64,000 bases of DNA from Escherichia coli (lineage in GTDB: Bacteria > Pseudomonadota > Gammaproteobacteria > Enterobacterales > Enterobacteriaceae): the NCBI RefSeq assembly GCF_046105845.1, contig NZ_CP151004.1, one strand, 5' to 3'. The notes below the pieces were generated by a model that was given only the letters and a program-made list of their open reading frames with translations, ran no database searches and was not told the origin of the DNA. The position numbers were made by a program, and so were the translations under genes. Below are positions 1 through 64,000 of the stretch, piece by piece; the first letter of the stretch is position 1, and each line of letters begins with the position of its first letter.

Positions 1-19
1 CCAAAAATAAAGTCCACCG

Positions 20-220
20 TCAGGCAGCCTTGTTATTCTGTTCACCAAGTTCTCTGGCAATCATTGCCGTCGTTCGTATTGCCCATTTATCGACATATTT
101 CCCATTCTCCATTACAGGAAACATTTCTTCAGGCTTAACCATGCATTCCGATTGCAGCTTGCATCCATTGCATCGCTTGAATTGTCCACACCATTGATTT
201 TTATCAATAGTCGTAGTCAT
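20..220 (-). CDS. ral: Restriction-alleviation protein Ral
   Basis: 66-aa ORF MTTTIDKNQWCGQFKRCNGCKLQSECM... matches lambda Ral from memory almost residue for residue. It sits in the pL operon. Confidence 0.85.
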   Translation of the reverse strand: MTTTIDKNQWCGQFKRCNGCKLQSECMVKPEEMFPVMENGKYVDKWAIRTTAMIARELGEQNNKAA

Positions 221-290
221 AAGGATAGTCCTGGTATTGTTCCATCACATCCTGCGGATGCTCTTCGAACTCTTCAAATTCTTCTTCCAT
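204..290 (-). CDS. 28-aa acidic protein (lambda orf28-like)
   Basis: Hand-translated, below the ORF-track cutoff: MEEEFEEFEEHPQDVMEQYQDYPYDYDY. The ATG at 290 follows a GAGGTGAT Shine-Dalgarno. The stop overlaps the ral start. Confidence 0.5.
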   Translation of the reverse strand: MEEEFEEFEEHPQDVMEQYQDYPYDYDY

Positions 291-352
291 ATATCACCTC
301 AAATAAGTGGTTTGCTGCCAAAACAATGAACCATCCGGAAATTCCAGATAGT

Positions 353-580
353 TCATAATTCACTCTTCAATACTTCCAACTTACTAATCGCCGATAGATA
401 TCCGCGCTGATAGGGCATCATCATTCCTTCGAGCTTGACACTTCTTAACTCCTTCCTGAGCAATTGTATTGCTTGATCAATAACCTCTGCCTTAGCGTCC
501 TTTATGGCTTGCTTGCGGGGCTTTGCTTTCTGCTTTGGCAGATTTCTCAAGCATGATGGAATGTATGTCTGATTCATCAC
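353..580 (-). CDS. Hypothetical 75-aa helical/basic protein, translationally coupled to N
   Basis: ORF-track protein. Its ATG directly abuts the stop of the N-like gene (no intergenic gap), and its TGA overlaps a further 20-aa ORF in an ATGA arrangement. I recognise no family. Confidence 0.6.
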   Translation of the reverse strand: MMNQTYIPSCLRNLPKQKAKPRKQAIKDAKAEVIDQAIQLLRKELRSVKLEGMMMPYQRGYLSAISKLEVLKSEL

Positions 581-853
581 TTACCTCGCTGTCAGTTGTT
601 TTGATTTCCGATAGCCTGCCGCGTAAATAGCTACGTTTGGCAGGCAAATACTTCCACTGCATTCATCTGCCTTCTTGCAGCAAAGGCTTCCTAGTGATGC
701 TGCTTTGTCTGCTCTGACGCAACCAGAGAGCTTTAGCGCAATTTTTCGCGCCAGTGCTTCATTACTGCGTCGCTCGGCAATAAGTTCTGCTCTGCGAGCT
801 TTGTAGCGGCTTTTTGCCGTACCTTTGGATTCTTTCCAGACAATGGTTACCAT
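581..853 (-). CDS. N: N-family transcription antiterminator (phi21-like arginine-rich N-terminus, P22 gp24-like C-terminus)
   Basis: The start at 853 (MVTIVWKESKGTAKSRYKARRAELIAERR) follows AAGGAG with a 6-nt spacer. The C-terminus LPNVAIYAAGYRKSKQLTAR resembles P22 gp24. The ORF-track start at 883 lacks an RBS. Confidence 0.8.
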   Translation of the reverse strand: MVTIVWKESKGTAKSRYKARRAELIAERRSNEALARKIALKLSGCVRADKAASLGSLCCKKADECSGSICLPNVAIYAAGYRKSKQLTAR

Positions 854-963
854 GATGGTCTCCTTTAAGTGGCTTTGGCGCATGACGCGTCGAGGTGCTT
901 ATCTTCTCGATCGCTGTCTTGCAGCTGCAATTCGCGCCATCCCCAAAACCACTCAAGTTCTGG

Positions 964-1004
964 TCTCAACGGTTAGGTTGAGAGTCCGTCGATGTTAAAG
1001 AGCC
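964..1004 (-). promoter_or_regulatory. nutL (boxA plus boxB)
   Basis: Minus-strand boxA GGCTCTTTAACA (993-1004), then boxB hairpin UCUCAAC-CUAACC-GUUGAGA (964-983). It lies downstream of PL and upstream of N. The loop motif is phi21-type as I recall. Confidence 0.6.
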
Positions 1005-1049
1005 TGCCAATCTGTTCCGTTTGGCTTCCAGCGTCCTGCTGATGGCTTA

Positions 1050-1103
1050 AATTTAAGACTTCTTAATTTATTGGTCAAGTGCATTTTTGAAGAAAACTTA
1101 ATT
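1050..1103 (-). promoter_or_regulatory. PL promoter with OL operators
   Basis: Minus-strand -35 TTGACC (1073-1078) and -10 TAAATT (1050-1055), 17-nt spacer. P22-type 18-bp operators ATTTAAGACTTCTTAATT (1051-1068) and TTGAAGAAAACTTAA (about 1086-1103). Confidence 0.65.
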
Positions 1104-1141
1104 TTATGGGCGTGAATTTAGTTTGCCTTTGATTTTTAACG

Positions 1142-1169
1142 GGAAATAAAAAAGGGGCGAAAGCCCCTT
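1142..1169 (-). terminator. Rho-independent terminator after c2
   Basis: Minus strand: AGGGGC-TTTC-GCCCCT followed by TTTTTTA. It overlaps the c2 stop codon. Confidence 0.6.
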
Positions 1170-1818
1170 AAGGAAGGTTTGCTAGCTTGGCATCAACGAC
1201 AACGCCAATGATTTTACAGTTCCCATTGATTTCAATCATTGGGTATTGTGGATTGAGTGGTTTCAGGAATTTTCTACCGGCATCAATAACTAACTTTTTG
1301 AATGTCGCCTCGTTTTCTCCTTCAAGTTTGGCGACTACCAGCTTTCCATTACGTGGTTCGACTTCTGGGTCGACGAGAATAATCATCCCCTCAGGAATAC
1401 TCAGTCCTGCCGGGGCAGTCATTGAATCGCCTTTAACGTCGAGCCAAAAAGAGTCTTCAGAACAATCTACCGTTGTGTCGTACCAGTTATCTATTGCACG
1501 CCTATGATATGGCTCTACAGCTTCCATCCAACATCCTGCGCTTACCCAACTAATTAGAGGATACGAACCTCTTGGATCATGCCTGCTGTGATAGGCAATG
1601 TTTGAAAGACTATCCTCTCCTTTCAACAGGTAATCAGGGGAGCACTGCAAAGCCTTGGCTAAGGCCAATAGGTTTTCGCCATTGGGCTCAGTTTCAGATC
1701 GCTCCCATTGGGAAATAGCAACATTAGACACGCCAACCATCTTGCCAAGGGCAGCCTGCCTAATCTTGAGTTCTTTTCTGCGAGCGCGAATACGCTCACC
1801 CATCAGTTGTGTATTCAT
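1168..1818 (-). CDS. c2: Prophage repressor, P22 C2 (CI-type, LexA-like autocleavage domain)
   Basis: 216 aa, MNTQLMGERIRARRKELKIRQAALGKMVGVSNVAISQWERSE...GVVVDAKLANLP. It matches remembered P22 C2 nearly throughout. Confidence 0.95.
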   Translation of the reverse strand: MNTQLMGERIRARRKELKIRQAALGKMVGVSNVAISQWERSETEPNGENLLALAKALQCSPDYLLKGEDSLSNIAYHSRHDPRGSYPLISWVSAGCWMEAVEPYHRRAIDNWYDTTVDCSEDSFWLDVKGDSMTAPAGLSIPEGMIILVDPEVEPRNGKLVVAKLEGENEATFKKLVIDAGRKFLKPLNPQYPMIEINGNCKIIGVVVDAKLANLP

Positions 1819-1884
1819 AGTTAAGACATCTTAAATAAACTTGACTTAAGATTCCTTTGGTGGATAATTTAAGTGTTCTTTAAT
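1819..1884 (+). promoter_or_regulatory. OR3-OR2-OR1 operators with PR (and divergent PRM)
   Basis: Operator-like inverted repeats AGTTAAGACATCTTAAAT (1819-1836), ACTTAAGATTCCTTTGGT (1844-1861) and ATTTAAGTGTTCTTTAAT (1867-1884). PR -35 TTGACT (1841-1846), -10 GATAAT (1863-1868). Confidence 0.75.
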
Positions 1885-1898
1885 TTCGGAGCGAGTCT

Positions 1899-2084
1899 AT
1901 GTACAAAAAAGATGTTATTGACCACTTCGGAACCCAGCGTGCTGTTGCTAAAGCACTAGGCATTAGCGATGCAGCAGTCTCTCAGTGGAAAGAAGTTATC
2001 CCAGAGAAAGACGCCTATCGATTGGAAATCGTTACAGCTGGCGCCCTGAAGTATCAAGAAAGTGCTTACCGCCAAGCGGCATAA
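1899..2084 (+). CDS. cro: Cro repressor (P22-type)
   Basis: 61 aa, MYKKDVIDHFGTQRAVAKALGISDAAVSQWKEVIPEKDAYRLEIV. It matches remembered P22 Cro. Confidence 0.95.
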   Translation: MYKKDVIDHFGTQRAVAKALGISDAAVSQWKEVIPEKDAYRLEIVTAGALKYQESAYRQAA

Positions 2085-2090
2085 GCAAAT

Positions 2091-2132
2091 TGCTCTTTAA
2101 CAGTTCTGGCCTTTCACCTCTAACAGGGTGAG
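2091..2132 (+). promoter_or_regulatory. nutR (boxA plus boxB)
   Basis: boxA TGCTCTTTAACA (2091-2102). boxB hairpin UCACC-UCUAACA-GGGUGA (about 2113-2132), the same loop family as nutL. Confidence 0.6.
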
Positions 2133-2199
2133 CAAACATCAGCGGCAAATCCATTGGGTGTGCCGCTATAACTCAATATCAATATAGGAAAATTAACAA

Positions 2200-2496
2200 A
2201 TGGCACAAGCAAGCTACAGCAAGCCAACACAGCGAGAAATTGATCGCGCTGAAACTGATTTACTCATCAACCTGTCAACGCTTACCCAGCGCGGTCTGGC
2301 AAAGATGATTGGCTGTCATGAATCGAAGATAAGCAGAACGGACTGGAGATTTATTGCTTCGGTCTTGTGTGCTTTCGGAATGGCATCAGACATCAGTCCG
2401 ATTAGCAGGGCTTTTAAGTATGCATTGGATGGAATCGCAAAGAAAAAATCCCCGGCTGCCACCGAGGATTCTGAGCAAATTGATATGCAATTCTGA
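2200..2496 (+). CDS. c1: CII-type lysogeny activator (P22 c1 position)
   Basis: 98 aa. It has an HTH region, and the C-terminus KKKSPAATEDSEQIDMQF parallels the lambda CII C-terminus NKKRPAATERSEQIQMEF. It lies after cro-nutR. Confidence 0.8.
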   Translation: MAQASYSKPTQREIDRAETDLLINLSTLTQRGLAKMIGCHESKISRTDWRFIASVLCAFGMASDISPISRAFKYALDGIAKKKSPAATEDSEQIDMQF

Positions 2497-2528
2497 GGTA
2501 ATTACTGGATCAATCCACAGGAGTAATT

Positions 2529-2690
2529 ATGACAAAACGTCGTAAGAAATACCAGGAAAAAGAAGAGATTCGACACCCTGATTCACCTGAGGGATTAGTG
2601 GTAGCCGCAGCAAATAACAGGGCGTTCGCAGAGCGCCTTGTTGGTGTTTACAGACTAGCCAAAGCAGGAGTGAAACATGGGCGTCGTTAA
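2529..2690 (+). CDS. Possible 53-aa basic protein
   Basis: Hand-translated [58 protein letters not shown] lies 6 nt upstream of the ATG. It ends just inside the gene-18 start. Confidence 0.4.
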   Translation: MTKRRKKYQEKEEIRHPDSPEGLVVAAANNRAFAERLVGVYRLAKAGVKHGRR

Positions 2691-3507
2691 GTTAGCTGAT
2701 TACAGGCCTCAACTGGAGGTCGTGGAGCATCGCGTGGCAGAACTCGAAGATGGCTACACTCGGACTGCAAACACACTGTTAGAAGCCGCCATGCTTTCTG
2801 GGCTTACTCTACATCAGTTACTGATTGTTATGGCTGTGTGGCGCAAGACATACGGTTACAACAAAAAAATAGATTGGATCGGAAACGAACAGTTCGCTGA
2901 ACTCACTGGCATGGCACCAACCAAATGTTCTACCGCCAAAAACGAGCTTATCAGAATGGGAGTTCTCATTCAGGTGGGGCGTCAAGTTGGTATGAATACA
3001 AACATTTCCGAGTGGAAAACGAAAGTTAACGGATTCGGTAAAACATTTACCAATTCGGTAAAACAAACCTTCACCAAATCGGTAAAAAGCAATTTACCGA
3101 ATCAGTCAAACACAAAAGACAATATACAAAAGACAATAAATACAAATACCCCCTTACCCCCTAACGGGGGCGGCGATGGGCAGGTTAAACCTGAACGTCG
3201 CAAGGCAGAACGAATCGACTATGAATCCTTCCTGAACGCCTACAACACCGAAGTCGGTGACAGACTGCCACACGCTGTTGCGGTCAACGAGAAACGCAAA
3301 CGCCGCCTGAAGAAAATCATCCCGCAACTGAAAACGCCAAACGTGGACGGTTTCAGAGCGTATGTCAGGGCGTTTGTACATCAGGCCAAGCCGTTTTACT
3401 TCGGAGACAACGACACTGGCTGGACGGCAGATTTTGATTACCTGCTGAGGGAAGATTCGTTAACGGGAGTACGGGAAGGGAAGTTTGCAGACAGGGGGAT
3501 TGCATGA
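2677..3507 (+). CDS. Replication initiator (lambda O N-terminal domain family; P22 gene 18 analogue)
   Basis: 276 aa. The N-terminal region [41 protein letters not shown] is typical of the phage Rep-O domain. AGGAG RBS. It contains the ori iterons internally and is followed by the helicase gene. Confidence 0.85.
3033..3150. repeat. Putative origin: 3-4 iterons plus an AT-rich tract inside the initiator gene
   Basis: TCGGTAAAA-type repeats start at 3035, 3055 and 3079, with internal dyads (GGTAAAACATTTACC, CGGTAAAAAGCAATTTACCG). A/T-rich tract 3104-3148, then a C5/G5 dyad. Same architecture as lambda ori. Confidence 0.6.
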
Positions 3508-4880
3508 GACAGGATATCGAAGCGAGCGTTATCGGTGGCCTGCTGATTGGTGGATTAACACCAACCGCCAGCGACGTTCTGGCAACGCTGGAGCCGGAAG
3601 CGTTTTCAATTCCGCTCTACCGGAAAGCCTTCGAGGTTATCCGCAAGCAGGCGAGAAACAGAAACCTAATCGACGCGCTGATGGTTGCAGAGGCGTGCGG
3701 AGAGGAGCATTTCACGTCAATCCTGATGACCAGCAAGAACTGCCCGAGTGCCGCAAACCTGAAGGGATATGCTGGAATGGTCGCGGATAACTATCACCGC
3801 CGTCTGGTGCTGGAAATCATGGACGAAATGCGTGAACCAATTCAGAGCGGAACCATCGACGCATCGAGTCAGGCGATGGACGAGCTGGTAAAGCGTCTTT
3901 CAGCCATCAGAAAGCCACGTGACGAGGTAAAACCTGTACGGTTAGGGGAAATCATCACCGACTACACTGACACGCTTGACAGGCGTCTGAGGAACGGAGA
4001 AGAGTCAGATACCCTGAAGACCGGAATCGAAGAACTTGATGCCATCACCGGAGGGATGAACGCGGAAGACCTGGTGATAATCGCTGCTCGTCCTGGTATG
4101 GGGAAAACCGAGCTGGCGCTGAAGATTGCCGAAGGCGTTGCAAGCCGCGTTATTCCTGGTTCTGACGTCCGGCGCGGGGTATTGATTTTCTCAATGGAAA
4201 TGAGCGCATTGCAGATTGCAGAGCGAAGCATTGCCAACGCCGGGAGGATGTCGGTTAGCGTACTGCGAAATCCTGCATCGATGGATGACGAAGGCTGGGC
4301 GCGTGTTGCTAACGGCATGAGTCAGCTTGCAGATTTGGATGTATGGGTAGTCGATGCCTCGCGGTTATCGGTAGAAGAAATTCGCTCAATCGCAGAGCGG
4401 CACAAACAGGAAAATCCAAACCTGTCACTCATCATGGCGGATTATCTTGGCCTGATTGAGAAGCCGAAAGCAGACCGCAACGACCTCGCAATTGCTCACA
4501 TCTCAGGAAGCCTGAAGGCGATGGCGAAAGACCTGAAAACGCCTGTTATCTCCCTAAGTCAGCTTTCGCGCGATGTTGAGAAGCGACCAAACAAACGCCC
4601 GACAAACGCAGATTTGCGTGATTCAGGAAGCATTGAGCAGGACGCAGACTCAATCATCATGCTCTATCGGGAAGCGGTATATGACGAGAACAGTAGCGCC
4701 GCGCCATTTGCTGAAATCATCGTGACGAAAAACCGTTTTGGCTCACTTGGTACGGTTTACCAGCGGTTCTGTAACGGACACTTTGTTGCATGTGACCAGG
4801 ATGAAGCCAGACAGATTTGCACAGCATCAAATGCACCTGCTGCGCGTGGCAGACGATATGCACAAGGGGCGGACGTATGA
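3504..4880 (+). CDS. DnaB-family replicative helicase (P22 gene 12 analogue)
   Basis: 458 aa. Walker [13 protein letters not shown], DnaB motifs ([17 protein letters not shown]). ATGA overlap with the initiator gene. Confidence 0.9.
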
Positions 4881-4905
4881 CCATCTACATCACTGAGCTA
4901 ATAAC

Positions 4906-4934
4906 AGGCCTGCTGGTAATCGCAGGCCTTTTTA
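4906..4934 (+). terminator. tR2-like rho-independent terminator
   Basis: AGGCCTGC-loop-GCAGGCCT followed by TTTTTATTT. I recall the same sequence context upstream of lambda ninB. Confidence 0.7.
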
Positions 4935-4953
4935 TTTGGGGGAGAGGGAAGTC

Positions 4954-5394
4954 ATGAAAAAACTAACCTTTGAAATTCGATCTCCAGCACATCAGCAAAA
5001 CGCTATTCACGCGGTACAGCAAATTCTTCCAGACCCAACCAAACCAATCGTAGTAACCATTCAGGAACGCAACCGCAGCTTAGACCAGAATCGAAAGCTT
5101 TGGGCTTGCCTTGGTGACGTCTCTCGTCAGGTTGAATGGCATGGTCGCTGGCTGGATGCAGAAAGCTGGAAGTGTGTGTTTACCGCAGCATTAAAGCAGC
5201 AGGACGTTGTTCCTAACCTTGCCGGGAATGGCTTTGTGGTAATAGGCCAGTCAACCAGCAGGATGCGTGTAGGCGAATTTGCGGAGCTATTAGAGCTTAT
5301 ACAGGCATTCGGTACAGAGCGTGGCGTTAAGTGGTCAGACGAAGCGCGACTGGCTCTGGAGTGGAAAGCAAGATGGGGAGACAGGGCGGCATGA
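4954..5394 (+). CDS. ninB: NinB (recombination mediator)
   Basis: 146 aa from [31 protein letters not shown]. It matches remembered lambda NinB. GGGAGAGGGAAG RBS. Confidence 0.9.
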
Positions 5395-5567
5395 GGCGAC
5401 AGCGACGAAGTATCACCGACATCATCTGCGAAAACTGCAAATACCTTCCAACGAAGCGCTCCAGAAATAAACGCAAGCCAATCCCAAAAGAATCTGACGT
5501 AAAAACCTTCAATTACACGGCTCACCTGTGGGATATCCGGTGGCTAAGACATCGTGCGAGGAAATGA
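5391..5567 (+). CDS. ninE: NinE-family small basic protein
   Basis: 58 aa, [56 protein letters not shown] overlap with ninB. The family assignment (NinE rather than NinD) is from memory. Confidence 0.7.
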
Positions 5568-5971
5568 CAATGCTTTTAATTCAACTTGGATTTGGCCTTA
5601 GCATCAAAAAATGTCACATGTTTGGCGAGAAAGAGTCTCAACGAAAAATGGTGCTTATCAAGTTGCCATTTATCAGTATTTGTTGGCTAAACAGGGAGGC
5701 CGCAAATTATTTGTCTACATGCGCCAGAGCAGCATTTAACGACCCTGAGTGGTTTGTAGAAAACCATCACGCTGTTCGTCAGGCAAAGAGAAAGGCCGAA
5801 ACGACATACATGAAGGCGTATCGAAAAGCATGGAAAGAACACCGCGATCGATACCAACAAGACATGGAAAAGCTTGAATCAGAAAACATGGAATTAAGAC
5901 GAAAGCTCGGTGAAGCAAAACGAGACATTGATGCTTACAAGCGACTTTTTAATGGTGAAAGCCATGCTTAG
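5564..5971 (+). CDS. Hypothetical nin-region protein with C-terminal coiled coil
   Basis: ORF-track frame. ATGA coupling to ninE suggests a start at 5564 (135 aa). An internal start near an AGGGAGG at about 5690 is also possible. C-terminus: [29 protein letters not shown]. Confidence 0.5.
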
Positions 5972-6140
5972 TCCATCCCAATCTCTTCAATACCAGAAAG
6001 AAAGCGTCGAGCGGGCTTTAACGTGCGCTAACTGCGGTCAGAAGCTGCATGTGCTTGAAGTTCACGTGTGCTCCGATTGCTGCGCAGAACTGATGAGCGA
6101 TCCGAATAGCTCAATGTACGAGGAAGAAGACGATGAGTGA
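5964..6140 (+). CDS. ninF: NinF
   Basis: 58 aa, [36 protein letters not shown]...EEEDDE. It matches remembered lambda NinF. Confidence 0.85.
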   Translation: MLSPSQSLQYQKESVERALTCANCGQKLHVLEVHVCSDCCAELMSDPNSSMYEEEDDE

Positions 6141-6402
6141 TTTCGCTGAGCTTATTTCCTTCAAAAAAGACAGAGAAGAAATGCGGACTGAATCTGTCTA
6201 TTACGTTCAACACCGGAATAAACGCTCGGTGCTTGATCAGGAGTTGGTTATTACCGGAGACCTGGCATTCAGAACATATAAGGCCAGCATGGAAATGAAG
6301 GATTTCCCTAAATGTGGTTCTGAAAGAGAAGCCGCGTTAAAGCTGGCTGAGTGGATGCAGAGAATGGCTGCTGCAATTGAGAATTACTGGAGTGAACCAT
6401 AA
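6133..6402 (+). CDS. Hypothetical 89-aa nin-region protein
   Basis: ORF-track protein. It overlaps the ninF stop and is coupled (ATAATG) to the next gene. I recognise no family. Confidence 0.55.
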   Translation: MSDFAELISFKKDREEMRTESVYYVQHRNKRSVLDQELVITGDLAFRTYKASMEMKDFPKCGSEREAALKLAEWMQRMAAAIENYWSEP

Positions 6403-6692
6403 TGGCTAACCTACGCAAAGAAGCGCGCGGCAGAGAATGCCAGGTACGTATTTACGGCATATGCAATGGCAATCCTGAAACTACAGTTCTGGCACATTAC
6501 CGGATGGCTGGAATTTGCGGAACGGGAATGAAACCTGACGACCTGATTGGCGCATGGGCTTGTAGCGCGTGTCACGATGAAATCGACCGACGCACCCATA
6601 ATCTCGACAACAAAGACGCCAGACTTTACCACCTCGAAGGTGTGATCAGGACGCAGGCGATACTGCTGAAGGAGGGGAAGATTAAGCCATGA
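6402..6692 (+). CDS. YbcO-like Cys/His-rich putative nuclease (DUF1364-type)
   Basis: 96 aa with C-x-C...H...C-x2-C-H pattern. Same size and same position upstream of rusA as DLP12 ybcO. Confidence 0.7.
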   Translation: MANLRKEARGRECQVRIYGICNGNPETTVLAHYRMAGICGTGMKPDDLIGAWACSACHDEIDRRTHNLDNKDARLYHLEGVIRTQAILLKEGKIKP

Positions 6693-7051
6693 ACGAATAT
6701 CAGTTTGTGCTTCCTTACCCGCCGTCGGTGAACACCTACTGGCGAAGACGGGGAAGCCAATACTACATCAGCGATAAAGGCCAGAAATACCGAAAAGACG
6801 TTCAGCAAATTATCCGCCAACTCAAGTTAGACATTTTCACCAAATCACGACTCCGCATCAAAGTCATCGCAGACGTTCCAGACTCACGCCGCCGCGACCT
6901 CGATAACATCCTGAAAGGTTTACTCGACTCCCTTATCCACGCCGGATTTGCGGAAGACGACGAGCAATTCGATGACATTCGCGTAATTCGTGGTGTGAAA
7001 GTACCAGGTGGAAGGCTTGGAATAAAAATCACCGAACTGGAGAACGCATGA
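6689..7051 (+). CDS. rusA: RusA Holliday-junction resolvase
   Basis: 120 aa. PPSVNTYW and RRRDLDNILKGLLDSL motifs align with remembered E. coli RusA. Confidence 0.9.
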   Translation: MNEYQFVLPYPPSVNTYWRRRGSQYYISDKGQKYRKDVQQIIRQLKLDIFTKSRLRIKVIADVPDSRRRDLDNILKGLLDSLIHAGFAEDDEQFDDIRVIRGVKVPGGRLGIKITELENA

Positions 7052-7236
7052 ACGCCACAATTCAAACGATACCAGAGCTTCTTATCCAGACACGAGGCAA
7101 TCAGACCGAAGTGGCAAGGATGCTTTCCTGCGCAAGAGGAACAGTGCTCAAGTACAACCGAGACAGCAAAGGCGAGCGTCATGTAATAGTTAACGGCGTC
7201 CTGATGGTCAAACAGGGCAAGAGGGGAAGACGATGA
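7048..7236 (+). CDS. ninH: NinH-like protein
   Basis: 62 aa. TIPELLIQTRGNQTEVARMLSCARGTVLKY parallels lambda NinH KTIPDMLVEAYGNQTEVARRLKCSRGTVRKY. Confidence 0.8.
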   Translation: MNATIQTIPELLIQTRGNQTEVARMLSCARGTVLKYNRDSKGERHVIVNGVLMVKQGKRGRR

Positions 7237-7856
7237 GACTCGAAAGCGTAGCTAAATTTCATTCGCCAAAAAGCCCGATGATGAGCGACTCACCACGGGC
7301 TACGGCTTCTGACTCTCTTTCCGGTACTGATGTGATGGCTGCTATGGGGATGGCACAATCACAGGCCGGATTCGGGATGGCTGCATTTTGCGGTAAGCAC
7401 GAACTCAGCCAGAACGACAAACAAAAGGCTATCAACTATCTGATGCAATTTGCACACAAGGTATCGGGGAAATACCGTGGTGTGGCAAAGCTCGAAGGAA
7501 ATACTAAGGCAAAGGTACTGCAAGTGCTCGCAATATTCGCTTATGCGGATTATTGCCGTAGTGCCGCGACGCCGGGTGCAAGATGCAGAGATTGCCACGG
7601 TACAGGCCGTGCGGTTGATATAGCCAAAACGGAGCAGTGGGGGAGAGTTGTTGAGAAAGAGTGCGGAAGATGCAAAGGTGTCGGCTATTCAAGAATGCCA
7701 GCAAGCGCCGCATATCGCGCTGTAACGATGCTAATCCCAAACCTTACCCAACCCACCTGGTCACGCACTGTTAAGCCGCTGTATGACGCTCTGGTGGTGC
7801 AATGCCACAAAGAAGAGTCAATCGCAGACAATATTTTGAATGCGGTCACACGTTAG
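7233..7856 (+). CDS. Q: Late-gene antiterminator Q (lambda-type)
   Basis: 207 aa, MRLESVAKFHSPKSPMMSDSPRATASDSLSGTDVMAAMGM... It matches remembered lambda Q essentially throughout. Confidence 0.95.
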   Translation: MRLESVAKFHSPKSPMMSDSPRATASDSLSGTDVMAAMGMAQSQAGFGMAAFCGKHELSQNDKQKAINYLMQFAHKVSGKYRGVAKLEGNTKAKVLQVLAIFAYADYCRSAATPGARCRDCHGTGRAVDIAKTEQWGRVVEKECGRCKGVGYSRMPASAAYRAVTMLIPNLTQPTWSRTVKPLYDALVVQCHKEESIADNILNAVTR

Positions 7857-7898
7857 CAGTATGATTGCCACGGATGGCAACATATTAACGGCATGATA

Positions 7899-7940
7899 TT
7901 GACTTATTGAATAAAATTGGGTAAATTTGACTCAACGATG
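7899..7940 (+). promoter_or_regulatory. PR' late promoter with qut region
   Basis: -35 TTGACT (7899-7904), 17-nt spacer, -10 TAAATT (7922-7927). The string TTGACTTATTGAATAAAATTGGGTAAATTTGACTCAACGATGG is the lambda PR'/qut sequence as I recall it. Confidence 0.85.
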
Positions 7941-7961
7941 GATAAATGCACTCGTTAAATA

Positions 7962-7992
7962 AAGCCCTGAGTTAATAGCTCGGGGCTTTTTG
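7962..7992 (+). terminator. First late-leader terminator (tR'-equivalent)
   Basis: 10-bp stem AAGCCCTGAG/CTCGGGGCTT, 7-nt loop, T-run. It lies about 55-60 nt after the predicted PR' start. Confidence 0.75.
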
Positions 7993-8133
7993 CGTTTTAA
8001 ACACGACCTTTCTGAAAGCACATCAAACCAAATACCAGACAGACAAAAATAATCACCTTATCCGCTGTGGCTACGGTGCGGTGTGCTTTGCATAAAAGAA
8101 AACCAGCTCAATGGCTGGCTTCGTGAAAGCGGG

Positions 8134-8170
8134 TGGCAAGAGGTTGCGCTAACAACCTCCTGCCGTTTTG
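8134..8170 (+). terminator. Second late-leader terminator
   Basis: GGCAAGAGGTTG-CGCTAA-CAACCTCCTGCC followed by GTTTTG. It is homologous to the hairpin upstream of lambda S. Confidence 0.65.
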
Positions 8171-8289
8171 CCCGTGCATATCGGTCACGAACAAATCTGA
8201 TTACTAAACACAGTAGCCTGGATTTGTTCTATCAGTAACCGACCTTATTCCTAATTAAATAGAGCAAATCCCCTTATTGGGGGTAAGAC

Positions 8290-8613
8290 ATGAAGATGCC
8301 AGAAAAACATGACCTGTTAGCCGCCATTCTCGCGGCAAAGGAACAAGGCATCGGGGCAATCCTTGCGTTTGCAATGGCGTACCTTCGCGGCAGATATAAT
8401 GGCGGTGCGTTTACAAAAACAGTAATCGACGCAACGATGTGCGCCATTATCGCCTGGTTCATTCGTGACCTTCTCGACTTAGCAGGACTAAGTAGCAATC
8501 TCGCTTATATAACGAGCGTGTTCATCGGCTACATCGGTACTGACTCGATTGGTTCGCTTATCAAACGCTTCGCTGCTAAAAAAGCCGGAGTAGAAGATGG
8601 TGGAAATCAATAA
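8290..8613 (+). CDS. S: Class I holin/antiholin S (dual-start S107/S105)
   Basis: 107 aa, [39 protein letters not shown]... It matches lambda S, including the Met1-Lys2-Met3 dual start. Confidence 0.95.
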
Positions 8614-9073
8614 TCAACGTAAGGCGTTCCTCGATATGCTGGCGTGGTCAGAGGGAACAGATAACGGACGACAGAAAACCAGAAATCATGGTTATGACGT
8701 CATTGTTGGCGGAGAGCTATTCACTGATTACTCCGATCACCCTCGCAAACTTGTCACGCTAAATCCAAAACTCAAATCAACAGCAGCCGGGCGCTATCAG
8801 CTTCTTTCCCGTTGGTGGGATGCCTACCGTAAGCAGCTTGGCCTGAAAGACTTCTCTCCCAAAAGCCAGGACGCTGTTGCGCTGCAGCAGATTAAGGAAC
8901 GTGGCGCTTTGCCGATGATTGATCGCGGTGATATTCGTCAGGCTATCGACCGTTGCAGCAATATCTGGGCTTCACTGCCGGGCGCTGGCTATGGCCAGTT
9001 CGAGCATAAGGCTGACAGCCTGATTGCAAAATTCAAAGAAGTTGGCGGAACGGTCAGAGAGATTGAGGTATGA
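8597..9073 (+). CDS. R: Endolysin R (lytic transglycosylase, lambda-type)
   Basis: 158 aa, [39 protein letters not shown]... It matches lambda R. Confidence 0.95.
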
Positions 9074-9537
9074 GCAGAGTAACCGCGATTATCTCAGCTC
9101 TGGTTATCTGCATCATCGTTTGCCTGTCATGGGCTGTTAATCATTACCGTGATAACGCCATCGCCTACAAAGAACAGCGTGATAAAAAAGTCAGTGAGCT
9201 GAAGCAGGCGACCGCCACCATTACTGACATGCAGCAACGCCAGCGTGCTGCTGATGCACTCGATGCTAAATACACGAAGGAGTTAGCTGATGCGAAAGCT
9301 GAAAATGATGCTCTTCGGCGCAAGCTTGATAATGGTGGCAGGGTGCTCGTCAAAGGAAAATGCCCTGTGCCATCCTCAGCCGAAACCTCCGGCGCCTCCG
9401 GCATGGGCAATGATGCCACCGTCGAACTCTCTCCAGTTGCTGGACGAAACGTTCTCGGTGTCCGGGACGGAATTATCCGCGACCAAACAGCACTGAGAAC
9501 GCTTCAGGAATACATCAGGACGCAATGCCTTCGATGA
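9070..9537 (+). CDS. Rz: i-spanin Rz (lambda-like N-terminal half, divergent C-terminal half)
   Basis: 155 aa. [31 protein letters not shown] and [22 protein letters not shown] resemble lambda Rz. From about residue 85 on it does not. Confidence 0.9.
9290..9496 (+). CDS. Rz1: o-spanin Rz1 (embedded, +1 frame)
   Basis: Lipobox LIMVAGC followed by the proline-rich tract [11 protein letters not shown]. It lies entirely within Rz. Confidence 0.8.
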
Positions 9538-9710
9538 TAGCGATAATTTTACTCATCATCCTTCACATCTGGCTCTGTAGACAGGGTGGTGAACACTTCT
9601 GGAGTGAATCCAGATTAAACATCTCATTGCTGATGCTTGATATTGAGCATCTGGCGCGCGGTAAGGGGCTGCGTTGAGATAAGAGCCAGTCATTACAAAT
9701 ACCAGGATTT

Positions 9711-9736
9711 AGCCTCGCATTTGCGGGGCTTTTTTA
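9711..9736 (+). terminator. Rho-independent terminator
   Basis: AGCCTCGC-ATTT-GCGGGGCT followed by TTTTT. Confidence 0.7.
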
Positions 9737-9880
9737 CATCTGCAGTAAACCGCGCATCGCAGCGCGTAACAATCCCGAGTCTTTCAGAAAGCTGAGCCTG
9801 AGAACTGCCGTATATGGTGGCGACCATCTCGGGGCGGCTTTTCTGTGCGAACAGGCTCATCTTTCTAAAAGGTAAACGCT

Positions 9881-10366
9881 ATGAATAACTTTGTTGAAAT
9901 TACCTCAAGAATTGGTCGCATGTACCAAGATTTTCTTATAAGTGGAAAGGGGTCTGGCGACATCATAGAGGAAATTGACAAGCTAAGTGCAGAGCTGAGA
10001 AGGAATGGGTGTGTTAATTCTATCTTTTTTGAAACTTTGCTAAAGCAAGGCTTCATGTTTGACATGATTAATTACAACAAAGTCGCACCCAGTGCTTCGC
10101 AAAAATCATATGTGTACGTTCTGCATGCTGAAGATAGTGGGCTAACAAAAATAGGGTTTAGTCGCAGGGTTAATAAACGAATTTCAGAGATATCTCGCAT
10201 GAGTGGTGGGAAGCTAAATCTAATTGCAAAGATTCCGGCCGATAGAGAGCTTGAAACCAAATTGCACCAAAAATATTACAACTATAGGTCGCACGGGGAG
10301 TGGTTTAGTCTCAATCGTTGTCATTTGAAAGAGCTAAAAGAAATGCCTGGTAACGAACTGAAATAA
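9881..10366 (+). CDS. T5orf172 / GIY-YIG-superfamily domain protein (accessory gene)
   Basis: 161 aa. The C-terminal half YVYVLHAEDSGLTKIGFSRRVNKRISEISR...KLHQKYYNYRSHGEWFSL fits the T5orf172 (MUG113-like) pattern. The N-terminal ~65 aa are unassigned. Visibly AT-richer than flanking genes. Confidence 0.7.
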   Translation: MNNFVEITSRIGRMYQDFLISGKGSGDIIEEIDKLSAELRRNGCVNSIFFETLLKQGFMFDMINYNKVAPSASQKSYVYVLHAEDSGLTKIGFSRRVNKRISEISRMSGGKLNLIAKIPADRELETKLHQKYYNYRSHGEWFSLNRCHLKELKEMPGNELK

Positions 10367-10542
10367 TCCCCGGACTCACTAATTAACGGCAGTACAGCGA
10401 AACGACCCAAGCCAGTAAGTGGGGAAATAACACTGGCAGCCACTGAAAGATGAACCTCCTGCCTTATGGCAAAAAAGATTCTTTGTGGCGGCGGACTGAT
10501 GGAAGGACATCCTAATTTCAGCCAAACATTGAAGGAGTTGTT

Positions 10543-10614
10543 ATGTCAGCAGAAGGTTTCAATAACCCATCAAAATTCCGGGATGAGTGGGATAGCAGCG
10601 TAAAGAGTAAGTGA
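10543..10614 (+). CDS. Possible 23-aa micro-ORF
   Basis: MSAEGFNNPSKFRDEWDSSVKSK. AAGGAG lies 5 nt upstream of the ATG. There is no other support. Confidence 0.25.
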   Translation: MSAEGFNNPSKFRDEWDSSVKSK

Positions 10615-10719
10615 TGCCATCACAAAAGCCATTCCCTACAGAGTGGCTTTGATAATGGCTTATACCCTACACGGGATAACTTAACTGATATCCCTTTTAA
10701 CGGATAAACGGAGCCAACA

Positions 10720-10962
10720 ATGGCAGAGATTATTCCCATGACTGAAGAACAGAAATTCCAGTTAGAGATTTACAAACTGGTCATGAACCAGAACGCAGCC
10801 GCAGAAGAAGCATTTCAGTTCATTGGCACTGACGAACTGAAGCTTGAGCTATTCAAAATTCACTTCCAGTCAGGCGGCGCTAATTCAGATATCACGACCC
10901 GCACTATCGAAGCGGTGCGTAAATCGAAGGAAGCGTTAGACCTGTTCACTACCGGAGCATGA
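10720..10962 (+). CDS. Hypothetical 80-aa protein (same size and position as P22 orf80, from memory)
   Basis: ORF-track protein with a GGAG-type RBS (ACGGAGCCAACAATG), in the lysis-to-terminase interval. Confidence 0.6.
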   Translation: MAEIIPMTEEQKFQLEIYKLVMNQNAAAEEAFQFIGTDELKLELFKIHFQSGGANSDITTRTIEAVRKSKEALDLFTTGA

Positions 10963-10964
10963 TG

Positions 10965-11143
10965 TGAGCCGCGTAATCAATTTGGGTAAGGAGAAGAAAT
11001 TCCCAATTACTCAAGAGCTATACGAGAGGCTGGAAAGCGTCATCCATGATTACGATGGTGAAATCAGTTTATGCGAGGCGATTGGTACACTCGAATTGCT
11101 GAAGCAGTCACTGATTGAAGGCGCGAAAGAGTCCTTAACCTGA
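10965..11143 (+). CDS. Hypothetical 59-aa protein (P22 orf59a-like by size and position)
   Basis: Hand-translated from a GTG 2 nt after the previous stop: VSRVINLGKEKKFPITQELYERLESVIHDYDGEISLCEAIGTLELLKQSLIEGAKESLT. Just below the ORF-track cutoff. Confidence 0.45.
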
Positions 11144-11168
11144 AATAACGATTAAGTGAGATGAATAT

Positions 11169-11195
11169 GGCAGCACTCAACATGCTGCCTTTTAT
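11169..11195. terminator. Bidirectional hairpin terminator between convergent units
   Basis: GGCAGCA-loop-TGCTGCC with a T-run on the + strand. It sits between the + strand small ORFs and the - strand two-gene unit. Confidence 0.6.
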
Positions 11196-11206
11196 CGTTG
11201 ATTAGT

Positions 11207-11446
11207 TTAACCGCGAGCTTCACGACCGTTTTCGTCTTCAGGCACACGGAAACGCCAGTACTTGTCTGGCTTAACCCAAACGACATCATTGCCACTATCA
11301 ACTCTAAATGCATTTATAACTTTGGTTGAAAGTACTTGGTTGCCATCTGCATTTTCTTTCAGGTGCTGCTCATTACCTGTCTTTATCAGGTAATCGACAA
11401 CATCTTGTTGATAAAGGCATCTGTCAGTTACTAATGCGGACATCAT
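11207..11446 (-). CDS. Hypothetical 79-aa protein
   Basis: ORF-track protein, second gene of the reverse-strand unit. I recognise no family. Confidence 0.55.
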   Translation of the reverse strand: MMSALVTDRCLYQQDVVDYLIKTGNEQHLKENADGNQVLSTKVINAFRVDSGNDVVWVKPDKYWRFRVPEDENGREARG

Positions 11447-11490
11447 CCACTTTGTTATATCAGCAACTTTTAAATGAGACGCGCTTGGGC

Positions 11491-11703
11491 TTATGGCTTT
11501 GGGTTTGTGTCCGTTAAAGACTCTTCAGCAAAGTGTCCTTTCTCAAGTTTTTTCCCTGCAAACCATTGGCATGTGTATGTTCCAGTAAAAGAACCTCCGT
11601 ATTCGTGGATTTCGTATACAGACATCTCAGGACCGCCTGATTTCAAATATACGGAATCGCCAATTTTAAATAACGCTTTTCTTACAGTTGAAGATTTGCT
11701 CAT
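11491..11703 (-). CDS. YodC/DUF2158-like small protein
   Basis: 70 aa. FKIGDSVYLKSGGPEMSVYEI...CQWFAGKKLEKGHFAEESL parallels E. coli YodC (VKEGGPRMIVTG...CRWYDG...REAFHETEL). AAGGTGA RBS. Confidence 0.65.
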   Translation of the reverse strand: MSKSSTVRKALFKIGDSVYLKSGGPEMSVYEIHEYGGSFTGTYTCQWFAGKKLEKGHFAEESLTDTNPKP

Positions 11704-11729
11704 AACTAATCACCTTCATAAGAGAAAAC

Positions 11730-12257
11730 ATGGCACTCACCGACAAGCAAGAGATGTTCTGTCGCGAGTACCTCATCGATTTAAATGCCACGCAAGCGGC
11801 TATTCGGGCGGGGTACAGCGCAAAGACAGCTAACCGTACCGCATCCGAAAACCTGTCAAAACCTGACATCAAGTTAAGAATCTCCGAACTGAAAGCGCAA
11901 CGCAATGATCTTGTTGGTATTAATGCAGAATATGTACTTAACCGCCTTATTGAAATCGACCAGATGGATGTGCTCGACATTCTCCTGCAAAACGGTGAGT
12001 TAAAGCCCATTAAAGACTGGCCTAAGGTATGGCGCACAACGCTATCAGGAATGGATGTCGTGGAGATGGTATCCGCAGATAGTGCCGCACTTCTGAAGAA
12101 AATCAAATGGCCTGATAAGGTCAAAAACCTCGAACTTCTTGGTAAGCATGTTTCCGTTCAGGCATTTAAAGAACAAGCTTCTCACGAGCTAACCGGTAAA
12201 GACGGCGGCGCAATCCAGATTGAAACATCACCGATGAGCACTCTATTCGGAAAATGA
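11730..12257 (+). CDS. Terminase small subunit (Terminase_2-type N-terminus, Sf6 gp1-like C-terminal tail)
   Basis: 175 aa. MALTDKQEMFCREYLIDLNATQAAIRAGYSAKTA is the common P27-type TerS DNA-binding motif. The C-terminus GKDGGAIQIETSPMSTLFGK matches the remembered Sf6 gp1 tail. Confidence 0.85.
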   Translation: MALTDKQEMFCREYLIDLNATQAAIRAGYSAKTANRTASENLSKPDIKLRISELKAQRNDLVGINAEYVLNRLIEIDQMDVLDILLQNGELKPIKDWPKVWRTTLSGMDVVEMVSADSAALLKKIKWPDKVKNLELLGKHVSVQAFKEQASHELTGKDGGAIQIETSPMSTLFGK

Positions 12258-13666
12258 CCTCGATTAATCCTATCTTTGAACCGTTCATTGAGGCGCATCG
12301 CTACAAAGTCGCCAAAGGCGGTCGAGGTAGCGGTAAGTCATGGGCAATTGCGAGGCTGCTTGTTGAAGCGGCGCGCCGGCAGCCTGTGCGCATCCTCTGT
12401 GCTCGTGAACTGCAAAACAGTATCAGCGATTCGGTAATCCGGTTGCTTGAAGACACCATAGAGCGGGAAGGGTATTCGGCTGAGTTTGAAATTCAGCGTT
12501 CCATGATTCGTCATCTCGGAACGAATGCCGAATTCATGTTCTACGGCATCAAAAACAACCCGACAAAGATTAAATCGCTCGAAGGTATTGATATCTGCTG
12601 GGTGGAGGAAGCGGAAGCGGTAACGAAGGAATCGTGGGATATCCTGATACCAACCATCCGTAAGCCGTTCTCTGAAATATGGGTAAGCTTCAACCCGAAA
12701 AACATCCTCGACGATACCTATCAGCGATTCGTCGTAAACCCTCCTGATGATATTTGTCTGCTGACGGTGAACTACACCGACAACCCGCACTTTCCTGAAG
12801 TTCTCCGTCTGGAGATGGAAGAGTGTAAACGCAGAAATCCGACACTGTATCGTCACATCTGGCTTGGTGAGCCAGTAAGCGCAAGTGATATGGCAATCAT
12901 CAAACGTGAATGGCTTGAAGCCGCAACCGATGCGCACAAGAAACTCGGATGGAAAGCGAAAGGCGCTGTTGTCTCTGCGCATGACCCGTCAGATACAGGA
13001 CCAGATGCTAAAGGTTATGCATCGCGTCACGGTTCGGTAGTTAAGCGCATTGCCGAAGGTCTGCTGATGGACATCAACGAGGGTGCTGACTGGGCTACTT
13101 CGCTGGCGATTGAAGACGGCGCTGACCACTACCTGTGGGATGGTGATGGTGTTGGTGCTGGGCTACGCAGACAGACAACGGAAGCGTTCTCCGGCAAGAA
13201 AATCACCGCCACGATGTTCAAGGGCAGCGAATCGCCATTCGATGAAGATGCTCCGTATCAGGCCGGAGCATGGGCTGATGAAGTCGTACAGGGCGACAAC
13301 GTTCGCACTATTGGCGATGTATTCCGCAATAAGCGAGCGCAATTCTATTACGCGCTCGCTGACAGGCTGTATCTGACATATCGGGCGGTTGTTCACGGTG
13401 AGTATGCAGACCCCGACGACATGCTGAGTTTCGACAAAGAAGCGATAGGCGAGAAGATGCTGGAGAAGCTGTTTGCAGAACTGACGCAGATTCAGCGCAA
13501 ATTCAATAACAACGGGAAGCTGGAGCTAATGACTAAGGTCGAAATGAAGCAGAAGCTCGGCATTCCATCTCCTAACCTGGCTGATGCGCTAATGATGTGT
13601 ATGCATTGCCCGGCATTGGTCCGCGAAGAAACTGAAATATACGTTCCCTCATCCTCCGGTTGGTAA
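12254..13666 (+). CDS. Terminase large subunit (Sf6 gp2-type)
   Basis: 470 aa. Walker A KGGRGSGKS, followed by a nuclease domain. Matches remembered Sf6 gp2 in size and sequence. Confidence 0.95.
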   Translation: MTSINPIFEPFIEAHRYKVAKGGRGSGKSWAIARLLVEAARRQPVRILCARELQNSISDSVIRLLEDTIEREGYSAEFEIQRSMIRHLGTNAEFMFYGIKNNPTKIKSLEGIDICWVEEAEAVTKESWDILIPTIRKPFSEIWVSFNPKNILDDTYQRFVVNPPDDICLLTVNYTDNPHFPEVLRLEMEECKRRNPTLYRHIWLGEPVSASDMAIIKREWLEAATDAHKKLGWKAKGAVVSAHDPSDTGPDAKGYASRHGSVVKRIAEGLLMDINEGADWATSLAIEDGADHYLWDGDGVGAGLRRQTTEAFSGKKITATMFKGSESPFDEDAPYQAGAWADEVVQGDNVRTIGDVFRNKRAQFYYALADRLYLTYRAVVHGEYADPDDMLSFDKEAIGEKMLEKLFAELTQIQRKFNNNGKLELMTKVEMKQKLGIPSPNLADALMMCMHCPALVREETEIYVPSSSGW

Positions 13667-13668
13667 AC

Positions 13669-15795
13669 ATGGCTGAGACATTAGAGAAAAAACATGAGCG
13701 GATCATGCTCAGGTTTGACCGCGCCTATTCTCCACAGCAGGAAGTGCGCGAAAAGTGCATTGAAGCTACGAGGTTTGCTCGTGTCCCCGGAGGTCAATGG
13801 GAAGGAGCAACGGCGGCTGGAACTAAGCTTGATGAGCAGTTCGAGAAGTATCCTAAGTTTGAAATCAATAAGGTAGCAACTGAACTTAACCGCATCATTG
13901 CAGAATACCGCAATAACAGAATCACCGTTAAGTTTCGTCCTGGTGACAGAGAGGCAAGCGAAGAGTTAGCCAATAAATTAAATGGTCTGTTCCGTGCTGA
14001 CTACGAAGAAACTGATGGCGGTGAGGCTTGCGATAATGCATTTGACGACGCTGCTACTGGTGGTTTCGGTTGCTTCCGTTTGACGTCGATGCTGGTCAAT
14101 GAATACGACCCCATGGACGATCGTCAGCGTATTGCTATTGAACCAATATACGACCCGTCGCGCTCTGTGTGGTTTGACCCTGACGCTAAGAAGTACGACA
14201 AATCTGACGCGTTGTGGGCGTTCTGCATGTATTCGTTGTCACCTGAAAAATATGAGGCTGAATACGGAAAGAAACCTCCTGCTTCTCTGGATGTAACGTC
14301 TATGACCAGTTGGGAATATGACTGGTTTGATGCAGATGTTATTTACATAGCGAAGTATTACGAAGTTCGTAAAGAGTCTGTTGACGTCATCAGTTATCGA
14401 CATCCAATCACTGGAGAGATTGCAACATACGACAGTGATCAGGTTGAAGATATTGAAGATGAACTGGCAATAGCTGGATTTCAGGAAGTGGCAAGGCGCT
14501 CAGTGAAGCGCCGTCGTGTGTATGTATCCGTAGTGGATGGTGATGGTTTCCTTGAGAAACCTCGACGTATTCCTGGTGAGCATATCCCCCTCATCCCGGT
14601 TTATGGAAAACGCTGGTTCATTGATGACATTGAGCGTGTCGAAGGACATATTGCAAAAGCAATGGATCCACAGCGTTTGTATAACCTTCAGGTATCAATG
14701 CTGGCTGATACTGCAGCGCAAGACCCCGGTCAGATCCCTATAGTTGGCATGGAGCAAATTCGTGGACTTGAGAAGCACTGGGAGGCTCGCAACAAGAAAC
14801 GCCCAGCGTTCTTGCCGTTGCGCGAAGTGAGAGATAAATCTGGCAACATTATCGCTGGAGCTACCCCGGCAGGATATACACAGCCTGCGGTTATGAATCA
14901 GGCATTGGCTGCATTACTACAGCAAACCAGTGCTGATATTCAGGAGGTTACAGGCGGCAGTCAGGCCATGCAGCAGATGCCAAGTAATATTGCTCAGGAA
15001 ACGGTTAACAACTTGATGAACAGAGCAGATATGGCTTCGTTTATCTATCTGGACAATATGGCGAAAAGTCTTAAACGCGCTGGTGAAGTATGGCTGTCAA
15101 TGGCGCGTGAAGTGTACGGTTCAGAGCGTGAAGTGCGCATCGTTAACGAAGATGGAAGTGATGATATCGCTGTCCTGAGCGCACAGGTTGTTGACAGGCA
15201 AACAGGGGCTGTTGTTGCGTTAAATGACCTTTCTGTCGGTCGATACGATGTGACGGTTGATGTTGGACCAAGCTACACAGCACGACGTGATGCAACGGTT
15301 TCTGTACTGACAAATGTCCTTAGCTCTATGCTTCCAACAGACCCAATGCGCCCGGCAATTCAGGGTATTATTCTGGACAATATCGATGGCGAAGGCCTTG
15401 ATGACTTCAAAGAGTACAACCGAAACCAACTGCTGATATCTGGTATTGCAAAACCACGCAATGAGAAAGAGCAGCAGATTGTTCAACAGGCGCAAATGGC
15501 AGCACAAAGCCAGCCAAATCCTGAAATGGTTCTCGCTCAGGCGCAAATGGTAGCAGCGCAGGCAGAAGCGCAAAAAGCAACTAACGAAACCGCTCAAACT
15601 CAAATCAAAGCATTTACTGCCCAGCAGGATGCGATGGAGAGTCAGGCAAACACTGTCTATAAACTGGCTCAAGCCAGAAACATCGATGACAAAGCAGTGA
15701 TGGAGGCAATACGCCTTCTGAAAGATGTCGCCGAGTCACAACAACAGCAATTCCAGTCACCACCACAGTCACCGGCAGACTTAATGCCGAGTTAA
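13669..15795 (+). CDS. Portal protein (P22 gp1 / Sf6 gp3 family)
   Basis: 708 aa from the ATG at 13669 (the ORF track begins at a TTG at 13660). Gln/Ala-rich C-terminal barrel helix. Lies after terL. Confidence 0.95.
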   Translation: MAETLEKKHERIMLRFDRAYSPQQEVREKCIEATRFARVPGGQWEGATAAGTKLDEQFEKYPKFEINKVATELNRIIAEYRNNRITVKFRPGDREASEELANKLNGLFRADYEETDGGEACDNAFDDAATGGFGCFRLTSMLVNEYDPMDDRQRIAIEPIYDPSRSVWFDPDAKKYDKSDALWAFCMYSLSPEKYEAEYGKKPPASLDVTSMTSWEYDWFDADVIYIAKYYEVRKESVDVISYRHPITGEIATYDSDQVEDIEDELAIAGFQEVARRSVKRRRVYVSVVDGDGFLEKPRRIPGEHIPLIPVYGKRWFIDDIERVEGHIAKAMDPQRLYNLQVSMLADTAAQDPGQIPIVGMEQIRGLEKHWEARNKKRPAFLPLREVRDKSGNIIAGATPAGYTQPAVMNQALAALLQQTSADIQEVTGGSQAMQQMPSNIAQETVNNLMNRADMASFIYLDNMAKSLKRAGEVWLSMAREVYGSEREVRIVNEDGSDDIAVLSAQVVDRQTGAVVALNDLSVGRYDVTVDVGPSYTARRDATVSVLTNVLSSMLPTDPMRPAIQGIILDNIDGEGLDDFKEYNRNQLLISGIAKPRNEKEQQIVQQAQMAAQSQPNPEMVLAQAQMVAAQAEAQKATNETAQTQIKAFTAQQDAMESQANTVYKLAQARNIDDKAVMEAIRLLKDVAESQQQQFQSPPQSPADLMPS

Positions 15796-15808
15796 CCAGG
15801 AGTAATCA

Positions 15809-16693
15809 ATGGAAAACGAACTGATCATCGACGGTCAGGTTATTGACCTGTCTGAAACACAGGAAAATGCAGAAGAAACCATCATCCAAACAGAGTCACA
15901 GCCTGAGAATGAAAGCCAGGATGACAACGGAAAAGAGATGGCAACTGATCCTGAAAAAACCGAAGAGACACCAGAAGATTACGCCTTGCGTATTGGTGAT
16001 GAAGAAATTCAGCTTAACGCTGACGATGATGATCACATTGACGGGCAGCCTGCACCGCAATGGGTGAAAGATCTTCGCAAAGGCTTCAAAGAAACACAGA
16101 AAGAAAACCGTGAGTTGCGCCGCCAGCTTGAGGAAGCATTAGCCAAGCCTGCGGAACATCAGCAACCACAACCAGACGCTATTCCACCAAAACCGACTCT
16201 TGAGTCGTGTGATTATGACGAACAGGCGTTTGAACAGGCATTGACTGATTGGCATGAGAAAAAAGGCCGTGTCGAACAGCAGCAGCAACAAAAACTACGT
16301 CAGCAACAGGAATACCAACAGCGTTTCCAGCAAAGGGTAGAAGCGCATAAACAACGGGCAGCCAAACTTCCTGTGAAAGATTATCAGGAAATGGAGGCCA
16401 TTGTTCTTAGTGAGCTACCACCAATTCAGCAGGAAATCATCATTCACTGTGCAGATGAAGGCTCTGAACTACTCGCCTATGGCTTAGGTAAGAGCCAGCA
16501 ATTACGCCAGCGTGTAGCCGCTGAGACAGATCCAATTCGCGCAGCATTCCTCTTGGGGCAGATTAGCAAACAGGTAAGCCTTGCTCCAAAACCAAAGAAA
16601 GCCATCAAGCCAGAGCCGGAAGTACGTGGTGGCGGTGCTGATGCGAAACAAGACGAATTCAACAAATTATGCCCCGGCGCAAAAATCGAATAA
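15809..16693 (+). CDS. Scaffolding protein
   Basis: 294 aa, acidic N-terminus and Gln-rich helical core. Lies between portal and coat. Confidence 0.85.
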   Translation: MENELIIDGQVIDLSETQENAEETIIQTESQPENESQDDNGKEMATDPEKTEETPEDYALRIGDEEIQLNADDDDHIDGQPAPQWVKDLRKGFKETQKENRELRRQLEEALAKPAEHQQPQPDAIPPKPTLESCDYDEQAFEQALTDWHEKKGRVEQQQQQKLRQQQEYQQRFQQRVEAHKQRAAKLPVKDYQEMEAIVLSELPPIQQEIIIHCADEGSELLAYGLGKSQQLRQRVAAETDPIRAAFLLGQISKQVSLAPKPKKAIKPEPEVRGGGADAKQDEFNKLCPGAKIE

Positions 16694-16704
16694 GGAAAAG
16701 ATAA

Positions 16705-17976
16705 ATGCCTAACAATCTCGACAGTAACGTCAGTCAAATCGTTCTGAAAAAATTCCTTCCGGGTTTTATGTCAGATTTAGTTCTGGCGAAAACCGTAGAC
16801 CGTCAGTTGCTGGCAGGTGAAATCAACTCCAGCACTGGCGATAGCGTTAGCTTTAAACGTCCGCATCAATTCTCATCCCTCCGTACTCCAACTGGTGATA
16901 TTTCAGGGCAAAATAAAAACAACCTGATCTCAGGTAAAGCTACTGGGCGTGTAGGTAACTACATCACTGTTGCTGTTGAATATCAGCAACTGGAGGAAGC
17001 GATCAAGCTTAACCAACTGGAAGAAATTCTCGCGCCGGTTCGCCAGCGAATCGTTACCGACCTTGAAACAGAGCTTGCTCACTTCATGATGAATAACGGT
17101 GCGTTGTCACTTGGTAGCCCCAATACTCCAATCACCAAATGGTCTGATGTTGCGCAGACGGCATCTTTCCTGAAAGACCTCGGCGTTAATGAAGGTGAAA
17201 ACTATGCTGTAATGGATCCATGGTCTGCACAGCGACTTGCTGATGCGCAGACTGGTTTGCACGCTTCAGATCAATTGGTTCGTACTGCATGGGAGAATGC
17301 ACAGATCCCGACCAATTTTGGCGGCATTCGCGCACTGATGTCTAATGGGCTTGCCTCTCGTACTCAGGGGGCATTTGGCGGAACACTGACAGTCAAAACA
17401 CAGCCAACTGTTACCTATAACGCAGTTAAAGACTCATACCAGTTCACTGTAACATTGACCGGAGCGACAACCAGCGTTACAGGTTTCCTGAAAGCTGGTG
17501 ATCAGGTTAAATTCACCAATACCTACTGGCTGCAACAGCAGACCAAACAGGCGTTGTATAACGGAGCCACACCAATTAGCTTCACTGCAACGGTTACTGC
17601 TGATGCTGATTCAGACGGCAGTGGCGATGTGACGGTTACGCTTTCTGGTGTTCCGATTTATGACACTACAAACCCGCAGTACAACTCTGTAAGTCGTCAG
17701 GTAGCGGCAGGCGATGCCGTATCTGTAGTAGGCACTGCTAGCCAGACAATGAAGCCAAACCTGTTCTATAACAAGTTCTTCTGTGGACTTGGCTCTATCC
17801 CACTGCCGAAACTGCACAGTATTGATTCTGCTGTTGCAACATATGAAGGTTTCTCCATCCGCGTACATAAATACGCAGATGGCGATGCCAACGTGCAAAA
17901 AATGCGCTTTGACTTACTGCCTGCATATGTGTGCTTTAACCCTCACATGGGCGGTCAGTTCTTCGGTAATCCGTAA
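16705..17976 (+). CDS. Major capsid (coat) protein, P22/Sf6 type
   Basis: 423 aa. Sf6 gp5-like in size and position. Strong terminator downstream. Confidence 0.9.
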   Translation: MPNNLDSNVSQIVLKKFLPGFMSDLVLAKTVDRQLLAGEINSSTGDSVSFKRPHQFSSLRTPTGDISGQNKNNLISGKATGRVGNYITVAVEYQQLEEAIKLNQLEEILAPVRQRIVTDLETELAHFMMNNGALSLGSPNTPITKWSDVAQTASFLKDLGVNEGENYAVMDPWSAQRLADAQTGLHASDQLVRTAWENAQIPTNFGGIRALMSNGLASRTQGAFGGTLTVKTQPTVTYNAVKDSYQFTVTLTGATTSVTGFLKAGDQVKFTNTYWLQQQTKQALYNGATPISFTATVTADADSDGSGDVTVTLSGVPIYDTTNPQYNSVSRQVAAGDAVSVVGTASQTMKPNLFYNKFFCGLGSIPLPKLHSIDSAVATYEGFSIRVHKYADGDANVQKMRFDLLPAYVCFNPHMGGQFFGNP

Positions 17977-17980
17977 TAAC

Positions 17981-18002
17981 AAGGGGCTTACGCCCCTTTT
18001 AT
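17981..18002 (+). terminator. Terminator/attenuator after the coat gene
   Basis: AAGGGGC-TTAC-GCCCCTT followed by TTT. Confidence 0.7.
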
Positions 18003-18018
18003 GTTTTAAGGAAACAAT

Positions 18019-18204
18019 ATGGATCGCATGAGTGTATTCCTTGCCGCAGATAACGAATCCGGGCATGTACAGGCCGTTATCGCAGAAAAAGACTTCCAGT
18101 TTTTCGAAAAGTTGGGCTTTGTTGCCTCAGTTGATGAATTGAAACCGACCAGTAAGCGAGGTCGTAAGGCGGCAGACAATGGCAACAGTACTGACAAAGG
18201 GTGA
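18019..18204 (+). CDS. Hypothetical 61-aa virion-module protein
   Basis: ORF-track protein between the coat gene and the gp4-like gene. Confidence 0.5.
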   Translation: MDRMSVFLAADNESGHVQAVIAEKDFQFFEKLGFVASVDELKPTSKRGRKAADNGNSTDKG

Positions 18205-18661
18205 GATCGTCCTTTTTGCGCTTCGTAAGTTTGCTATTGCTTCTAATGCATCGCTGACTGATGTTGAGCCGCAATCAATTGAAGATGGTGTAAATGATCT
18301 GGAAGATATGATGTCCGAGTGGATGATTAACCCCGGCGACATTGGTTACGCTTTCGCAACTGGAGATGAGCAGCCATTACCAGATGATGAGTCAGGTCTT
18401 CCAAGAAAATACAAACACGCAGTAGGCTATCAGTTATTGCTGAGAATGCTATCTGATTACAGCCTTGAGCCAACTCCGCAAGTTCTCAGTAACGCCCAAC
18501 GCTCATATGATGCCTTGATGACCGACACTCTGGTTGTTCCTTCAATGCGACGACGTGGAGATTTTCCTGTAGGACAGGGTAATAAATATGACGTGTTCAC
18601 ATCTGACCGATATTATCCAGGCGATCTCCCTCTGATTGATGGCGATATCCCAAACGCATAG
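18179..18661 (+). CDS. Head-to-tail adaptor (P22 gp4 family)
   Basis: 160 aa. [35 protein letters not shown] parallels P22 gp4 [35 protein letters not shown]. Confidence 0.9.
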   Translation: [160 protein letters not shown]

Positions 18662-18669
18662 GTGAATAA

Positions 18670-20088
18670 ATGCCTATTCAGCAACTTCCACTTATGAAAG
18701 GTGTCGGCAAAGACTTTCGAAACGCCGACTATATCGACTATCTGCCAGTGAATATGCTGGCTACACCCAAAGAAATCCTGAACAGCAGCGGATATCTTCG
18801 CTCATTCCCGGGCATTGCCAAACGTTCTGATGTGAACGGTGTATCGCGCGGCGTCGAGTACAACATGGCGCAGAGTGCTGTTTATCGCGTGTGTGGTGGC
18901 AAGCTGTATAAGGGCGAAAGTGAAGTCGGTGATGTTGCCGGAAGTGGTCGCGTATCAATGGCGCATGGTCGGACATCACAGGCGGTAGGCGTTAATGGTC
19001 AACTGGTCGAGTATCGTTATGATGGCACGGTTAAAACCGTCTCAAACTGGCCTACAGACAGCGGATTCACGCAGTATGAGTTAGGTTCAGTCCGCGACAT
19101 TACGCGCTTACGTGGGCGTTATGCGTGGTCAAAAGACGGAACTGATTCATGGTTTATCACTGACCTTGGAGACGAATCTCATCCTGACCGCTACAGCGCA
19201 CAATATCGCGCAGAATCTCAGCCTGATGGCATCATCGGCATAGGGACATGGCGAGACTTCATCGTCTGCTTTGGTTCATCGACGATTGAATATTTCTCCC
19301 TGACTGGCGCAACCACCGTTGGTGCCGCTTTGTATGTCGCACAGCCATCACTGATGGTGCAAAAAGGAATCGCCGGGACTTACTGCAAAACGCCGTTTGC
19401 TGATTCTTATGCATTTATCAGCAATCCGGCAACAGGTGCGCCGTCTGTGTATATCATCGGCTCCGGTCAGGTTTCACCAATCGCCAGCGCGAGCATTGAG
19501 AAAATTCTCCGCTCCTACACTGCTGATGAACTGGCTGATGGTGTGATGGAGTCTCTGCGATTTGATGCGCATGAGCTGCTGATTATCCATCTTCCGCGCC
19601 ATGTTCTCGTGTACGACGCATCTTCAAGCGCCAATGGTCCGCAATGGTGTGTACTGAAAACAGGCCTGTATGACGATGTGTACCGCGCTATCGACTTCAT
19701 TTACGAAGGCAATCAGATAACGTGCGGCGATAAGCTGGAGTCCGTGACCGGGAAATTGCAATTCGATATCAGCAGCCAGTACGAAAAGCAACAGGAACAC
19801 CTGCTGTTTACTCCGTTGTTCAAAGCGGATAACGCCAGAGTTTTCGACCTTGAAGTTGAATCTTCAACTGGCGTTGCGCAGTATGCTGACCGCCTGTTCC
19901 TCTCTGCAACTACTGACGGCATCAATTACGGGCGTGAGCAGATGATTGAGCAAAATGAACCGTTCGTTTACGACAAACGCGTTTTGTGGAAGCGTGTCGG
20001 GCGAATCAGGAAAAATGTTGGCTTCAAATTGCGCGTTATCACGAAGTCACCTGTCACTCTGTCTGGCTGCCAGATAAGGATTGAGTAA
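18670..20088 (+). CDS. Tail hub protein (P22 gp10 family)
   Basis: 472 aa, the P22 gp10 size. Lies between the gp4 and needle homologues. Confidence 0.85.
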
Positions 20089-20936
20089 TGGCGGATTCGA
20101 ATCTCAATGTGCCGGTAATCATCCAAGCTACGCGGCTCGATACATCAATCCTTCCACGCAATATCTTCTCGCAGTCATATCTGCTGTACGTTATTGCACA
20201 GGGTACTGATGTTGGTAACGTGGCTAACAAGGCCAACGAGGCCGGACAGGGCGCTTATGATGCACAAGTCAGGAACGATGAGCAGGATGTGATTCTCGCT
20301 GACCATGAGCAGCGAATTTCTGCTGCGGAAGCAACGCTTGTTAATCATGAGGAGCGAATCAGCCAGGCAGAATCAACTCTTCAGGAACATGAAACGCGAA
20401 TCGCTCAGAATGAAAGCGATATTGCGTCGCTTGATACCAGAGTTCAGTCGCTGGAATCGCAGGTTTCAGAACATGAAACGCGCATCGATGCTCTGGAGTA
20501 TGCCACTACTCGCAAGAAGTCAGAGGTTGTTTACTCTGGCGTATCAGTAACCATCCCGACAGCGCCGACCAACCTTGTTAGCCTGCTGAAAACGCTCACG
20601 CCGTCATCCGGCTCGTTGACACCATTCTTCGACACCGTTAACAACAAGATGGTTGTGTTCAACGAGAACAAAACCCTGTTCTTCAAGCTGTCGATTGTCG
20701 GGACGTGGCCCAGCGGAACCGCCAACAGGTCAATGCAGCTAACCTTTTCCGGCTCTGTTCCTGACACTCTGGTAAGCAGTCGTAACTCGGCGACAGCAAC
20801 CGATAACATCTTGTTAGCTACGTTCTTCAGCGTGGATAAAGACGGATTTCTTGCCACAAATGGCAGTACGTTAACCATCCAGTCAAATGGTGCGGCGTTT
20901 ACTGCCACAACCATCAAGATAATCGCGGAGCAGTGA
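20088..20936 (+). CDS. Tail needle (P22 gp26 family; Sf6 gp9-like with C-terminal knob)
   Basis: 282 aa. N-terminus [41 protein letters not shown], a long trimeric coiled-coil region, and a beta-rich C-terminal domain. Confidence 0.9.
20304..20513 (+). repeat. Five tandem 42-bp (14-aa) repeats encoding the needle coiled coil
   Basis: Units start at 20304, 20346, 20388, 20430 and 20472: [14 protein letters not shown] / [14 protein letters not shown] / [14 protein letters not shown] / [14 protein letters not shown] / [14 protein letters not shown]. Confidence 0.8.
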
Positions 20937-21391
20937 TGATTCAGTTCAAACCAACGCGAAACATCGACCTGATCGAAGCAGTCGGAAATCACCCTGACAT
21001 TATCGCCGGGAGCAACAACGGTGATGGATACGACTACAAACCTGATTGCCGTTACTTTGAGGTGAACGTGCACGGGCAGTTCGGCGGCATTGTTTACTAT
21101 CAGGAGATTCAGCCGCTGACATTCGATTGCCACGCCATGTACCTGCCAGAGGTTCGTGGATTCAGCAAGGAAATCGGGCTGGCGTTCTGGCGATACATTC
21201 TGACTAACACCACCGTTCAGTGCGTCACATCGTTCGCCGCACGCAAATTCCGCCACGGTCAGATGTACTGCGCAATGATTGGACTTAAGCGTGTAGGAAC
21301 CATCAAGAAATACTTCAAAGGCGTGGATGACGTGACATTTTACAGTGCTACACGCGAAGAACTAATCGAATTCCTGAATCACGGGAGATAG
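20933..21391 (+). CDS. P22 gp14-position head-assembly protein
   Basis: 152 aa. Lies between the needle gene and the ejection-protein genes, as gene 14 does in P22. Assignment is mostly positional. Confidence 0.6.
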
Positions 21392-21393
21392 CC

Positions 21394-22086
21394 ATGTTAT
21401 ATGCATTTAAGCTGGGCAGAAAACTGCGCGGCGAGGAACCTTATTGCCCTGAAAAAGGCGGGAAAGGTGGCAGCTCTGATAAAAGCGCAAAGTATGCAGC
21501 AGAAGCTCAGAAGTATGCCGCAGACCTGCAAAATCAGCAGTGGCAGACGATCATGAAAAACCTTGCTCCGTTCACGCCACTCGCTCAGCAGTACGTATCA
21601 CAATTGCAGAATCTTTCCTCTCTTCAGGGGCAAGGCCAGGCACTTAACCAGTATTACAACTCTCAGCAGTACAAAGATCTTGCTGGTCAGGCTCGCTATC
21701 AGAGTCTGACTGCAGCGGAAGCAACAGGTGGATTGGGTTCCACTGCAACCGGTAATCAGTTAGCAACAATCGCACCAACGCTTGGTCAGCAGTGGCTGTC
21801 TGGTCAGATGAACAACTACCAGAATCTGGCAAACGTTGGGCTTGGTGCTCTGCAAGGTCAGGCAAACGCAGGGCAGACATATGCCAACAACATGAGTCAG
21901 ATTTCGCAGCAAAGTGCGGCTCTTGCAGCGGCAAATGCCAACAGACCATCAGCAATGCAATCTGCTATTGGCGGAGGTGCGTCTGGTGCTATTGCTGGGG
22001 CCGGACTTGCGAAATTAATTGGTTCATCAACTCCGTGGGGGGCTGCGATCGGCGGCGGTCTTGGTCTGCTTGGCTCGTTGTTTTAA
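21394..22086 (+). CDS. Ejection (E) protein, P22 gp7 analogue
   Basis: 230 aa, Gln/Asn/Gly-rich with a hydrophobic Gly-rich C-terminus. First of three ejection genes. Confidence 0.75.
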   Translation: MLYAFKLGRKLRGEEPYCPEKGGKGGSSDKSAKYAAEAQKYAADLQNQQWQTIMKNLAPFTPLAQQYVSQLQNLSSLQGQGQALNQYYNSQQYKDLAGQARYQSLTAAEATGGLGSTATGNQLATIAPTLGQQWLSGQMNNYQNLANVGLGALQGQANAGQTYANNMSQISQQSAALAAANANRPSAMQSAIGGGASGAIAGAGLAKLIGSSTPWGAAIGGGLGLLGSLF

Positions 22087-22096
22087 GGGGTAATCA

Positions 22097-23512
22097 ATGG
22101 CTACGTGGCAACAGGGTATTAATTCTGGTGGTTTTCTGGCTGGCATCGGTACGCAAAATGAGAATGCGCCAAAGGCAAGCGACATTAACGCAACGCTTGG
22201 TCTGATCCGCGAAAACAATGAACTGGCTCGCTCAGGTGCAAATAACGTTAGTCTGACCGCGTTACGTGGTCTGGCTGGAGTTGCTGATATTTACAATCAG
22301 GAACAGCAACAGAAAGCGATTAGTGCGTTCAATAAGGTTCACGCTGATGCATGGGCTTCTGGTGATCCATCGGGACTATTTAAGTTTGCCCAGGAAAATC
22401 CAGCGTTTGTTGCACAGGCACAACAGGCGTTTTCCGGTCTTAATGATCAGCAACGCAACGATATGGGCGATTTAGCCATGAGGGCTAACGTCGCTCTTTC
22501 TCAGGGACCGGAAGCCTACAGTAAATTCATTACTGACAACAAGGACAGGTTAAATCGCGTGGGGGCGAATGCTGACTGGATGATTCAGACAGGTATCCAG
22601 AATCCAGAGCAGCTATCACACATGCTGACTACTATGTCTCTCGGTGCGCTTGGACCAGAAAAGGCGTTTGCTGTTCAGGACAAGATGGCTGGTCGTGAAA
22701 TTGACCGAGGCAAACTTGCAGAGACAATCCGCAGCAATCAGGCTGGAGAAGCACTTCAGGCGAGAGGGCAAAACCTTTCCTATCAGTCAGCAATGACTGG
22801 ACACAATATCGCAGCACAACGCTTGGCTCTGGATCAGCAAGAGTTCGGGTTTAAGATGCAGCAAGCGCAGGAAAAGGCTCAGCAGTTGATTAGCGAAGCA
22901 CCTAAGCTGTCAGTAAACATGGAAAAAGGCATCGAGACGGCTGTAAACAATGCCACAGCATCATCAAACTCAGCCAATTCCATGAGTGCGCTTGCTCAAC
23001 AGTTCAGAGCAGAAAAACCAACGACAGGTTTGTTCGGTAACGCACAGAACATGTTCGCAAAACTTACCGGAAGCGATACGACATTGCGTGATTTGCGCAT
23101 TCGCCAAAATGCCCTTGTTAACAGTCAGGTTCTTAAATTCCTACCTCCCGGCCCAGCAACGGATAAAGACGTTGAGATCGTTAGACAGGGTGCGCCAACT
23201 GACATGGATAACCCTGAGACGGTCGCAAGATGGCTTGATGCAATGGCAAACCTTGAGCGACGAAACGCGCAGTTTAATGAGTTTAAAGCTGAGTGGATGA
23301 GCGCGAATGGCAACCCTGGACAATCGCGTAATGGCGGTCAGATATTGGGGTTGGATGTTAAAAAAGGTGAATCATTGGGGAGTGCCGTTAAGCGGTATAT
23401 GTCATTGAATACTGACGCAGCGCCAGCACAAGATTCGATACCTTCAGGAGAACCACGGAATCAGGTTGGATCATATACCTCAAAATCAGGCATTCAATTT
23501 ACGGTGGAATGA
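22097..23512 (+). CDS. Ejection protein, P22 gp20 analogue
   Basis: 471 aa (P22 gp20 size), in the expected position. Confidence 0.75.
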
Positions 23513-25350
23513 TGAAAGTAACTGCAAACGGAAAGACATTTACCTTCCCTGATGGTACGAGCACGGAAGATATTGGCACCGCCATTGATGAGTATTTTGC
23601 TGGTCAGGCTGTTCAGCAACAAACAGTTAATCAGGCCAATAATGCACCAACACGGGAAGAACCATCATTGATGCAACAAGCTGGCGATTGGCTCACAGGT
23701 GGTCAAAGTGCAGGGCAAATTGCAGAGCAGGCTGGTCGTGGTCTGGTAAACATACCATTTGACGTATTGCAGGGTGGCGCAAGTCTGATTAATGCAATCA
23801 GCCAGGGGCTTGGTGGCCCCAAGGTTTTGGACGATGTCTATCGTCCAGTAGATCGACCAACAGACCCTTATGCGCAAGCTGGAGAAACAATTGGCGGGTA
23901 TTTAGTTCCAGGAGTTGGAACTGCAGGAAGCATGGCTATTGGATCACTGGCAGAAGCCGCAAACCAGAAAGGCGATTTCGCGCAAAATGCAGCCATAAAC
24001 GCCGGAGTTAACCTTGCCGCTCAGGGTGTTCTTTCCGCAGCAGCAAAGGGAATAGGGCGTGGAATAACGGCTATAAAAGGCGATATCGCGCCAGAAGTAG
24101 CGAAAAAAATTGCCACCTCAGAATCGATGGGCGTGACACCAATGACATCTGATGTTATCCCGCCGAAAAATGCTTTCACTCGCGGCCTTACTCAGGATGC
24201 CGAGGGGGCTTTGCTCGGGACAGGCTCAAAGCGAGCGGAGCAATATGCAACGCGTAGTAAGTTGGTAAGTAATTATTTTGACCGTTTTGGTGAGTACAAC
24301 CCGGATGATGTGGTGAAATCTCTGACCACCACGTTAAGGGGACGGAAGGATGCCGCTGGCGCTGTTATCAATGACGTCACCAATAAAATGGGTAATGCCG
24401 CAGTTGATACCACAAACACTATGAATGCTCTGAATACAGCGATCGCAAGACAGGAACGGCTTGGGACGTCTGCCAATCAAAGCCTGCTTACATCCTTGCG
24501 TAACCTACGTGAAGAATTAGCAAACCCTGCAACTGATTTGGATGTTACGTTTGATCTCTTGCGTCAGCACAGAACAGCATTTAGATCTAATGTTCAGGGA
24601 GATGCTATGGTCTTCCCCAACCAGGCAAAAGCAGCTACCAATATGGTAGAGAATGCAATGTCAAAAGACCTTCGTAACGCAGTTGCTAAAAACCTCGGTG
24701 CATCAGACGCAGCAAAATACCTTAAAGCAAATTCAGATTATGCAAACGTTTATAATAAGGTGCTTAATAAAAACATTGCTAACAAGCTCAACAAGGCAAG
24801 CAGTGAAGCCAGTCCTGAACTTATAAATACCGTTGTATTAAGCAGAAAACCATCTGACGTGAAACGAATCTGGAGCGCATTGGATGATAAAGGGAAAGAT
24901 GCTATGCGTGCAGCTTACGTCAGCAAAATAGCGGAAAAGGCCGGTGACTCTCCAGCCAAGTTCATCACTGAAGTTAATAAGCTGAAATCTCAGTCAGGCG
25001 GTGAAATTTACAACACTATTTTTTCTGGAAAGCACATGAAAGAACTTGATGCTCTTCATGAAGTTCTGCAGCAAACAGCAAGGTCAGACACCGCAAATGT
25101 AGTAACTCAGACGGGGCAATCGCAAGCCAACAGGATAAGGACGATTGGCGCAACTGCGACTCTTGGCGTATCAATGGGGCTTGAGGCTGGTTTCGGTGCA
25201 ATGATGCGCTTGTATGAGTCTAAAGCAGCAAGAAACATGCTTCTCCGCCTTGCAAACGTCAAGCCTGGAACTCCGGCATATGAGCGAGCGTTAAATCAGG
25301 CTGCTAACGCCGTTCGCCCTCTCCTAACTAACGAAGCTACCAGGCAGTAG
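23509..25350 (+). CDS. Ejection protein, P22 gp16 analogue
   Basis: 613 aa (P22 gp16 is about 609 aa). ATGA overlap with the preceding gene. Confidence 0.75.
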
Positions 25351-25369
25351 AAATGAACGCCAAGGAAGG

Positions 25370-25699
25370 CTATTTAATTCTCTTTTCAATGGCTGCAATT
25401 ATTGCTTTTCCTGATGTTTCAGGAGATTTTGTAGCCATATAAGACGAAAAAATCATGTCGGTCATTCTTTCATAACTTACTATTTCCCACTTAGCCAATG
25501 CATGGGACAGTTTGTAGTTGTCATCAGTTAGTGCCCTTATGGAATTTTTTAAGTGTTTATTCTCTTCTGTTAATCGCGCAATTTTTGTATCAATTTCATG
25601 TGAGCGATCTAATTCCTTAACCTGTTTCTTGAGGGCAGCTAACCCTGCATATAGTACGCAACAGGATATCCCAAGAGCGAGTACGACTATTTCTAACAC
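25370..25699 (-). CDS. Hypothetical membrane-anchored coiled-coil protein (sieA slot)
   Basis: 109 aa. GTG start 5 nt after TAAGGAGG. N-terminal TM helix LEIVVLALGISCCVLYAGLAAL, then KKQVKELDRSHEIDTKIARLTEENKHLKNSIRALTDDNYKL. AT-rich. Confidence 0.7.
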   Translation of the reverse strand: MLEIVVLALGISCCVLYAGLAALKKQVKELDRSHEIDTKIARLTEENKHLKNSIRALTDDNYKLSHALAKWEIVSYERMTDMIFSSYMATKSPETSGKAIIAAIEKRIK

Positions 25700-25817
25700 A
25701 CCAACCTCCTTAGTTTTTCGCAGGATACCATGAAAAAAGTAAACATCTTTTGCCTACTTCACATTTGAATGGTTTGTCATTAGGATGTTTCCGGTTTTTT
25801 CAAATATGGAAATTGAT

Positions 25818-26237
25818 ATGAAGAGGATTATCGGCGTTGTTGCTGGCGCTATATTGTTATCTGGGTGCGCAACTATTGTTGGTGACGAAACACAGCTCGT
25901 GCAAGTGAACAGCAATCCTTCCGGTGCGAGCTTTAAAGTAAAAGACGAATCAGGCGTGATTGTTGCGCAAGGCAAGACCCCGCAAGGAGTAACTCTTGCC
26001 AAGTCAGATGGGAGTTATTTTGGCAAAAAGAGCTACCAGATCACTATGGAAAAGGATGGGTACGAACCAGTTACCCTGCCAATCAAAGCCAATGCTAATG
26101 GTTGGTATATTGGTGGAAACCTTGTGTTTGGTGGGTTAATTGGTTGGCTTGCTGTAGATCCTTTTAATGGTGGGATGTATACCTTGAAGCCAAAAGAGGC
26201 AAACGCATCTCTTATACCATCAACAAAGCAAGACTAA
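25818..26237 (+). CDS. Lipoprotein with PEGA-like domain and C-terminal glycine zipper
   Basis: 139 aa from MKRIIGVVAGAILLSGC (lipobox). VQVNSNPSGASFKVKDESGVIVAQGKTPQGVTL...KDGYEPVTL is PEGA-like. GWYIGGNLVFGGLIGWLAVDPFNGG is a Gly zipper. The ORF track starts earlier, at 25785. Confidence 0.75.
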   Translation: MKRIIGVVAGAILLSGCATIVGDETQLVQVNSNPSGASFKVKDESGVIVAQGKTPQGVTLAKSDGSYFGKKSYQITMEKDGYEPVTLPIKANANGWYIGGNLVFGGLIGWLAVDPFNGGMYTLKPKEANASLIPSTKQD

Positions 26238-26245
26238 TAAATAGG

Positions 26246-26268
26246 ACCCACCTTCAGGTGGGTTTTTT
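26246..26268. terminator. Bidirectional terminator between the lipoprotein gene and mnt
   Basis: ACCCACC-TTCA-GGTGGGT followed by TTTTTT. It overlaps the 3' end of mnt. Confidence 0.75.
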
Positions 26269-26505
26269 GTACAAATCCTTCAGCGTATCAAACACCATCT
26301 TCTTAACAAGCTCTGACTGCTCATCAGCGAGTCGTTCTGCATCGTCGCGATATCCAGTCACAGGCGATGGTTTTGATAGAGCATCTTGGACGATTTGTAA
26401 CAACTCGGAGTTCATTGATCTCCCATTCGCCTCCGCCCTGAATTTTAATTTCTCCCTTACTTCCATAGGCATACGGAAGTTAAAGTGCGGATCATCTCTA
26501 GCCAT
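26254..26505 (-). CDS. mnt: Mnt repressor (immI, ribbon-helix-helix)
   Basis: 83 aa, MARDDPHFNFRMPMEVREKLKFRAEANGRSMNSELLQIVQDAL... It matches remembered P22 Mnt. Confidence 0.95.
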   Translation of the reverse strand: MARDDPHFNFRMPMEVREKLKFRAEANGRSMNSELLQIVQDALSKPSPVTGYRDDAERLADEQSELVKKMVFDTLKDLYKKPT

Positions 26506-26527
26506 GCCATCACTCCAAGTTAGTGTA

Positions 26528-26580
26528 TTGACATGATAGAAGCACTCTACTATATTCTCAATAGGTCCACCGTGGACCTA
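26528..26580 (+). promoter_or_regulatory. Pant promoter with Arc and Mnt operators
   Basis: -35 TTGACA (26528-33), -10 TATATT (26551-56). Arc operator ATGATAGAAGCACTCTACTAT (26533-53). Mnt operator is a perfect palindrome, AGGTCCAC-C-GTGGACCT (26563-79). Confidence 0.85.
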
Positions 26581-26595
26581 TATTGTGAGGTGAAT

Positions 26596-26757
26596 ATGAA
26601 AGGAATGAGCAAGATGCCGCAGTTCAATTTGCGGTGGCCTAAAGAAGTATTGGATTTGGTACGCAAGGTGGCGGAAGAGAATGGTCGGTCTGTTAACTCT
26701 GAGATTTATCAGAGAGTAATGGAAAGCTTTAAGAAGGAAGGGCGCATTGGCGCGTAA
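26596..26757 (+). CDS. arc: Arc repressor
   Basis: 53 aa, [53 protein letters not shown]. It matches remembered P22 Arc. Confidence 0.95.
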
Positions 26758-26825
26758 AGTTGAAGCCCCAACTGCGGGAACAGTCAGGGCTTCGGTATCA
26801 ACAAATCGGATTAGGAAATATTGAC
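26758..26825 (-). ncRNA. sar: Putative sar antisense RNA (covers the ant RBS)
   Basis: Minus-strand -10 TATACT (26832-37) just inside ant. The transcript would cross the ant SD/ATG and end at hairpin GAAGCCC...GGGCTTC (26762-93). The predicted ~68 nt agrees with the remembered size of P22 sar. Confidence 0.45.
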
Positions 26826-27704
26826 ATGAAAAGTATAGCAAAGGCACAAAACGATTTCACCATCTTCAAATTCGGCGACAGTGAAATCCGCGTCATCAAC
26901 AAATGCGGTGAGCCGTGGTTTGTAGCAAAAGATGTTTGTGATGCTTTAACCCTGACTAACTCACGCAAGGCGCTTACTGCACTTGATGACGATGAAAAGG
27001 GAGTAACTTTAAGTTACACCCTTGGTGGTGAGCAGAATCTAAGCATTGTTAGCGAATCAGGTATGTATACATTGGTTCTGCGCTGCCGCGATGCTGTCAA
27101 TAAAGGTTCGGTCCCGCACAAATTCCGCAAGTGGGTAACAGCAGAAGTTCTACCTTCAATTCGCAAACATGGCGAGTATGTGAAAGGCAAGAAAACCACT
27201 GTTGAGGAAAGAACGCCGCTACGCGATGCAGTAAACATGCTGGTAGGAAAGAAAGGACTTCGCTATGACGATGCATACAATATGGTTCATCAGCGTTTTG
27301 GTATTGACAGCATTGATGAACTTTCAATTGAACAAATCCCGCTGGCCGTAGAGTACATCCACAGGGTAGTGCTTGAAGGCGAGTTTATCGGCAAACAAGA
27401 GAAGAAAGCAAACGAGCTTTCTGCAAAAGAAGCAAACAGCCTTGTATGGCTATGGGATTATGCTAACCGTTCACAGGCATTATTCCGCGAACTGTATCCG
27501 GCATTAAAACAAATTCAATCGAACTATTCCGGCAGATGCTACGACTACGGTCATGAATTCTCGTATGTTATCGGAATGGCGAGAGACGTTTTAATCAATC
27601 ACACACGAGATGTTGATATCAATGAGCCAGACGGACCAGCGAATCTTTCCGCATGGATGAGACTTAAGAATAAAGAATTACCTCCTTCAGTACATAACTA
27701 CTGA
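26826..27704 (+). CDS. ant: Antirepressor Ant (Bro-N-type N-terminal domain)
   Basis: 292 aa from [41 protein letters not shown]. The ORF-track start at 26760 is a TTG in the arc-ant spacer. Confidence 0.85.
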
Positions 27705-27722
27705 CAGATAACCAACGCGACA

Positions 27723-27747
27723 ACCCAGCTTCGGCTGGGTTTTTTTA
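27723..27747 (+). terminator. Terminator after ant
   Basis: ACCCAGC-TTCG-GCTGGGT followed by TTTTTTT. Confidence 0.85.
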
Positions 27748-27804
27748 TGCCCAAAATTCATCGTAGCCATGCTTCGGTGATTCCTTGTATCTGGAGCAAA
27801 TTAA

Positions 27805-30144
27805 ATGACAGATTCAATAAATGCCAATGTTGTGGTAAGCATGCCTTCGCAACTCTTCACTATGGCTCGTTCTTTTAAAGCCGTAGCCAATGGCAAAATT
27901 TATATCGGTAAAATTGACACGGACCCGGTAAATCCTGAAAACCAGATTCAGGTTTATGTGGAGAACGAAGACGGTTCTCACGTTCCTGTTTCGCAACCAA
28001 TAATCATTAACGCTGCTGGATATCCGGTATATAACGGACAGATTGCCAAATTCGTTACCGTGCAAGGCCATTCTATGGCTGTTTATGATGCGTATGGTTC
28101 GCAGCAGTTCTATTTTCCGAATGTGTTGAAGTACGACCCTGATCAGTTTTCCTTGTGGGCAAAGGGAAATTTCGAAATATCAGAATACAGTCGAATAATT
28201 GATGGCGATTTTGCGTCTGGATATACTATTACCAATAGAAAACAGGTCCTTAAATACACTGATGGACTTTATTACCAATGGCTTGGTTCCCTTCCGAAAA
28301 CTGTAGCGCCAACAGAAAATCCAAATCTTAATAGTCAATGGTTATGCGTCATGGATGGTTCTAATTTCAATGATGCGATCATGTGCAGTCGCTACATTCA
28401 TAGCGGAGTTGACTGCGCATCGGTAATAAATAAATTACAAATATTATCAGAATATAAAAGGGTTCCTCTAGATTTTAGAGGTATAGATGTGATCTCGTTT
28501 AGTGGTAGTGTGCAAATTGGCGACTGGTTTCATTGGATTGGTGCAGGGAAGTCAAGTACTACTATCAGACCAATCTCACTAACAAAGCAAGACGTTGAGA
28601 ATAATGGCTTTGGCTATTACTCTTGGTTCATCCGTAAGAACCCTGACAAGGATCTATATTTTGCGATGCTGCAGGATATTTGTTTTGATGGACAATACCA
28701 AGACGGTTACGAAATAAATAACATTGCGCCGCAGAAGATTATTCGCGCATTCTGCTGGCATTTCAATAACGGTGCCATTGGTCGCAATATTACTGCTTTA
28801 AGATGTCATTTCAAAAACTGCCCACATGAAGCATGGGAAGGATACACAACTAATGGTGGAATGATTGATGGTATTAATTATTTGTATTGTTCATCAGAGG
28901 GAACAGACCCAATGCTTACCGCTGTTGGATTCAATGCATTTAAGTGTATGAATGGCTCTATTGATTCACCTGGCGAATACGGTACATATACCATTAAAAA
29001 CATCTTCAGTTTCGGCAACACTGCTTTCGGCCATCGTACATTGAATGACTTTAAGAGAGGTTGCGAAAATTGGGTTATCGATGCATGCCAAACATTCGAC
29101 ATGAACGATTGCCATCACTCTACGGATGGTTCACGCCGTGGTGTATTCCTTGCTGGCAATATCGGAATTCAAACAGGAAAATCAAAAGCAACTAAAAATT
29201 TTCTTGAAATTCAAGGAGAGAATATTGATGTTCTTGGTGGAAAGTATGTTGCTGCAGCAACCAGTGTGGCTGGCTTGGCTGGTATATTCGTGACTAATTA
29301 CTCGTATCCTTCTGAGTCTACAGACTTCCAATCACAGCACATTCGAATTAAAAATGTCTATGTCGAAAGGGTAAACAATAATGCGGTACGCATTGTCAAT
29401 GGGTATGACATCAACGTTGAAGATATCACGGCTGTTAGCTGTAACGGTGTTGGTGTATCATTCGAATTTGTGCCTGGACTAATTAGCGGAATTGACAATC
29501 AAGAGATAAAACCAAGATTTAACTCTGTAGGTAAGATCATAACTAGTTCGTGTTCAGGTGAAGTGCTTGTAGACAATAACCAAGACGTATTTATCACTGC
29601 CAATAGCCAGAATACAGGAGGTGGTTTTCGTGTTGGAAGAAGTGATGCTGTCCATAGTACTAACCCTCTACCGATGCGTTCCATAGCTGGTCATATTCTA
29701 GCTAATCAGGATAGATTTTTTCAGTCTGTTATATCTATTGCGCCAGAGAAAACAGATGCAACTACAAAGCCTGTAGGTACGCCTTATGCATTCACTCTTA
29801 ACGATAAGAATACCGCATCAGTACAGAGTTTATTAGTGGCAACACTTCGAGTAGCTCAACGAAGCGCTGTCTATGTAAGACTATGGACGTTATCAGAAAC
29901 ATCAATATCATCGGCGGTCATTTTTCGCGAATTGGATTCTACAGGTAATTCGTTATCTAATACTGCAATAAAATTATTATCTGATAATTCGTGGCTTGAG
30001 CGTCAGGCAATATATCATGTTAAAAGATCAGAATGTGTAGCTGTAGAGGTTTTTCTTGCTCCTGCTTGTGATGAACGCATGGATATTTCCTTGACAGGAA
30101 CAACTAGTTTTGCTGATGTTAGAGTAAGTAATTATCCAATCTGA
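27805..30144 (+). CDS. Tailspike (P22 gp9-type head-binding domain plus an unfamiliar receptor-binding region)
   Basis: 779 aa. Residues 1-~115 ([14 protein letters not shown]...[24 protein letters not shown]...[10 protein letters not shown]) align with the P22 gp9 N-terminus. The rest is different and AT-richer. Repetitive beta-helix-like motifs are followed by a ~150-aa C-terminal beta-sandwich-like segment. Confidence 0.9.
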
Positions 30145-30172
30145 AAAGGCGAGTCCACGCCCGCCTTTTTAT
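30145..30172. terminator. Probable bidirectional terminator between the tailspike and acyltransferase genes
   Basis: AAAAGGCG...CGCCTTTTT: a short GC stem flanked by A- and T-runs, between convergent genes. Confidence 0.5.
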
Positions 30173-30203
30173 TACCAACAACCATCTCATTTGTGAGGTG
30201 GTT

Positions 30204-31382
30204 TTACTGAAGTTTTCTTCTTGTGTATGTTAGTACATTAAATTTTTTAAACTTACTACACGGTGTCTCAATATATCTAAAACATAGCAATGATATAAGC
30301 GTGATAAACCCAGAGAGGATTATAATAATAGCTGAAAATACAAGGCTGTTAATTTGATTAACATAGCTAACCGGAAGTATTATTTTAAATGTTATAAAAA
30401 GTATAATGCCATGTAGAAGATACATGCTATATGTAGCTTCTCCAAAAACTTGACAGGTTTTTATCTTAAGAACTCCAAAAATATCGCATCCATTTGATAT
30501 CAGAATAAATGCAATACCACAGAGTGATATTGTTATTGGATTGTAAGGATTTGGAATTAAAAAACAAGTTACACATAAGATAACGATGACGAATAAGCTT
30601 GATAATATTTTATTGAAAGGCAAGCCGTTAGGCAGTTTGTGATTTATTTTTGCTGCCAGATAACCAAAAACAAATGATAAAATATGTATTTTTAATGATG
30701 GATAGAAAATAAAAGCAAATACACTCGCAATACTAAGAATTGTGTAAGTATTAAATTTGTCTCTTCTCATTATAAAAGCCATAAAAGGAAGAGATAAATA
30801 AAAAAACCATTCATAAACAAGTGACCACGGAACTCCGGCCATGATAAGCGACGTCTTGTGAAGACCGTTAACATCAGGCATTCCAAGGAAAGAAAAAGGA
30901 ACCCATCTCGCCATAGATATTATGAGATTGGCAATTCCTGTGTTAATTTTCCAATCAGAAACATAGAACACAATTATGAATAGTAGAGATAACGAAACCA
31001 GATACATAGGTGTTAGTCTCATTATTCTTGACCAAAATAAATCTTCCCAATTTACTGATTTATTCGAAATCAATTTCCCGAAGAACAAGAAGCCTGTAAT
31101 CATAAAAAAGAAAATAACAGCTATTTTTCCAATATTAGTATAAAATAACGAATCAGGATCAGACCAAACCCCAGTATGTATGTATTGCCACCAGAAACTG
31201 GAATGATGAAGGAAAACCATTAAAGCAAGAAATCCTCTAAGCCCATCAATTGATTCACTCCTTCCTTTGATAGGTGATAAGTGTGTTTCTGTGACAAATA
31301 TTCTTGCAACCGAAAGTGAAGTAATCACCGATAAAGAAGCAATTAAAAAGCCATTAAATCCGTCAAACATAGAAATCTCCAT
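30204..31382 (-). CDS. Acyltransferase-3 family integral membrane protein (Oac-like O-antigen acetylase candidate)
   Basis: 392 aa, about 10 TM segments. AT3 N-terminal motif IDGLRGFLALMVFLHH. Very AT-rich. It occupies the Sf6 oac position (tailspike, oac, int). The start could be 31370 (MFDG). Confidence 0.8.
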   Translation of the reverse strand: MEISMFDGFNGFLIASLSVITSLSVARIFVTETHLSPIKGRSESIDGLRGFLALMVFLHHSSFWWQYIHTGVWSDPDSLFYTNIGKIAVIFFFMITGFLFFGKLISNKSVNWEDLFWSRIMRLTPMYLVSLSLLFIIVFYVSDWKINTGIANLIISMARWVPFSFLGMPDVNGLHKTSLIMAGVPWSLVYEWFFYLSLPFMAFIMRRDKFNTYTILSIASVFAFIFYPSLKIHILSFVFGYLAAKINHKLPNGLPFNKILSSLFVIVILCVTCFLIPNPYNPITISLCGIAFILISNGCDIFGVLKIKTCQVFGEATYSMYLLHGIILFITFKIILPVSYVNQINSLVFSAIIIILSGFITLISLLCFRYIETPCSKFKKFNVLTYTRRKLQ

Positions 31383-31698
31383 TACCCCTGTGTTTTTTGT
31401 ACAATCAAAGATTTTGTGGGCACTAAGAAAATTAGTGTATATAAACCATGCTTAAATTGCATAAATATTGAATATGGCATCGATGGCTCACTATCCTTAC
31501 GTTATCAAAAAAATGTGTATACCGTGATTATGCTTGATAATTATTTGACCGCAGTGTTGTATAGTCTACTGCTTTCTAATCTACAAGCATCATGGCATAA
31601 ATCCAGTATCTAGAACTAATAAGATTAACAATTGGAGATCACAAGTGATTGGCTTAGTTCACTGAGCCATGCATTGTTACCCTCTGATTAAAGATTAA

Positions 31699-32856
31699 TT
31701 ACTCAGCCTTCCCATCAAGCCAGTCCGCCCACCACTGCATCATTTCTCTGCGCTTATCGAGATACTGAGCATGGTTGTAAATCCCGCGCACAGATCCGCC
31801 GTTGGCATGTGCCAGTTGCACTTCAATAGCATCAGCAGGCCATTCGTGCTCGTTCATAATCGTGCTGAATTCATGCCTGAATCCGTGACCGCTTTCCAGA
31901 CCTTCATAGCCGATTTGTTTGATCACAAGCAATACCGCGTTCTCGCAGATTGGCTTCTTCTTATCGTTACGCCCGGAAAAAACAAACTCTGATACTGGTT
32001 TGGTGATGGAGCTTAGCGTAGTGAGAAGTTCAACCACCTGGTCTGACATCGGGACCACATGAATTTTGCGTCCCTTCATCACATTGGCGTCGATAGTGAT
32101 AATCCTGTTTTCAAAATCGACGTTCTTCCATTGCATGGAACGAAGCTCTTTTGTTCTGAGGGCTGTGTAGCGTAAAACCTTGGTGGCAATGAGCGATACG
32201 ATACTTCCTGAAAATGTTGCCAGTGCTTTGTTGAATGCCGGGATCTGGTCTGCAGGAAGAAACGGGAAGTTCTTCTTGCGGTATCCCTTCATGGCGTCAG
32301 CAAGGTCAGGTGCCGGGTTATATTTAGCCCTACCAGTGACAATAGCGTAACGGAAAACCTCGCCGCATCTTCTGCGGGCTTTGTTGGCTCGCTCCATTGC
32401 ACCGCGATCTTCAAATCTGCGGATTACTTCCAGCAGTTGCATCGGCTCAATATCCAGAATCTCAAGACCGCCGATGATGGGTAAAATGTCGTCATCAAAC
32501 ATTTTGGCAAGTTCAGTTGCATAGCCTACTGACCAGACTTGCTTCTTGTGCTCGTACCATTCCTTGTAAATCGCACTAAAGGAATTGTTGTTAGACGAGT
32601 CCTTTTTCGCCTTTACCGGATCGATGCCAACCGAGATGTCTTTCCTCGCAGTCCATGCTTTATCCCTTGCCTCCTGCAAAGTCATAAGCGGATATTTTCC
32701 TACGGTCAGTATTTTTTCCTTACCGTCAATCTTGTAGCGAAGCTGCCATACCTTTTTCCCGGATACAGGGACATAAAGGTACAGGCCATTACCATCGAGA
32801 AGGCGGTATGGTTTTTCTTTCGGCTTTGCTGCTTCAATCTGCTTAACGGTGAGCAT
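31699..32856 (-). CDS. intS: Tyrosine integrase, P4-type (IntS-like)
   Basis: 385 aa from MLTVKQIEAAKPKEKPYRLLDGNGLYLYVP. HGFRHEF and C-terminal Tyr motifs. It closely matches remembered K-12 CPS-53 IntS. The ORF-track start at 32892 adds 12 aa. Confidence 0.95.
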   Translation of the reverse strand: MLTVKQIEAAKPKEKPYRLLDGNGLYLYVPVSGKKVWQLRYKIDGKEKILTVGKYPLMTLQEARDKAWTARKDISVGIDPVKAKKDSSNNNSFSAIYKEWYEHKKQVWSVGYATELAKMFDDDILPIIGGLEILDIEPMQLLEVIRRFEDRGAMERANKARRRCGEVFRYAIVTGRAKYNPAPDLADAMKGYRKKNFPFLPADQIPAFNKALATFSGSIVSLIATKVLRYTALRTKELRSMQWKNVDFENRIITIDANVMKGRKIHVVPMSDQVVELLTTLSSITKPVSEFVFSGRNDKKKPICENAVLLVIKQIGYEGLESGHGFRHEFSTIMNEHEWPADAIEVQLAHANGGSVRGIYNHAQYLDKRREMMQWWADWLDGKAE

Positions 32857-33017
32857 GGGTAAAAATCCGGTGGGTAAAATTATTTTATCCACTTTTTACC
32901 CGTCATGGAGTGCGGCTGTCAACGATCTGAAGCGAACCATGACGAACTGTGAGTTTCCGGGAGGCTTGATATTCTGGGGATTTTGCGGACTGGTACGGAT
33001 GGGAGCGAACTGATAAA

Positions 33018-33092
33018 TGGTGTCCCCTGCAGGAATCGAACCTGCAATTAGCCCTTAGGAGGGGCTCGTTATATCCATTTAACTAAGAGGAC
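33018..33092 (-). tRNA. argW: tRNA-Arg (anticodon CCU)
   Basis: The reverse complement reads GTCCTCTTAGTTAAATGGATATAACGAGCCCCTCCTAAGGGCTAATTGCAGGTTCGATTCCTGCAGGGGACACCA. It folds as a cloverleaf with a CT-CCT-AA anticodon loop and an encoded CCA. The 3' end faces int. Confidence 0.95.
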
Positions 33093-33167
33093 AATGCGGC
33101 ATGAGTATACCCGCTAATGGACTGCGGGGTAAGTACGCTGCCGCTCGATTGCTTAAACCCTCGCCAT

Positions 33168-34100
33168 TTATGCCGGGTTTTTATCATTTTTCTTAATGTT
33201 TTCCGCACGTTCTGCTTTTTGGCGTGCTTCTGCTTTGCGCTTGTTGCTCATGTCGTTACGGATCTGTGCATGACTCATTAACGCGAAGATAAAGGTGCCG
33301 CCGCAGATGTTCCCCGCTAAAGTAGGTAGTGCGAAGGGCCAGATGAAATCGCTCCAGTGCAGCGTACCGTTAAACACCAGATAGAGGATTTCAACAGAAC
33401 CGACAACGATGTGAGTGGTGTCACCCAGGGCAATAAGCCAGGTCATCAATATAATCACCACAATCTTTGCCGCACCTGCTGCAGGAAACATCCATACCAT
33501 AGTGGCGATCAGCCAGCCGGAAATGATCGCGTTGGCAAACATCTCGCTGGGGGTGTTCTTCATCACATCCATGCCGATTTTGACAAATGCATCGCGAGTT
33601 TCTTCATTGAAGATTGGCATATATTCAAATGCCCACGCCGCAATACCTGTCCCGAGAATATTACCCAGCAGCACGACGCCCCATAACCGCATAAGTAAGC
33701 CAACGTTGCTCATTGTCGGTTTTTGCATGACGGGTAGTACCGCAGTCACGGTGTTTTCGGTAAATAATTGCTGGCGGGCCATAATGACGATAATAAAACC
33801 AAAGGTATAACCGAGATTCTCCAGCAAGAAGCTGCCCGGCACACCTTCCAGTTCGACATGAAATATCCCTTTTGCCAGTAATGAAGCGCCCATCGACAGA
33901 CCCGCCGCAATGGCTGACCACAGTAGTGCCATTGCGTCGCGTTCCAGCTCTTTTTCACCATCCTGGCGGATATGCTCATGAATTGCCATCGCCCGGGAGG
34001 GGAGTCGGTCTTCATCTATTTCTATTTTTTTGCCGCGGTCTTTTTCTTCGCTTTCAACTTCAATTTCGTCGCTGTGTTGATCAATTTTGTCGTTGTCCAT
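33168..34100 (-). CDS. yfdC: Formate/nitrite-transporter-family inner membrane protein YfdC
   Basis: 310 aa. Synteny (argW, yfdC, mlaA) and sequence recall. Confidence 0.9.
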   Translation of the reverse strand: MDNDKIDQHSDEIEVESEEKDRGKKIEIDEDRLPSRAMAIHEHIRQDGEKELERDAMALLWSAIAAGLSMGASLLAKGIFHVELEGVPGSFLLENLGYTFGFIIVIMARQQLFTENTVTAVLPVMQKPTMSNVGLLMRLWGVVLLGNILGTGIAAWAFEYMPIFNEETRDAFVKIGMDVMKNTPSEMFANAIISGWLIATMVWMFPAAGAAKIVVIILMTWLIALGDTTHIVVGSVEILYLVFNGTLHWSDFIWPFALPTLAGNICGGTFIFALMSHAQIRNDMSNKRKAEARQKAERAENIKKNDKNPA

Positions 34101-34393
34101 GGTCTTTTCTCTTGAATTAGCACGTATAGCTAAAGCGTAGCGGCTTTTTTGCTCGCAACTGGCGGGAGTTACTCTGAAAATGTAGAAAAGGCCGCGTTTG
34201 CCTTTTTCTGTTTCTATAGAATCAAGTAGCCTACAGGGCGGCGATTACCAGGCTATGATCAAATCAGCAAATCAGGGCGTCTGGACATCAGTTGACGTGC
34301 TGTTACAATCGCCCACACCTAAACAGGCGGATACGGTATCGTTCCGTCATGGATGGCAAACTGCATAAGCCATAAAAAAACAGGGAGACATTT

Positions 34394-35149
34394 ATGAAGC
34401 TTCGCCTGTCGGCGCTTGCTCTGGGAACTACGCTTCTGGTGGGGTGTGCGAGTTCCGGTACAGATCAGCAAGGGCGTTCTGACCCGTTAGAAGGGTTCAA
34501 CCGCACCATGTACAACTTCAACTTCAATGTATTAGACCCGTATATTGTTCGACCGGTCGCTGTCGCCTGGCGTGATTATGTTCCGCAACCGGCGCGTAAC
34601 GGTTTGAGCAACTTTACTGGCAACCTTGAAGAACCTGCGGTGATGGTTAACTACTTCTTGCAGGGCGACCCTTATCAGGGGATGGTCCACTTTACCCGCT
34701 TTTTCCTGAACACCATTTTGGGGATGGGCGGCTTTATTGATGTTGCAGGGATGGCGAACCCGAAACTGCAACGGACTGAACCTCACCGCTTCGGTAGTAC
34801 GCTTGGTCATTATGGTGTGGGTTATGGGCCATACGTTCAGTTACCGTTCTACGGTAGCTTCACGCTGCGTGATGACGGTGGTGATATGGCGGATGGTCTT
34901 TACCCGGTTCTTTCCTGGCTGACCTGGCCGATGTCTGTGGGTAAATGGACGCTTGAAGGGATAGAAACTCGTGCGCAGTTGTTGGATTCCGATGGTCTGC
35001 TGCGTCAGTCGTCCGATCCTTATATTATGGTGCGCGAAGCGTACTTCCAGCGTCATGATTTCATCGCTAATGGCGGCGAACTCAAACCGCAGGAAAATCC
35101 GAACGCGCAAGCGATTCAGGATGATTTAAAAGATATCGATTCTGAATAA
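34394..35149 (+). CDS. mlaA: Outer-membrane lipoprotein MlaA (VacJ)
   Basis: 251 aa. Lipobox LLVGC. Matches remembered MlaA. Confidence 0.95.
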   Translation: MKLRLSALALGTTLLVGCASSGTDQQGRSDPLEGFNRTMYNFNFNVLDPYIVRPVAVAWRDYVPQPARNGLSNFTGNLEEPAVMVNYFLQGDPYQGMVHFTRFFLNTILGMGGFIDVAGMANPKLQRTEPHRFGSTLGHYGVGYGPYVQLPFYGSFTLRDDGGDMADGLYPVLSWLTWPMSVGKWTLEGIETRAQLLDSDGLLRQSSDPYIMVREAYFQRHDFIANGGELKPQENPNAQAIQDDLKDIDSE

Positions 35150-35163
35150 GAAACAAATAAAAA

Positions 35164-35190
35164 AGGTGAGTCACAAAACTCACCTTTTTT
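35164..35190 (+). terminator. mlaA terminator
   Basis: AGGTGAGT-CACAAA-ACTCACCT followed by TTTTTT. Confidence 0.85.
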
Positions 35191-35327
35191 GTTGTTATCA
35201 CTCAATTACCCCAAGTAAAAGAAGATAAACCGACAATGACCTGGACATAATTATGTAAAAATACTGATGTTCGTCATTGTCTGTTTCCGATATTCAGACG
35301 TTGAAAAATCAAAAAAACTGGACAATT

Positions 35328-36575
35328 TTAATTATCATCAAAATTAACACCCAATGCAGATAGTTGATTAATTTCATTTTGATATTTAGCCTGGCGATTT
35401 TGAAGCCTTTTTTCAACTTTATCTTCGATTTCCTTAAAGTGGTCATATTTATTTTGAGAACGGTCAACTTCGTTATCGACTAAAGTAGAAATTATTTCTT
35501 TTACATTATCGCGTCTAAATTTTGCATCGTCCACTTGAAAATTATATCTTATTGCTCGACCTAAACGTTTAAAAACTTCGTTTGGCTCTCTCAGTCTTTC
35601 CCCGTTGAGCTCGTTTACAACCTGATGATCGGAACCTGTTGCAAATGATTCTGCCATGATAGCTTTACTGCTTTCAAACCACGCTGAAGCATTCCTGGCT
35701 TTTTCACTACAATATTGGGTGAGACTATCACCATTAATACGAATTCCTCTTTGAATGTGGTAGTCGTCCTGATCATAGTAACCGAGAGATAAGTAATCAT
35801 TTCCGTTTTTATTTTTAATTACAATAGCGAGAGAATCGCCTTTTTTATCTTTACCGTACCAGGTAAATAAGTCCGTTGGTTCGCTTTTCCCATTCTCATC
35901 AAATTCCGTTATCGTATGTCTGAGTTTTTGTGATATCTTATCGAAGATAAAACCAGGATCTCCATCATATATTTCTTTTAATGCGCTGAAGATCATTTCC
36001 TTGTTATTGATATCATGAGTATTCTCTACTACATTTTCATGGATGATGGTTTGGCCGACTTTTTTGTTTTCATCGTTCGTAGGTGATTTTATTGGTTCTT
36101 GATTATAGATACCACTAGTAATATCGGCTGTATCATTGGAGTCAATAGCACCCTCATTACCACTAACAACGATACCACCATCAGTAAATTCAGTATTATT
36201 TATATCATCATGAGTCTTCTCAACTATGTTGTCATTAATGATAGCACGGACGAGTTCTTTGTCTTTATAGCTCGCAAGTAATTTTATTGTTTCTTGGTTA
36301 TCGATACCAATAGTAATATAGTCTGTATCATTGGAGCCAATATCAATATAAGTAACTGAGGAATTATTAATATTAAAACTATCAGGATTGTCGTTTCCTC
36401 GTATGGCGTTTTTTATAAGCGCAAGTAGATGTTTAACACAGGTGCTTATTCCTTCCTTACCATTAAAAAGGTTTTTGAGCTCTTGTACTAATCCATTAAC
36501 TTCATCATTGTTATTTTCATTGATAGATTCTGTGTAAGCAGCGCTGGTGTTGTTGATTGAAATAGATGGTAGCAT
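35328..36575 (-). CDS. yfdF: YfdF-position uncharacterised protein (415 aa, Asn/Asp/Ile-rich)
   Basis: Occupies the K-12 yfdF slot between mlaA and fadL. Very AT-rich, with no signal peptide or TM. The gene symbol is positional. Confidence 0.7.
   Translation of the reverse strand: MLPSISINNTSAAYTESINENNNDEVNGLVQELKNLFNGKEGISTCVKHLLALIKNAIRGNDNPDSFNINNSSVTYIDIGSNDTDYITIGIDNQETIKLLASYKDKELVRAIINDNIVEKTHDDINNTEFTDGGIVVSGNEGAIDSNDTADITSGIYNQEPIKSPTNDENKKVGQTIIHENVVENTHDINNKEMIFSALKEIYDGDPGFIFDKISQKLRHTITEFDENGKSEPTDLFTWYGKDKKGDSLAIVIKNKNGNDYLSLGYYDQDDYHIQRGIRINGDSLTQYCSEKARNASAWFESSKAIMAESFATGSDHQVVNELNGERLREPNEVFKRLGRAIRYNFQVDDAKFRRDNVKEIISTLVDNEVDRSQNKYDHFKEIEDKVEKRLQNRQAKYQNEINQLSALGVNFDDN
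36005..36345. repeat. Diverged tandem duplication (~195-bp period) inside the yfdF-like gene
   Basis: ATTTTATTGGTTCTTGATTATAGATACCACTAGTAATATCGGCTGTATCATTGGAGTCAATA (36086-) versus ATTTTATTGTTTCTTGGTTATCGATACCAATAGTAATATAGTCTGTATCATTGGAGCCAATA (36281-). The offset is 195 bp, or 65 codons. Confidence 0.8.
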
Positions 36576-36901
36576 GATTTTATTCCATGTTGATTGATTT
36601 GTTACAAATATATATTACCTAATAAAATAGACTATCAAAAAACGCTCATTTATTTAGACCCTATCTTTAATTTGAGTGTATGAGCGCACAATAGCCAGGG
36701 TGGTTTGAGTATCCTGGTAATTCAGAAAAGTAAACTCTTTGAGAAAGACGAGCAGAACGCCTGAAAATATGCCTTTCCCTTCAGGTTTGTCTGTGGATGC
36801 CACTTAATGATTTGAAAGGGCAAGCTACCATCAGGCTGTTTGCAAAACTCAGGAGGCAAGCAATGAGGAAACCACTTTCGTTGAAGTGGGGGGGGAGTTA
36901 A

Positions 36902-36924
36902 AGTCACCTGCTATGCAGGTGACT
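36902..36924 (-). terminator. fadL terminator
   Basis: Minus strand: GTCACCTGC-ATA-GCAGGTGAC followed by TTTAACT, just after the fadL stop. Confidence 0.6.
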
Positions 36925-36944
36925 TTAACTAAGCTAACGCGTTA

Positions 36945-38291
36945 TCAGAACGCGTAGTTAAAGTTAGTACCGAACAGCCAGGCTTTACCTTCAGACTCGA
37001 AGGAATAAGCTGCCGGTCCTTCACCTTCAGTAAACTTCACTTTCTGACCATGCATATAAGATGCGCCAACGTCAATGGATGCATCTTCATTAAATGCGTA
37101 GGTTAACCCAGCACTTAACCACAAGCGATCCTGGTCAGGAATGGAAATAGAACGTTTATCTGCCGGAACTGGGCTATCGTCATAGGCGATACCGGTACGG
37201 AAGGTCCAGTTTTTATCGTAATAGTAGGTTGTGCCCAACGCGATACGATATGCGTCACGGAATCCTTCATCTTTATAGAACAGAGTCTGGCCACTATCGC
37301 CTTTCGCTTTCAACTCCTGGAACTGGCTCCAACTGGTATAGGCCATGCTGTAGTGAATTGCCCACTGCGGCGCAACACGGTTATAACCAGAAATCTCCCA
37401 CATCTCAGGCAGGTTGAGCGTCAGGGAGCCATTTTGTGTTGCACCCATCGTGCCATACGGTAAGCCCATGCTACCCAAAATATTGTTCAGATTTGGGTTA
37501 ATGGAACTTTTGTAATCCCCTTCGAAGTCGATTTTAACTTCTGAACGATATGTCAGGCCCCAACGGTTATCTTTATCCAGTTCATAAAGAATACCCGCGT
37601 TCCAGCCGAAGCCCCATTCGTCACCTTTCAGATGGGCAATTTGAGAGTCCGGAGTATTAATACCATTGGTTAATGAAGCGGGTACACCCCGGGCAATCAA
37701 CTGCTGAGACAACATAGGCCCCAGCGAACCGGCGTAACGCTCAATTTTTGCTTTGGCGTAAACCGCATCAAAACCAAGACCAAAACTCCAGCTATTGTTA
37801 AGGCGATAAGCCCCGCTAAGGTTAAGGTTGATTGTCTGCAGATCGGTTTTACCGCCATAGATACCAGCAGCGTAGTTGTCGGTAAATTCCGTAGCCAGGC
37901 CGTAGTTGGAAGTTATTGACGCTCCCCAACCAAACTGATCGTTGATAGGCGCGACAAAGTGCAGGTTAGGTACCCACGCTGTCGGTGCGATATTTTTAGC
38001 ATTTGCACTCTGACCGGTTAAATCAGAATGTCCGGTAATATCTACATCCGGATCAATATAAACCGCACCCGCAGAAAATGTCGGGCGGTCAAACATGGTA
38101 ATCAATGCGGGGTTACGGCTAACGTTACCTGCATCATCGGCAATTGCGCCTTCCCCTGAATAAGCCCGGCCCAGGCCAGAGGAAGAAAATTCGTTTAACT
38201 GAAAGCCTGCCGACCAGACCTGGGTGGAGATAAGTGCCACTGCGACTGCGAGAGCAGACTTTGTAAACAGGGTTTTCTGGCTCATGACCAT
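36945..38291 (-). CDS. fadL: Long-chain fatty acid outer-membrane transporter FadL (divergent allele)
   Basis: 448 aa. N-terminus [24 protein letters not shown] and C-terminus [14 protein letters not shown] as in K-12 FadL. The central loops differ. Confidence 0.95.
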
Positions 38292-38370
38292 AACCTCAAT
38301 GATTTATTTTTATACAAACTATGTTACGTGCTGTAACAGGAGCGCGAAGTGTAGGGTCTGAGGTACATCT

Positions 38371-38411
38371 TAGAAATCAGACCAGTGGCGAGAGTATAGG
38401 TCGGACCAGCT
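38371..38411. promoter_or_regulatory. Two FadR operators in the fadL promoter
   Basis: Reverse complements read AGCTGGTCCGACCTATA (38395-38411) and CACTGGTCTGATTTCTA (38371-38387), matching the FadR consensus (ANCTGGTCNGACCTGTT). Confidence 0.75.
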
Positions 38412-38656
38412 GGAATGTTGCAAGTATGTTTCTATCTTTTTTCAAATATGATCTAAGAAACGCGATCCAGCTGGCAAAATTTGGAGGTGGCGCACTCATG
38501 GATTCGGGTGAATTTTGTCTTAGATCATTTTTAAGTGTGATTTCGGTCACTTATCCGATTTTGCAGAATTAACAACTGGAGCAGCACTTTCCGGAAGCGT
38601 AAAATATCCACAACGTTTATCTGGCACCTTGGGTGCACATACAGAGGAAATCAACG

Positions 38657-38941
38657 ATGAGTAAATGTAGTGCTGATGAAACCCCGGTTTGCTGCTGTAT
38701 GGATGTTGGCACCATTATGGACAACTCCGACTGCACCGCGTCTTACAGCCGCGTGTTTGCAAACCGCGCAGAAGCAGAACAAACGCTGGCGGCGCTGACT
38801 GAAAAAGCCCGTAGCGTGGAATCCGAACCGTGCAAAATCACCCCGACTTTCACTGAAGAGTCTGACGGTGTGCGCCTGGATATCGATTTCACTTTTGCCT
38901 GCGAAGCTGAAATGCTGATCTTCCAGCTGGGTCTGCGTTAA
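38657..38941 (+). CDS. yfcZ: YfcZ (UPF0381 family)
   Basis: 94 aa from MSKCSADETPVCCCMDVGTIMDNSDC. Matches remembered K-12 YfcZ. Confidence 0.9.
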   Translation: MSKCSADETPVCCCMDVGTIMDNSDCTASYSRVFANRAEAEQTLAALTEKARSVESEPCKITPTFTEESDGVRLDIDFTFACEAEMLIFQLGLR

Positions 38942-38959
38942 TTCCTCTCGGGTACGTAT

Positions 38960-38994
38960 GCCCCTGTCAGTTGTTGGCAGGGGCGTTTTATTTT
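38960..38994 (+). terminator. yfcZ terminator
   Basis: GCCCCTG-loop-CAGGGGC followed by GTTTTATTTT. Confidence 0.8.
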
Positions 38995-39077
38995 CTTTCT
39001 CCTGTCTTCACTGTGTCATAGCTCCCACTTTCCTTTTTCTCCGCTTGGCTAAATGTAAAAAAATGGTTAAGAATATG

Positions 39078-39094
39078 ATCAGGTCAGACCACTT
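39078..39094. promoter_or_regulatory. FadR operator upstream of fadIJ
   Basis: ATCAGGTCAGACCACTT fits the FadR consensus. It lies 27 nt upstream of the fadI ATG region. Confidence 0.65.
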
Positions 39095-39120
39095 TATATC
39101 TTTTTTTACAGGGGAGTGTT

Positions 39121-40431
39121 ATGGGTCAGGTTTTACCGCTGGTTACCCGCCAGGGCGATCGTATCGCCATTGTTAGCGGTTTACGTACGCCTTTTGCCCG
39201 CCAGGCGACGGCTTTTCATGGCATTCCCGCGGTTGATTTAGGGAAGATGGTGGTAGGCGAACTACTGGCACGCAGCGAAATTCCCGCCGAAGTGATTGAA
39301 CAACTGGTCTTTGGTCAGGTCGTACAAATGCCGGAAGCCCCCAACATTGCGCGTGAAATTGTTCTCGGTACTGGAATGAATGTGCATACCGATGCTTACA
39401 GCGTCAGCCGCGCTTGCGCTACCAGTTTCCAGGCGGTTGCAAACGTCGCAGAAAGCCTGATGGCGGGAACTATTCGCGCGGGGATTGCCGGTGGGGCCGA
39501 TTCCTCTTCCGTATTGCCAATTGGCGTCAGTAAAAAACTGGCGCGCGTGCTGGTTGATGTCAACAAAGCTCGAACCATGAGCCAGCGCCTGAAACTCTTC
39601 TCTCGCCTGCGTTTGCGCGACTTAATGCCGGTGCCTCCGGCAGTGGCGGAATACTCTACTGGCTTGCGGATGGGCGACACCGCTGAACAAATGGCGAAAA
39701 CCTACGGTATTACTCGCGAACAGCAAGATGCATTAGCGCACCGTTCGCATCAGCGAGCCGCTCAGGCGTGGTCAGACGGTAAACTCAAAGAAGAGGTGAT
39801 GACTGCCTTTATCCCTCCTTATAAACAACCGCTTGCCGAAGACAACAATATTCGCGGTAATTCCTCGCTTGCTGATTACGCAAAGTTGCGTCCGGCGTTT
39901 GATCGTAAACACGGGACGGTAACGGCAGCAAACAGTACGCCGCTGACCGATGGCGCAGCGGCGGTGATCCTGATGACCGAATCGCGGGCGAAAGAATTAG
40001 GGCTGGTACCGCTGGGGTATCTGCGCAGTTACGCATTTACTGCGATAGATGTCTGGCAGGACATGTTGCTCGGTCCGGCCTGGTCAACGCCGCTGGCGCT
40101 GGAACGTGCCGGTTTGACAATGAGCGATCTGACATTGCTCGATATGCACGAAGCCTTTGCAGCTCAGACACTGGCGAATATTCAGTTGCTGGGTAGTGAA
40201 CGTTTTGCTCGTGATGTACTGGGGCGTGCACATGCCACTGGCGAAGTGGACGATAGCAAATTTAACGTGCTTGGCGGTTCGATTGCTTACGGGCATCCCT
40301 TCGCGGCGACCGGCGCACGGATGATTACCCAGACATTGCATGAACTTCGCCGTCGCGGCGGTGGATTTGGTTTAGTTACCGCCTGTGCTGCCGGTGGGCT
40401 TGGCGCGGCAATGGTTGTGGAGGCGGAATAA
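39121..40431 (+). CDS. fadI: 3-ketoacyl-CoA thiolase FadI
   Basis: 436 aa, thiolase motifs. Synteny with fadJ. Confidence 0.95.
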
Positions 40432-42575
40432 TGGAAATGGCATCAGCGTTTACCCTTAATGTCCGTCTGGACAACATTGCTGTTATCACCATCGACGTAC
40501 CGGGTGAGAAAATGAATACCCTGAAGGCGGAGTTTGCCTCGCAGGTGCGCGCCATTATTAAGCAACTCCGTGAAAACAAAGAGTTACGTGGCGTGGTGTT
40601 TATCTCCGCGAAACCAGACAACTTCATTGCTGGCGCAGACATCAACATGATCGCCAACTGCAAAACGGCGCAAGAAGCGGAAGCACTGGCGCGGCAGGGT
40701 CAACAGTTAATGGCGGAGATTCATGCTTTGCCCGTTCCGGTTATCGCGGCTATTCATGGCGCTTGCCTGGGCGGTGGGCTGGAGTTGGCGCTGGCGTGCC
40801 ACGGTCGCATGTGTACTGACGATCCTAAAACGGTGCTCGGTTTGCCTGAAGTACAACTTGGATTATTACCCGGTTCAGGCGGCACCCAGCGTTTACCGCG
40901 TCTGATAGGCGTCAGCACAGCATTAGAGATGATCCTCACCGGAAAACAACTTCGGGCGAAACAGGCATTAAAGCTGGGGCTGGTGGATGACGTTGTTCCG
41001 CAATCCATTTTACTGGAAGCCGCTGTTGAGCTGGCGAAGAAGGATCGCCCATCTTCCCGCCCTCTACCTGTACGCGAGCGTATTCTGGCGGGGCCGTTAG
41101 GTCGTGCGCTGCTGTTCAAAATGGTCGGCAAGAAAACAGAACACAAAACTCAGGGTAACTATCCGGCGACAGAACGCATCCTGGAGGTTGTCGAAACGGG
41201 ATTAGCGCAGGGCACCAGTAGCGGCTATGACGCTGAAGCCCGTGCTTTTGGCGAACTGGCGATGACGCCGCAATCGCAGGCGCTGCGTAGTATCTTTTTT
41301 GCCAGTACGGAAGTGAAGAAAGATCCTGGCAGTGATGCGCCGCCTGCGCCATTAAACAGCGTGGGAATTTTAGGTGGTGGCTTGATGGGCGGCGGTATTG
41401 CTTACGTCACTGCTTGTAAAGCGGGGCTTCCGGTCAGAATTAAAGATATTAACCCGCAGGGCATAAATCATGCGCTGAAGTACAGTTGGGATCAGCTGGA
41501 GGGCAAAGTTCGCCGTCGTCATCTCAAAGCCAGCGAACGTGACAGACAGCTGGCATTAATCTCCGGAACGACGGACTATCGCGGCTTTGCCCATCGCGAT
41601 CTGATTATTGAAGCGGTGTTTGAAAATCTCGAATTAAAACAACAAATGGTGGCGGAAGTTGAGCAAAATTGCGCCGCTCATACCATCTTTGCTTCGAATA
41701 CGTCATCTTTACCGATTGGTGATATCGCCGCTCACGCTACGCGACCTGAGCAAGTTATTGGCCTGCATTTCTTCAGTCCGGTGGAAAAAATGCCGCTGGT
41801 GGAGATTATTCCTCATGCGGGGACATCGGCGCAAACCATCGCTACCACAGTAAAACTGGCGAAAAAACAGGGTAAAACGCCCATTGTCGTGCGTGACAAA
41901 GCCGGGTTTTACGTCAATCGCATTTTAGCGCCTTACATTAATGAAGCTATCCGCATGTTGACCGAAGGTGAACGGGTAGAGCACATTGATGCCGCGCTGG
42001 TGAAATTTGGTTTTCCGGTAGGCCCAATCCAACTTTTGGATGAGGTAGGAATCGACACCGGGACTAAAATTATTCCTGTACTGGAAGCCGCTTATGGAGA
42101 ACGTTTTAGCGCGCCTGCAAATGTTGTTTCTTCAATTTTGAACGACGATCGCAAAGGCAGAAAAAATGGTCGGGGTTTCTATCTTTATGGTCAGAAAGGG
42201 CGTAAAAGCAAAAAACAGGTCGATCCCGCCATTTACCCGCTGATTGGCACACAAGGGCAGGGGCGACTCTCCGCACCGCAGGTAGCTGAACGGTGTGTGA
42301 TGTTGATGCTGAATGAAGCAGTACGTTGTCTGGACGAGCAGGTTATCCGTAGCGTGCGTGACGGAGATATTGGCGCGGTATTTGGCATTGGTTTTCCGCC
42401 ATTTCTCGGTGGTCCGTTCCGCTACATCGATTCTCTCGGTGCGGGTGAAGTGGTTGCAATCATGCAACGACTGGCCACGCAGTATGGTTCCCGTTTTACC
42501 CCTTGCGAGCGTTTAGTCGAGATGAGCAAGCGTGGGGAAAGTTTTTGGAAAACAACTGCAACTGACCTGCAATAA
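40431..42575 (+). CDS. fadJ: Fatty-acid oxidation complex alpha subunit FadJ
   Basis: 714 aa with enoyl-CoA hydratase and 3-hydroxyacyl-CoA dehydrogenase domains. TAATG overlap with fadI. Confidence 0.95.
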
Positions 42576-42711
42576 GAAGGTCAAAGCTATATGAATCCGC
42601 GCTGAATGGCGGAGTGTTGCTCAAAATGTAAACGCATATTGACTATACTTACGCCATTGAGGTAAAAAACAGCGTTTCATTCGGTGAATGGATAAGGCAC
42701 AATGCCGGCCA

Positions 42712-42748
42712 CCGTTTTCTTTCTCTGGTTTCAGATGAAAGAAAACGG
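42712..42748 (+). other. Perfect 12-bp-stem hairpin upstream of sixA
   Basis: CCGTTTTCTTTC-(13 nt)-GAAAGAAAACGG. No flanking U-run on either strand. It ends 30 nt before the sixA ATG. Confidence 0.5.
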
Positions 42749-42777
42749 GCGAATCTGGTTAACAAAAGCGGTGCAAT

Positions 42778-43263
42778 ATGCAAGTTTTTATCATGCGTCA
42801 CGGCGACGCAGCCCTCGATGCCGCCAGTGATTCGGTTCGTCCTCTGACTACTAACGGTTGTGACGAATCTCGCCTGATGGCGAACTGGCTGAAAGGTCAA
42901 AAAGTGGAAATCGAACGCGTTCTGGTGAGCCCGTTCCTGCGAGCCGAGCAAACACTGGAAGAAGTAGGGGATTGTCTGAACCTGCCTTCCAGTGCAGAAG
43001 TTCTGCCGGAGTTAACACCCTGCGGCGATGTTGGTCTGGTCAGTGCCTATTTGCAGGCGTTGACCAATGAAGGTGTTGCTTCGGTACTGGTGATCTCCCA
43101 CTTACCCTTAGTCGGGTATCTGGTTGCCGAGTTATGTCCGGGCGAAACGCCGCCTATGTTTACCACCTCGGCCATTGCCAGCGTAACGCTTGATGAAAGC
43201 GGAAACGGCACATTCAATTGGCAGATGAGCCCATGTAATCTGAAGATGGCAAAAGCGATTTAA
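42778..43263 (+). CDS. sixA: Phosphohistidine phosphatase SixA
   Basis: 161 aa, MQVFIMRHGDAAL (RHG motif). Confidence 0.95.
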   Translation: MQVFIMRHGDAALDAASDSVRPLTTNGCDESRLMANWLKGQKVEIERVLVSPFLRAEQTLEEVGDCLNLPSSAEVLPELTPCGDVGLVSAYLQALTNEGVASVLVISHLPLVGYLVAELCPGETPPMFTTSAIASVTLDESGNGTFNWQMSPCNLKMAKAI

Positions 43264-43275
43264 TACGCATGCACA

Positions 43276-43313
43276 AGGCCCGCTGGTGTAATCTATCGGG
43301 CCTTTATTTTTTT
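43276..43313 (+). terminator. sixA terminator
   Basis: AGGCCCG-loop-CGGGCCT followed by TTATTTTTTT. Confidence 0.8.
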
Positions 43314-43925
43314 CTGGCAATGTTGAATTTATGCAATCTTATTGTACTAACAATGATCCGCTTGTGATCGAATGGTCTTTATTTTATACGGCATGACGCT
43401 TTTATTTGTAAAAATTTACATATTGAAAGAGAATTTACTTTTATTCATAAATTATTTTTCTGGAAGCATTTTTAGGTAAATAATGACTAAAGTGAAAAAT
43501 ATTATTGGGTCTTGATTTTATATTAATTATAGTGTTTTAATATTATATCGTTGCGAAATTAATATCACAAGATAGTCATTGCCATGTGATTGTTTTTGAC
43601 TTTGATTTATTCACTGAATTTTTGCATTTGCCGTTTTTTTGAACTCATTCTTCATAACTGAGATGAAAAATTTCAGTAATTATTATTCCTGTCTATTAAT
43701 TAAGTATTTCTAACTTTGAATGTTAGAAAATCTAAATTGCGTCAGTCATATTAAAATATCAATATGTTCGGCACGCCAAAGAATATTGATTCAAGGGACC
43801 TGTTTTTTCAGGATCTGAAAATATGTTCATTGGCTGGTTAAAAGTCGCTGCAAAAAATTGAAGAAGCTCTGTGTCAATATTTCAGTTGGCTTATATTCTA
43901 ATTATTTATGATTTAAGGACAAATA

Positions 43926-44492
43926 ATGAGTAAGTTTGTAAAAGCAGCAGTTGCCACGGCAATGCTCATGGGGGCGCTGACTTCAGCATCAGTCGTTGCC
44001 GCAGGGAACAACGGTACAGTGAGATTTTACGGCACAATTGAAGACTCCCCGTGCTCAATTGTTCCTGACGATCATAAACTGGAAGTGGATATGGGCAGCA
44101 TCGGTACGGGTTCTTTAACCGGCGGCAAAACAACCACACCAAAAGATTTCCAGATTCGTTTACAGGACTGTAATTTCAATACAGAAATGACAATGGCTAC
44201 CACATTCACCGGTAATCCGTACTCCACTAACGCAGATAACTATTCTCTGTCTAACATGGATAATGGAACTGAAATTCCAAACGTTAGCCTGGTTATCGGT
44301 GACCAGCACGGTACAGGTTATGCTCTGGGAGCAGAGATTAAGCAACCTATCGTGAAGGACAGTTCAACGGGAAAAGGCAAGCCTAAACAAACTCTGAACT
44401 TTAAAGCATGGTTAGTGGGTGAAACGGATGCTGTAACACCAACACCGGCACCGTTTGAAACGCTGACGACGTTCCAGATCACGTATCTCTAA
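43926..44492 (+). CDS. yfcV: Chaperone-usher fimbria major subunit YfcV
   Basis: 188 aa, signal peptide, fimbrial subunit C-terminal strand TTFQITYL. Lies next to sixA. Confidence 0.85.
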   Translation: MSKFVKAAVATAMLMGALTSASVVAAGNNGTVRFYGTIEDSPCSIVPDDHKLEVDMGSIGTGSLTGGKTTTPKDFQIRLQDCNFNTEMTMATTFTGNPYSTNADNYSLSNMDNGTEIPNVSLVIGDQHGTGYALGAEIKQPIVKDSSTGKGKPKQTLNFKAWLVGETDAVTPTPAPFETLTTFQITYL

Positions 44493-44563
44493 TGTATTTC
44501 CCCCATAGCTGCAAAGTTATGGGGTTTATAACTACCAAATAACTAAATTATAAAAAATCATGG

Positions 44564-47212
44564 ATGGATACGCCGATGCCAGAACATTCTTTTCTCCGTT
44601 TACGGGGGCTTTCGTGGTGGATTGCTCTGGCAATTTCTGGAAGTCCATTTAATGCCCTGGCAGACGATACCATTCAGTTTGATGGCCGATTTCTTGATTT
44701 AAAAGGCAATACCAAAATTGATTTGGGCCGTTTTTCGCAAAAAGGCTATGTAGAACCGGGAAAATATAACTTACGCGTTCATGTAAATAATCAGCCGTTA
44801 CCTGACGACTACGATATCTACTGGTACGCAACTGAAAACGATCCGAATAAATCATATGCCTGCTTATCGCCAGAGCTGGTTGCCCAGTTTGGTCTGAAGG
44901 AAGATATTGCAAAGAATTTGCAATGGATCCGCGATGGTCAGTGTCTGAATACGGCACTTTTAGCAGGTACAGAAATTAGCGGCGATTTAGGCCAGTCTGC
45001 ACTCCTTGTTTCTGTACCGCAGGCTTATCTGGAATATACCGACAGCGAGTGGGACCCGCCTTCGCGCTGGGATGACGGTATCCCTGGGCTTATTGCCGAT
45101 TACAGTATCAACGCGCAAACCCGACATGAAAATGGGGGTGATGACACTAACGACATCAGCGGTAATGGTACGGTCGGCGTTAACGTTGGGCCGTGGCGCT
45201 TACGAGCTGACTGGCAGAGCGATTATCAGCATACCCGCAGTAACGATGACGGCGACACTGACGATAGCGGTACGCAAAAAAACTGGGAGTGGAGCCGTTA
45301 CTACGCCTGGCGCGCCTTGCCGTCATTAAAAGCCAAACTTTCGCTGGGCGAAGATTACCTCAACTCCGATATTTTTGATGGCTTCAGTTACATTGGCGGC
45401 AGCATCAGTACCGATGATCAAATGTTACCGCCAAACCTGCGCGGCTACGCACCCGATATTTCAGGTGTTGCACACACTACCGCTAAAGTGACCGTAACCC
45501 AAATGGGCCGTGTCATTTACGAAACCCAGGTGCCCGCAGGGCCATTCCGCATTCAGGATATTGGCGATTCCGTCTCTGGCACGCTGCATGTCCGCATTGA
45601 AGAACAAAACGGCCAGGTACAAGAATACGACGTCAGCACGGCGTCCATGCCGTTCCTGACTCGCCCCGGCCAGGTGCGTTACAAAGTGACAATGGGGCGT
45701 CCACAAAACTGGGACCATCAGGTTGCAGGTAGCTTCTTCTCGGGCGGCGAGGCATCGTGGGGGATTGCCAATGGCTGGTCGCTCTACGGCGGTGCGTTAG
45801 CCGATGAAAACTACCAGTCGGCGGCGCTGGGCCTCGGTCGTGACCTGGCGCTGCTAGGCGCGTTAGCGTTTGATGTCACTCACTCTCGTGTTCAACTCGA
45901 CGATAACAGCGTGTATGGCAACAAAACGCTGGACGGCAACTCTTATCGCGTCAGCTATGCCAAAGATTTTGATGAACTCAACAGTCGGGTGACGTTTGCT
46001 GGATACCGCTTCTCTGAAAAAAACTACATGACCATGAGCGAGTATCTGGATGCGAACGACGACCGGGCGCGCACCGGTAACGACAAAGAGATGTATACGG
46101 TCACCTATAACCAGAACTTCACGGATGCGCGCGTTTCGGTCTATCTCAACTATTCCCACCATACCTACTGGGATCGCCAGGATCAGACCAACTACAACAT
46201 GATGCTTTCTCATTATTTCAATTTAGGAAGCCTTCGCAACCTGAGCGTTTCTCTGACCGGTTATCGCTACGAATACGATAAAAGTGCCGACAAGGGGGTT
46301 TATCTGTCCTTAAGTTTGCCGTGGGGCGACAACAGCACCATCAGTTACAACGGCAACTATGGCAGCGGTGCTGACAGCAACCAAGTGAGCCTGTATCACC
46401 GCATTGATGACGCCAGCCACTACACGGTAAGCGCCGGAACCAGCGAAAACCACAGCAGCGTGGATGGCTACTACAGCCACGATGGCACTCTGGCAAAAGT
46501 TGATCTCAGTGCCAACTACCATGAAGGGCAATACACCTCAGCAGGGATCTCTTTACAGGGCGGGGCAACGTTGACCGCTCACGGCGGGGCGCTGCATCGT
46601 ACACAAAATATGGGCGGTACACGTCTGTTAATCGACGCTGATGGCGTTGCTAATGTGCCGGTTGAAGGTAATGGTTCCGCCGTTTATACCAACATGTTCG
46701 GCAAAGCGGTGGTGGCAGATGTTAATGATTACTACCGCAACCAGGCTTATATCGATTTGAACAAACTGCCGGAAAACGCCGAAGCCACGAAATCAGTGGT
46801 TCAGGCAACGCTGACGGAAGGCGCTATTGGCTACCGTAAATTTGCGGTAATCAGCGGTGAGAAGGCGATGGCAGTGCTGCGCTTGCAGGATGGCAGCCAT
46901 CCGCCATTTGGGGCGGAAGTGAAAAACGATAATCAACAACAAGTTGGGTTGGTTGATGACGAAGGTAATGTTTATCTGGCAGGCGTTAAACCGGGTGAAC
47001 ATATGACCGTTTCTTGGGAAGGTGAATCTCACTGCGATATTAGCCTGCCAGACCCGTTACCGAATGACCTGTTCAATGGCTTGTTGTTGCCATGCCAGCA
47101 AAAGGGGGGAAGTGCTCCCGTCATACCGCATGATATTCAACCTGTCATTCAGGAGCAGACACAACAGGTGGCACCAATGGAACCGCCGATGTCTGTTTCA
47201 TCGAACCAATAA
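44564..47212 (+). CDS. yfcU: Fimbrial usher YfcU (intact)
   Basis: 882-aa uninterrupted ORF with usher features (N-terminal DDTIQFDGRFL, large beta-barrel). The start may be 44576 (MPEHSF). Confidence 0.85.
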   Translation: MDTPMPEHSFLRLRGLSWWIALAISGSPFNALADDTIQFDGRFLDLKGNTKIDLGRFSQKGYVEPGKYNLRVHVNNQPLPDDYDIYWYATENDPNKSYACLSPELVAQFGLKEDIAKNLQWIRDGQCLNTALLAGTEISGDLGQSALLVSVPQAYLEYTDSEWDPPSRWDDGIPGLIADYSINAQTRHENGGDDTNDISGNGTVGVNVGPWRLRADWQSDYQHTRSNDDGDTDDSGTQKNWEWSRYYAWRALPSLKAKLSLGEDYLNSDIFDGFSYIGGSISTDDQMLPPNLRGYAPDISGVAHTTAKVTVTQMGRVIYETQVPAGPFRIQDIGDSVSGTLHVRIEEQNGQVQEYDVSTASMPFLTRPGQVRYKVTMGRPQNWDHQVAGSFFSGGEASWGIANGWSLYGGALADENYQSAALGLGRDLALLGALAFDVTHSRVQLDDNSVYGNKTLDGNSYRVSYAKDFDELNSRVTFAGYRFSEKNYMTMSEYLDANDDRARTGNDKEMYTVTYNQNFTDARVSVYLNYSHHTYWDRQDQTNYNMMLSHYFNLGSLRNLSVSLTGYRYEYDKSADKGVYLSLSLPWGDNSTISYNGNYGSGADSNQVSLYHRIDDASHYTVSAGTSENHSSVDGYYSHDGTLAKVDLSANYHEGQYTSAGISLQGGATLTAHGGALHRTQNMGGTRLLIDADGVANVPVEGNGSAVYTNMFGKAVVADVNDYYRNQAYIDLNKLPENAEATKSVVQATLTEGAIGYRKFAVISGEKAMAVLRLQDGSHPPFGAEVKNDNQQQVGLVDDEGNVYLAGVKPGEHMTVSWEGESHCDISLPDPLPNDLFNGLLLPCQQKGGSAPVIPHDIQPVIQEQTQQVAPMEPPMSVSSNQ

Positions 47213-47231
47213 CGTGATTAAGGAATGATCC

Positions 47232-47981
47232 ATGACTAAACATCTCTCTGCCAAAACATTGACAACGGTACTGTCGTTACTGGCAGCAACGGTAAGTTTT
47301 TCTGCTCAGGCGTCAGTAACGCCCGATCGTACTCGCCTGATTTTTAATGAAAGCGATAAATCCATCAGCGTGACGCTGCGTAATAACGACCCAAAACTGC
47401 CTTATCTGGCGCAAAGCTGGATTGAAGATGAAAAGGGCGTCAAAATCAGCTCGCCGCTGGCGGTATTGCCGCCCGTACAGCGCATTGATGCAATGATGAA
47501 TGGTCAGGTAAAAATTCAGGGCCTGCCGGATATTCATAAATTACCTGCCGATCGGGAATCGATGTTCTATTTCAACGTGCGCGAAATTCCGCCGAAATCG
47601 AACAAATCCAACACGCTACAAATCGCTCTTCAGACGCGTATCAAACTTTTCTGGCGACCGAAAGCTCTGGAAAAAAACACCACGCAAAAACCGTGGCAGC
47701 ATAAAGTGACCTTAACCCGCAACGGTCAGGAATTTACTGTCAATAACCCGACGCCGTATTACGTCATTTTCAGTAATGCCAGCGCACAGAAAAATGGCAA
47801 TCCGGCAGCCGGTTTCTCGCCAATAGTGATGTCGCCGAAAACCTCTGCACCGCTGAATGTGAAGATGGGTAGCGTACCGGTACTGACCTATGTCAACGAC
47901 TATGGCGCACGGATGCCGCTCTTTTTCACCTGCAACGGCAATAGTTGCCAGGTTGATGAAGAGCAGAGTCGCAAAGGCTGA
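47232..47981 (+). CDS. yfcS: Periplasmic fimbrial chaperone YfcS
   Basis: 249 aa, PapD-like (RLIFNESDKSISVTLRNN...NVREIPP). Confidence 0.9.
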   Translation: MTKHLSAKTLTTVLSLLAATVSFSAQASVTPDRTRLIFNESDKSISVTLRNNDPKLPYLAQSWIEDEKGVKISSPLAVLPPVQRIDAMMNGQVKIQGLPDIHKLPADRESMFYFNVREIPPKSNKSNTLQIALQTRIKLFWRPKALEKNTTQKPWQHKVTLTRNGQEFTVNNPTPYYVIFSNASAQKNGNPAAGFSPIVMSPKTSAPLNVKMGSVPVLTYVNDYGARMPLFFTCNGNSCQVDEEQSRKG

Positions 47982-47996
47982 GGCCGGGAGTGTGAG

Positions 47997-48488
47997 ATGA
48001 AACGACTACTTTTGGCCGGGCTGGGAGGAGTGCTGCTTACGGGCAGTGTTCTTGCCGGTGAAACGAAAAGTGTGCCATTGACATTGCGCGTACTGGTAGA
48101 CCCACCACCTCCTTGTACCGTAAAAGGCAGTAACGTCGATTTTGGTGATGTGATCATCAAAAAAATCAATGGTACTGAATATCGCAAAGATGCAGGTTAT
48201 ACCCTGAACTGTGCCAATAGCCTGAGCGATGACCTTCAGATGCAGTTTAAGGGCACAACCACCACGATCAATGGCGAAACGGTGTTAAGCACGGGAATTA
48301 CCGGGTTTGGCATTCGTATTGAAAATGCAGCAGATAACTCTCTGTTTGCGATTGGCGACAATACCTGGACTCCATTTAGCGTCAGTAGCCAGCCACAACT
48401 CAAAGCAGTGCCAGTCAAACAGGATGGCGTGACGCTGACAGGCGCGCAGTTTAACGCCAGCATGACAATGGTGGTGGATTACCAATGA
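47997..48488 (+). CDS. yfcR: Minor fimbrial subunit YfcR
   Basis: 163 aa, signal peptide, C-terminal MVVDYQ. Operon order supports the call. Confidence 0.75.
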   Translation: MKRLLLAGLGGVLLTGSVLAGETKSVPLTLRVLVDPPPPCTVKGSNVDFGDVIIKKINGTEYRKDAGYTLNCANSLSDDLQMQFKGTTTTINGETVLSTGITGFGIRIENAADNSLFAIGDNTWTPFSVSSQPQLKAVPVKQDGVTLTGAQFNASMTMVVDYQ

Positions 48489-48964
48489 AACGACTCTCGT
48501 TAATTTTATTATCCGCTTTTTGCACCATAACGCATGCCGCACCGGAAGATATCACCTTCACGGGTACGCTGATCGAACCTCCGGTCTGCACCGTCAGCAA
48601 TGGTGATGATATTGAGATCCAGTTTATCGACGTCATTATCGACAATATTGACGGGGTTAATTACCGCAAAGATGTTCCGTACCAGATAACGTGTGACCCT
48701 GATATTACCGATGACGCCTGGGTAATGACGCTAACCTGGACCGGTACACAGACCAACTATAACGATGCGGCGATTCAGACGGATGTCACGGGATTAGGGA
48801 TTGAACTCCAGCAAAACGATCAGCCCTTTAAGCTGAATACCCCGCTTAACGTGACACCCGCCAACCTGCCGAAGTTGAAGGCCGCACCTGTAAAAGCTTC
48901 CGATGCCACGCTGACTGACGGTAACTTTTCCGCTTACGCCACATTGCAGGTGGATTATCAATGA
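48485..48964 (+). CDS. yfcQ: Minor fimbrial subunit YfcQ
   Basis: 159 aa, signal peptide, C-terminal LQVDYQ. ATGA overlap. Confidence 0.75.
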   Translation: MKRLSLILLSAFCTITHAAPEDITFTGTLIEPPVCTVSNGDDIEIQFIDVIIDNIDGVNYRKDVPYQITCDPDITDDAWVMTLTWTGTQTNYNDAAIQTDVTGLGIELQQNDQPFKLNTPLNVTPANLPKLKAAPVKASDATLTDGNFSAYATLQVDYQ

Positions 48965-49506
48965 ACAAACTGAAGAAATATCAATGTATCAGGGTGCAAA
49001 CCCTTCTGTTGGGCGGTGTGCTGGTGCTGGTGAGTCATTCAGCACTGGCAGCTAATAATTTGCATTTTTACGGCAACCTGATGAGCAAAACCTGTACTCC
49101 GGTGGAACAGGCTGGAACGTTGGCAGAGGTACAGTTTGCTGATATCAGCCACAAAGATTTGATGGTGCGCGGTCAGTCCGATCGTGTACCGGTGGTTTTT
49201 CGCCTGAAAGATTGCCATGGGCCAGCGCAGTACAGCGTAAAAGTTACTCTGACCGGAACAGAAGACAGTGGGCAACCGGGATTTCTGGCTCTGGATGATA
49301 CCTCCGGTGCACAGGGCGTAGGCATTGGTATGGAAACTACTGATGGTACTGCTGTTGCTATTAATAACACGACGGGAGTGACCTTTGTGCTGAATGATAG
49401 CAATAACAGTCTTAATTTCAGAGCATGGTTACAGGCAAAAGAGGGGCGTGATGTAACACCCGGTGATTTTACTGCCCAGTTAACCGCAACGTTTGAGTAC
49501 ATTTAA
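48961..49506 (+). CDS. yfcP: Minor fimbrial subunit YfcP
   Basis: 181 aa, signal peptide, C-terminal TATFEYI. Confidence 0.75.
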   Translation: MNKLKKYQCIRVQTLLLGGVLVLVSHSALAANNLHFYGNLMSKTCTPVEQAGTLAEVQFADISHKDLMVRGQSDRVPVVFRLKDCHGPAQYSVKVTLTGTEDSGQPGFLALDDTSGAQGVGIGMETTDGTAVAINNTTGVTFVLNDSNNSLNFRAWLQAKEGRDVTPGDFTAQLTATFEYI

Positions 49507-49507
49507 G

Positions 49508-50371
49508 ATGAAAATAATACGCTGGACTTTTGGCCTGCTAATGTTGTTCTTTTTCAGTTCAGCAGTACAGGCGAATACCATTGTTGCAACATTGTATACC
49601 CCCATTGGATATTCAACGCATACTACAAAAGTTGTTTATTATCTCGATGTTCTCACTCCTGACTCCGTCAACCACGGTAGCTATAAACCACCAGATAGTT
49701 ACGGGTTGATGACGGGATGGATGGAAAATATCAGTTGGACAGGACCGGGGACTGCACCATCATTAAAACTGATATCTATGACCAAGATCGGTAAATCATC
49801 ATGCTCCGGGCTTGACGAGTTTGATAGTCGTTCTGGTTATAGTGACTGGATTTGTTATGAAACGCGAATTGAAGTCTGGAAGGAAGACTCCAGCGTCCAT
49901 GGTTGCCCGTGGCTGGTTTCGACACATGCTGATAGCCGTCTACCTTTAGACCCTGGTCCAGGAACCTATTCCGGACCTACAGTCAGTAACTCTTCTTGTC
50001 CGGCTATACCGTTGGGGCCTTATGATGTCTCCTGGAATGAAAGTCGGGTTGTGCGTGATAAGGCGTTAAATCTCCAGTCTACCGGCGGGATAATTGAAAA
50101 AACGCTCTCCACCTATCTGATGAAAGACGGCAAAGTGTGTGACGGCAGCAAATTTGGCGATGCTGACGATCGTGGTGCTTATTGTCGTTGGGTGTCGCAG
50201 ATGCTCACCTTCACCTCATCGGGCTGTGACAATGCTAAAGTGACGGTAACACCGAATCGTCACCCCGTTACCGACAAAGAGCTTCACGATATGGTGCTTC
50301 GCGTGGATACCACCTCGCGGCAACCTATTGATTCTACCTGTCGATTCCAGTACGTGCTGAATATGCTGTAG
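49508..50371 (+). CDS. yfcO: YfcO (DUF2544; putative tip/adhesin component)
   Basis: 287 aa from MKIIRWTFGLLMLFFFSSAVQA (signal peptide), Cys-rich. Last gene of the operon. The symbol is positional. Confidence 0.65.
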   Translation: MKIIRWTFGLLMLFFFSSAVQANTIVATLYTPIGYSTHTTKVVYYLDVLTPDSVNHGSYKPPDSYGLMTGWMENISWTGPGTAPSLKLISMTKIGKSSCSGLDEFDSRSGYSDWICYETRIEVWKEDSSVHGCPWLVSTHADSRLPLDPGPGTYSGPTVSNSSCPAIPLGPYDVSWNESRVVRDKALNLQSTGGIIEKTLSTYLMKDGKVCDGSKFGDADDRGAYCRWVSQMLTFTSSGCDNAKVTVTPNRHPVTDKELHDMVLRVDTTSRQPIDSTCRFQYVLNML

Positions 50372-50390
50372 TAGTTCGTCGTTGTGCACT

Positions 50391-50429
50391 GATGCCTGAT
50401 GCGACGCTGAAGCGTCTTATCAGGCATTC
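50391..50429. repeat. REP element
   Basis: GATGCCTGATGCGACGCTGAAGCGTCTTATCAGGCATTC, the canonical REP dyad. It lies between the convergent genes yfcO and smrB. Confidence 0.85.
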
Positions 50430-50440
50430 GATGCCAGCAT

Positions 50441-50992
50441 TCACGGTAATTCCGGCGGCAACCACTCATCCACTTCAATCAACACCAGCAATGCCGCATC
50501 ACCACCGTACTCTTTTGGTGCCTGGTGAAATGCCATCACATGCGGATGTTGTGCCAGCCACAGCGGCGTTTGCTGCTTCAAAATATGCTTCCCATGACCA
50601 TGCATCACGCAGGCACAAAACACATGTTCGCGGCGACAGGCGGCAATCAATGCGCCTAATTCCTGCTTGGCTTGCAGCTGCGTCAAACCGTGCAAATCCA
50701 AAAACAGCTCCGGCGAATAATCGCCACGGCGCAGTTTCTTCGCCTCAAAATGGCTTACATCCGGGCGAACATATTTGACCGGACCTTCGGTATTTAATAA
50801 CGGCTGAAACTCATCGGAAAAATAATGGCTGGCATCGGCCTGCTCCTGAATCAACCGCTTCACCGGCACTTCGCTGATTTTCTTACGCTGCGGTCGGTGG
50901 ACAATCGTGTCCTGCTTAATCTTGCGAGTCCCCGCCATCAACTGGCGAAACAGAGCCTGGTCCTCCTCGCTAAGTGTTGTTTTCTTTTTCAT
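50441..50992 (-). CDS. smrB: Ribosome-rescue endonuclease SmrB (YfcN)
   Basis: 183 aa, Smr domain ([22 protein letters not shown]...HGHGKHILK). Confidence 0.9.
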
Positions 50993-51157
50993 TTATCTGT
51001 CTCTATTTCTAATTTTCCTACAGTTTACCCGACTCGTAGCGCAATCGATCGTTTTAAACGTATTTTTCCTCACTCACCGCGCGTGAATGCTGATTTATCG
51101 TCATCTTCATGGCAAACTAGCCGCCGAAATTATTGCGATCATGCCCTGGAGGAATAC

Positions 51158-52090
51158 GTGGATAAAATTTTCGTTGATGAAGCAGTAAATGAGCTGCAAA
51201 CCATTCAGGACATGTTGCGCTGGTCGGTGAGCCGCTTCAGCGCGGCGAATATCTGGTACGGCCACGGCACCGATAACCCGTGGGATGAAGCCGTGCAACT
51301 GGTGTTGCCTTCACTCTACCTGCCGCTGGATATCCCGGAAGATATGCGCACCGCGCGTCTGACCTCCAGCGAAAAACACCGTATTGTTGAACGCGTGATC
51401 CGCCGCGTCAATGAACGCATTCCGGTGGCCTACCTGACCAACAAAGCCTGGTTCTGCGGTCATGAATTTTACGTCGATGAACGTGTGCTGGTGCCGCGCT
51501 CGCCGATTGGTGAACTGATTAACAATAAATTTGCCGGACTCATCAGCAAGCAACCGCAGCACATTCTGGATATGTGCACCGGAAGCGGCTGCATTGCGAT
51601 TGCCTGTGCTTATGCTTTCCCGGAAGCGGAAGTCGACGCGGTAGATATCTCTCCCGACGCGCTGGCGGTTGCTGAACAGAACATCGAAGAACACGGTCTG
51701 ATCCACAACGTCATCCCGATTCGCTCCGATCTTTTCCGTGATTTGCCGAAAGTACAGTACGACCTGATCGTCACTAACCCGCCGTACGTCGATGCGGAAG
51801 ATATGTCCGACCTGCCAAATGAATACCGCCACGAGCCGGAACTGGGCCTGGCATCTGGCACCGACGGCCTGAAACTGACGCGTCGCATTCTCGGTAACGC
51901 GGCAGATTACCTCGCTGATGATGGCGTGCTGATTTGTGAAGTGGGCAACAGCATGGTACATCTTATGGAACAATATCCGGATGTTCCGTTCACCTGGCTG
52001 GAGTTTGATAACGGCGGCGATGGTGTGTTTATGCTCACCAAAGAGCAGCTTATTGCCGCACGAGAACATTTCGCGATTTATAAAGATTAA
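51158..52090 (+). CDS. prmB: Ribosomal protein uL3 glutamine methyltransferase PrmB
   Basis: 310 aa from the GTG at 51158 ([15 protein letters not shown]). NPPY motif. The ORF-track 5' extension is unsupported. Confidence 0.9.
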
Positions 52091-52124
52091 GTAAACACGC
52101 AAACACAACAATAACGGAGCCGTG

Positions 52125-53210
52125 ATGGCTGGAAACACAATTGGACAACTCTTTCGCGTAACCACCTTCGGCGAATCGCACGGGCTGGCGCTCGGCTGCA
52201 TCGTCGATGGTGTTCCGCCAGGCATTCCGCTGACGGAAGCGGACCTGCAACATGACCTCGACCGTCGTCGCCCTGGGACATCGCGCTATACCACCCAGCG
52301 CCGCGAGCCGGATCAGGTCAAAATACTCTCCGGTGTTTTTGAAGGTGTTACTACCGGCACCAGCATTGGCTTGTTGATCGAAAATACCGACCAGCGTTCT
52401 CAGGATTACAGCGCCATTAAAGACGTTTTCCGTCCAGGCCATGCCGATTACACCTACGAACAAAAATACGGTCTGCGCGATTATCGCGGCGGCGGGCGCT
52501 CTTCCGCCCGCGAAACCGCCATGCGCGTGGCGGCAGGGGCGATTGCCAAAAAATATCTCGCTGAGAAATTTGGCATTGAGATTCGCGGTTGCCTGACCCA
52601 GATGGGCGACATTCCGCTGGAAATCAAAGACTGGTCGCAGGTCGAGCAAAATCCGTTCTTCTGCCCGGACCCCGACAAAATTGACGCGTTAGACGAGTTG
52701 ATGCGCGCGCTGAAAAAAGAGGGCGACTCCATCGGTGCGAAAGTCACCGTTGTTGCCAGTGGCGTCCCCGCCGGACTTGGCGAGCCGGTCTTTGACCGCC
52801 TGGATGCCGACATCGCCCATGCGCTGATGAGCATCAATGCGGTGAAAGGCGTGGAAATTGGCGACGGTTTTGACGTGGTGGCGCTGCGTGGCAGCCAGAA
52901 CCGCGACGAAATTACCAAAGACGGTTTCCAGAGCAACCATGCGGGCGGCATTCTTGGCGGCATCAGCAGTGGGCAGCAAATCATTGCCCATATGGCGCTG
53001 AAACCGACCTCCAGCATTACCGTGCCAGGGCGCACAATCAACCGCTTTGGCGAAGAAGTTGAGATGATCACCAAAGGCCGTCACGATCCTTGTGTCGGGA
53101 TCCGTGCGGTGCCGATCGCAGAAGCGATGCTGGCGATCGTTTTGATGGATCACCTGTTACGGCAACGGGCGCAAAATGCCGATGTGAAGACTGATATTCC
53201 ACGCTGGTAA
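52125..53210 (+). CDS. aroC: Chorismate synthase AroC
   Basis: 361 aa, [20 protein letters not shown]. Confidence 0.95.
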
Positions 53211-53213
53211 AAA

Positions 53214-54038
53214 ATGAACAAAACCGCGATTGCGCTGCTGGCCCTGCTTGCCAGTAGCGCCAGCCTGGCAGCGACGCCGTGGCAAAAAATAACCCAACCT
53301 GTGCCGGGTAGCGCACAATCGATAGGCAGTTTTTCTAATGGTTGTATCGTCGGCGCTGACACGCTGCCGATACAGTCCGAACATTATCAGGTCATGCGTA
53401 CCGATCAGCGTCGCTATTTCGGACATCCGGATCTGGTGATGTTTATCCAGCGTCTGAGTAGCCAGGTGAGCAATCTGGGCTTAGGCACGGTGCTGATTGG
53501 CGATATGGGGATGCCTGCTGGTGGTCGTTTCAACGGCGGTCACGCCAGCCACCAGACCGGACTGGATGTGGACATCTTCCTGCAACTGCCAAAAACACGC
53601 TGGACCTCCGCGCAGCTCTTGCGCCCACAAGCGTTAGATTTAGTTTCCCGCGACGGTAAACACGTTGTTCCGACGCTGTGGAAGCCAGAAATTTTCAGCT
53701 TGATCAAACTCGCCGCCCAGGACAAAGACGTCACGCGCATTTTTGTTAATCCGGCGATTAAACAACAACTTTGCCTTGATGCGGGCACCGATCGCGACTG
53801 GTTGCGCAAAGTGCGACCCTGGTTCCAGCATCGCGCACATATGCATGTACGATTACGTTGTCCTGCCGATAGTCTGGAGTGTGAAGATCAACCTTTACCG
53901 CCACCGGGCGATGGTTGCGGGGCAGAACTGCAAAGCTGGTTTGAACCTCCAAAACCGGGAACAACAAAGCCTGAGAAGAAGACACCGCCTCCGTTGCCGC
54001 CTTCCTGCCAGGCGCTACTGGATGAGCACGTGATCTAA
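53214..54038 (+). CDS. mepA: Penicillin-insensitive murein endopeptidase MepA
   Basis: 274 aa, signal peptide. Synteny supports the call. Confidence 0.95.
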
Positions 54039-54847
54039 TGGAAACGTTTAATAGTCTGTTTATGGTTTCCCCGCTGTTGCTGGGAGTTCTCTTTTTTGTC
54101 GCCATGCTGGCGGGATTTATCGACTCGATTGCCGGTGGCGGTGGGTTACTCACTATTCCGGCATTGATGGCGGCGGGGATGTCTCCCGCTAACGCGCTGG
54201 CAACCAATAAACTGCAAGCCTGCGGCGGCTCTATTTCCGCCACTATCTACTTTATTCGCCGCAAAGTGGTTAGTTTAAGCGATCAGAAACTCAATATCGC
54301 CATGACCTTTGTCGGCTCAATGAGTGGCGCGCTGCTGGTGCAGTATGTTCAGGCTGATGTCTTACGGCAGATTTTGCCCATTCTGGTGATTTGTATCGGC
54401 CTCTATTTCTTGCTGATGCCAAAGCTGGGTGAAGAAGATCGCCAGCGCCGGATGTACGGACTACCTTTCGCGTTAATTGCCGGTGGCTGCGTCGGTTTTT
54501 ACGATGGATTCTTTGGCCCGGCTGCCGGATCGTTTTACGCGCTGGCCTTCGTTACGCTGTGCGGATTCAACCTCGCCAAAGCCACGGCTCATGCCAAATT
54601 ACTCAACGCAACGTCAAACATTGGCGGTCTGCTGCTGTTTATTCTCGGCGGCAAAGTGATTTGGGCGACGGGCTTTGTCATGCTGGTGGGGCAATTCCTC
54701 GGCGCGCGCATGGGTTCACGACTGGTGTTGAGCAAAGGACAAAAGCTGATCCGCCCGATGATCGTTATTGTCTCAGCGGTGATGAGTGCAAAATTACTTT
54801 ACGATAGCCACGGACAGGAGATCCTCCATTGGTTGGGGATGAACTAA
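54038..54847 (+). CDS. yfcA: TauE/SafE-family membrane protein YfcA
   Basis: 269 aa, polytopic. Synteny supports the call. Confidence 0.9.
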   Translation: METFNSLFMVSPLLLGVLFFVAMLAGFIDSIAGGGGLLTIPALMAAGMSPANALATNKLQACGGSISATIYFIRRKVVSLSDQKLNIAMTFVGSMSGALLVQYVQADVLRQILPILVICIGLYFLLMPKLGEEDRQRRMYGLPFALIAGGCVGFYDGFFGPAAGSFYALAFVTLCGFNLAKATAHAKLLNATSNIGGLLLFILGGKVIWATGFVMLVGQFLGARMGSRLVLSKGQKLIRPMIVIVSAVMSAKLLYDSHGQEILHWLGMN

Positions 54848-55395
54848 TGAACAGTACACACCACTATGAGCAGTTGATTGAGATTTTTAATAGCTGCTTT
54901 GCCGATGAATTTAATACCCGTCTGATTAAAGGCGACGACGAACCGATCTATCTTCCTGCTGATGCGGAAGTACCGTATAACCGAATCGTCTTTGCTCATG
55001 GCTTTTATGCCAGCGCAATTCATGAGATTTCGCACTGGTGTATTGCCGGGAAAGCGCGTCGTGAGCAGGTTGATTTCGGCTACTGGTATTGCCCGGACGG
55101 TCGCGATGCCCAGACGCAAAGCCAGTTTGAAGATGTTGAAGTGAAGCCGCAGGCGCTCGACTGGTTGTTCTGCGTGGCGGCGGGATATCCGTTTAACGTC
55201 AGTTGCGACAATCTGGAAGGGGATTTCGAACCGGATCGCGTGGTGTTTCAACGGCGGGTATATGCGCAGGTGATGGATTATCTGGAAAACGGCATTCCTG
55301 AACGCCCGGCACGCTTCATTAAAGCATTACAAAATTATTATCACACGCCGGAACTTACGGCGGAACAGTTCCCGTGGCCGGAAGCGCTCAACTAA
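54847..55395 (+). CDS. epmC: EF-P hydroxylase EpmC (YfcM)
   Basis: 182 aa from MNSTHHYEQLIEIFNSCF. Confidence 0.9.
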   Translation: MNSTHHYEQLIEIFNSCFADEFNTRLIKGDDEPIYLPADAEVPYNRIVFAHGFYASAIHEISHWCIAGKARREQVDFGYWYCPDGRDAQTQSQFEDVEVKPQALDWLFCVAAGYPFNVSCDNLEGDFEPDRVVFQRRVYAQVMDYLENGIPERPARFIKALQNYYHTPELTAEQFPWPEALN

Positions 55396-55428
55396 AGCCA
55401 GCGCCACGTTTTACAATGAGGAAAGAAG

Positions 55429-55707
55429 ATGATCGCGGAGTTTGAATCACGCATTCTGGCATTAATCGACGGTATGGTTGACCATGCCAGTGATGATGAG
55501 TTGTTTGCCAGTGGGTATTTGCGTGGCCACCTGACATTAGCCATCGCAGAACTGGAAAGTGGTGATGACCACTCCGCTCAGGCGGTGCATACGACCGTTA
55601 GCCAGAGTCTGGAAAAAGCCATTGGTGCCGGTGAATTGTCGCCGCGTGACCAGGCACTGGTGACCGATATGTGGGAAAACCTGTTTCAGCAGGCGTCACA
55701 GCAGTAA
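55429..55707 (+). CDS. yfcL: YfcL
   Basis: 92 aa. Synteny supports the call. Confidence 0.85.
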
Positions 55708-55713
55708 GTAATG

Positions 55714-55745
55714 TGCCGGATAAGGCGTTCACGCCATATCCGGCA
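55714..55745. repeat. REP element
   Basis: TGCCGGATAAGGCGTTCACGCCATATCCGGCA dyad, between the convergent genes yfcL and mnmC. Confidence 0.85.
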
Positions 55746-55762
55746 AGCAATGCCAGAGTAGA

Positions 55763-57835
<2,073 letters not shown>

Positions 57836-57844
57836 CTATTAATT

Positions 57845-57880
57845 GGCTGATCGGACTTGTTCGGCGTACAAGTGTACGCT
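57845..57880. promoter_or_regulatory. fabB promoter FadR activator site and FabR operator
   Basis: GGCTGATCGGACTTGTT (FadR-type, 57845-61), immediately followed by the dyad GCGTACA-AG-TGTACGC (FabR-type, 57865-79). Confidence 0.7.
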
Positions 57881-57927
57881 ATTGTGCATTCGAAACTTAC
57901 TCTATGTGCGACTTACAGAGGTATTGA

Positions 57928-59148
57928 ATGAAACGTGCAGTGATTACTGGCCTGGGCATTGTTTCCAGCATCGGTAATAACCAGCAGGAAGTCCTGGCAT
58001 CTCTGCGTGAAGGACGTTCAGGGATCACTTTCTCTCAGGAGCTGAAGGATTCCGGCATGCGTAGCCACGTCTGGGGCAACGTAAAACTGGATACCACTGG
58101 CCTCATTGACCGCAAAGTTGTGCGCTTTATGAGCGACGCATCCATTTATGCATTCCTTTCTATGGAGCAGGCAATTGCAGATGCTGGCCTCTCCCCGGAA
58201 GCTTACCAGAATAACCCGCGCGTTGGCCTGATTGCAGGTTCTGGCGGCGGTTCCCCGCGTTTCCAGGTCTTCGGCGCTGACGCAATGCGCGGCCCGCGCG
58301 GCCTGAAAGCGGTTGGCCCGTATGTGGTCACCAAAGCGATGGCATCTGGCGTTTCTGCCTGCCTCGCCACGCCGTTTAAAATTCACGGCGTTAACTACTC
58401 CATCAGCTCCGCGTGTGCGACTTCCGCACACTGTATCGGTAACGCAGTAGAGCAGATCCAACTGGGCAAACAGGACATAGTGTTTGCTGGCGGCGGCGAA
58501 GAGCTGTGCTGGGAAATGGCTTGCGAATTCGACGCGATGGGTGCGCTGTCTACCAAATACAACGACACCCCGGAAAAAGCCTCCCGTACTTATGACGCTC
58601 ACCGTGACGGTTTCGTTATCGCTGGCGGCGGCGGTATGGTGGTGGTCGAAGAACTGGAACACGCGTTGGCACGTGGTGCTCATATCTACGCTGAAATCGT
58701 TGGCTACGGCGCAACGTCTGATGGCGCAGACATGGTTGCTCCGTCTGGCGAAGGCGCAGTGCGTTGCATGAAGATGGCGATGCACGGTGTTGATACCCCA
58801 ATCGACTACCTGAACTCCCACGGTACTTCGACTCCGGTTGGCGACGTGAAAGAGCTGGCGGCTATCCGTGAAGTGTTCGGCGATAAGAGCCCGGCGATTT
58901 CTGCAACCAAAGCAATGACCGGTCACTCTCTGGGCGCTGCTGGCGTACAGGAAGCTATCTACTCTCTGCTGATGCTGGAACACGGCTTTATCGCCCCGAG
59001 CATCAACATTGAAGAGCTGGACGAACAGGCTGCGGGTCTGAACATCGTGACCGAAACGACCGATCGCGAACTGACCACCGTGATGTCTAACAGCTTCGGC
59101 TTCGGCGGCACCAACGCCACGCTGGTAATGCGTAAGCTGAAAGATTAA
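57928..59148 (+). CDS. fabB: 3-oxoacyl-ACP synthase I FabB
   Basis: 406 aa, [33 protein letters not shown]. Matches remembered K-12 FabB. Confidence 0.97.
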
Positions 59149-59166
59149 TTCGCAGTAAGTCGGAGT

Positions 59167-59200
59167 AGGTCGGATAAAACGCGCCAGCGTCGCATCCGAC
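59167..59200. repeat. REP element
   Basis: AGGTCGGATAAAACGCGCCAGCGTCGCATCCGAC dyad downstream of fabB. Confidence 0.75.
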
Positions 59201-59237
59201 GTTACGCGCTAATGCGGCCTCCGGCACTAACACAAAA

Positions 59238-59260
59238 GGGAACCCGATGGTTCCCTTTTT
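59238..59260 (+). terminator. fabB terminator
   Basis: GGGAACC-CGAT-GGTTCCC followed by TTTTT. Confidence 0.85.
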
Positions 59261-59419
59261 CACATCATTGACAATCGCCGCCTGTTCCAGGCAAACTTCC
59301 CGCTTTGTCGATTTCCTTCTGAAAAGACGTACGCGTTAATTCCTGCCAACGCACCGTAACCCTGAAACCAGAGAGATGAGACGGGGATACTCCTCGCCTT
59401 GCGCTGCATTCTGGAGTAA

Positions 59420-61593
<2,174 letters not shown>

Positions 61594-61691
61594 TACGTAT
61601 CCTTATACCTGAAATCTTCGCAAGTATGCCTGGCCGCGAGATTATGGCACACTTGTCCGGTTAACTCTCGTCTCATACAGGTAACACAAAC

Positions 61692-62828
61692 GTGAAAATC
61701 CTTGTTGATGAAAATATGCCTTATGCCCGCGACTTATTTAGCCGTTTGGGTGAGGTGACCGCGGTTCCCGGGCGTCCAATTCCCGTGGCTCAACTGGCAG
61801 ACGCGGATGCGATGATGGTGCGTTCGGTCACGAAAGTGAATGAATCTTTGCTGGCAGGAAAACCCATTAAATTTGTTGGCACTGCCACCGCGGGGACCGA
61901 CCATGTCGATGAAGCGTGGTTAAAGCAGGCGGGAATTGGTTTTTCCGCGGCACCAGGCTGTAATGCGATTGCGGTGGTGGAATATGTTTTCTCCTCACTG
62001 CTGATGCTTGCCGAACGCGATGGATTTTCACTGCACGACCGTACAGTGGGGATCGTGGGCGTTGGTAACGTTGGTCGCCGTTTACAGGCGCGACTGGAAG
62101 CGTTAGGGATTACAACCTTGCTTTGCGATCCGCCTCGCGCCGACCGTGGGGATGAGGGGGATTTCCGCTCGCTGGATGAATTAGTTCAGCATGCGGATAT
62201 TCTGACTTTCCATACGCCACTCTTCAAAGACGGGCCGTACAAAACGCTGCATCTGGCGGATGAAAAACTGATCCGTAGCCTGAAACCAGGAGCGATTCTG
62301 ATTAACGCCTGCCGTGGCGCAGTCGTCGATAATACTGCCCTATTGACCTGTCTGAACGAAGGCCAGAAGTTAAGCGTAGTGCTGGATGTCTGGGAAGGCG
62401 AACCGGAACTTAACGTGGAATTGCTGAAAAAAGTGGATATCGGCACGCCGCATATCGCAGGCTATACCCTGGAAGGTAAAGCACGCGGTACTACGCAAGT
62501 GTTTGAAGCCTATAGCAAGTTTATTGGGCATGAACAACACGTTGCGCTGGATACGTTGCTGCCCGCGCCAGAGTTTGGCCGCATTACGCTGCATGGTCCG
62601 CTCGATCAACCGACGCTGAAAAGGCTGGTGCATTTGGTGTATGATGTGCGCCGCGATGACGCACCGCTGCGTAAAGTCGCCGGAATACCGGGTGAGTTCG
62701 ATAAGCTGCGCAAAAACTATCTTGAGCGCCGTGAATGGTCATCTCTGTATGTGATTTGTGATGACGCCAGTGCGGCATCATTGCTGTGTAAACTGGGTTT
62801 TAACGCCGTTCATCATCCGGCACGTTAA
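61692..62828 (+). CDS. pdxB: Erythronate-4-phosphate dehydrogenase PdxB
   Basis: 378 aa, GTG start, [19 protein letters not shown]-binding motif GIVGVGNVG. Confidence 0.95.
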
Positions 62829-62893
62829 TCTCTTCTTCATGCTCTCTGCTGTAATATTGGCAGGGAGCTTTGCTATTTCTGGAGTAAACCACC

Positions 62894-63907
62894 ATGTCTG
62901 AAGGCTGGAACATTGCCGTCCTGGGCGCAACTGGCGCTGTGGGCGAAGCCCTGCTTGAAACGCTGGCTGAACGTCAGTTCCCGGTTGGGGAAATTTATGC
63001 ACTGGCACGTAACGAAAGCGCAGGCGAACAACTGCGCTTTGGTGGTAAGACAATCACCGTGCAGGATGCTGCTGAATTCGACTGGACGCAGGCGCAGCTG
63101 GCATTTTTTGTCGCAGGCAAAGAAGCTACCGCAGCCTGGGTTGAAGAAGCGACCAACTCAGGTTGCCTGGTGATCGACAGCAGCGGATTGTTTGCTCTCG
63201 AACCCGACGTACCGCTGGTGGTGCCGGAAGTAAACCCGTTTGTACTGACCGATTACCGCAACCGGAATGTCATCGCCGTACCAGACAGTCTGACTAGTCA
63301 GCTGCTGGCGGCACTGAAACCGTTAATCGATCAGGGCGGTTTGTCGCGTATCAGCGTTACCAGCCTGATTTCAGCCTCCGCCCAGGGCAAAAAAGCGGTC
63401 GATGCGTTAGCGGGGCAGAGTGCGAAATTGCTCAACGGCATTCCGATTGATGAAGAAGATTTCTTCGGGCGTCAGCTGGCGTTCAACATGCTGCCGTTAC
63501 TGCCGGATAGCGAAGGTAGCGTGCGTGAAGAACGTCGTATCGTTGACGAAGTACGCAAAATCCTGCAGGACGAAGGGCTGATGATTTCGGCAAGCGTCGT
63601 CCAGGCACCGGTATTCTACGGTCATGCCCAGATGGTCAACTTTGAAGCTCTGCGTCCGCTGGCGGCAGAAGAAGCGCGTGATGCGTTTGCTCAGGGCGAA
63701 GATATTGTGCTCTCTGAAGAGAACGAATTCCCGACTCAGGTGGGGGATGCTTCTGGTACGCCGCATCTTTCCGTTGGCTGCGTGCGTAATGACTACGGTA
63801 TGCCGGAGCAAGTTCAGTTCTGGTCGGTGGCCGATAACGTTCGCTTTGGCGGCGCGCTGATGGCAGTAAAAATCGCCGAGAAACTGGTGCAGGAGTATCT
63901 GTACTAA
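62894..63907 (+). CDS. usg: USG-1 protein (aspartate-semialdehyde dehydrogenase paralogue)
   Basis: 337 aa, [17 protein letters not shown]. Synteny supports the call. Confidence 0.9.
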
Positions 63908-64000
63908 TGTCCGACCAGCAACAACCGCCAGTTTATAAAATTGCGCTGGGCATTGAGTACGACGGCAGTAAGTATTACGGCTGGCAACGGCAGAACGAAG
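63907..64000 (+). CDS. truA: tRNA pseudouridine synthase A, 5' fragment (runs off the window)
   Basis: The ATG overlaps the usg stop (TAATG). [31 protein letters not shown]. Confidence 0.9.

Follow-up and report, generated by a model that had tools for sequence, protein, structure and literature searches.

Free-standing genes whose products end in a T5orf172 domain have been described in ICP1 and in T5-like phages, which are lytic phages that carry them in multiple copies, often near terminase genes. A position close to terminase genes is common for T5orf172 homing genes, being found in 35% of their neighbourhoods (PMC10448857). One of the ICP1 proteins, Odn (Gp88), is an active nuclease despite missing the His/Tyr of helix 1, and the substitution E180A inactivates it (PMC8263062). 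The proteins of this group also have DNA-binding domains, either RepA_N or Zn fingers (CapR, DUF723, DUF4397).

A different set of described genes is relevant because of a shared position in the late operon of lambdoid phages. In P22 the gene rha (orf201) lies between Rz/Rz1 and ORF80 and encodes a protein with pRha and ORF11CD3 domains. According to Henthorn and Friedman in 1995, the rha genes of P22 and phi80 reportedly inhibit phage growth in IHF-deficient hosts. In HK620 the same position holds hkbK, a KilA-N plus ORF11CD3 gene, followed by hkbL, whose separate 85-aa product has a basic Lys/Arg tail and no nuclease domain. In epsilon34 it holds gene 68, the product of which (gp68, YP_002533529) is named "GIY-YIG nuclease family protein" in RefSeq, as are the copies in phages g341c (gp64) and NM-3. 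The epsilon34 genome paper is silent on gene 68 and on the slot that it occupies, and we found no functional study of the gene in the literature.

The 64,000-nt stretch of Escherichia DNA that we analysed (the window) contains a P22-like (Lederbergvirus-type) prophage within the chromosome. The chromosomal flank at 36-40 kb (fadL-fadI-yfcZ) has a match in 5425 of 5426 E. coli genomes; positions 36000-40000 have at most 98.5% identity to any complete E. coli genome and 90-95% to most, and going by these values the host may belong to a divergent Escherichia lineage. The gene under study is a plus-strand ORF of 161 aa at 9881-10366, which starts with ATG and has an AAGG 8-11 nt upstream. By tblastn its product is 100% identical to epsilon34 gp68, g341c gp64 and the NM-3 protein, and it corresponds to the E. 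coli protein WP_001058931.1. Its full length matches phrog_4284 in PHROGs (E=1e-75), a family without an assigned function, and NCBIfam has no match for it. Based on these sequence identities, the ORF represents the epsilon34 gp68 family in an Escherichia prophage and is hence an already catalogued accessory gene. It is single-copy, as the window holds no paralog.

The ORF lies in a typically ordered late region, all on the plus strand. Upstream are the genes for the Q antiterminator (7233-7856, PF03589), the holin (8290-8613), an ORF of 158 aa in the endolysin position (8597-9073), Rz (9070-9537, Phage_lysis, E=5e-29) and Rz1 (9290-9496, PF06085), which is embedded in Rz. No Pfam match at E≤1 was found for the 158-aa ORF; its length equals that of the annotated endolysin genes of epsilon34, HK620 and Sf6. 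Five elements separate Rz from the DUF2560 (hkbM-like) gene at 10720-10962. The first is an ORF of 50 aa (9525-9677) of the epsilon34 gp67/Sf6 gp65 family (phrog_11822, E=2e-37), which the original prediction did not mention, although it falls inside the interval considered there. This ORF overlaps the end of Rz, has a hydrophobic N-terminus, is conserved, and has annotated homologs in epsilon34, Sf6, Sf101 and Kapi1; it is context only and lies outside the exchangeable cassette described below. It is followed by an intrinsic terminator (9711-9736, with a GC-rich 8-bp stem at 9711-9730 and a T-run to 9736), a 144-bp leader (9737-9880), the 161-aa ORF and a 150-bp trailer (10367-10516). Both the terminator and the gene after Rz/Rz1 are thus where the original prediction had placed them, and the homologous terminator site is annotated in epsilon34 (as rho-independent), HK106 and mEp235. 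Beyond the DUF2560 gene are an hkbN-like gene (10964-11143), the small terminase gene (from 11730) and TerL (from 12254).

Two other features of the prophage deserve mention in their own right. A second small insertion lies at 11172-11729, after the hkbN-like gene and before the small terminase gene. It contains two minus-strand ORFs (11207-11446 and 11491-11703), one of 79 aa with similarity to DUF6953 (E=1e-16) and one of 70 aa with similarity to DUF2158 (E=4e-15). Just before the insertion, at 11171, homology to HK620 ends, and the 591-bp segment had no megablast match among 50,697 phage records; the two genes may together constitute an independent moron. Further away, the minus strand at 30204-31382 encodes a 392-aa Acyl_transf_3 protein (E=2e-28) adjoining an ORF of 779 aa (27805-30144) that is a putative tailspike gene, and this protein is probably an O-antigen acetyltransferase encoded by a lysogenic conversion gene.

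The C-terminal domain (aa 69-161; 10085-10366 with the stop codon) scored well above the Pfam gathering thresholds for two models: MUG113 (PF13455; aa 90-154) with 50.1 bits (cut-off 22.3; E=4e-13), and T5orf172 (PF10544; aa 77-154) with 39.2 bits (cut-off 20; E=1e-9). The precomputed Pfam labels of homologs agree with this assignment, and an exhaustive HMMER search retrieved 5717 clusters at E≤1e-3, nearly all of which match aa 70-155 only. The original prediction had proposed a T5orf172/GIY-YIG type from the motifs YVYVL (aa 77-81), TKIGFS (89-94), R100, H129 and EWF (140-142). All of these are present, and the proposal is supported by the significant HMM matches, by the predicted fold and by the conservation of catalytic-type core residues. 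In a model of the C-domain alone, the beta-beta-alpha-beta-alpha core of the GIY-YIG fold is predicted to be present, and this model matches the GIY-YIG nucleases SLX1 (the best structural match) and I-TevI, with UPF0213, R.Eco29kI, UvrC and T4 EndoII ranked below them in the same list. The Tyr and Arg of the SLX1 and I-TevI catalytic domains map across to the modelled protein, although identity to them is only 11-18% and the partner domains differ. Foldseek found no match at E<0.5 when the full-length model was compared with the PDB, and no significant match came from a sequence search of the PDB with the family profile, in which UPF0213 (1zg2, E=0.14) ranked best among the relevant entries.

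Residues Y79, K90, G92, R100, E125, H129 and E140-W141-F142 are invariant in 77 diverse homologs, at least 90% of which also keep I91, R136 and G139. A profile alignment (hhalign) to I-TevI covered the first half of the domain only and paired Y79 with Y6, K90 with Y17, G92 with G19 and R100 with R27. K90 therefore stands in for the second Tyr, as is typical of T5orf172 proteins. Because the alignment stops short of the half that contains the metal-binding catalytic Glu (E75 in I-TevI, E180 in Odn), E125 and E140 were placed by position: E125 is in the helix after strand 3, where I-TevI E75 lies, and E140 is in the EWF motif. We prefer E125 as the candidate catalytic Glu, while recognizing that E140 is equally invariant, and the candidate active site comprises Y79, K90, R100, E125, H129 and E140. 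As in Odn, there is no His/Tyr four residues after the Arg. Since the core residues are kept and Odn is active without that His/Tyr, we do not regard the catalytic residues as absent. We assign the protein to the T5orf172/MUG113 branch of the GIY-YIG superfamily; its core Tyr and Arg are intact and its candidate catalytic Glu residues are conserved, and as far as homology and modeling can indicate, it is probably a small DNA-cutting enzyme.

The N-terminal domain (aa 1-68; 9881-10084) is an acidic three-helix bundle joined to the basic C-domain. In the original prediction it was thought to have no recognizable family, a view that the searches overturned. Residues 2-60 match phrog_875 in PHROGs (E=1.4e-6), and HK620 HkbL is a full-length member of that family (E=3e-54) that also gives a reciprocal match to phrog_4284 (4e-6). 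By blastp the N-domain and HkbL are 33% identical over 55 residues (E=5e-12) in an alignment that spans all three helices, so that alignment and profile search both back homology. When a profile of the N-domain was compared with 5.8 billion proteins, 154 were found at E≤0.01. Nearly all of these come from Enterobacteriaceae and stand alone, at a length of about 85 aa, and the fusion to T5orf172 is the sole other real architecture. A protein joining the N-terminus of Rz to the C-terminus of gp68 (P0014) was dropped, as it looks like an assembly or recombination chimera. We consider the N-domain, on these similarities, to be an HkbL-family module, a result that goes beyond the existing annotation. 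A recent fusion from an hkbL gene of the HK620 type was rejected, based on the amino acid identity of only 33% and the difference in GC content (36% vs 54%).

The stand-alone genes of the HkbL family, whose products have about 85 aa and a basic tail, immediately follow a KilA-N or antirepressor-type gene, as seen in HK620 (locus L002, 2381-3132), mEp235 (L012, 707-1758) and Klebsiella phage RAH1 (L013, 1307-2055), and in HK620 and RAH1 the two genes overlap by 4 bp. The KilA-N/HkbL pair appears to be mobile as a two-gene unit, which in RAH1 is situated among tail genes.

To define the limits of the gene, we compared positions 9000-11800 with ten related loci by pairwise blastn. In HK620, which has hkbK and hkbL in this site (slot A), homology to the window extends through the shared leader to 9885 and resumes at 10377. 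Sf101 and CUS-3, which have Rha (pRha plus ORF11CD3), share the leader to the same position and homology resumes at 10364, in the stop codon. HK106 has a gene (gp64) whose product is 32% identical to the 161-aa protein; its leader is 84% identical up to 9885, and its trailer, which resumes at 10377, is 95% identical. Other relatives differ more. Huey and Kapi1 have a Tad2-like gene (PF11195) with a leader of its own, the homology stopping at 9736 and resuming at 10376-10378; Sf6 and 611R6 have an empty slot A that lacks the leader as well (9699 to 10386); and in mEp460 the whole accessory region is absent (9734 to 10615). The left edge of the variable region is therefore the terminator, with homology to Huey, Kapi1 and mEp460 stopping at 9734-9736. 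In P22 and BTP1, rha is upstream of the same trailer, which agrees with the earlier suggestion that this variable slot is where P22 has rha. As that suggestion had anticipated, comparison with P22-like genomes lacking the gene defines its junctions, which in relatives sharing the leader are 9885 on the left and 10364-10378 on the right.

The trailer is a spacer between slot A and a second site, slot B (10517-10618), which is empty in the window. In Sf6, Huey and 611R6 slot B contains a Phage_gp49_66 gene (PF13876), and the homology gap is at 10517-10618. Part of the trailer is annotated in epsilon34 as a remnant of ST64T orf118. The Tad2-like (Thoeris anti-defence 2-like) genes of slot A are at 2230-2730 in Huey (L004) and 1060-1581 in Kapi1 (L006), and the Huey annotation uses "anti-CRISPR" for its Tad2-like gene and for the slot B Phage_gp49_66 genes.

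The junctions of the cassettes, which are sharp in blastn, coincide with the ATG and with the stop codon, and three unrelated coding units therefore have in common one leader (which is shared as far as ATGAA) and one trailer. There are two leader variants, and these are independent of the type of cassette. These comparisons of sequence show the coding region to be an exchangeable cassette, for which Rha, KilA-N plus HkbL, and HkbL-T5orf172 are alternatives within a common leader and trailer. That the 161-aa ORF belongs to such a leader/trailer-delimited system, together with Rha and KilA-N/HkbL genes, is likewise beyond existing annotation. The GC content of the 161-aa ORF (38.9%) is lower than that of the lysis genes (50.8%), TerL (51.2%) and the prophage as a whole (about 46.6%), in keeping with the AT-rich composition noted originally. 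It is also the most AT-rich cassette in the slot, as GC content is 42-44% in the other T5orf172 alleles and 43.5-54% in the Rha, KilA-N, HkbL and Tad2-like cassettes.

Conservation of the leader sequence is high across phages, Stx phages among them. The leader is predicted to form a long, imperfect hairpin (about 9781-9872; fold z=-2.8), the 3' arm of which overlaps the Shine-Dalgarno sequence. No compensatory changes in this hairpin were seen among the leaders compared, which are too similar to one another for covariation to be expected, and Rfam gave nothing at or near gathering level over 9400-10800. A scan of the leader for sigma-70 promoters found no site. A minus-strand ORF of 55 aa (9693-9860) reaches into the leader; it has no family matches and we judged it spurious because the motif MVATI occurs on both strands, owing to a near-palindrome.

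The distribution of the gene is sporadic. At ≥99% identity the region is present in 55 of 5426 complete E. coli genomes, and the records listed bear the same RefSeq name as the phage copies; expressed differently, the gene is carried by 55 of the 1277 E. coli genomes with a match to the region. A near-identical gene is present in five phage records, including those of epsilon34 and g341c, which were isolated as virions, and the leader or trailer is present in 270. Among 60 leader-to-trailer rows sampled there was no direct junction of leader and trailer, and the smallest span listed was 776 bp.

Comparison of the copies indicates that the coding sequence has a history of its own. The window, epsilon34 and E. 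coli 13KWH46 have 0-1 differences in the 486 nt of coding sequence (99.8-100% identity), whereas identity is 97-98% in the trailer and 98-98.6% at the end of Rz, and the central part of Rz shows no homology. Epsilon34 and g341c have the same terminator, leader, trailer and gene neighbors as the window, and the window prophage differs from them in the central Rz segment and in the packaging module. These patterns fit a recent lateral spread of the gp68 allele between a Salmonella phage and Escherichia prophages, as judged from the sequences compared. More distant alleles have the same two-domain architecture and the same position after Rz and before the terminase genes, including HK106 gp64 and the metagenomic alleles P0008-P0012, the products of which are 58-62% identical to the 161-aa protein. 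These alleles, two of which are from loci L014 and L016, belong to siphoviruses or other lambdoid phages whose holins, lysozymes, terminases and other lysis/terminase modules differ from those of the window, and their leaders are 84-93% identical to ours when HK106 is included. In L016 a leader of 93% identity is beside an allele of 62% identity with saturated synonymous sites. One relative with 40% identity (L017) is in another neighborhood, for which no lysis or terminase domains are recorded. Relative to L014, pN is 0.27 and pS 0.72 (saturated), giving a dN/dS of about 0.14 with both domains similarly constrained, and on this estimate the gene is under purifying selection.

Considering these data together, we favor a tentative proposal, which could well be wrong, that the gene encodes an accessory DNA endonuclease that is expressed late and plays a selfish or conflict role, either homing-like or directed against competing elements. 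By analogy, the closest functional counterparts of the 161-aa protein may be the products of the free-standing T5orf172 nuclease genes in ICP1 and T5-like phages, as it too is encoded by a free-standing phage gene and has a C-terminal T5orf172 domain with the Arg and Glu conserved. In Odn the nuclease activity has been demonstrated and in gp68 it is predicted. Unlike the ICP1 and T5-like proteins, the 161-aa protein has an acidic helical bundle in place of a DNA-binding domain, and its gene is single-copy in a temperate phage. The gene is one of several cassettes that recombine into the lambdoid late-operon site through the common leader and trailer. Since it has no promoter of its own that we could find and lies beyond a terminator, on the same strand as Q, PR' and the lysis genes and after them, its expression is most likely late in lytic growth, from a Q-antiterminated transcript that would read through that terminator. 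The product would most likely act as a Mg2+-dependent DNA endonuclease, with the basic C-domain binding and cutting DNA and the helical N-domain serving in oligomerization or partner binding rather than in sequence reading. Its targets could be the DNA of co-resident or co-infecting relatives, satellites, or recombination intermediates, and repair via the conserved flanks would spread the cassette in a homing-like manner.

Supporting this proposal are the sporadic spread of the gene, the near-identical Salmonella and Escherichia copies, the proximity to the terminase genes and the precedent of Odn. Counting against it are the low frequency of the gene, the fact that no empty target allele was seen in the 60 rows sampled, and the apparent lack of a sequence-reading domain. 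The gene does have a trait expected of homing genes, being sporadic among close relatives and near-identical in otherwise diverged genomes. However, we could recognize no sequence-specific DNA-recognition domain in the 161-aa protein, which makes its architecture, as read from the sequence, atypical for a homing endonuclease, and for want of such a dedicated domain we have not filed the gene as a homing endonuclease gene.

The fact that the slot, leader and start context are the same as those of Rha (pRha plus ORF11CD3) and KilA-N plus ORF11CD3 genes raises the alternative, which we consider unlikely, that the protein is a Bro-network regulator, with no catalytic activity or only an incidental one, that does the job of the cassettes it replaces. 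Such a regulator would act like an antirepressor or modulate transcription of the host or of other prophages, with T5orf172 as the DNA-binding module and the HkbL-like domain as a common partner-binding module. The homology of the N-domain to HkbL, which is encoded beside a KilA-N gene in HK620, mEp235 and a Klebsiella phage, is consistent with this, as are the extensive domain swapping among Bro-network proteins (PMC10111431) and the historical link of T5orf172 to Bro-N and KilA-N (PMC8096241; PMC10111431). However, Pfam finds only MUG113 and T5orf172 in the protein, and no Bro-N, KilA-N, pRha, ORF11CD3 or ANT domain. In addition, the invariance of Y79, R100, E125, H129 and E140 in the 77 homologs would be unexpected for a pure DNA-binding derivative, and sharing a slot need not mean sharing a function, as Tad2-like genes are there too.

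More doubtful still is a role as a structure-specific endonuclease of the resolvase or debranching type, which would trim branched intermediates before packaging as an alternative to Rap/NinG or RusA. The Aravind group made a proposal of this kind for T5orf172 (PMC7824862), and SLX1 is the best match to the predicted structure of the C-domain, but its margin over I-TevI is small (6.0 vs 5.0). Moreover, most relatives lack the gene and have unrelated genes in its place, and epsilon34 already has NinG/Rap.

We regard as improbable a broader scheme in which the HkbL-like domain is a common adaptor that couples KilA-N/ORF11CD3 heads in trans, and the T5orf172 nuclease in cis, to one target or partner. 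Together with the structured leader, these genes would then form a plug-and-play late-operon conflict-cassette system of enterobacterial lambdoid phages, and the nuclease, by analogy with ICP1 Odn, would be directed against a rival prophage, a satellite or a defence locus of the host.

Finally, a lysogen-expressed anti-phage defence or superinfection-exclusion nuclease that cuts incoming foreign DNA, an idea raised in the original prediction along with a PADLOC search, is very improbable given that no promoter-like site was found in the leader, that the best PADLOC-DB match (PDC-S57, E=4e-4, 18 bits) covers only the common domain (aa 74-145) and is far from full-length, with no credible match for the neighboring ORFs, that NCBIfam gives none either, that there are no partner genes, that the slot otherwise holds anti-defence (Tad2-like) and regulator genes acting for the phage, and that virion-isolated phages such as epsilon34 and g341c also carry the gene.

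The gene is an accessory gene that is already annotated and it does not represent a system of a new kind. Should the protein be active as a nuclease, however, it would be a compact T5orf172 enzyme that lacks both a Zn-finger and an HTH reader, present in well-studied temperate phages (epsilon34, HK106 and the P22-like prophages of E. coli), and as such it would be an easy system in which to learn how such minimal GIY-YIG proteins locate substrates. The arrangement as cassettes is a clean natural case of gene-for-gene replacement in the late operons of lambdoid phages, and it marks this slot as a place to search for conflict genes.

Follow-up and report, generated by a model that had tools for sequence, protein, structure and literature searches.

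The closest described counterpart of the locus analyzed here is sieA of phage P22. The gene is present in only 22 of 66 sequenced P22-like phages (Leavitt et al. 2024, PMC10883804), and P22 also carries an abortive-type system, sieB (PMC10883804). The 'ant moron' region is reported to vary among P22-like phages, and gene 15 of phage epsilon34 has been described as an unknown gene that matches many bacterial genes (PMC2629481). An exclusion role of HK97 gp15 is given by the title of Cumby 2012, as cited in PMC10883804.

We analyzed the corresponding locus in a 64,000-nucleotide stretch of Escherichia coli DNA (GCF_046105845.1, NZ_CP151004.1; hereafter the window). The element that carries it is a P22-like (Lederbergvirus) prophage of E. 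coli, in which gene 16 and mnt flank two divergent genes, here called gene 1 and gene 2. The position of gene 1, which is that of sieA, is referred to as slot A.

Organization of the cassette site

As the initial annotation had it, both ORFs lie back to back between gene 16 and mnt (Table 1), with an intergenic gap of 118 bp (25700-25817). The immI region to the right of the cassette was intact, and arc was also among the right-hand flanking genes. On the left, the C-terminal 300 amino acids of gp16 showed 78% identity to P22 gp16, 97% to that of the O111 prophage and 100% to that of EC11, and were unrelated to the HK620 and epsilon34 counterparts; the N-terminus of the protein is mosaic and epsilon34-like. 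The AT-richness first ascribed to both genes was found in gene 1 (37% GC) and in the spacer (34%), but not in gene 2 (45%), which resembled gene 16 (47.6%) and mnt (45%). Similarly, the strong terminator ascribed to gene 2 was present as a stable hairpin but is not that gene's own, as it ends both gene 2 on the plus strand and mnt on the minus strand. The scan flagged it on the minus strand, and the same terminator is annotated as rho-independent in the epsilon34 record. When known RNAs were sought in the spacer with Rfam, only sar was matched, farther downstream.

Table 1. Features of the cassette site and its flanks (positions in the window).
Feature	Position	Strand	Basis
Ejection (DNA-transfer) protein, P22 gp16 homologue; left border of cassette site	23509..25350	+	phrog_770, E 2e-279
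Gene 1, 109 aa; sieA position (slot A)	25370..25699	-	ORF; phrog_8100, E 1e-69
Conserved junction	25696..25746	-	SD TAAGGAGG, GTG, ~47 bp upstream
hkcC remnant, 12 codons	25728..25766	+	alignment with HK620, SE1 and epsilon34; sequence reading
Promoter-like element before gene 2	25758..25786	+	TTCACA, 17 nt, TAGGAT; consensus scan 9/12
Gene 2, 139-aa lipoprotein	25818..26237	+	phrog_6823, E 6e-86
Bidirectional intrinsic terminator	26246..26268	both	hairpin -14.5 kcal/mol, z = -3.0
mnt repressor; right border	26254..26505	-	Pfam Arc 103.9 bits, Repressor_Mnt 67.6 bits
sar RNA	26758-26824	-	Rfam, 71.6 bits
Antirepressor-sized ORF	26760-27704		
Long ORF, tailspike position	27805-30144		

Gene 1 replaces the sieA reading frame

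In P22, sieA is found on the strand and at the position that gene 1 occupies here. Comparison of P22 sieA, HK620 hkcB, epsilon34 gene 14, the SE1 homologue of gene 1 and gene 1 itself showed that all of them have a common SD sequence, a GTG start codon and approximately 47-50 bp of upstream sequence, and that the ORFs of sieA, hkcB, epsilon34 gene 14 and gene 1 diverge straight past the common GTG. In the junction alignment, 55 of 91 columns were invariant; these were concentrated in columns 30-80 and ended just past the GTG. In the window, the start codon (25697-25699) lies 5 nt downstream of the SD TAAGGAGG (25705-25712). The sieA reading frame is exactly replaced by gene 1, and the assignment of this locus to the sieA slot could be refined for gene 1 to nucleotide resolution by the common upstream sequence, SD and GTG. 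The O111 and EC11 prophages carry the junction segment too, as do 96 of 5,426 complete E. coli genomes.

The P22 record annotates a sieA promoter, and the junction segment spans its proximal half. The distal half of this promoter, with the -35 region, has given way to the lipoprotein cassette in both the window and epsilon34, so that expression of gene 1 from the prophage is not assured. A consensus scan of the spacer found no promoter for gene 1. A possible extended -10 element (TGGTATCCT) was noticed by eye in the conserved junction and is not counted as evidence here.

Across the gene 1 carriers, the gp16 C-terminal domain beside the gene is of the P22 type (72-100% identity over 300 aa). 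An exclusive co-variation of gene 1 with this gp16 type held at first against HK620 and epsilon34 but was then weakened, because P22 (with sieA) and O111 (with a 122-aa protein) have the same gp16 C-terminal type. The dS value of gene 1 against SE1 was 0.12, far below that of the adjacent, saturated gp16, indicating that the gene 1 cassette moves independently. Each of the slot-A occupants examined had a transmembrane helix, a lipobox or a signal peptide. The 161-aa lipoprotein of Gally has the position and strand of slot A, but its upstream region was not alignable with the common segment.

Gene 1 encodes a predicted membrane-anchored coiled-coil protein

The ORF, hydropathy and AlphaFold2 all agreed with the earlier description of gene 1 as a protein of 109 aa with a GTG start, one N-terminal transmembrane helix and a coiled coil. 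Residues 1-24 form its sole hydrophobic segment (Kyte-Doolittle, 19-residue window, maximum 2.43). Structure modelling, which had been proposed with the initial annotation, was done with AlphaFold2 and gave a long continuous helix at residues 2-90 and a short second helix at residues 96-108 (mean pLDDT 85). The predicted architecture is one N-terminal transmembrane helix, a leucine-zipper coiled coil and a C-terminal helix-loop-helix. Because four Lys/Arg residues follow the first helix and none precede it, with a nearly invariant Glu3, the soluble part probably faces the cytoplasm by the positive-inside rule, which is a rule of thumb.

The profile matches of gene 1 were leucine zippers only, such as GCN4, Fos and Jun among PDB profiles, and its PHROG family (phrog_8100) is one of unknown function. 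Matches of the coiled-coil composition type were obtained below threshold in Pfam to DivIC (17.5 bits, cut-off 28.9) and ZapB, and the only match in PADLOC-DB 2.0 was also of the coiled-coil type (LmuB, E 0.0014, 15.6 bits). PHROG also gave weak hits to Rz-like spanins (E 0.015 and 0.064), which were coiled-coil noise. An exhaustive profile search with the gene 1 family returned eight matches, all of which were short relatives or coiled-coil noise, and the conserved C-terminal hairpin matched no other family in the profile search.

The full-length gene 1 ORF was found in Salmonella and Klebsiella as well as in E. coli, at identities as low as 50%; 36 alignment columns were invariant and clustered toward the C-terminus. 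The C-terminal block KWEI.SYE.MTDMIF.SYMATKSPETSG..IIAAIE.R was invariant even in relatives only 50% identical overall. The dN/dS value of gene 1 was 0.64 overall, 0.88 for codons 1-69 (small counts) and 0.12 for the C-terminal part. The family is small, with 14 clusters at 90% identity and 5 representatives among 1.84 billion proteins. It was confined to P22-like prophages, and its orientation was always convergent with gene 16.

Gene 2 encodes a predicted lipoprotein of a widespread family

Gene 2 is, as first described, a 139-aa lipoprotein gene with lipobox LLSGC by its ORF and signal peptide. The signal peptide, MKRIIGVVAGAILLSG, ends directly before the lipidated Cys, which is followed by Ala. 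Under the Lol sorting rule, the amino acid at this +2 position governs membrane targeting, and Ala there predicts targeting to the outer membrane. Both proteins are accordingly predicted to be located in the envelope, gene 1 by its transmembrane helix and gene 2 by its lipobox, as had been proposed.

AlphaFold2 modelled a transthyretin/PEGA-like beta-sandwich at residues 25-93 and 121-131 (pLDDT above 90) and, at low confidence, a Gly-rich segment at residues 97-115. The sandwich agrees with the PEGA-like segment of the initial annotation, but the protein stayed below the Pfam gathering threshold for the PEGA domain (PF08308). Its C-terminal glycine zipper fared likewise: the Gly-rich segment is there, but Pfam glycine-zipper families were absent at E ≤ 1 for gene 2 and across 39 family members, and the likeness to the SlyB/Pcp glycine-zipper lipoproteins appears from the sequences to be one of composition only. 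The fold comparison pointed to no function, since a Foldseek search of the PDB with the gene 2 model returned no hit at E ≤ 0.001; a search of BFVD returned one unnamed relative. Neither PDB sequence profiles nor PADLOC-DB 2.0 gave a match. The family has an invariant Gly-rich motif, NGWYIGGN..FGGLIGW.VDPFNGGMY, and this loop is the likely functional site.

Within phrog_6823, gene 2 was 98% identical to epsilon34 gp15 and 100% identical to GALLYPH_14 of Gally. Comparison with the epsilon34 gene gave 25 synonymous and 3 nonsynonymous differences (dN/dS 0.03), indicating strong purifying selection. In total, 728 relatives of gene 2 were found. Relatives occur in 207 species, on chromosomes of many Proteobacteria with housekeeping neighbours. 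Family members are 51-60% identical from enterobacterial phages to Zetaproteobacteria and Deltaproteobacteria, which argues for a general envelope role rather than specific masking of a phage receptor. A conserved partner gene was not found for the family: no neighbour occurred in more than 12 loci across 80 genomes, and the recurrent neighbours, in up to 12 loci, reflected within-genus synteny.

Cargo sites and expression of gene 2

The region before gene 2 keeps the first six codons of hkcC (ATGAAAAAAGTAAACAT), after which the sequence is unrelated and runs to a stop, for a total length of 12 codons. Read from the alignment, this hkcC remnant marks where the lipoprotein cassette replaced hkcC. 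The join is identical in epsilon34, where slot A holds another gene, indicating that the pairing seen in the window arose by a later swap of slot A. The promoter-like element between the remnant and gene 2 is a putative gene 2 promoter, identified by its match to consensus, and its hexamers are kept in Gally (TTCACG ... TAAGAT) despite a different slot-A gene.

Relatives of gene 2 were also found at the cargo sites of other prophages. In HK97-like prophages, relatives with 68-78% identity lie between the tail chaperone and tape-measure genes (the HK97 gp15 moron site); in lambda-like prophages they lie between tail genes I and J (the HK97 gp22 moron site), and in Proteus prophages directly upstream of the tape-measure gene. 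Prophages with gene 2 relatives also carry porin cargo genes nearby.

The orthologue of gene 2 in LF82/Gally is transcribed strongly and independently of its neighbours and of the late operon. In published RNA-seq data from LF82, GALLYPH_14, which is identical to gene 2, reached 9.8-11.0 log2(fpkm+5) in growing and intramacrophage cells, and the adjacent gene 16 only 3.6-4.1 log2(fpkm+5) (PMC9928086, tables S1 and S4). In stationary LB culture, GALLYPH_14 was 3.3-fold over background, which is below the 5-fold cut-off of the authors and explains its absence from their list of morons; host-adaptive morons such as Bor were reported in a neighbouring LF82 prophage (PMC9928086). Of the properties that define a moron, variable presence at the same site among related phages was found for both genes, and a promoter-like element and terminator with late-operon-independent transcription for gene 2 only.

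Gene 1 and gene 2 assort independently

Among 5,426 complete E. coli genomes, 16 had gene 1 and 123 had gene 2, but only 9 had the two side by side; the partner was therefore lacking in 7 of the 16 genomes with gene 1 and in 114 of the 123 with gene 2. The nine pair-carrying genomes showed 99.6-99.9% identity across the pair, indicating a single recent recombinant lineage. No sequenced phage contained both genes, as 13 gene 1 records and 4 P22-like gene 2 records had zero overlap.

Each possible pairing of {gene 1, hkcB type} with {hkcC, lipoprotein} was found; the four are represented by the window, SE1, epsilon34 and HK620. Other than gene 2, the partners of gene 1 were hkcC (SE1, ST160 and others), a gene with a P63C domain (E. 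coli EC11) and a 103-aa gene (Klebsiella); in L017, gene 1 stands alone. Gene 2 was in turn accompanied by the hkcB-like gp14 in epsilon34, by a 161-aa lipoprotein gene in Gally and LF82, and by a gene for a 122-aa secreted protein in O111, and it also occurred in siphoviral prophages that lack gene 1.

Discussion

The initial annotation had raised the hypothesis that gene 1 and gene 2 form a two-component system for superinfection exclusion or receptor masking, in which an inner-membrane coiled coil and an outer-membrane lipoprotein would act jointly across the envelope. The adjacent, divergent arrangement with only 118 bp between the genes is what such a system might show, the pair is intact in nine E. 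coli genomes, and a membrane-anchored coiled coil together with a lipoprotein loosely recalls spanin-type pairs, as do the weak PHROG matches (E 0.015 and 0.064). However, when co-occurrence was analyzed, the pair was limited to 9 of 5,426 genomes that are ≥99.6% identical and represent one lineage, which largely refutes joint action. Most genomes with gene 2 (114/123) and nearly half of those with gene 1 (7/16) have the gene singly, no sequenced phage has both, gene 2 relatives occur in siphoviral prophages and on chromosomes without gene 1, and L017 has gene 1 alone. Moreover, the identical lipoprotein join of epsilon34 is accompanied by a different slot-A gene, and the soluble part of gene 1 is predicted to be cytoplasmic, whereas the lipoprotein would be periplasmic or in the outer membrane. 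We consider a coupled system highly improbable. The two are probably separate, independently exchangeable cargo genes ('morons') in the 'ant moron'.

Alternatively, both genes might be envelope cargo that benefits the host in ways unrelated to phages, such as stress resistance or survival in serum and macrophages, like lambda bor and lom. For gene 2 this would fit a widely conserved chromosomal lipoprotein family with housekeeping neighbours, an LF82 orthologue highly expressed in growing cells and inside macrophages, the porin cargo genes near its relatives in prophages, and Bor in a neighbouring LF82 prophage. Gene 1 fits less well: its family is restricted to P22-like prophages, where it is tied to the sieA position behind a P22-type gene 16, and this restriction is better explained by a phage-directed role than by a general host role. 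Gene 2 relatives are also found at the HK97 gp15 site, and gp15 itself is an exclusion protein according to the title of Cumby 2012 (cited in PMC10883804). A host-benefit role of both genes is possible but doubtful. As for gene 1 by itself, it could encode a toxic or abortive-infection effector tethered to the membrane, or a modulator of cell division like FtsB/DivIC or ZapB, instead of a blocker of DNA entry. The sub-threshold Pfam matches to DivIC (17.5 bits against a cut-off of 28.9) and ZapB point in this direction, as does the architecture of a transmembrane helix and a leucine zipper in ~105 aa, which we take to be that of FtsB; since P22 carries sieB, abortive-type functions are plausible cargo. 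Nevertheless, all these matches are below threshold and of coiled-coil composition, the family-invariant C-terminal hairpin matches nothing, and PADLOC gave only coiled-coil noise, so that we regard such an effector as quite improbable. We give almost no credence to a non-functional gene 1, that is, an ORF that arose by chance or is decaying within an AT-rich spacer. The gene is unannotated in the SE1 and ST160 records, its copies in ST-29, ST-87 and SW-70 are split into two to three tblastn pieces, and its dN/dS is 0.64 overall and 0.88 for codons 1-69. Set against this are the perfect SD with the 5-nt spacing to the GTG common with sieA, the full-length ORF with 36 invariant columns in three genera, the C-terminal dN/dS of 0.12, a PHROG family of its own and its annotation by PGAP in E. 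coli. Judged by the SD/GTG and the conserved C-terminal block, gene 1 is a genuine gene.

If the two are independently exchangeable cargo genes, as we favor, the sieA expression socket, consisting of the upstream segment, SD and GTG and convergent with the 3' end of gene 16, would have taken up at least five unrelated envelope proteins, of which gene 1 is one. The gene 1 protein would be anchored in the inner membrane by its N-terminal helix, with the stalk and the C-terminal helix hairpin probably cytoplasmic. Made by the prophage, it may interfere at the inner membrane with DNA delivery of incoming P22-like phages, in a SieA-like manner but by means of another protein. Position, shared expression signals and membrane location make gene 1 a candidate for such an exclusion role by analogy. 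Gene 2 would be a self-contained lipoprotein gene that has a promoter-like element of its own and a terminator and that replaced hkcC. Its family appears to be host-derived, and several unrelated prophage types would have captured copies at their own cargo sites. Located in the outer membrane or the periplasm, the lipoprotein may act by itself as a lysogenic-conversion factor, which would either alter the envelope to the benefit of the host or shield a conserved envelope component used by phages.

A bolder proposal, which we put forward tentatively and think unlikely, is that the conserved TAAGGAGG-N5-GTG segment behind gene 16 is an exchangeable 'exclusion socket', the occupants of which would be alternative exclusion determinants with different ejection-protein specificities. 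These occupants would comprise SieA, HkcB and epsilon34 gp14, the gene 1 family, the Gally 161-aa lipoprotein and the O111 122-aa secreted protein, and gene 1 would represent a new type, whose target would be the P22-type gp16 C-terminal domain, reached from the cytoplasmic side of the inner membrane. However, a lipoprotein and a secreted protein in slot A cannot act like SieA, so the socket may accept any envelope cargo.

If the exclusion socket were true, it would explain what replaces SieA in the approximately two-thirds of P22-like phages without sieA. Gene 1, HkcB and at least one further protein use the sieA start codon and ribosome-binding site and form a defined set of candidates, for which the hybrid phages and escape mutants developed for SieA are available as tools. 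Gene 2 is most likely not the partner of gene 1 but a host-derived lipoprotein gene captured independently by several prophage families, and one that is strongly expressed in a Crohn's-disease-associated E. coli lysogen (LF82), including inside macrophages. If neither gene has a phenotype, the locus is ordinary prophage cargo.

Comparison with known systems

As the initial annotation had stated, neither protein resembles a characterized exclusion protein: no resemblance to SieA, Cor or any PADLOC model was found. A literature search by accession and locus tag returned nothing on either protein, and a search for PEGA lipoproteins in prophages returned nothing relevant.

The closest counterparts of gene 2 are epsilon34 gene 15, Gally GALLYPH_14 and 'protein 15' of vB_EcoP-720R6 (phrog_6823), which are the same gene at 98-100% protein identity. 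They also have its position, before the common terminator and mnt, and only the slot-A partner differs. Relatives of gene 2 occupy the HK97 gp15 and gp22 moron sites, and the likeness observed is one of position; HK97 gp15 is an inner-membrane protein of only ~62 aa, annotated as 'moron product'. Like gene 2, Cor (phi80/N15) and Llp (T5) are small lipoproteins of phages or prophages with a predicted outer-membrane location, but gene 2 encodes a larger protein with a beta-sandwich, from a family that is mostly chromosomal. Its matches to the Cor models (NF047972 and phrog_1119; E 0.0034 and 0.19) covered only residues 1-20 or 1-30, which is the signal peptide. With lambda Bor and Lom, gene 2 has in common that these are host-derived envelope genes expressed autonomously as cargo in late or tail regions, although there is no homology. 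A two-component spanin of the Rz/Rz1 type is not what the locus shows, as the genes face away from each other in the interval between gene 16 and mnt and assort independently, and gene 2 encodes a 123-aa beta-sandwich and not a short proline-rich o-spanin.

For gene 1, HkcB and epsilon34 gp14 (phrog_5962, function unknown) are alike in slot, GTG, SD, size (107-109 aa) and in an N-terminal hydrophobic helix followed by a long coiled coil, but they are linked to another gp16 C-terminal type. Homology of gene 1 to HkcB was considered and rejected: BLASTP gave no match, the only PHROG cross-hit was to phrog_5962 (E 0.011), and the matches of the exhaustive profile search did not include HkcB. On this sequence evidence, the two are treated as analogues and not homologues.

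SieA differs from gene 1 in family and architecture. It belongs to phrog_7745 and gene 1 to phrog_8100, and the two are set apart by PHROG family and motif. SieA has 160-164 aa, three predicted transmembrane helices and the motif FxRYPxEAxxFNK, whereas gene 1 has 109 aa, one helix, a leucine zipper and another conserved C-terminus. The motif was absent from the gene 1 sequence, and by the same hydropathy scan gene 1 had one hydrophobic segment and SieA three, within the polytopic SieA family of three to four transmembrane helices. Exclusion activity is established for SieA and putative for gene 1; the activity that defines the SieA family is a block of DNA injection by P22-like phages, without potassium efflux and with escape mutations in genes 16 and 20. 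In contrast to these differences, gene 1 has the position and strand of sieA, convergent with gene 16, the same SD, GTG and ~47 bp upstream, and it adjoins the same type of gp16 C-terminal domain. Both proteins are placed in the inner membrane with the conserved part in the cytoplasm, as shown or predicted for SieA (PMC10883804) and as predicted for gene 1.

Layout of the locus and prior records

In the P22-like prophage of the window, the two envelope genes lie back to back between gene 16 and immI with the open reading frames (ORFs), strands and spacer described in the initial annotation, whose structural statements all held apart from three points of detail. Slot A denotes here the minus-strand site behind gene 16, and slot B the plus-strand site ahead of mnt. 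Both had been called AT-richer, which held for gene 1 (37% GC) and the spacer (34%) but not for gene 2 (45%, against 47.6% in gene 16). The strong terminator assigned to gene 2 was present as a hairpin, although it is common to mnt. The immI region is complete in the window, with mnt, sar RNA, arc and an antirepressor-sized ORF.

Features of the locus in the window and of the comparison loci
Feature	Position	Strand	Details
Gene 16	23509-25350	+	phrog_770, E 2e-279
Gene 1 ORF	25370-25699	-	109 aa
Spacer, gene 1 to gene 2			118 bp
Remnant ORF	25728-25766	+	12 codons
Gene 2 ORF	25818-26237	+	139 aa
Hairpin terminator	26246-26268		-14.5 kcal/mol, z = -3.0
immI	3' of terminator		mnt, sar RNA, arc, antirepressor-sized ORF; then long ORF at tailspike position
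mnt/arc interval	26528-26561		overlapping divergent promoter-like sites, 11/12 and 10/12 matches
sar antisense RNA	26758-26824	-	full-length; Rfam RF00262, 71.6 bits
O111 slot A (E. coli O111:H- 11128)	L025 1995-2363	-	~122 aa; signal-peptide protein if begun at conserved GTG
Gally/LF82 slot A	L004 1881-2396	-	161-aa lipoprotein, lipobox LLAGC, phrog_6067
hkcC, HK620	L003 3040-3405
hkcC, P22	L006 ~1863-2228		intact; unannotated in P22 RefSeq record
Porin cargo gene, HK97-like E. coli prophages	L007, L009, L010 ~10260-11420		between tail genes M and L; Pfam Porin_1 and Porin_4
Long gene 2 relative	L022 2384-2890		C-terminal extension

Both genes and the variable region have been recorded before, as unknowns. 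A 2008 paper on P22-like phages treated the interval from gene 16 to gene 9 as their highly variable 'ant moron' and entered epsilon34 genes 14 and 15 as unknowns (PMC2629481). Gene 1 falls in phrog_8100 and gene 2 in phrog_6823, two families labelled 'unknown function'. Gene 2 matches epsilon34 gene 15 at 98% identity and GALLYPH_14 of prophage Gally (E. coli LF82) at 100%, and an unannotated ORF in Salmonella phages SE1 and ST160 shares 83% identity with gene 1. The new point is a start-codon socket common to sieA, hkcB, gene 1 and others.

Gene 1 occupies the sieA socket

Gene 1 exactly replaces the reading frame of sieA and uses the sieA socket. When the minus strand 5' of P22 sieA, HK620 hkcB, epsilon34 gene 14, the SE1 homologue and gene 1 was aligned, about 50 bp were near-invariant (ATGTT[A/T]ACTTTTTTCATGGTATCCTGC..AAAACTAAGGAGGTTGG[T/C]GTG); this segment stopped at one common GTG start, directly beyond which the sequences were unrelated. 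The sieA-type upstream segment was also found in the O111 and EC11 prophages and was present in 96 E. coli genomes. The start of P22 sieA is annotated as this same GTG (P22 NC_002371 1817-1907 versus window 25685-25775). The sieA paper termed the start codon uncertain (PMC10883804); the conserved GTG in hkcB, epsilon34 gene 14 and gene 1 favours GTG. A reservation is that, both in the window and in epsilon34, the lipoprotein cassette has displaced the distal portion of the annotated sieA promoter together with its -35 region. Leavitt et al. reported that sieA together with 85 bp of upstream DNA suffices for exclusion (PMC10883804).

In the window, gp16 is a mosaic that matches epsilon34 at the N-terminus and has, beside gene 1, 300 C-terminal residues of P22 type (78% identity to P22; 72-100% among gene 1 carriers). 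The gp16 C-terminus of HK620 and epsilon34, which carry the hkcB type, is unrelated to the P22 type, and that of Gally is distant (34%). Gene 1, sieA and the O111 protein have in common the upstream segment and the P22-type gp16 C-terminus, which makes them alternatives in identical flanks. The gene 1 cassette also moves on its own, since dS between gene 1 and its SE1 homologue was 0.12 and dS in the adjacent gp16 was saturated.

Gene 1 and gene 2 are independent cassettes

Failure to co-occur had been set beforehand as the outcome refuting the pair. Of 5,426 complete genomes of E. coli, 16 had gene 1, 123 had gene 2 and nine had the two adjacent; these nine were 99.6-99.9% identical over the pair and therefore represent one recent lineage. 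In the phage collection, gene 1 occurred in 13 records and gene 2 in 4 P22-like records, with no overlap. All four combinations of gene 1 or hkcB type with hkcC or the lipoprotein were found, and each gene also occurred in other settings. Gene 1 and gene 2 are thus two independent cassettes, and it is very improbable that they act as the two-component exclusion or receptor-masking system proposed from their envelope location at this locus.

Combinations of cassettes at the locus
Combination	Found in
Gene 1 + lipoprotein	the window
Gene 1 + hkcC	SE1
hkcB type + lipoprotein	epsilon34
hkcB type + hkcC	HK620
Gene 1 + P63C-domain gene	EC11
Gene 1 + 103-aa secreted protein	Klebsiella
Gene 1 without partner, between gene 16 and tailspike gene	comparison locus L017
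Lipoprotein + 161-aa lipoprotein	Gally, LF82
Lipoprotein + 122-aa signal-peptide protein	O111

Six hkcC codons persist 5' of gene 2 as the first six codons of the remnant ORF (MKKVNI...), and the epsilon34 join is identical, so the lipoprotein cassette replaced hkcC once and the slot A gene was swapped later. HkcC itself carries an HExxH motif (IAHECAHMAFD) and may be a small metalloprotease-like protein.

Gene 2 is a lipoprotein gene with wide capture and autonomous expression

The lipobox of gene 2 is LLSG|C, followed by Ala at +2. Under the Lol rule, Ala at +2 of a lipoprotein leads to outer-membrane sorting, and this location is predicted for gene 2. The beta-sandwich was modelled confidently and the Gly-rich segment poorly; the suggested PEGA likeness fell under threshold, and structure comparison returned only a generic transthyretin/CnaB/PEGA-type sandwich. 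Relatives of gene 2 number 728; the motifs CATIVG (lipidation site) and NGWYIGGN..FGGLIGW.VDPFNGGMY were strongly conserved, and a dN/dS of 0.03 indicated strong purifying selection.

Relatives with 68-78% identity occupied other well-known cargo sites: the tail chaperone/tape-measure interval of HK97-like E. coli prophages (the HK97 gp15 moron site), the tail genes I/J interval of lambda-like prophages (the HK97 gp22 moron site) and, in Proteus prophages, the position directly 5' of the tape-measure gene. The HK97-like prophages also carry a porin cargo gene. With one genome scanned per species, relatives with 51-60% identity turned up in 207 species, including Erwinia, Pantoea, Photorhabdus, Pasteurellaceae, Halomonadaceae, Shewanella and beta-, zeta- and deltaproteobacteria; they adjoin housekeeping genes, with no conserved partner gene. 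Some relatives (that in L022 and other long variants: P0100, P0107, P0115, P0119 and P0120) had a conserved C-terminal extension of ~30 aa (..IVLL.DVP..L...M..) absent from prophage copies; P0119 is chromosomal and adjoins an M1-family aminopeptidase gene.

Gally conserves a promoter-like element that lies 5' of gene 2 (TTCACA, 17 nt, TAGGAT). In published RNA-seq of LF82 (PMC9928086, tables S1 and S4), GALLYPH_14 reached 9.8-10.5 log2(fpkm+5) in growing cultures. Inside macrophages it stood at 11.0 after 1 h and 9.4-9.5 after 6 h, and stationary cultures in LB gave 6.2 and 4.8, whereas the adjoining gene 16 stayed at 3.6-4.1 in all conditions. GALLYPH_14 transcription is therefore independent of the late operon in the lysogen. 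Its absence from the authors' moron list is explained by a criterion that used LB samples (PMC9928086). The gene for the 161-aa slot A lipoprotein also had a transcript level well above its neighbours in LF82. Gene 2 probably works on the envelope by itself, more likely in a general envelope or host-benefit role than as a specific receptor mask.

Gene 1 resembles SieA in position and HkcB in architecture

As initially annotated, gene 1 starts with GTG (5 nt downstream of TAAGGAGG) and has a single hydrophobic N-terminal helix; the model consisted of one helix over residues 2-90 and a short C-terminal helix (pLDDT 85). By the positive-inside rule, the charge pattern (four Lys/Arg directly after the helix, none preceding it, and Glu3 nearly invariant) predicts that the N-terminus would be external and the C-terminus cytoplasmic. 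The helix and stalk were variable (dN/dS 0.88 over codons 1-69), and the C-terminal 40 residues were almost invariant (KWEI.SYE.MTDMIF.SYMATKSPETSG..IIAAIE.R; dN/dS 0.12, from small counts). The family is tiny, with members from Salmonella, E. coli and Klebsiella. It comprised 14 clusters at 90% identity, and when 1.84 billion representatives were searched exhaustively with an HMMER profile, only five real ones came back. In every context examined, members were convergent with or overlapped the end of gene 16. Searches of Pfam, NCBIfam, PADLOC and PDB matched nothing except leucine-zipper composition.

SieA escape mutations map to gp20 and the C-terminal region of gp16 (Leavitt et al., PMC10883804), the region covered by the C-terminal 300 aa of the window gp16. 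Taken together, we infer that gene 1 may be a SieA-like blocker at the inner membrane; that its function is phage-directed in some way is a serious possibility, if somewhat short of an even chance. Only 22 of 66 P22-like phages carry sieA (PMC10883804). The common start-codon socket provides a short candidate list for SieA substitutes in phages without sieA, directly testable with existing P22 hybrid phages. On that list, HkcB shows no homology to gene 1 detectable by sequence searches, yet the two are equal in size and architecture.
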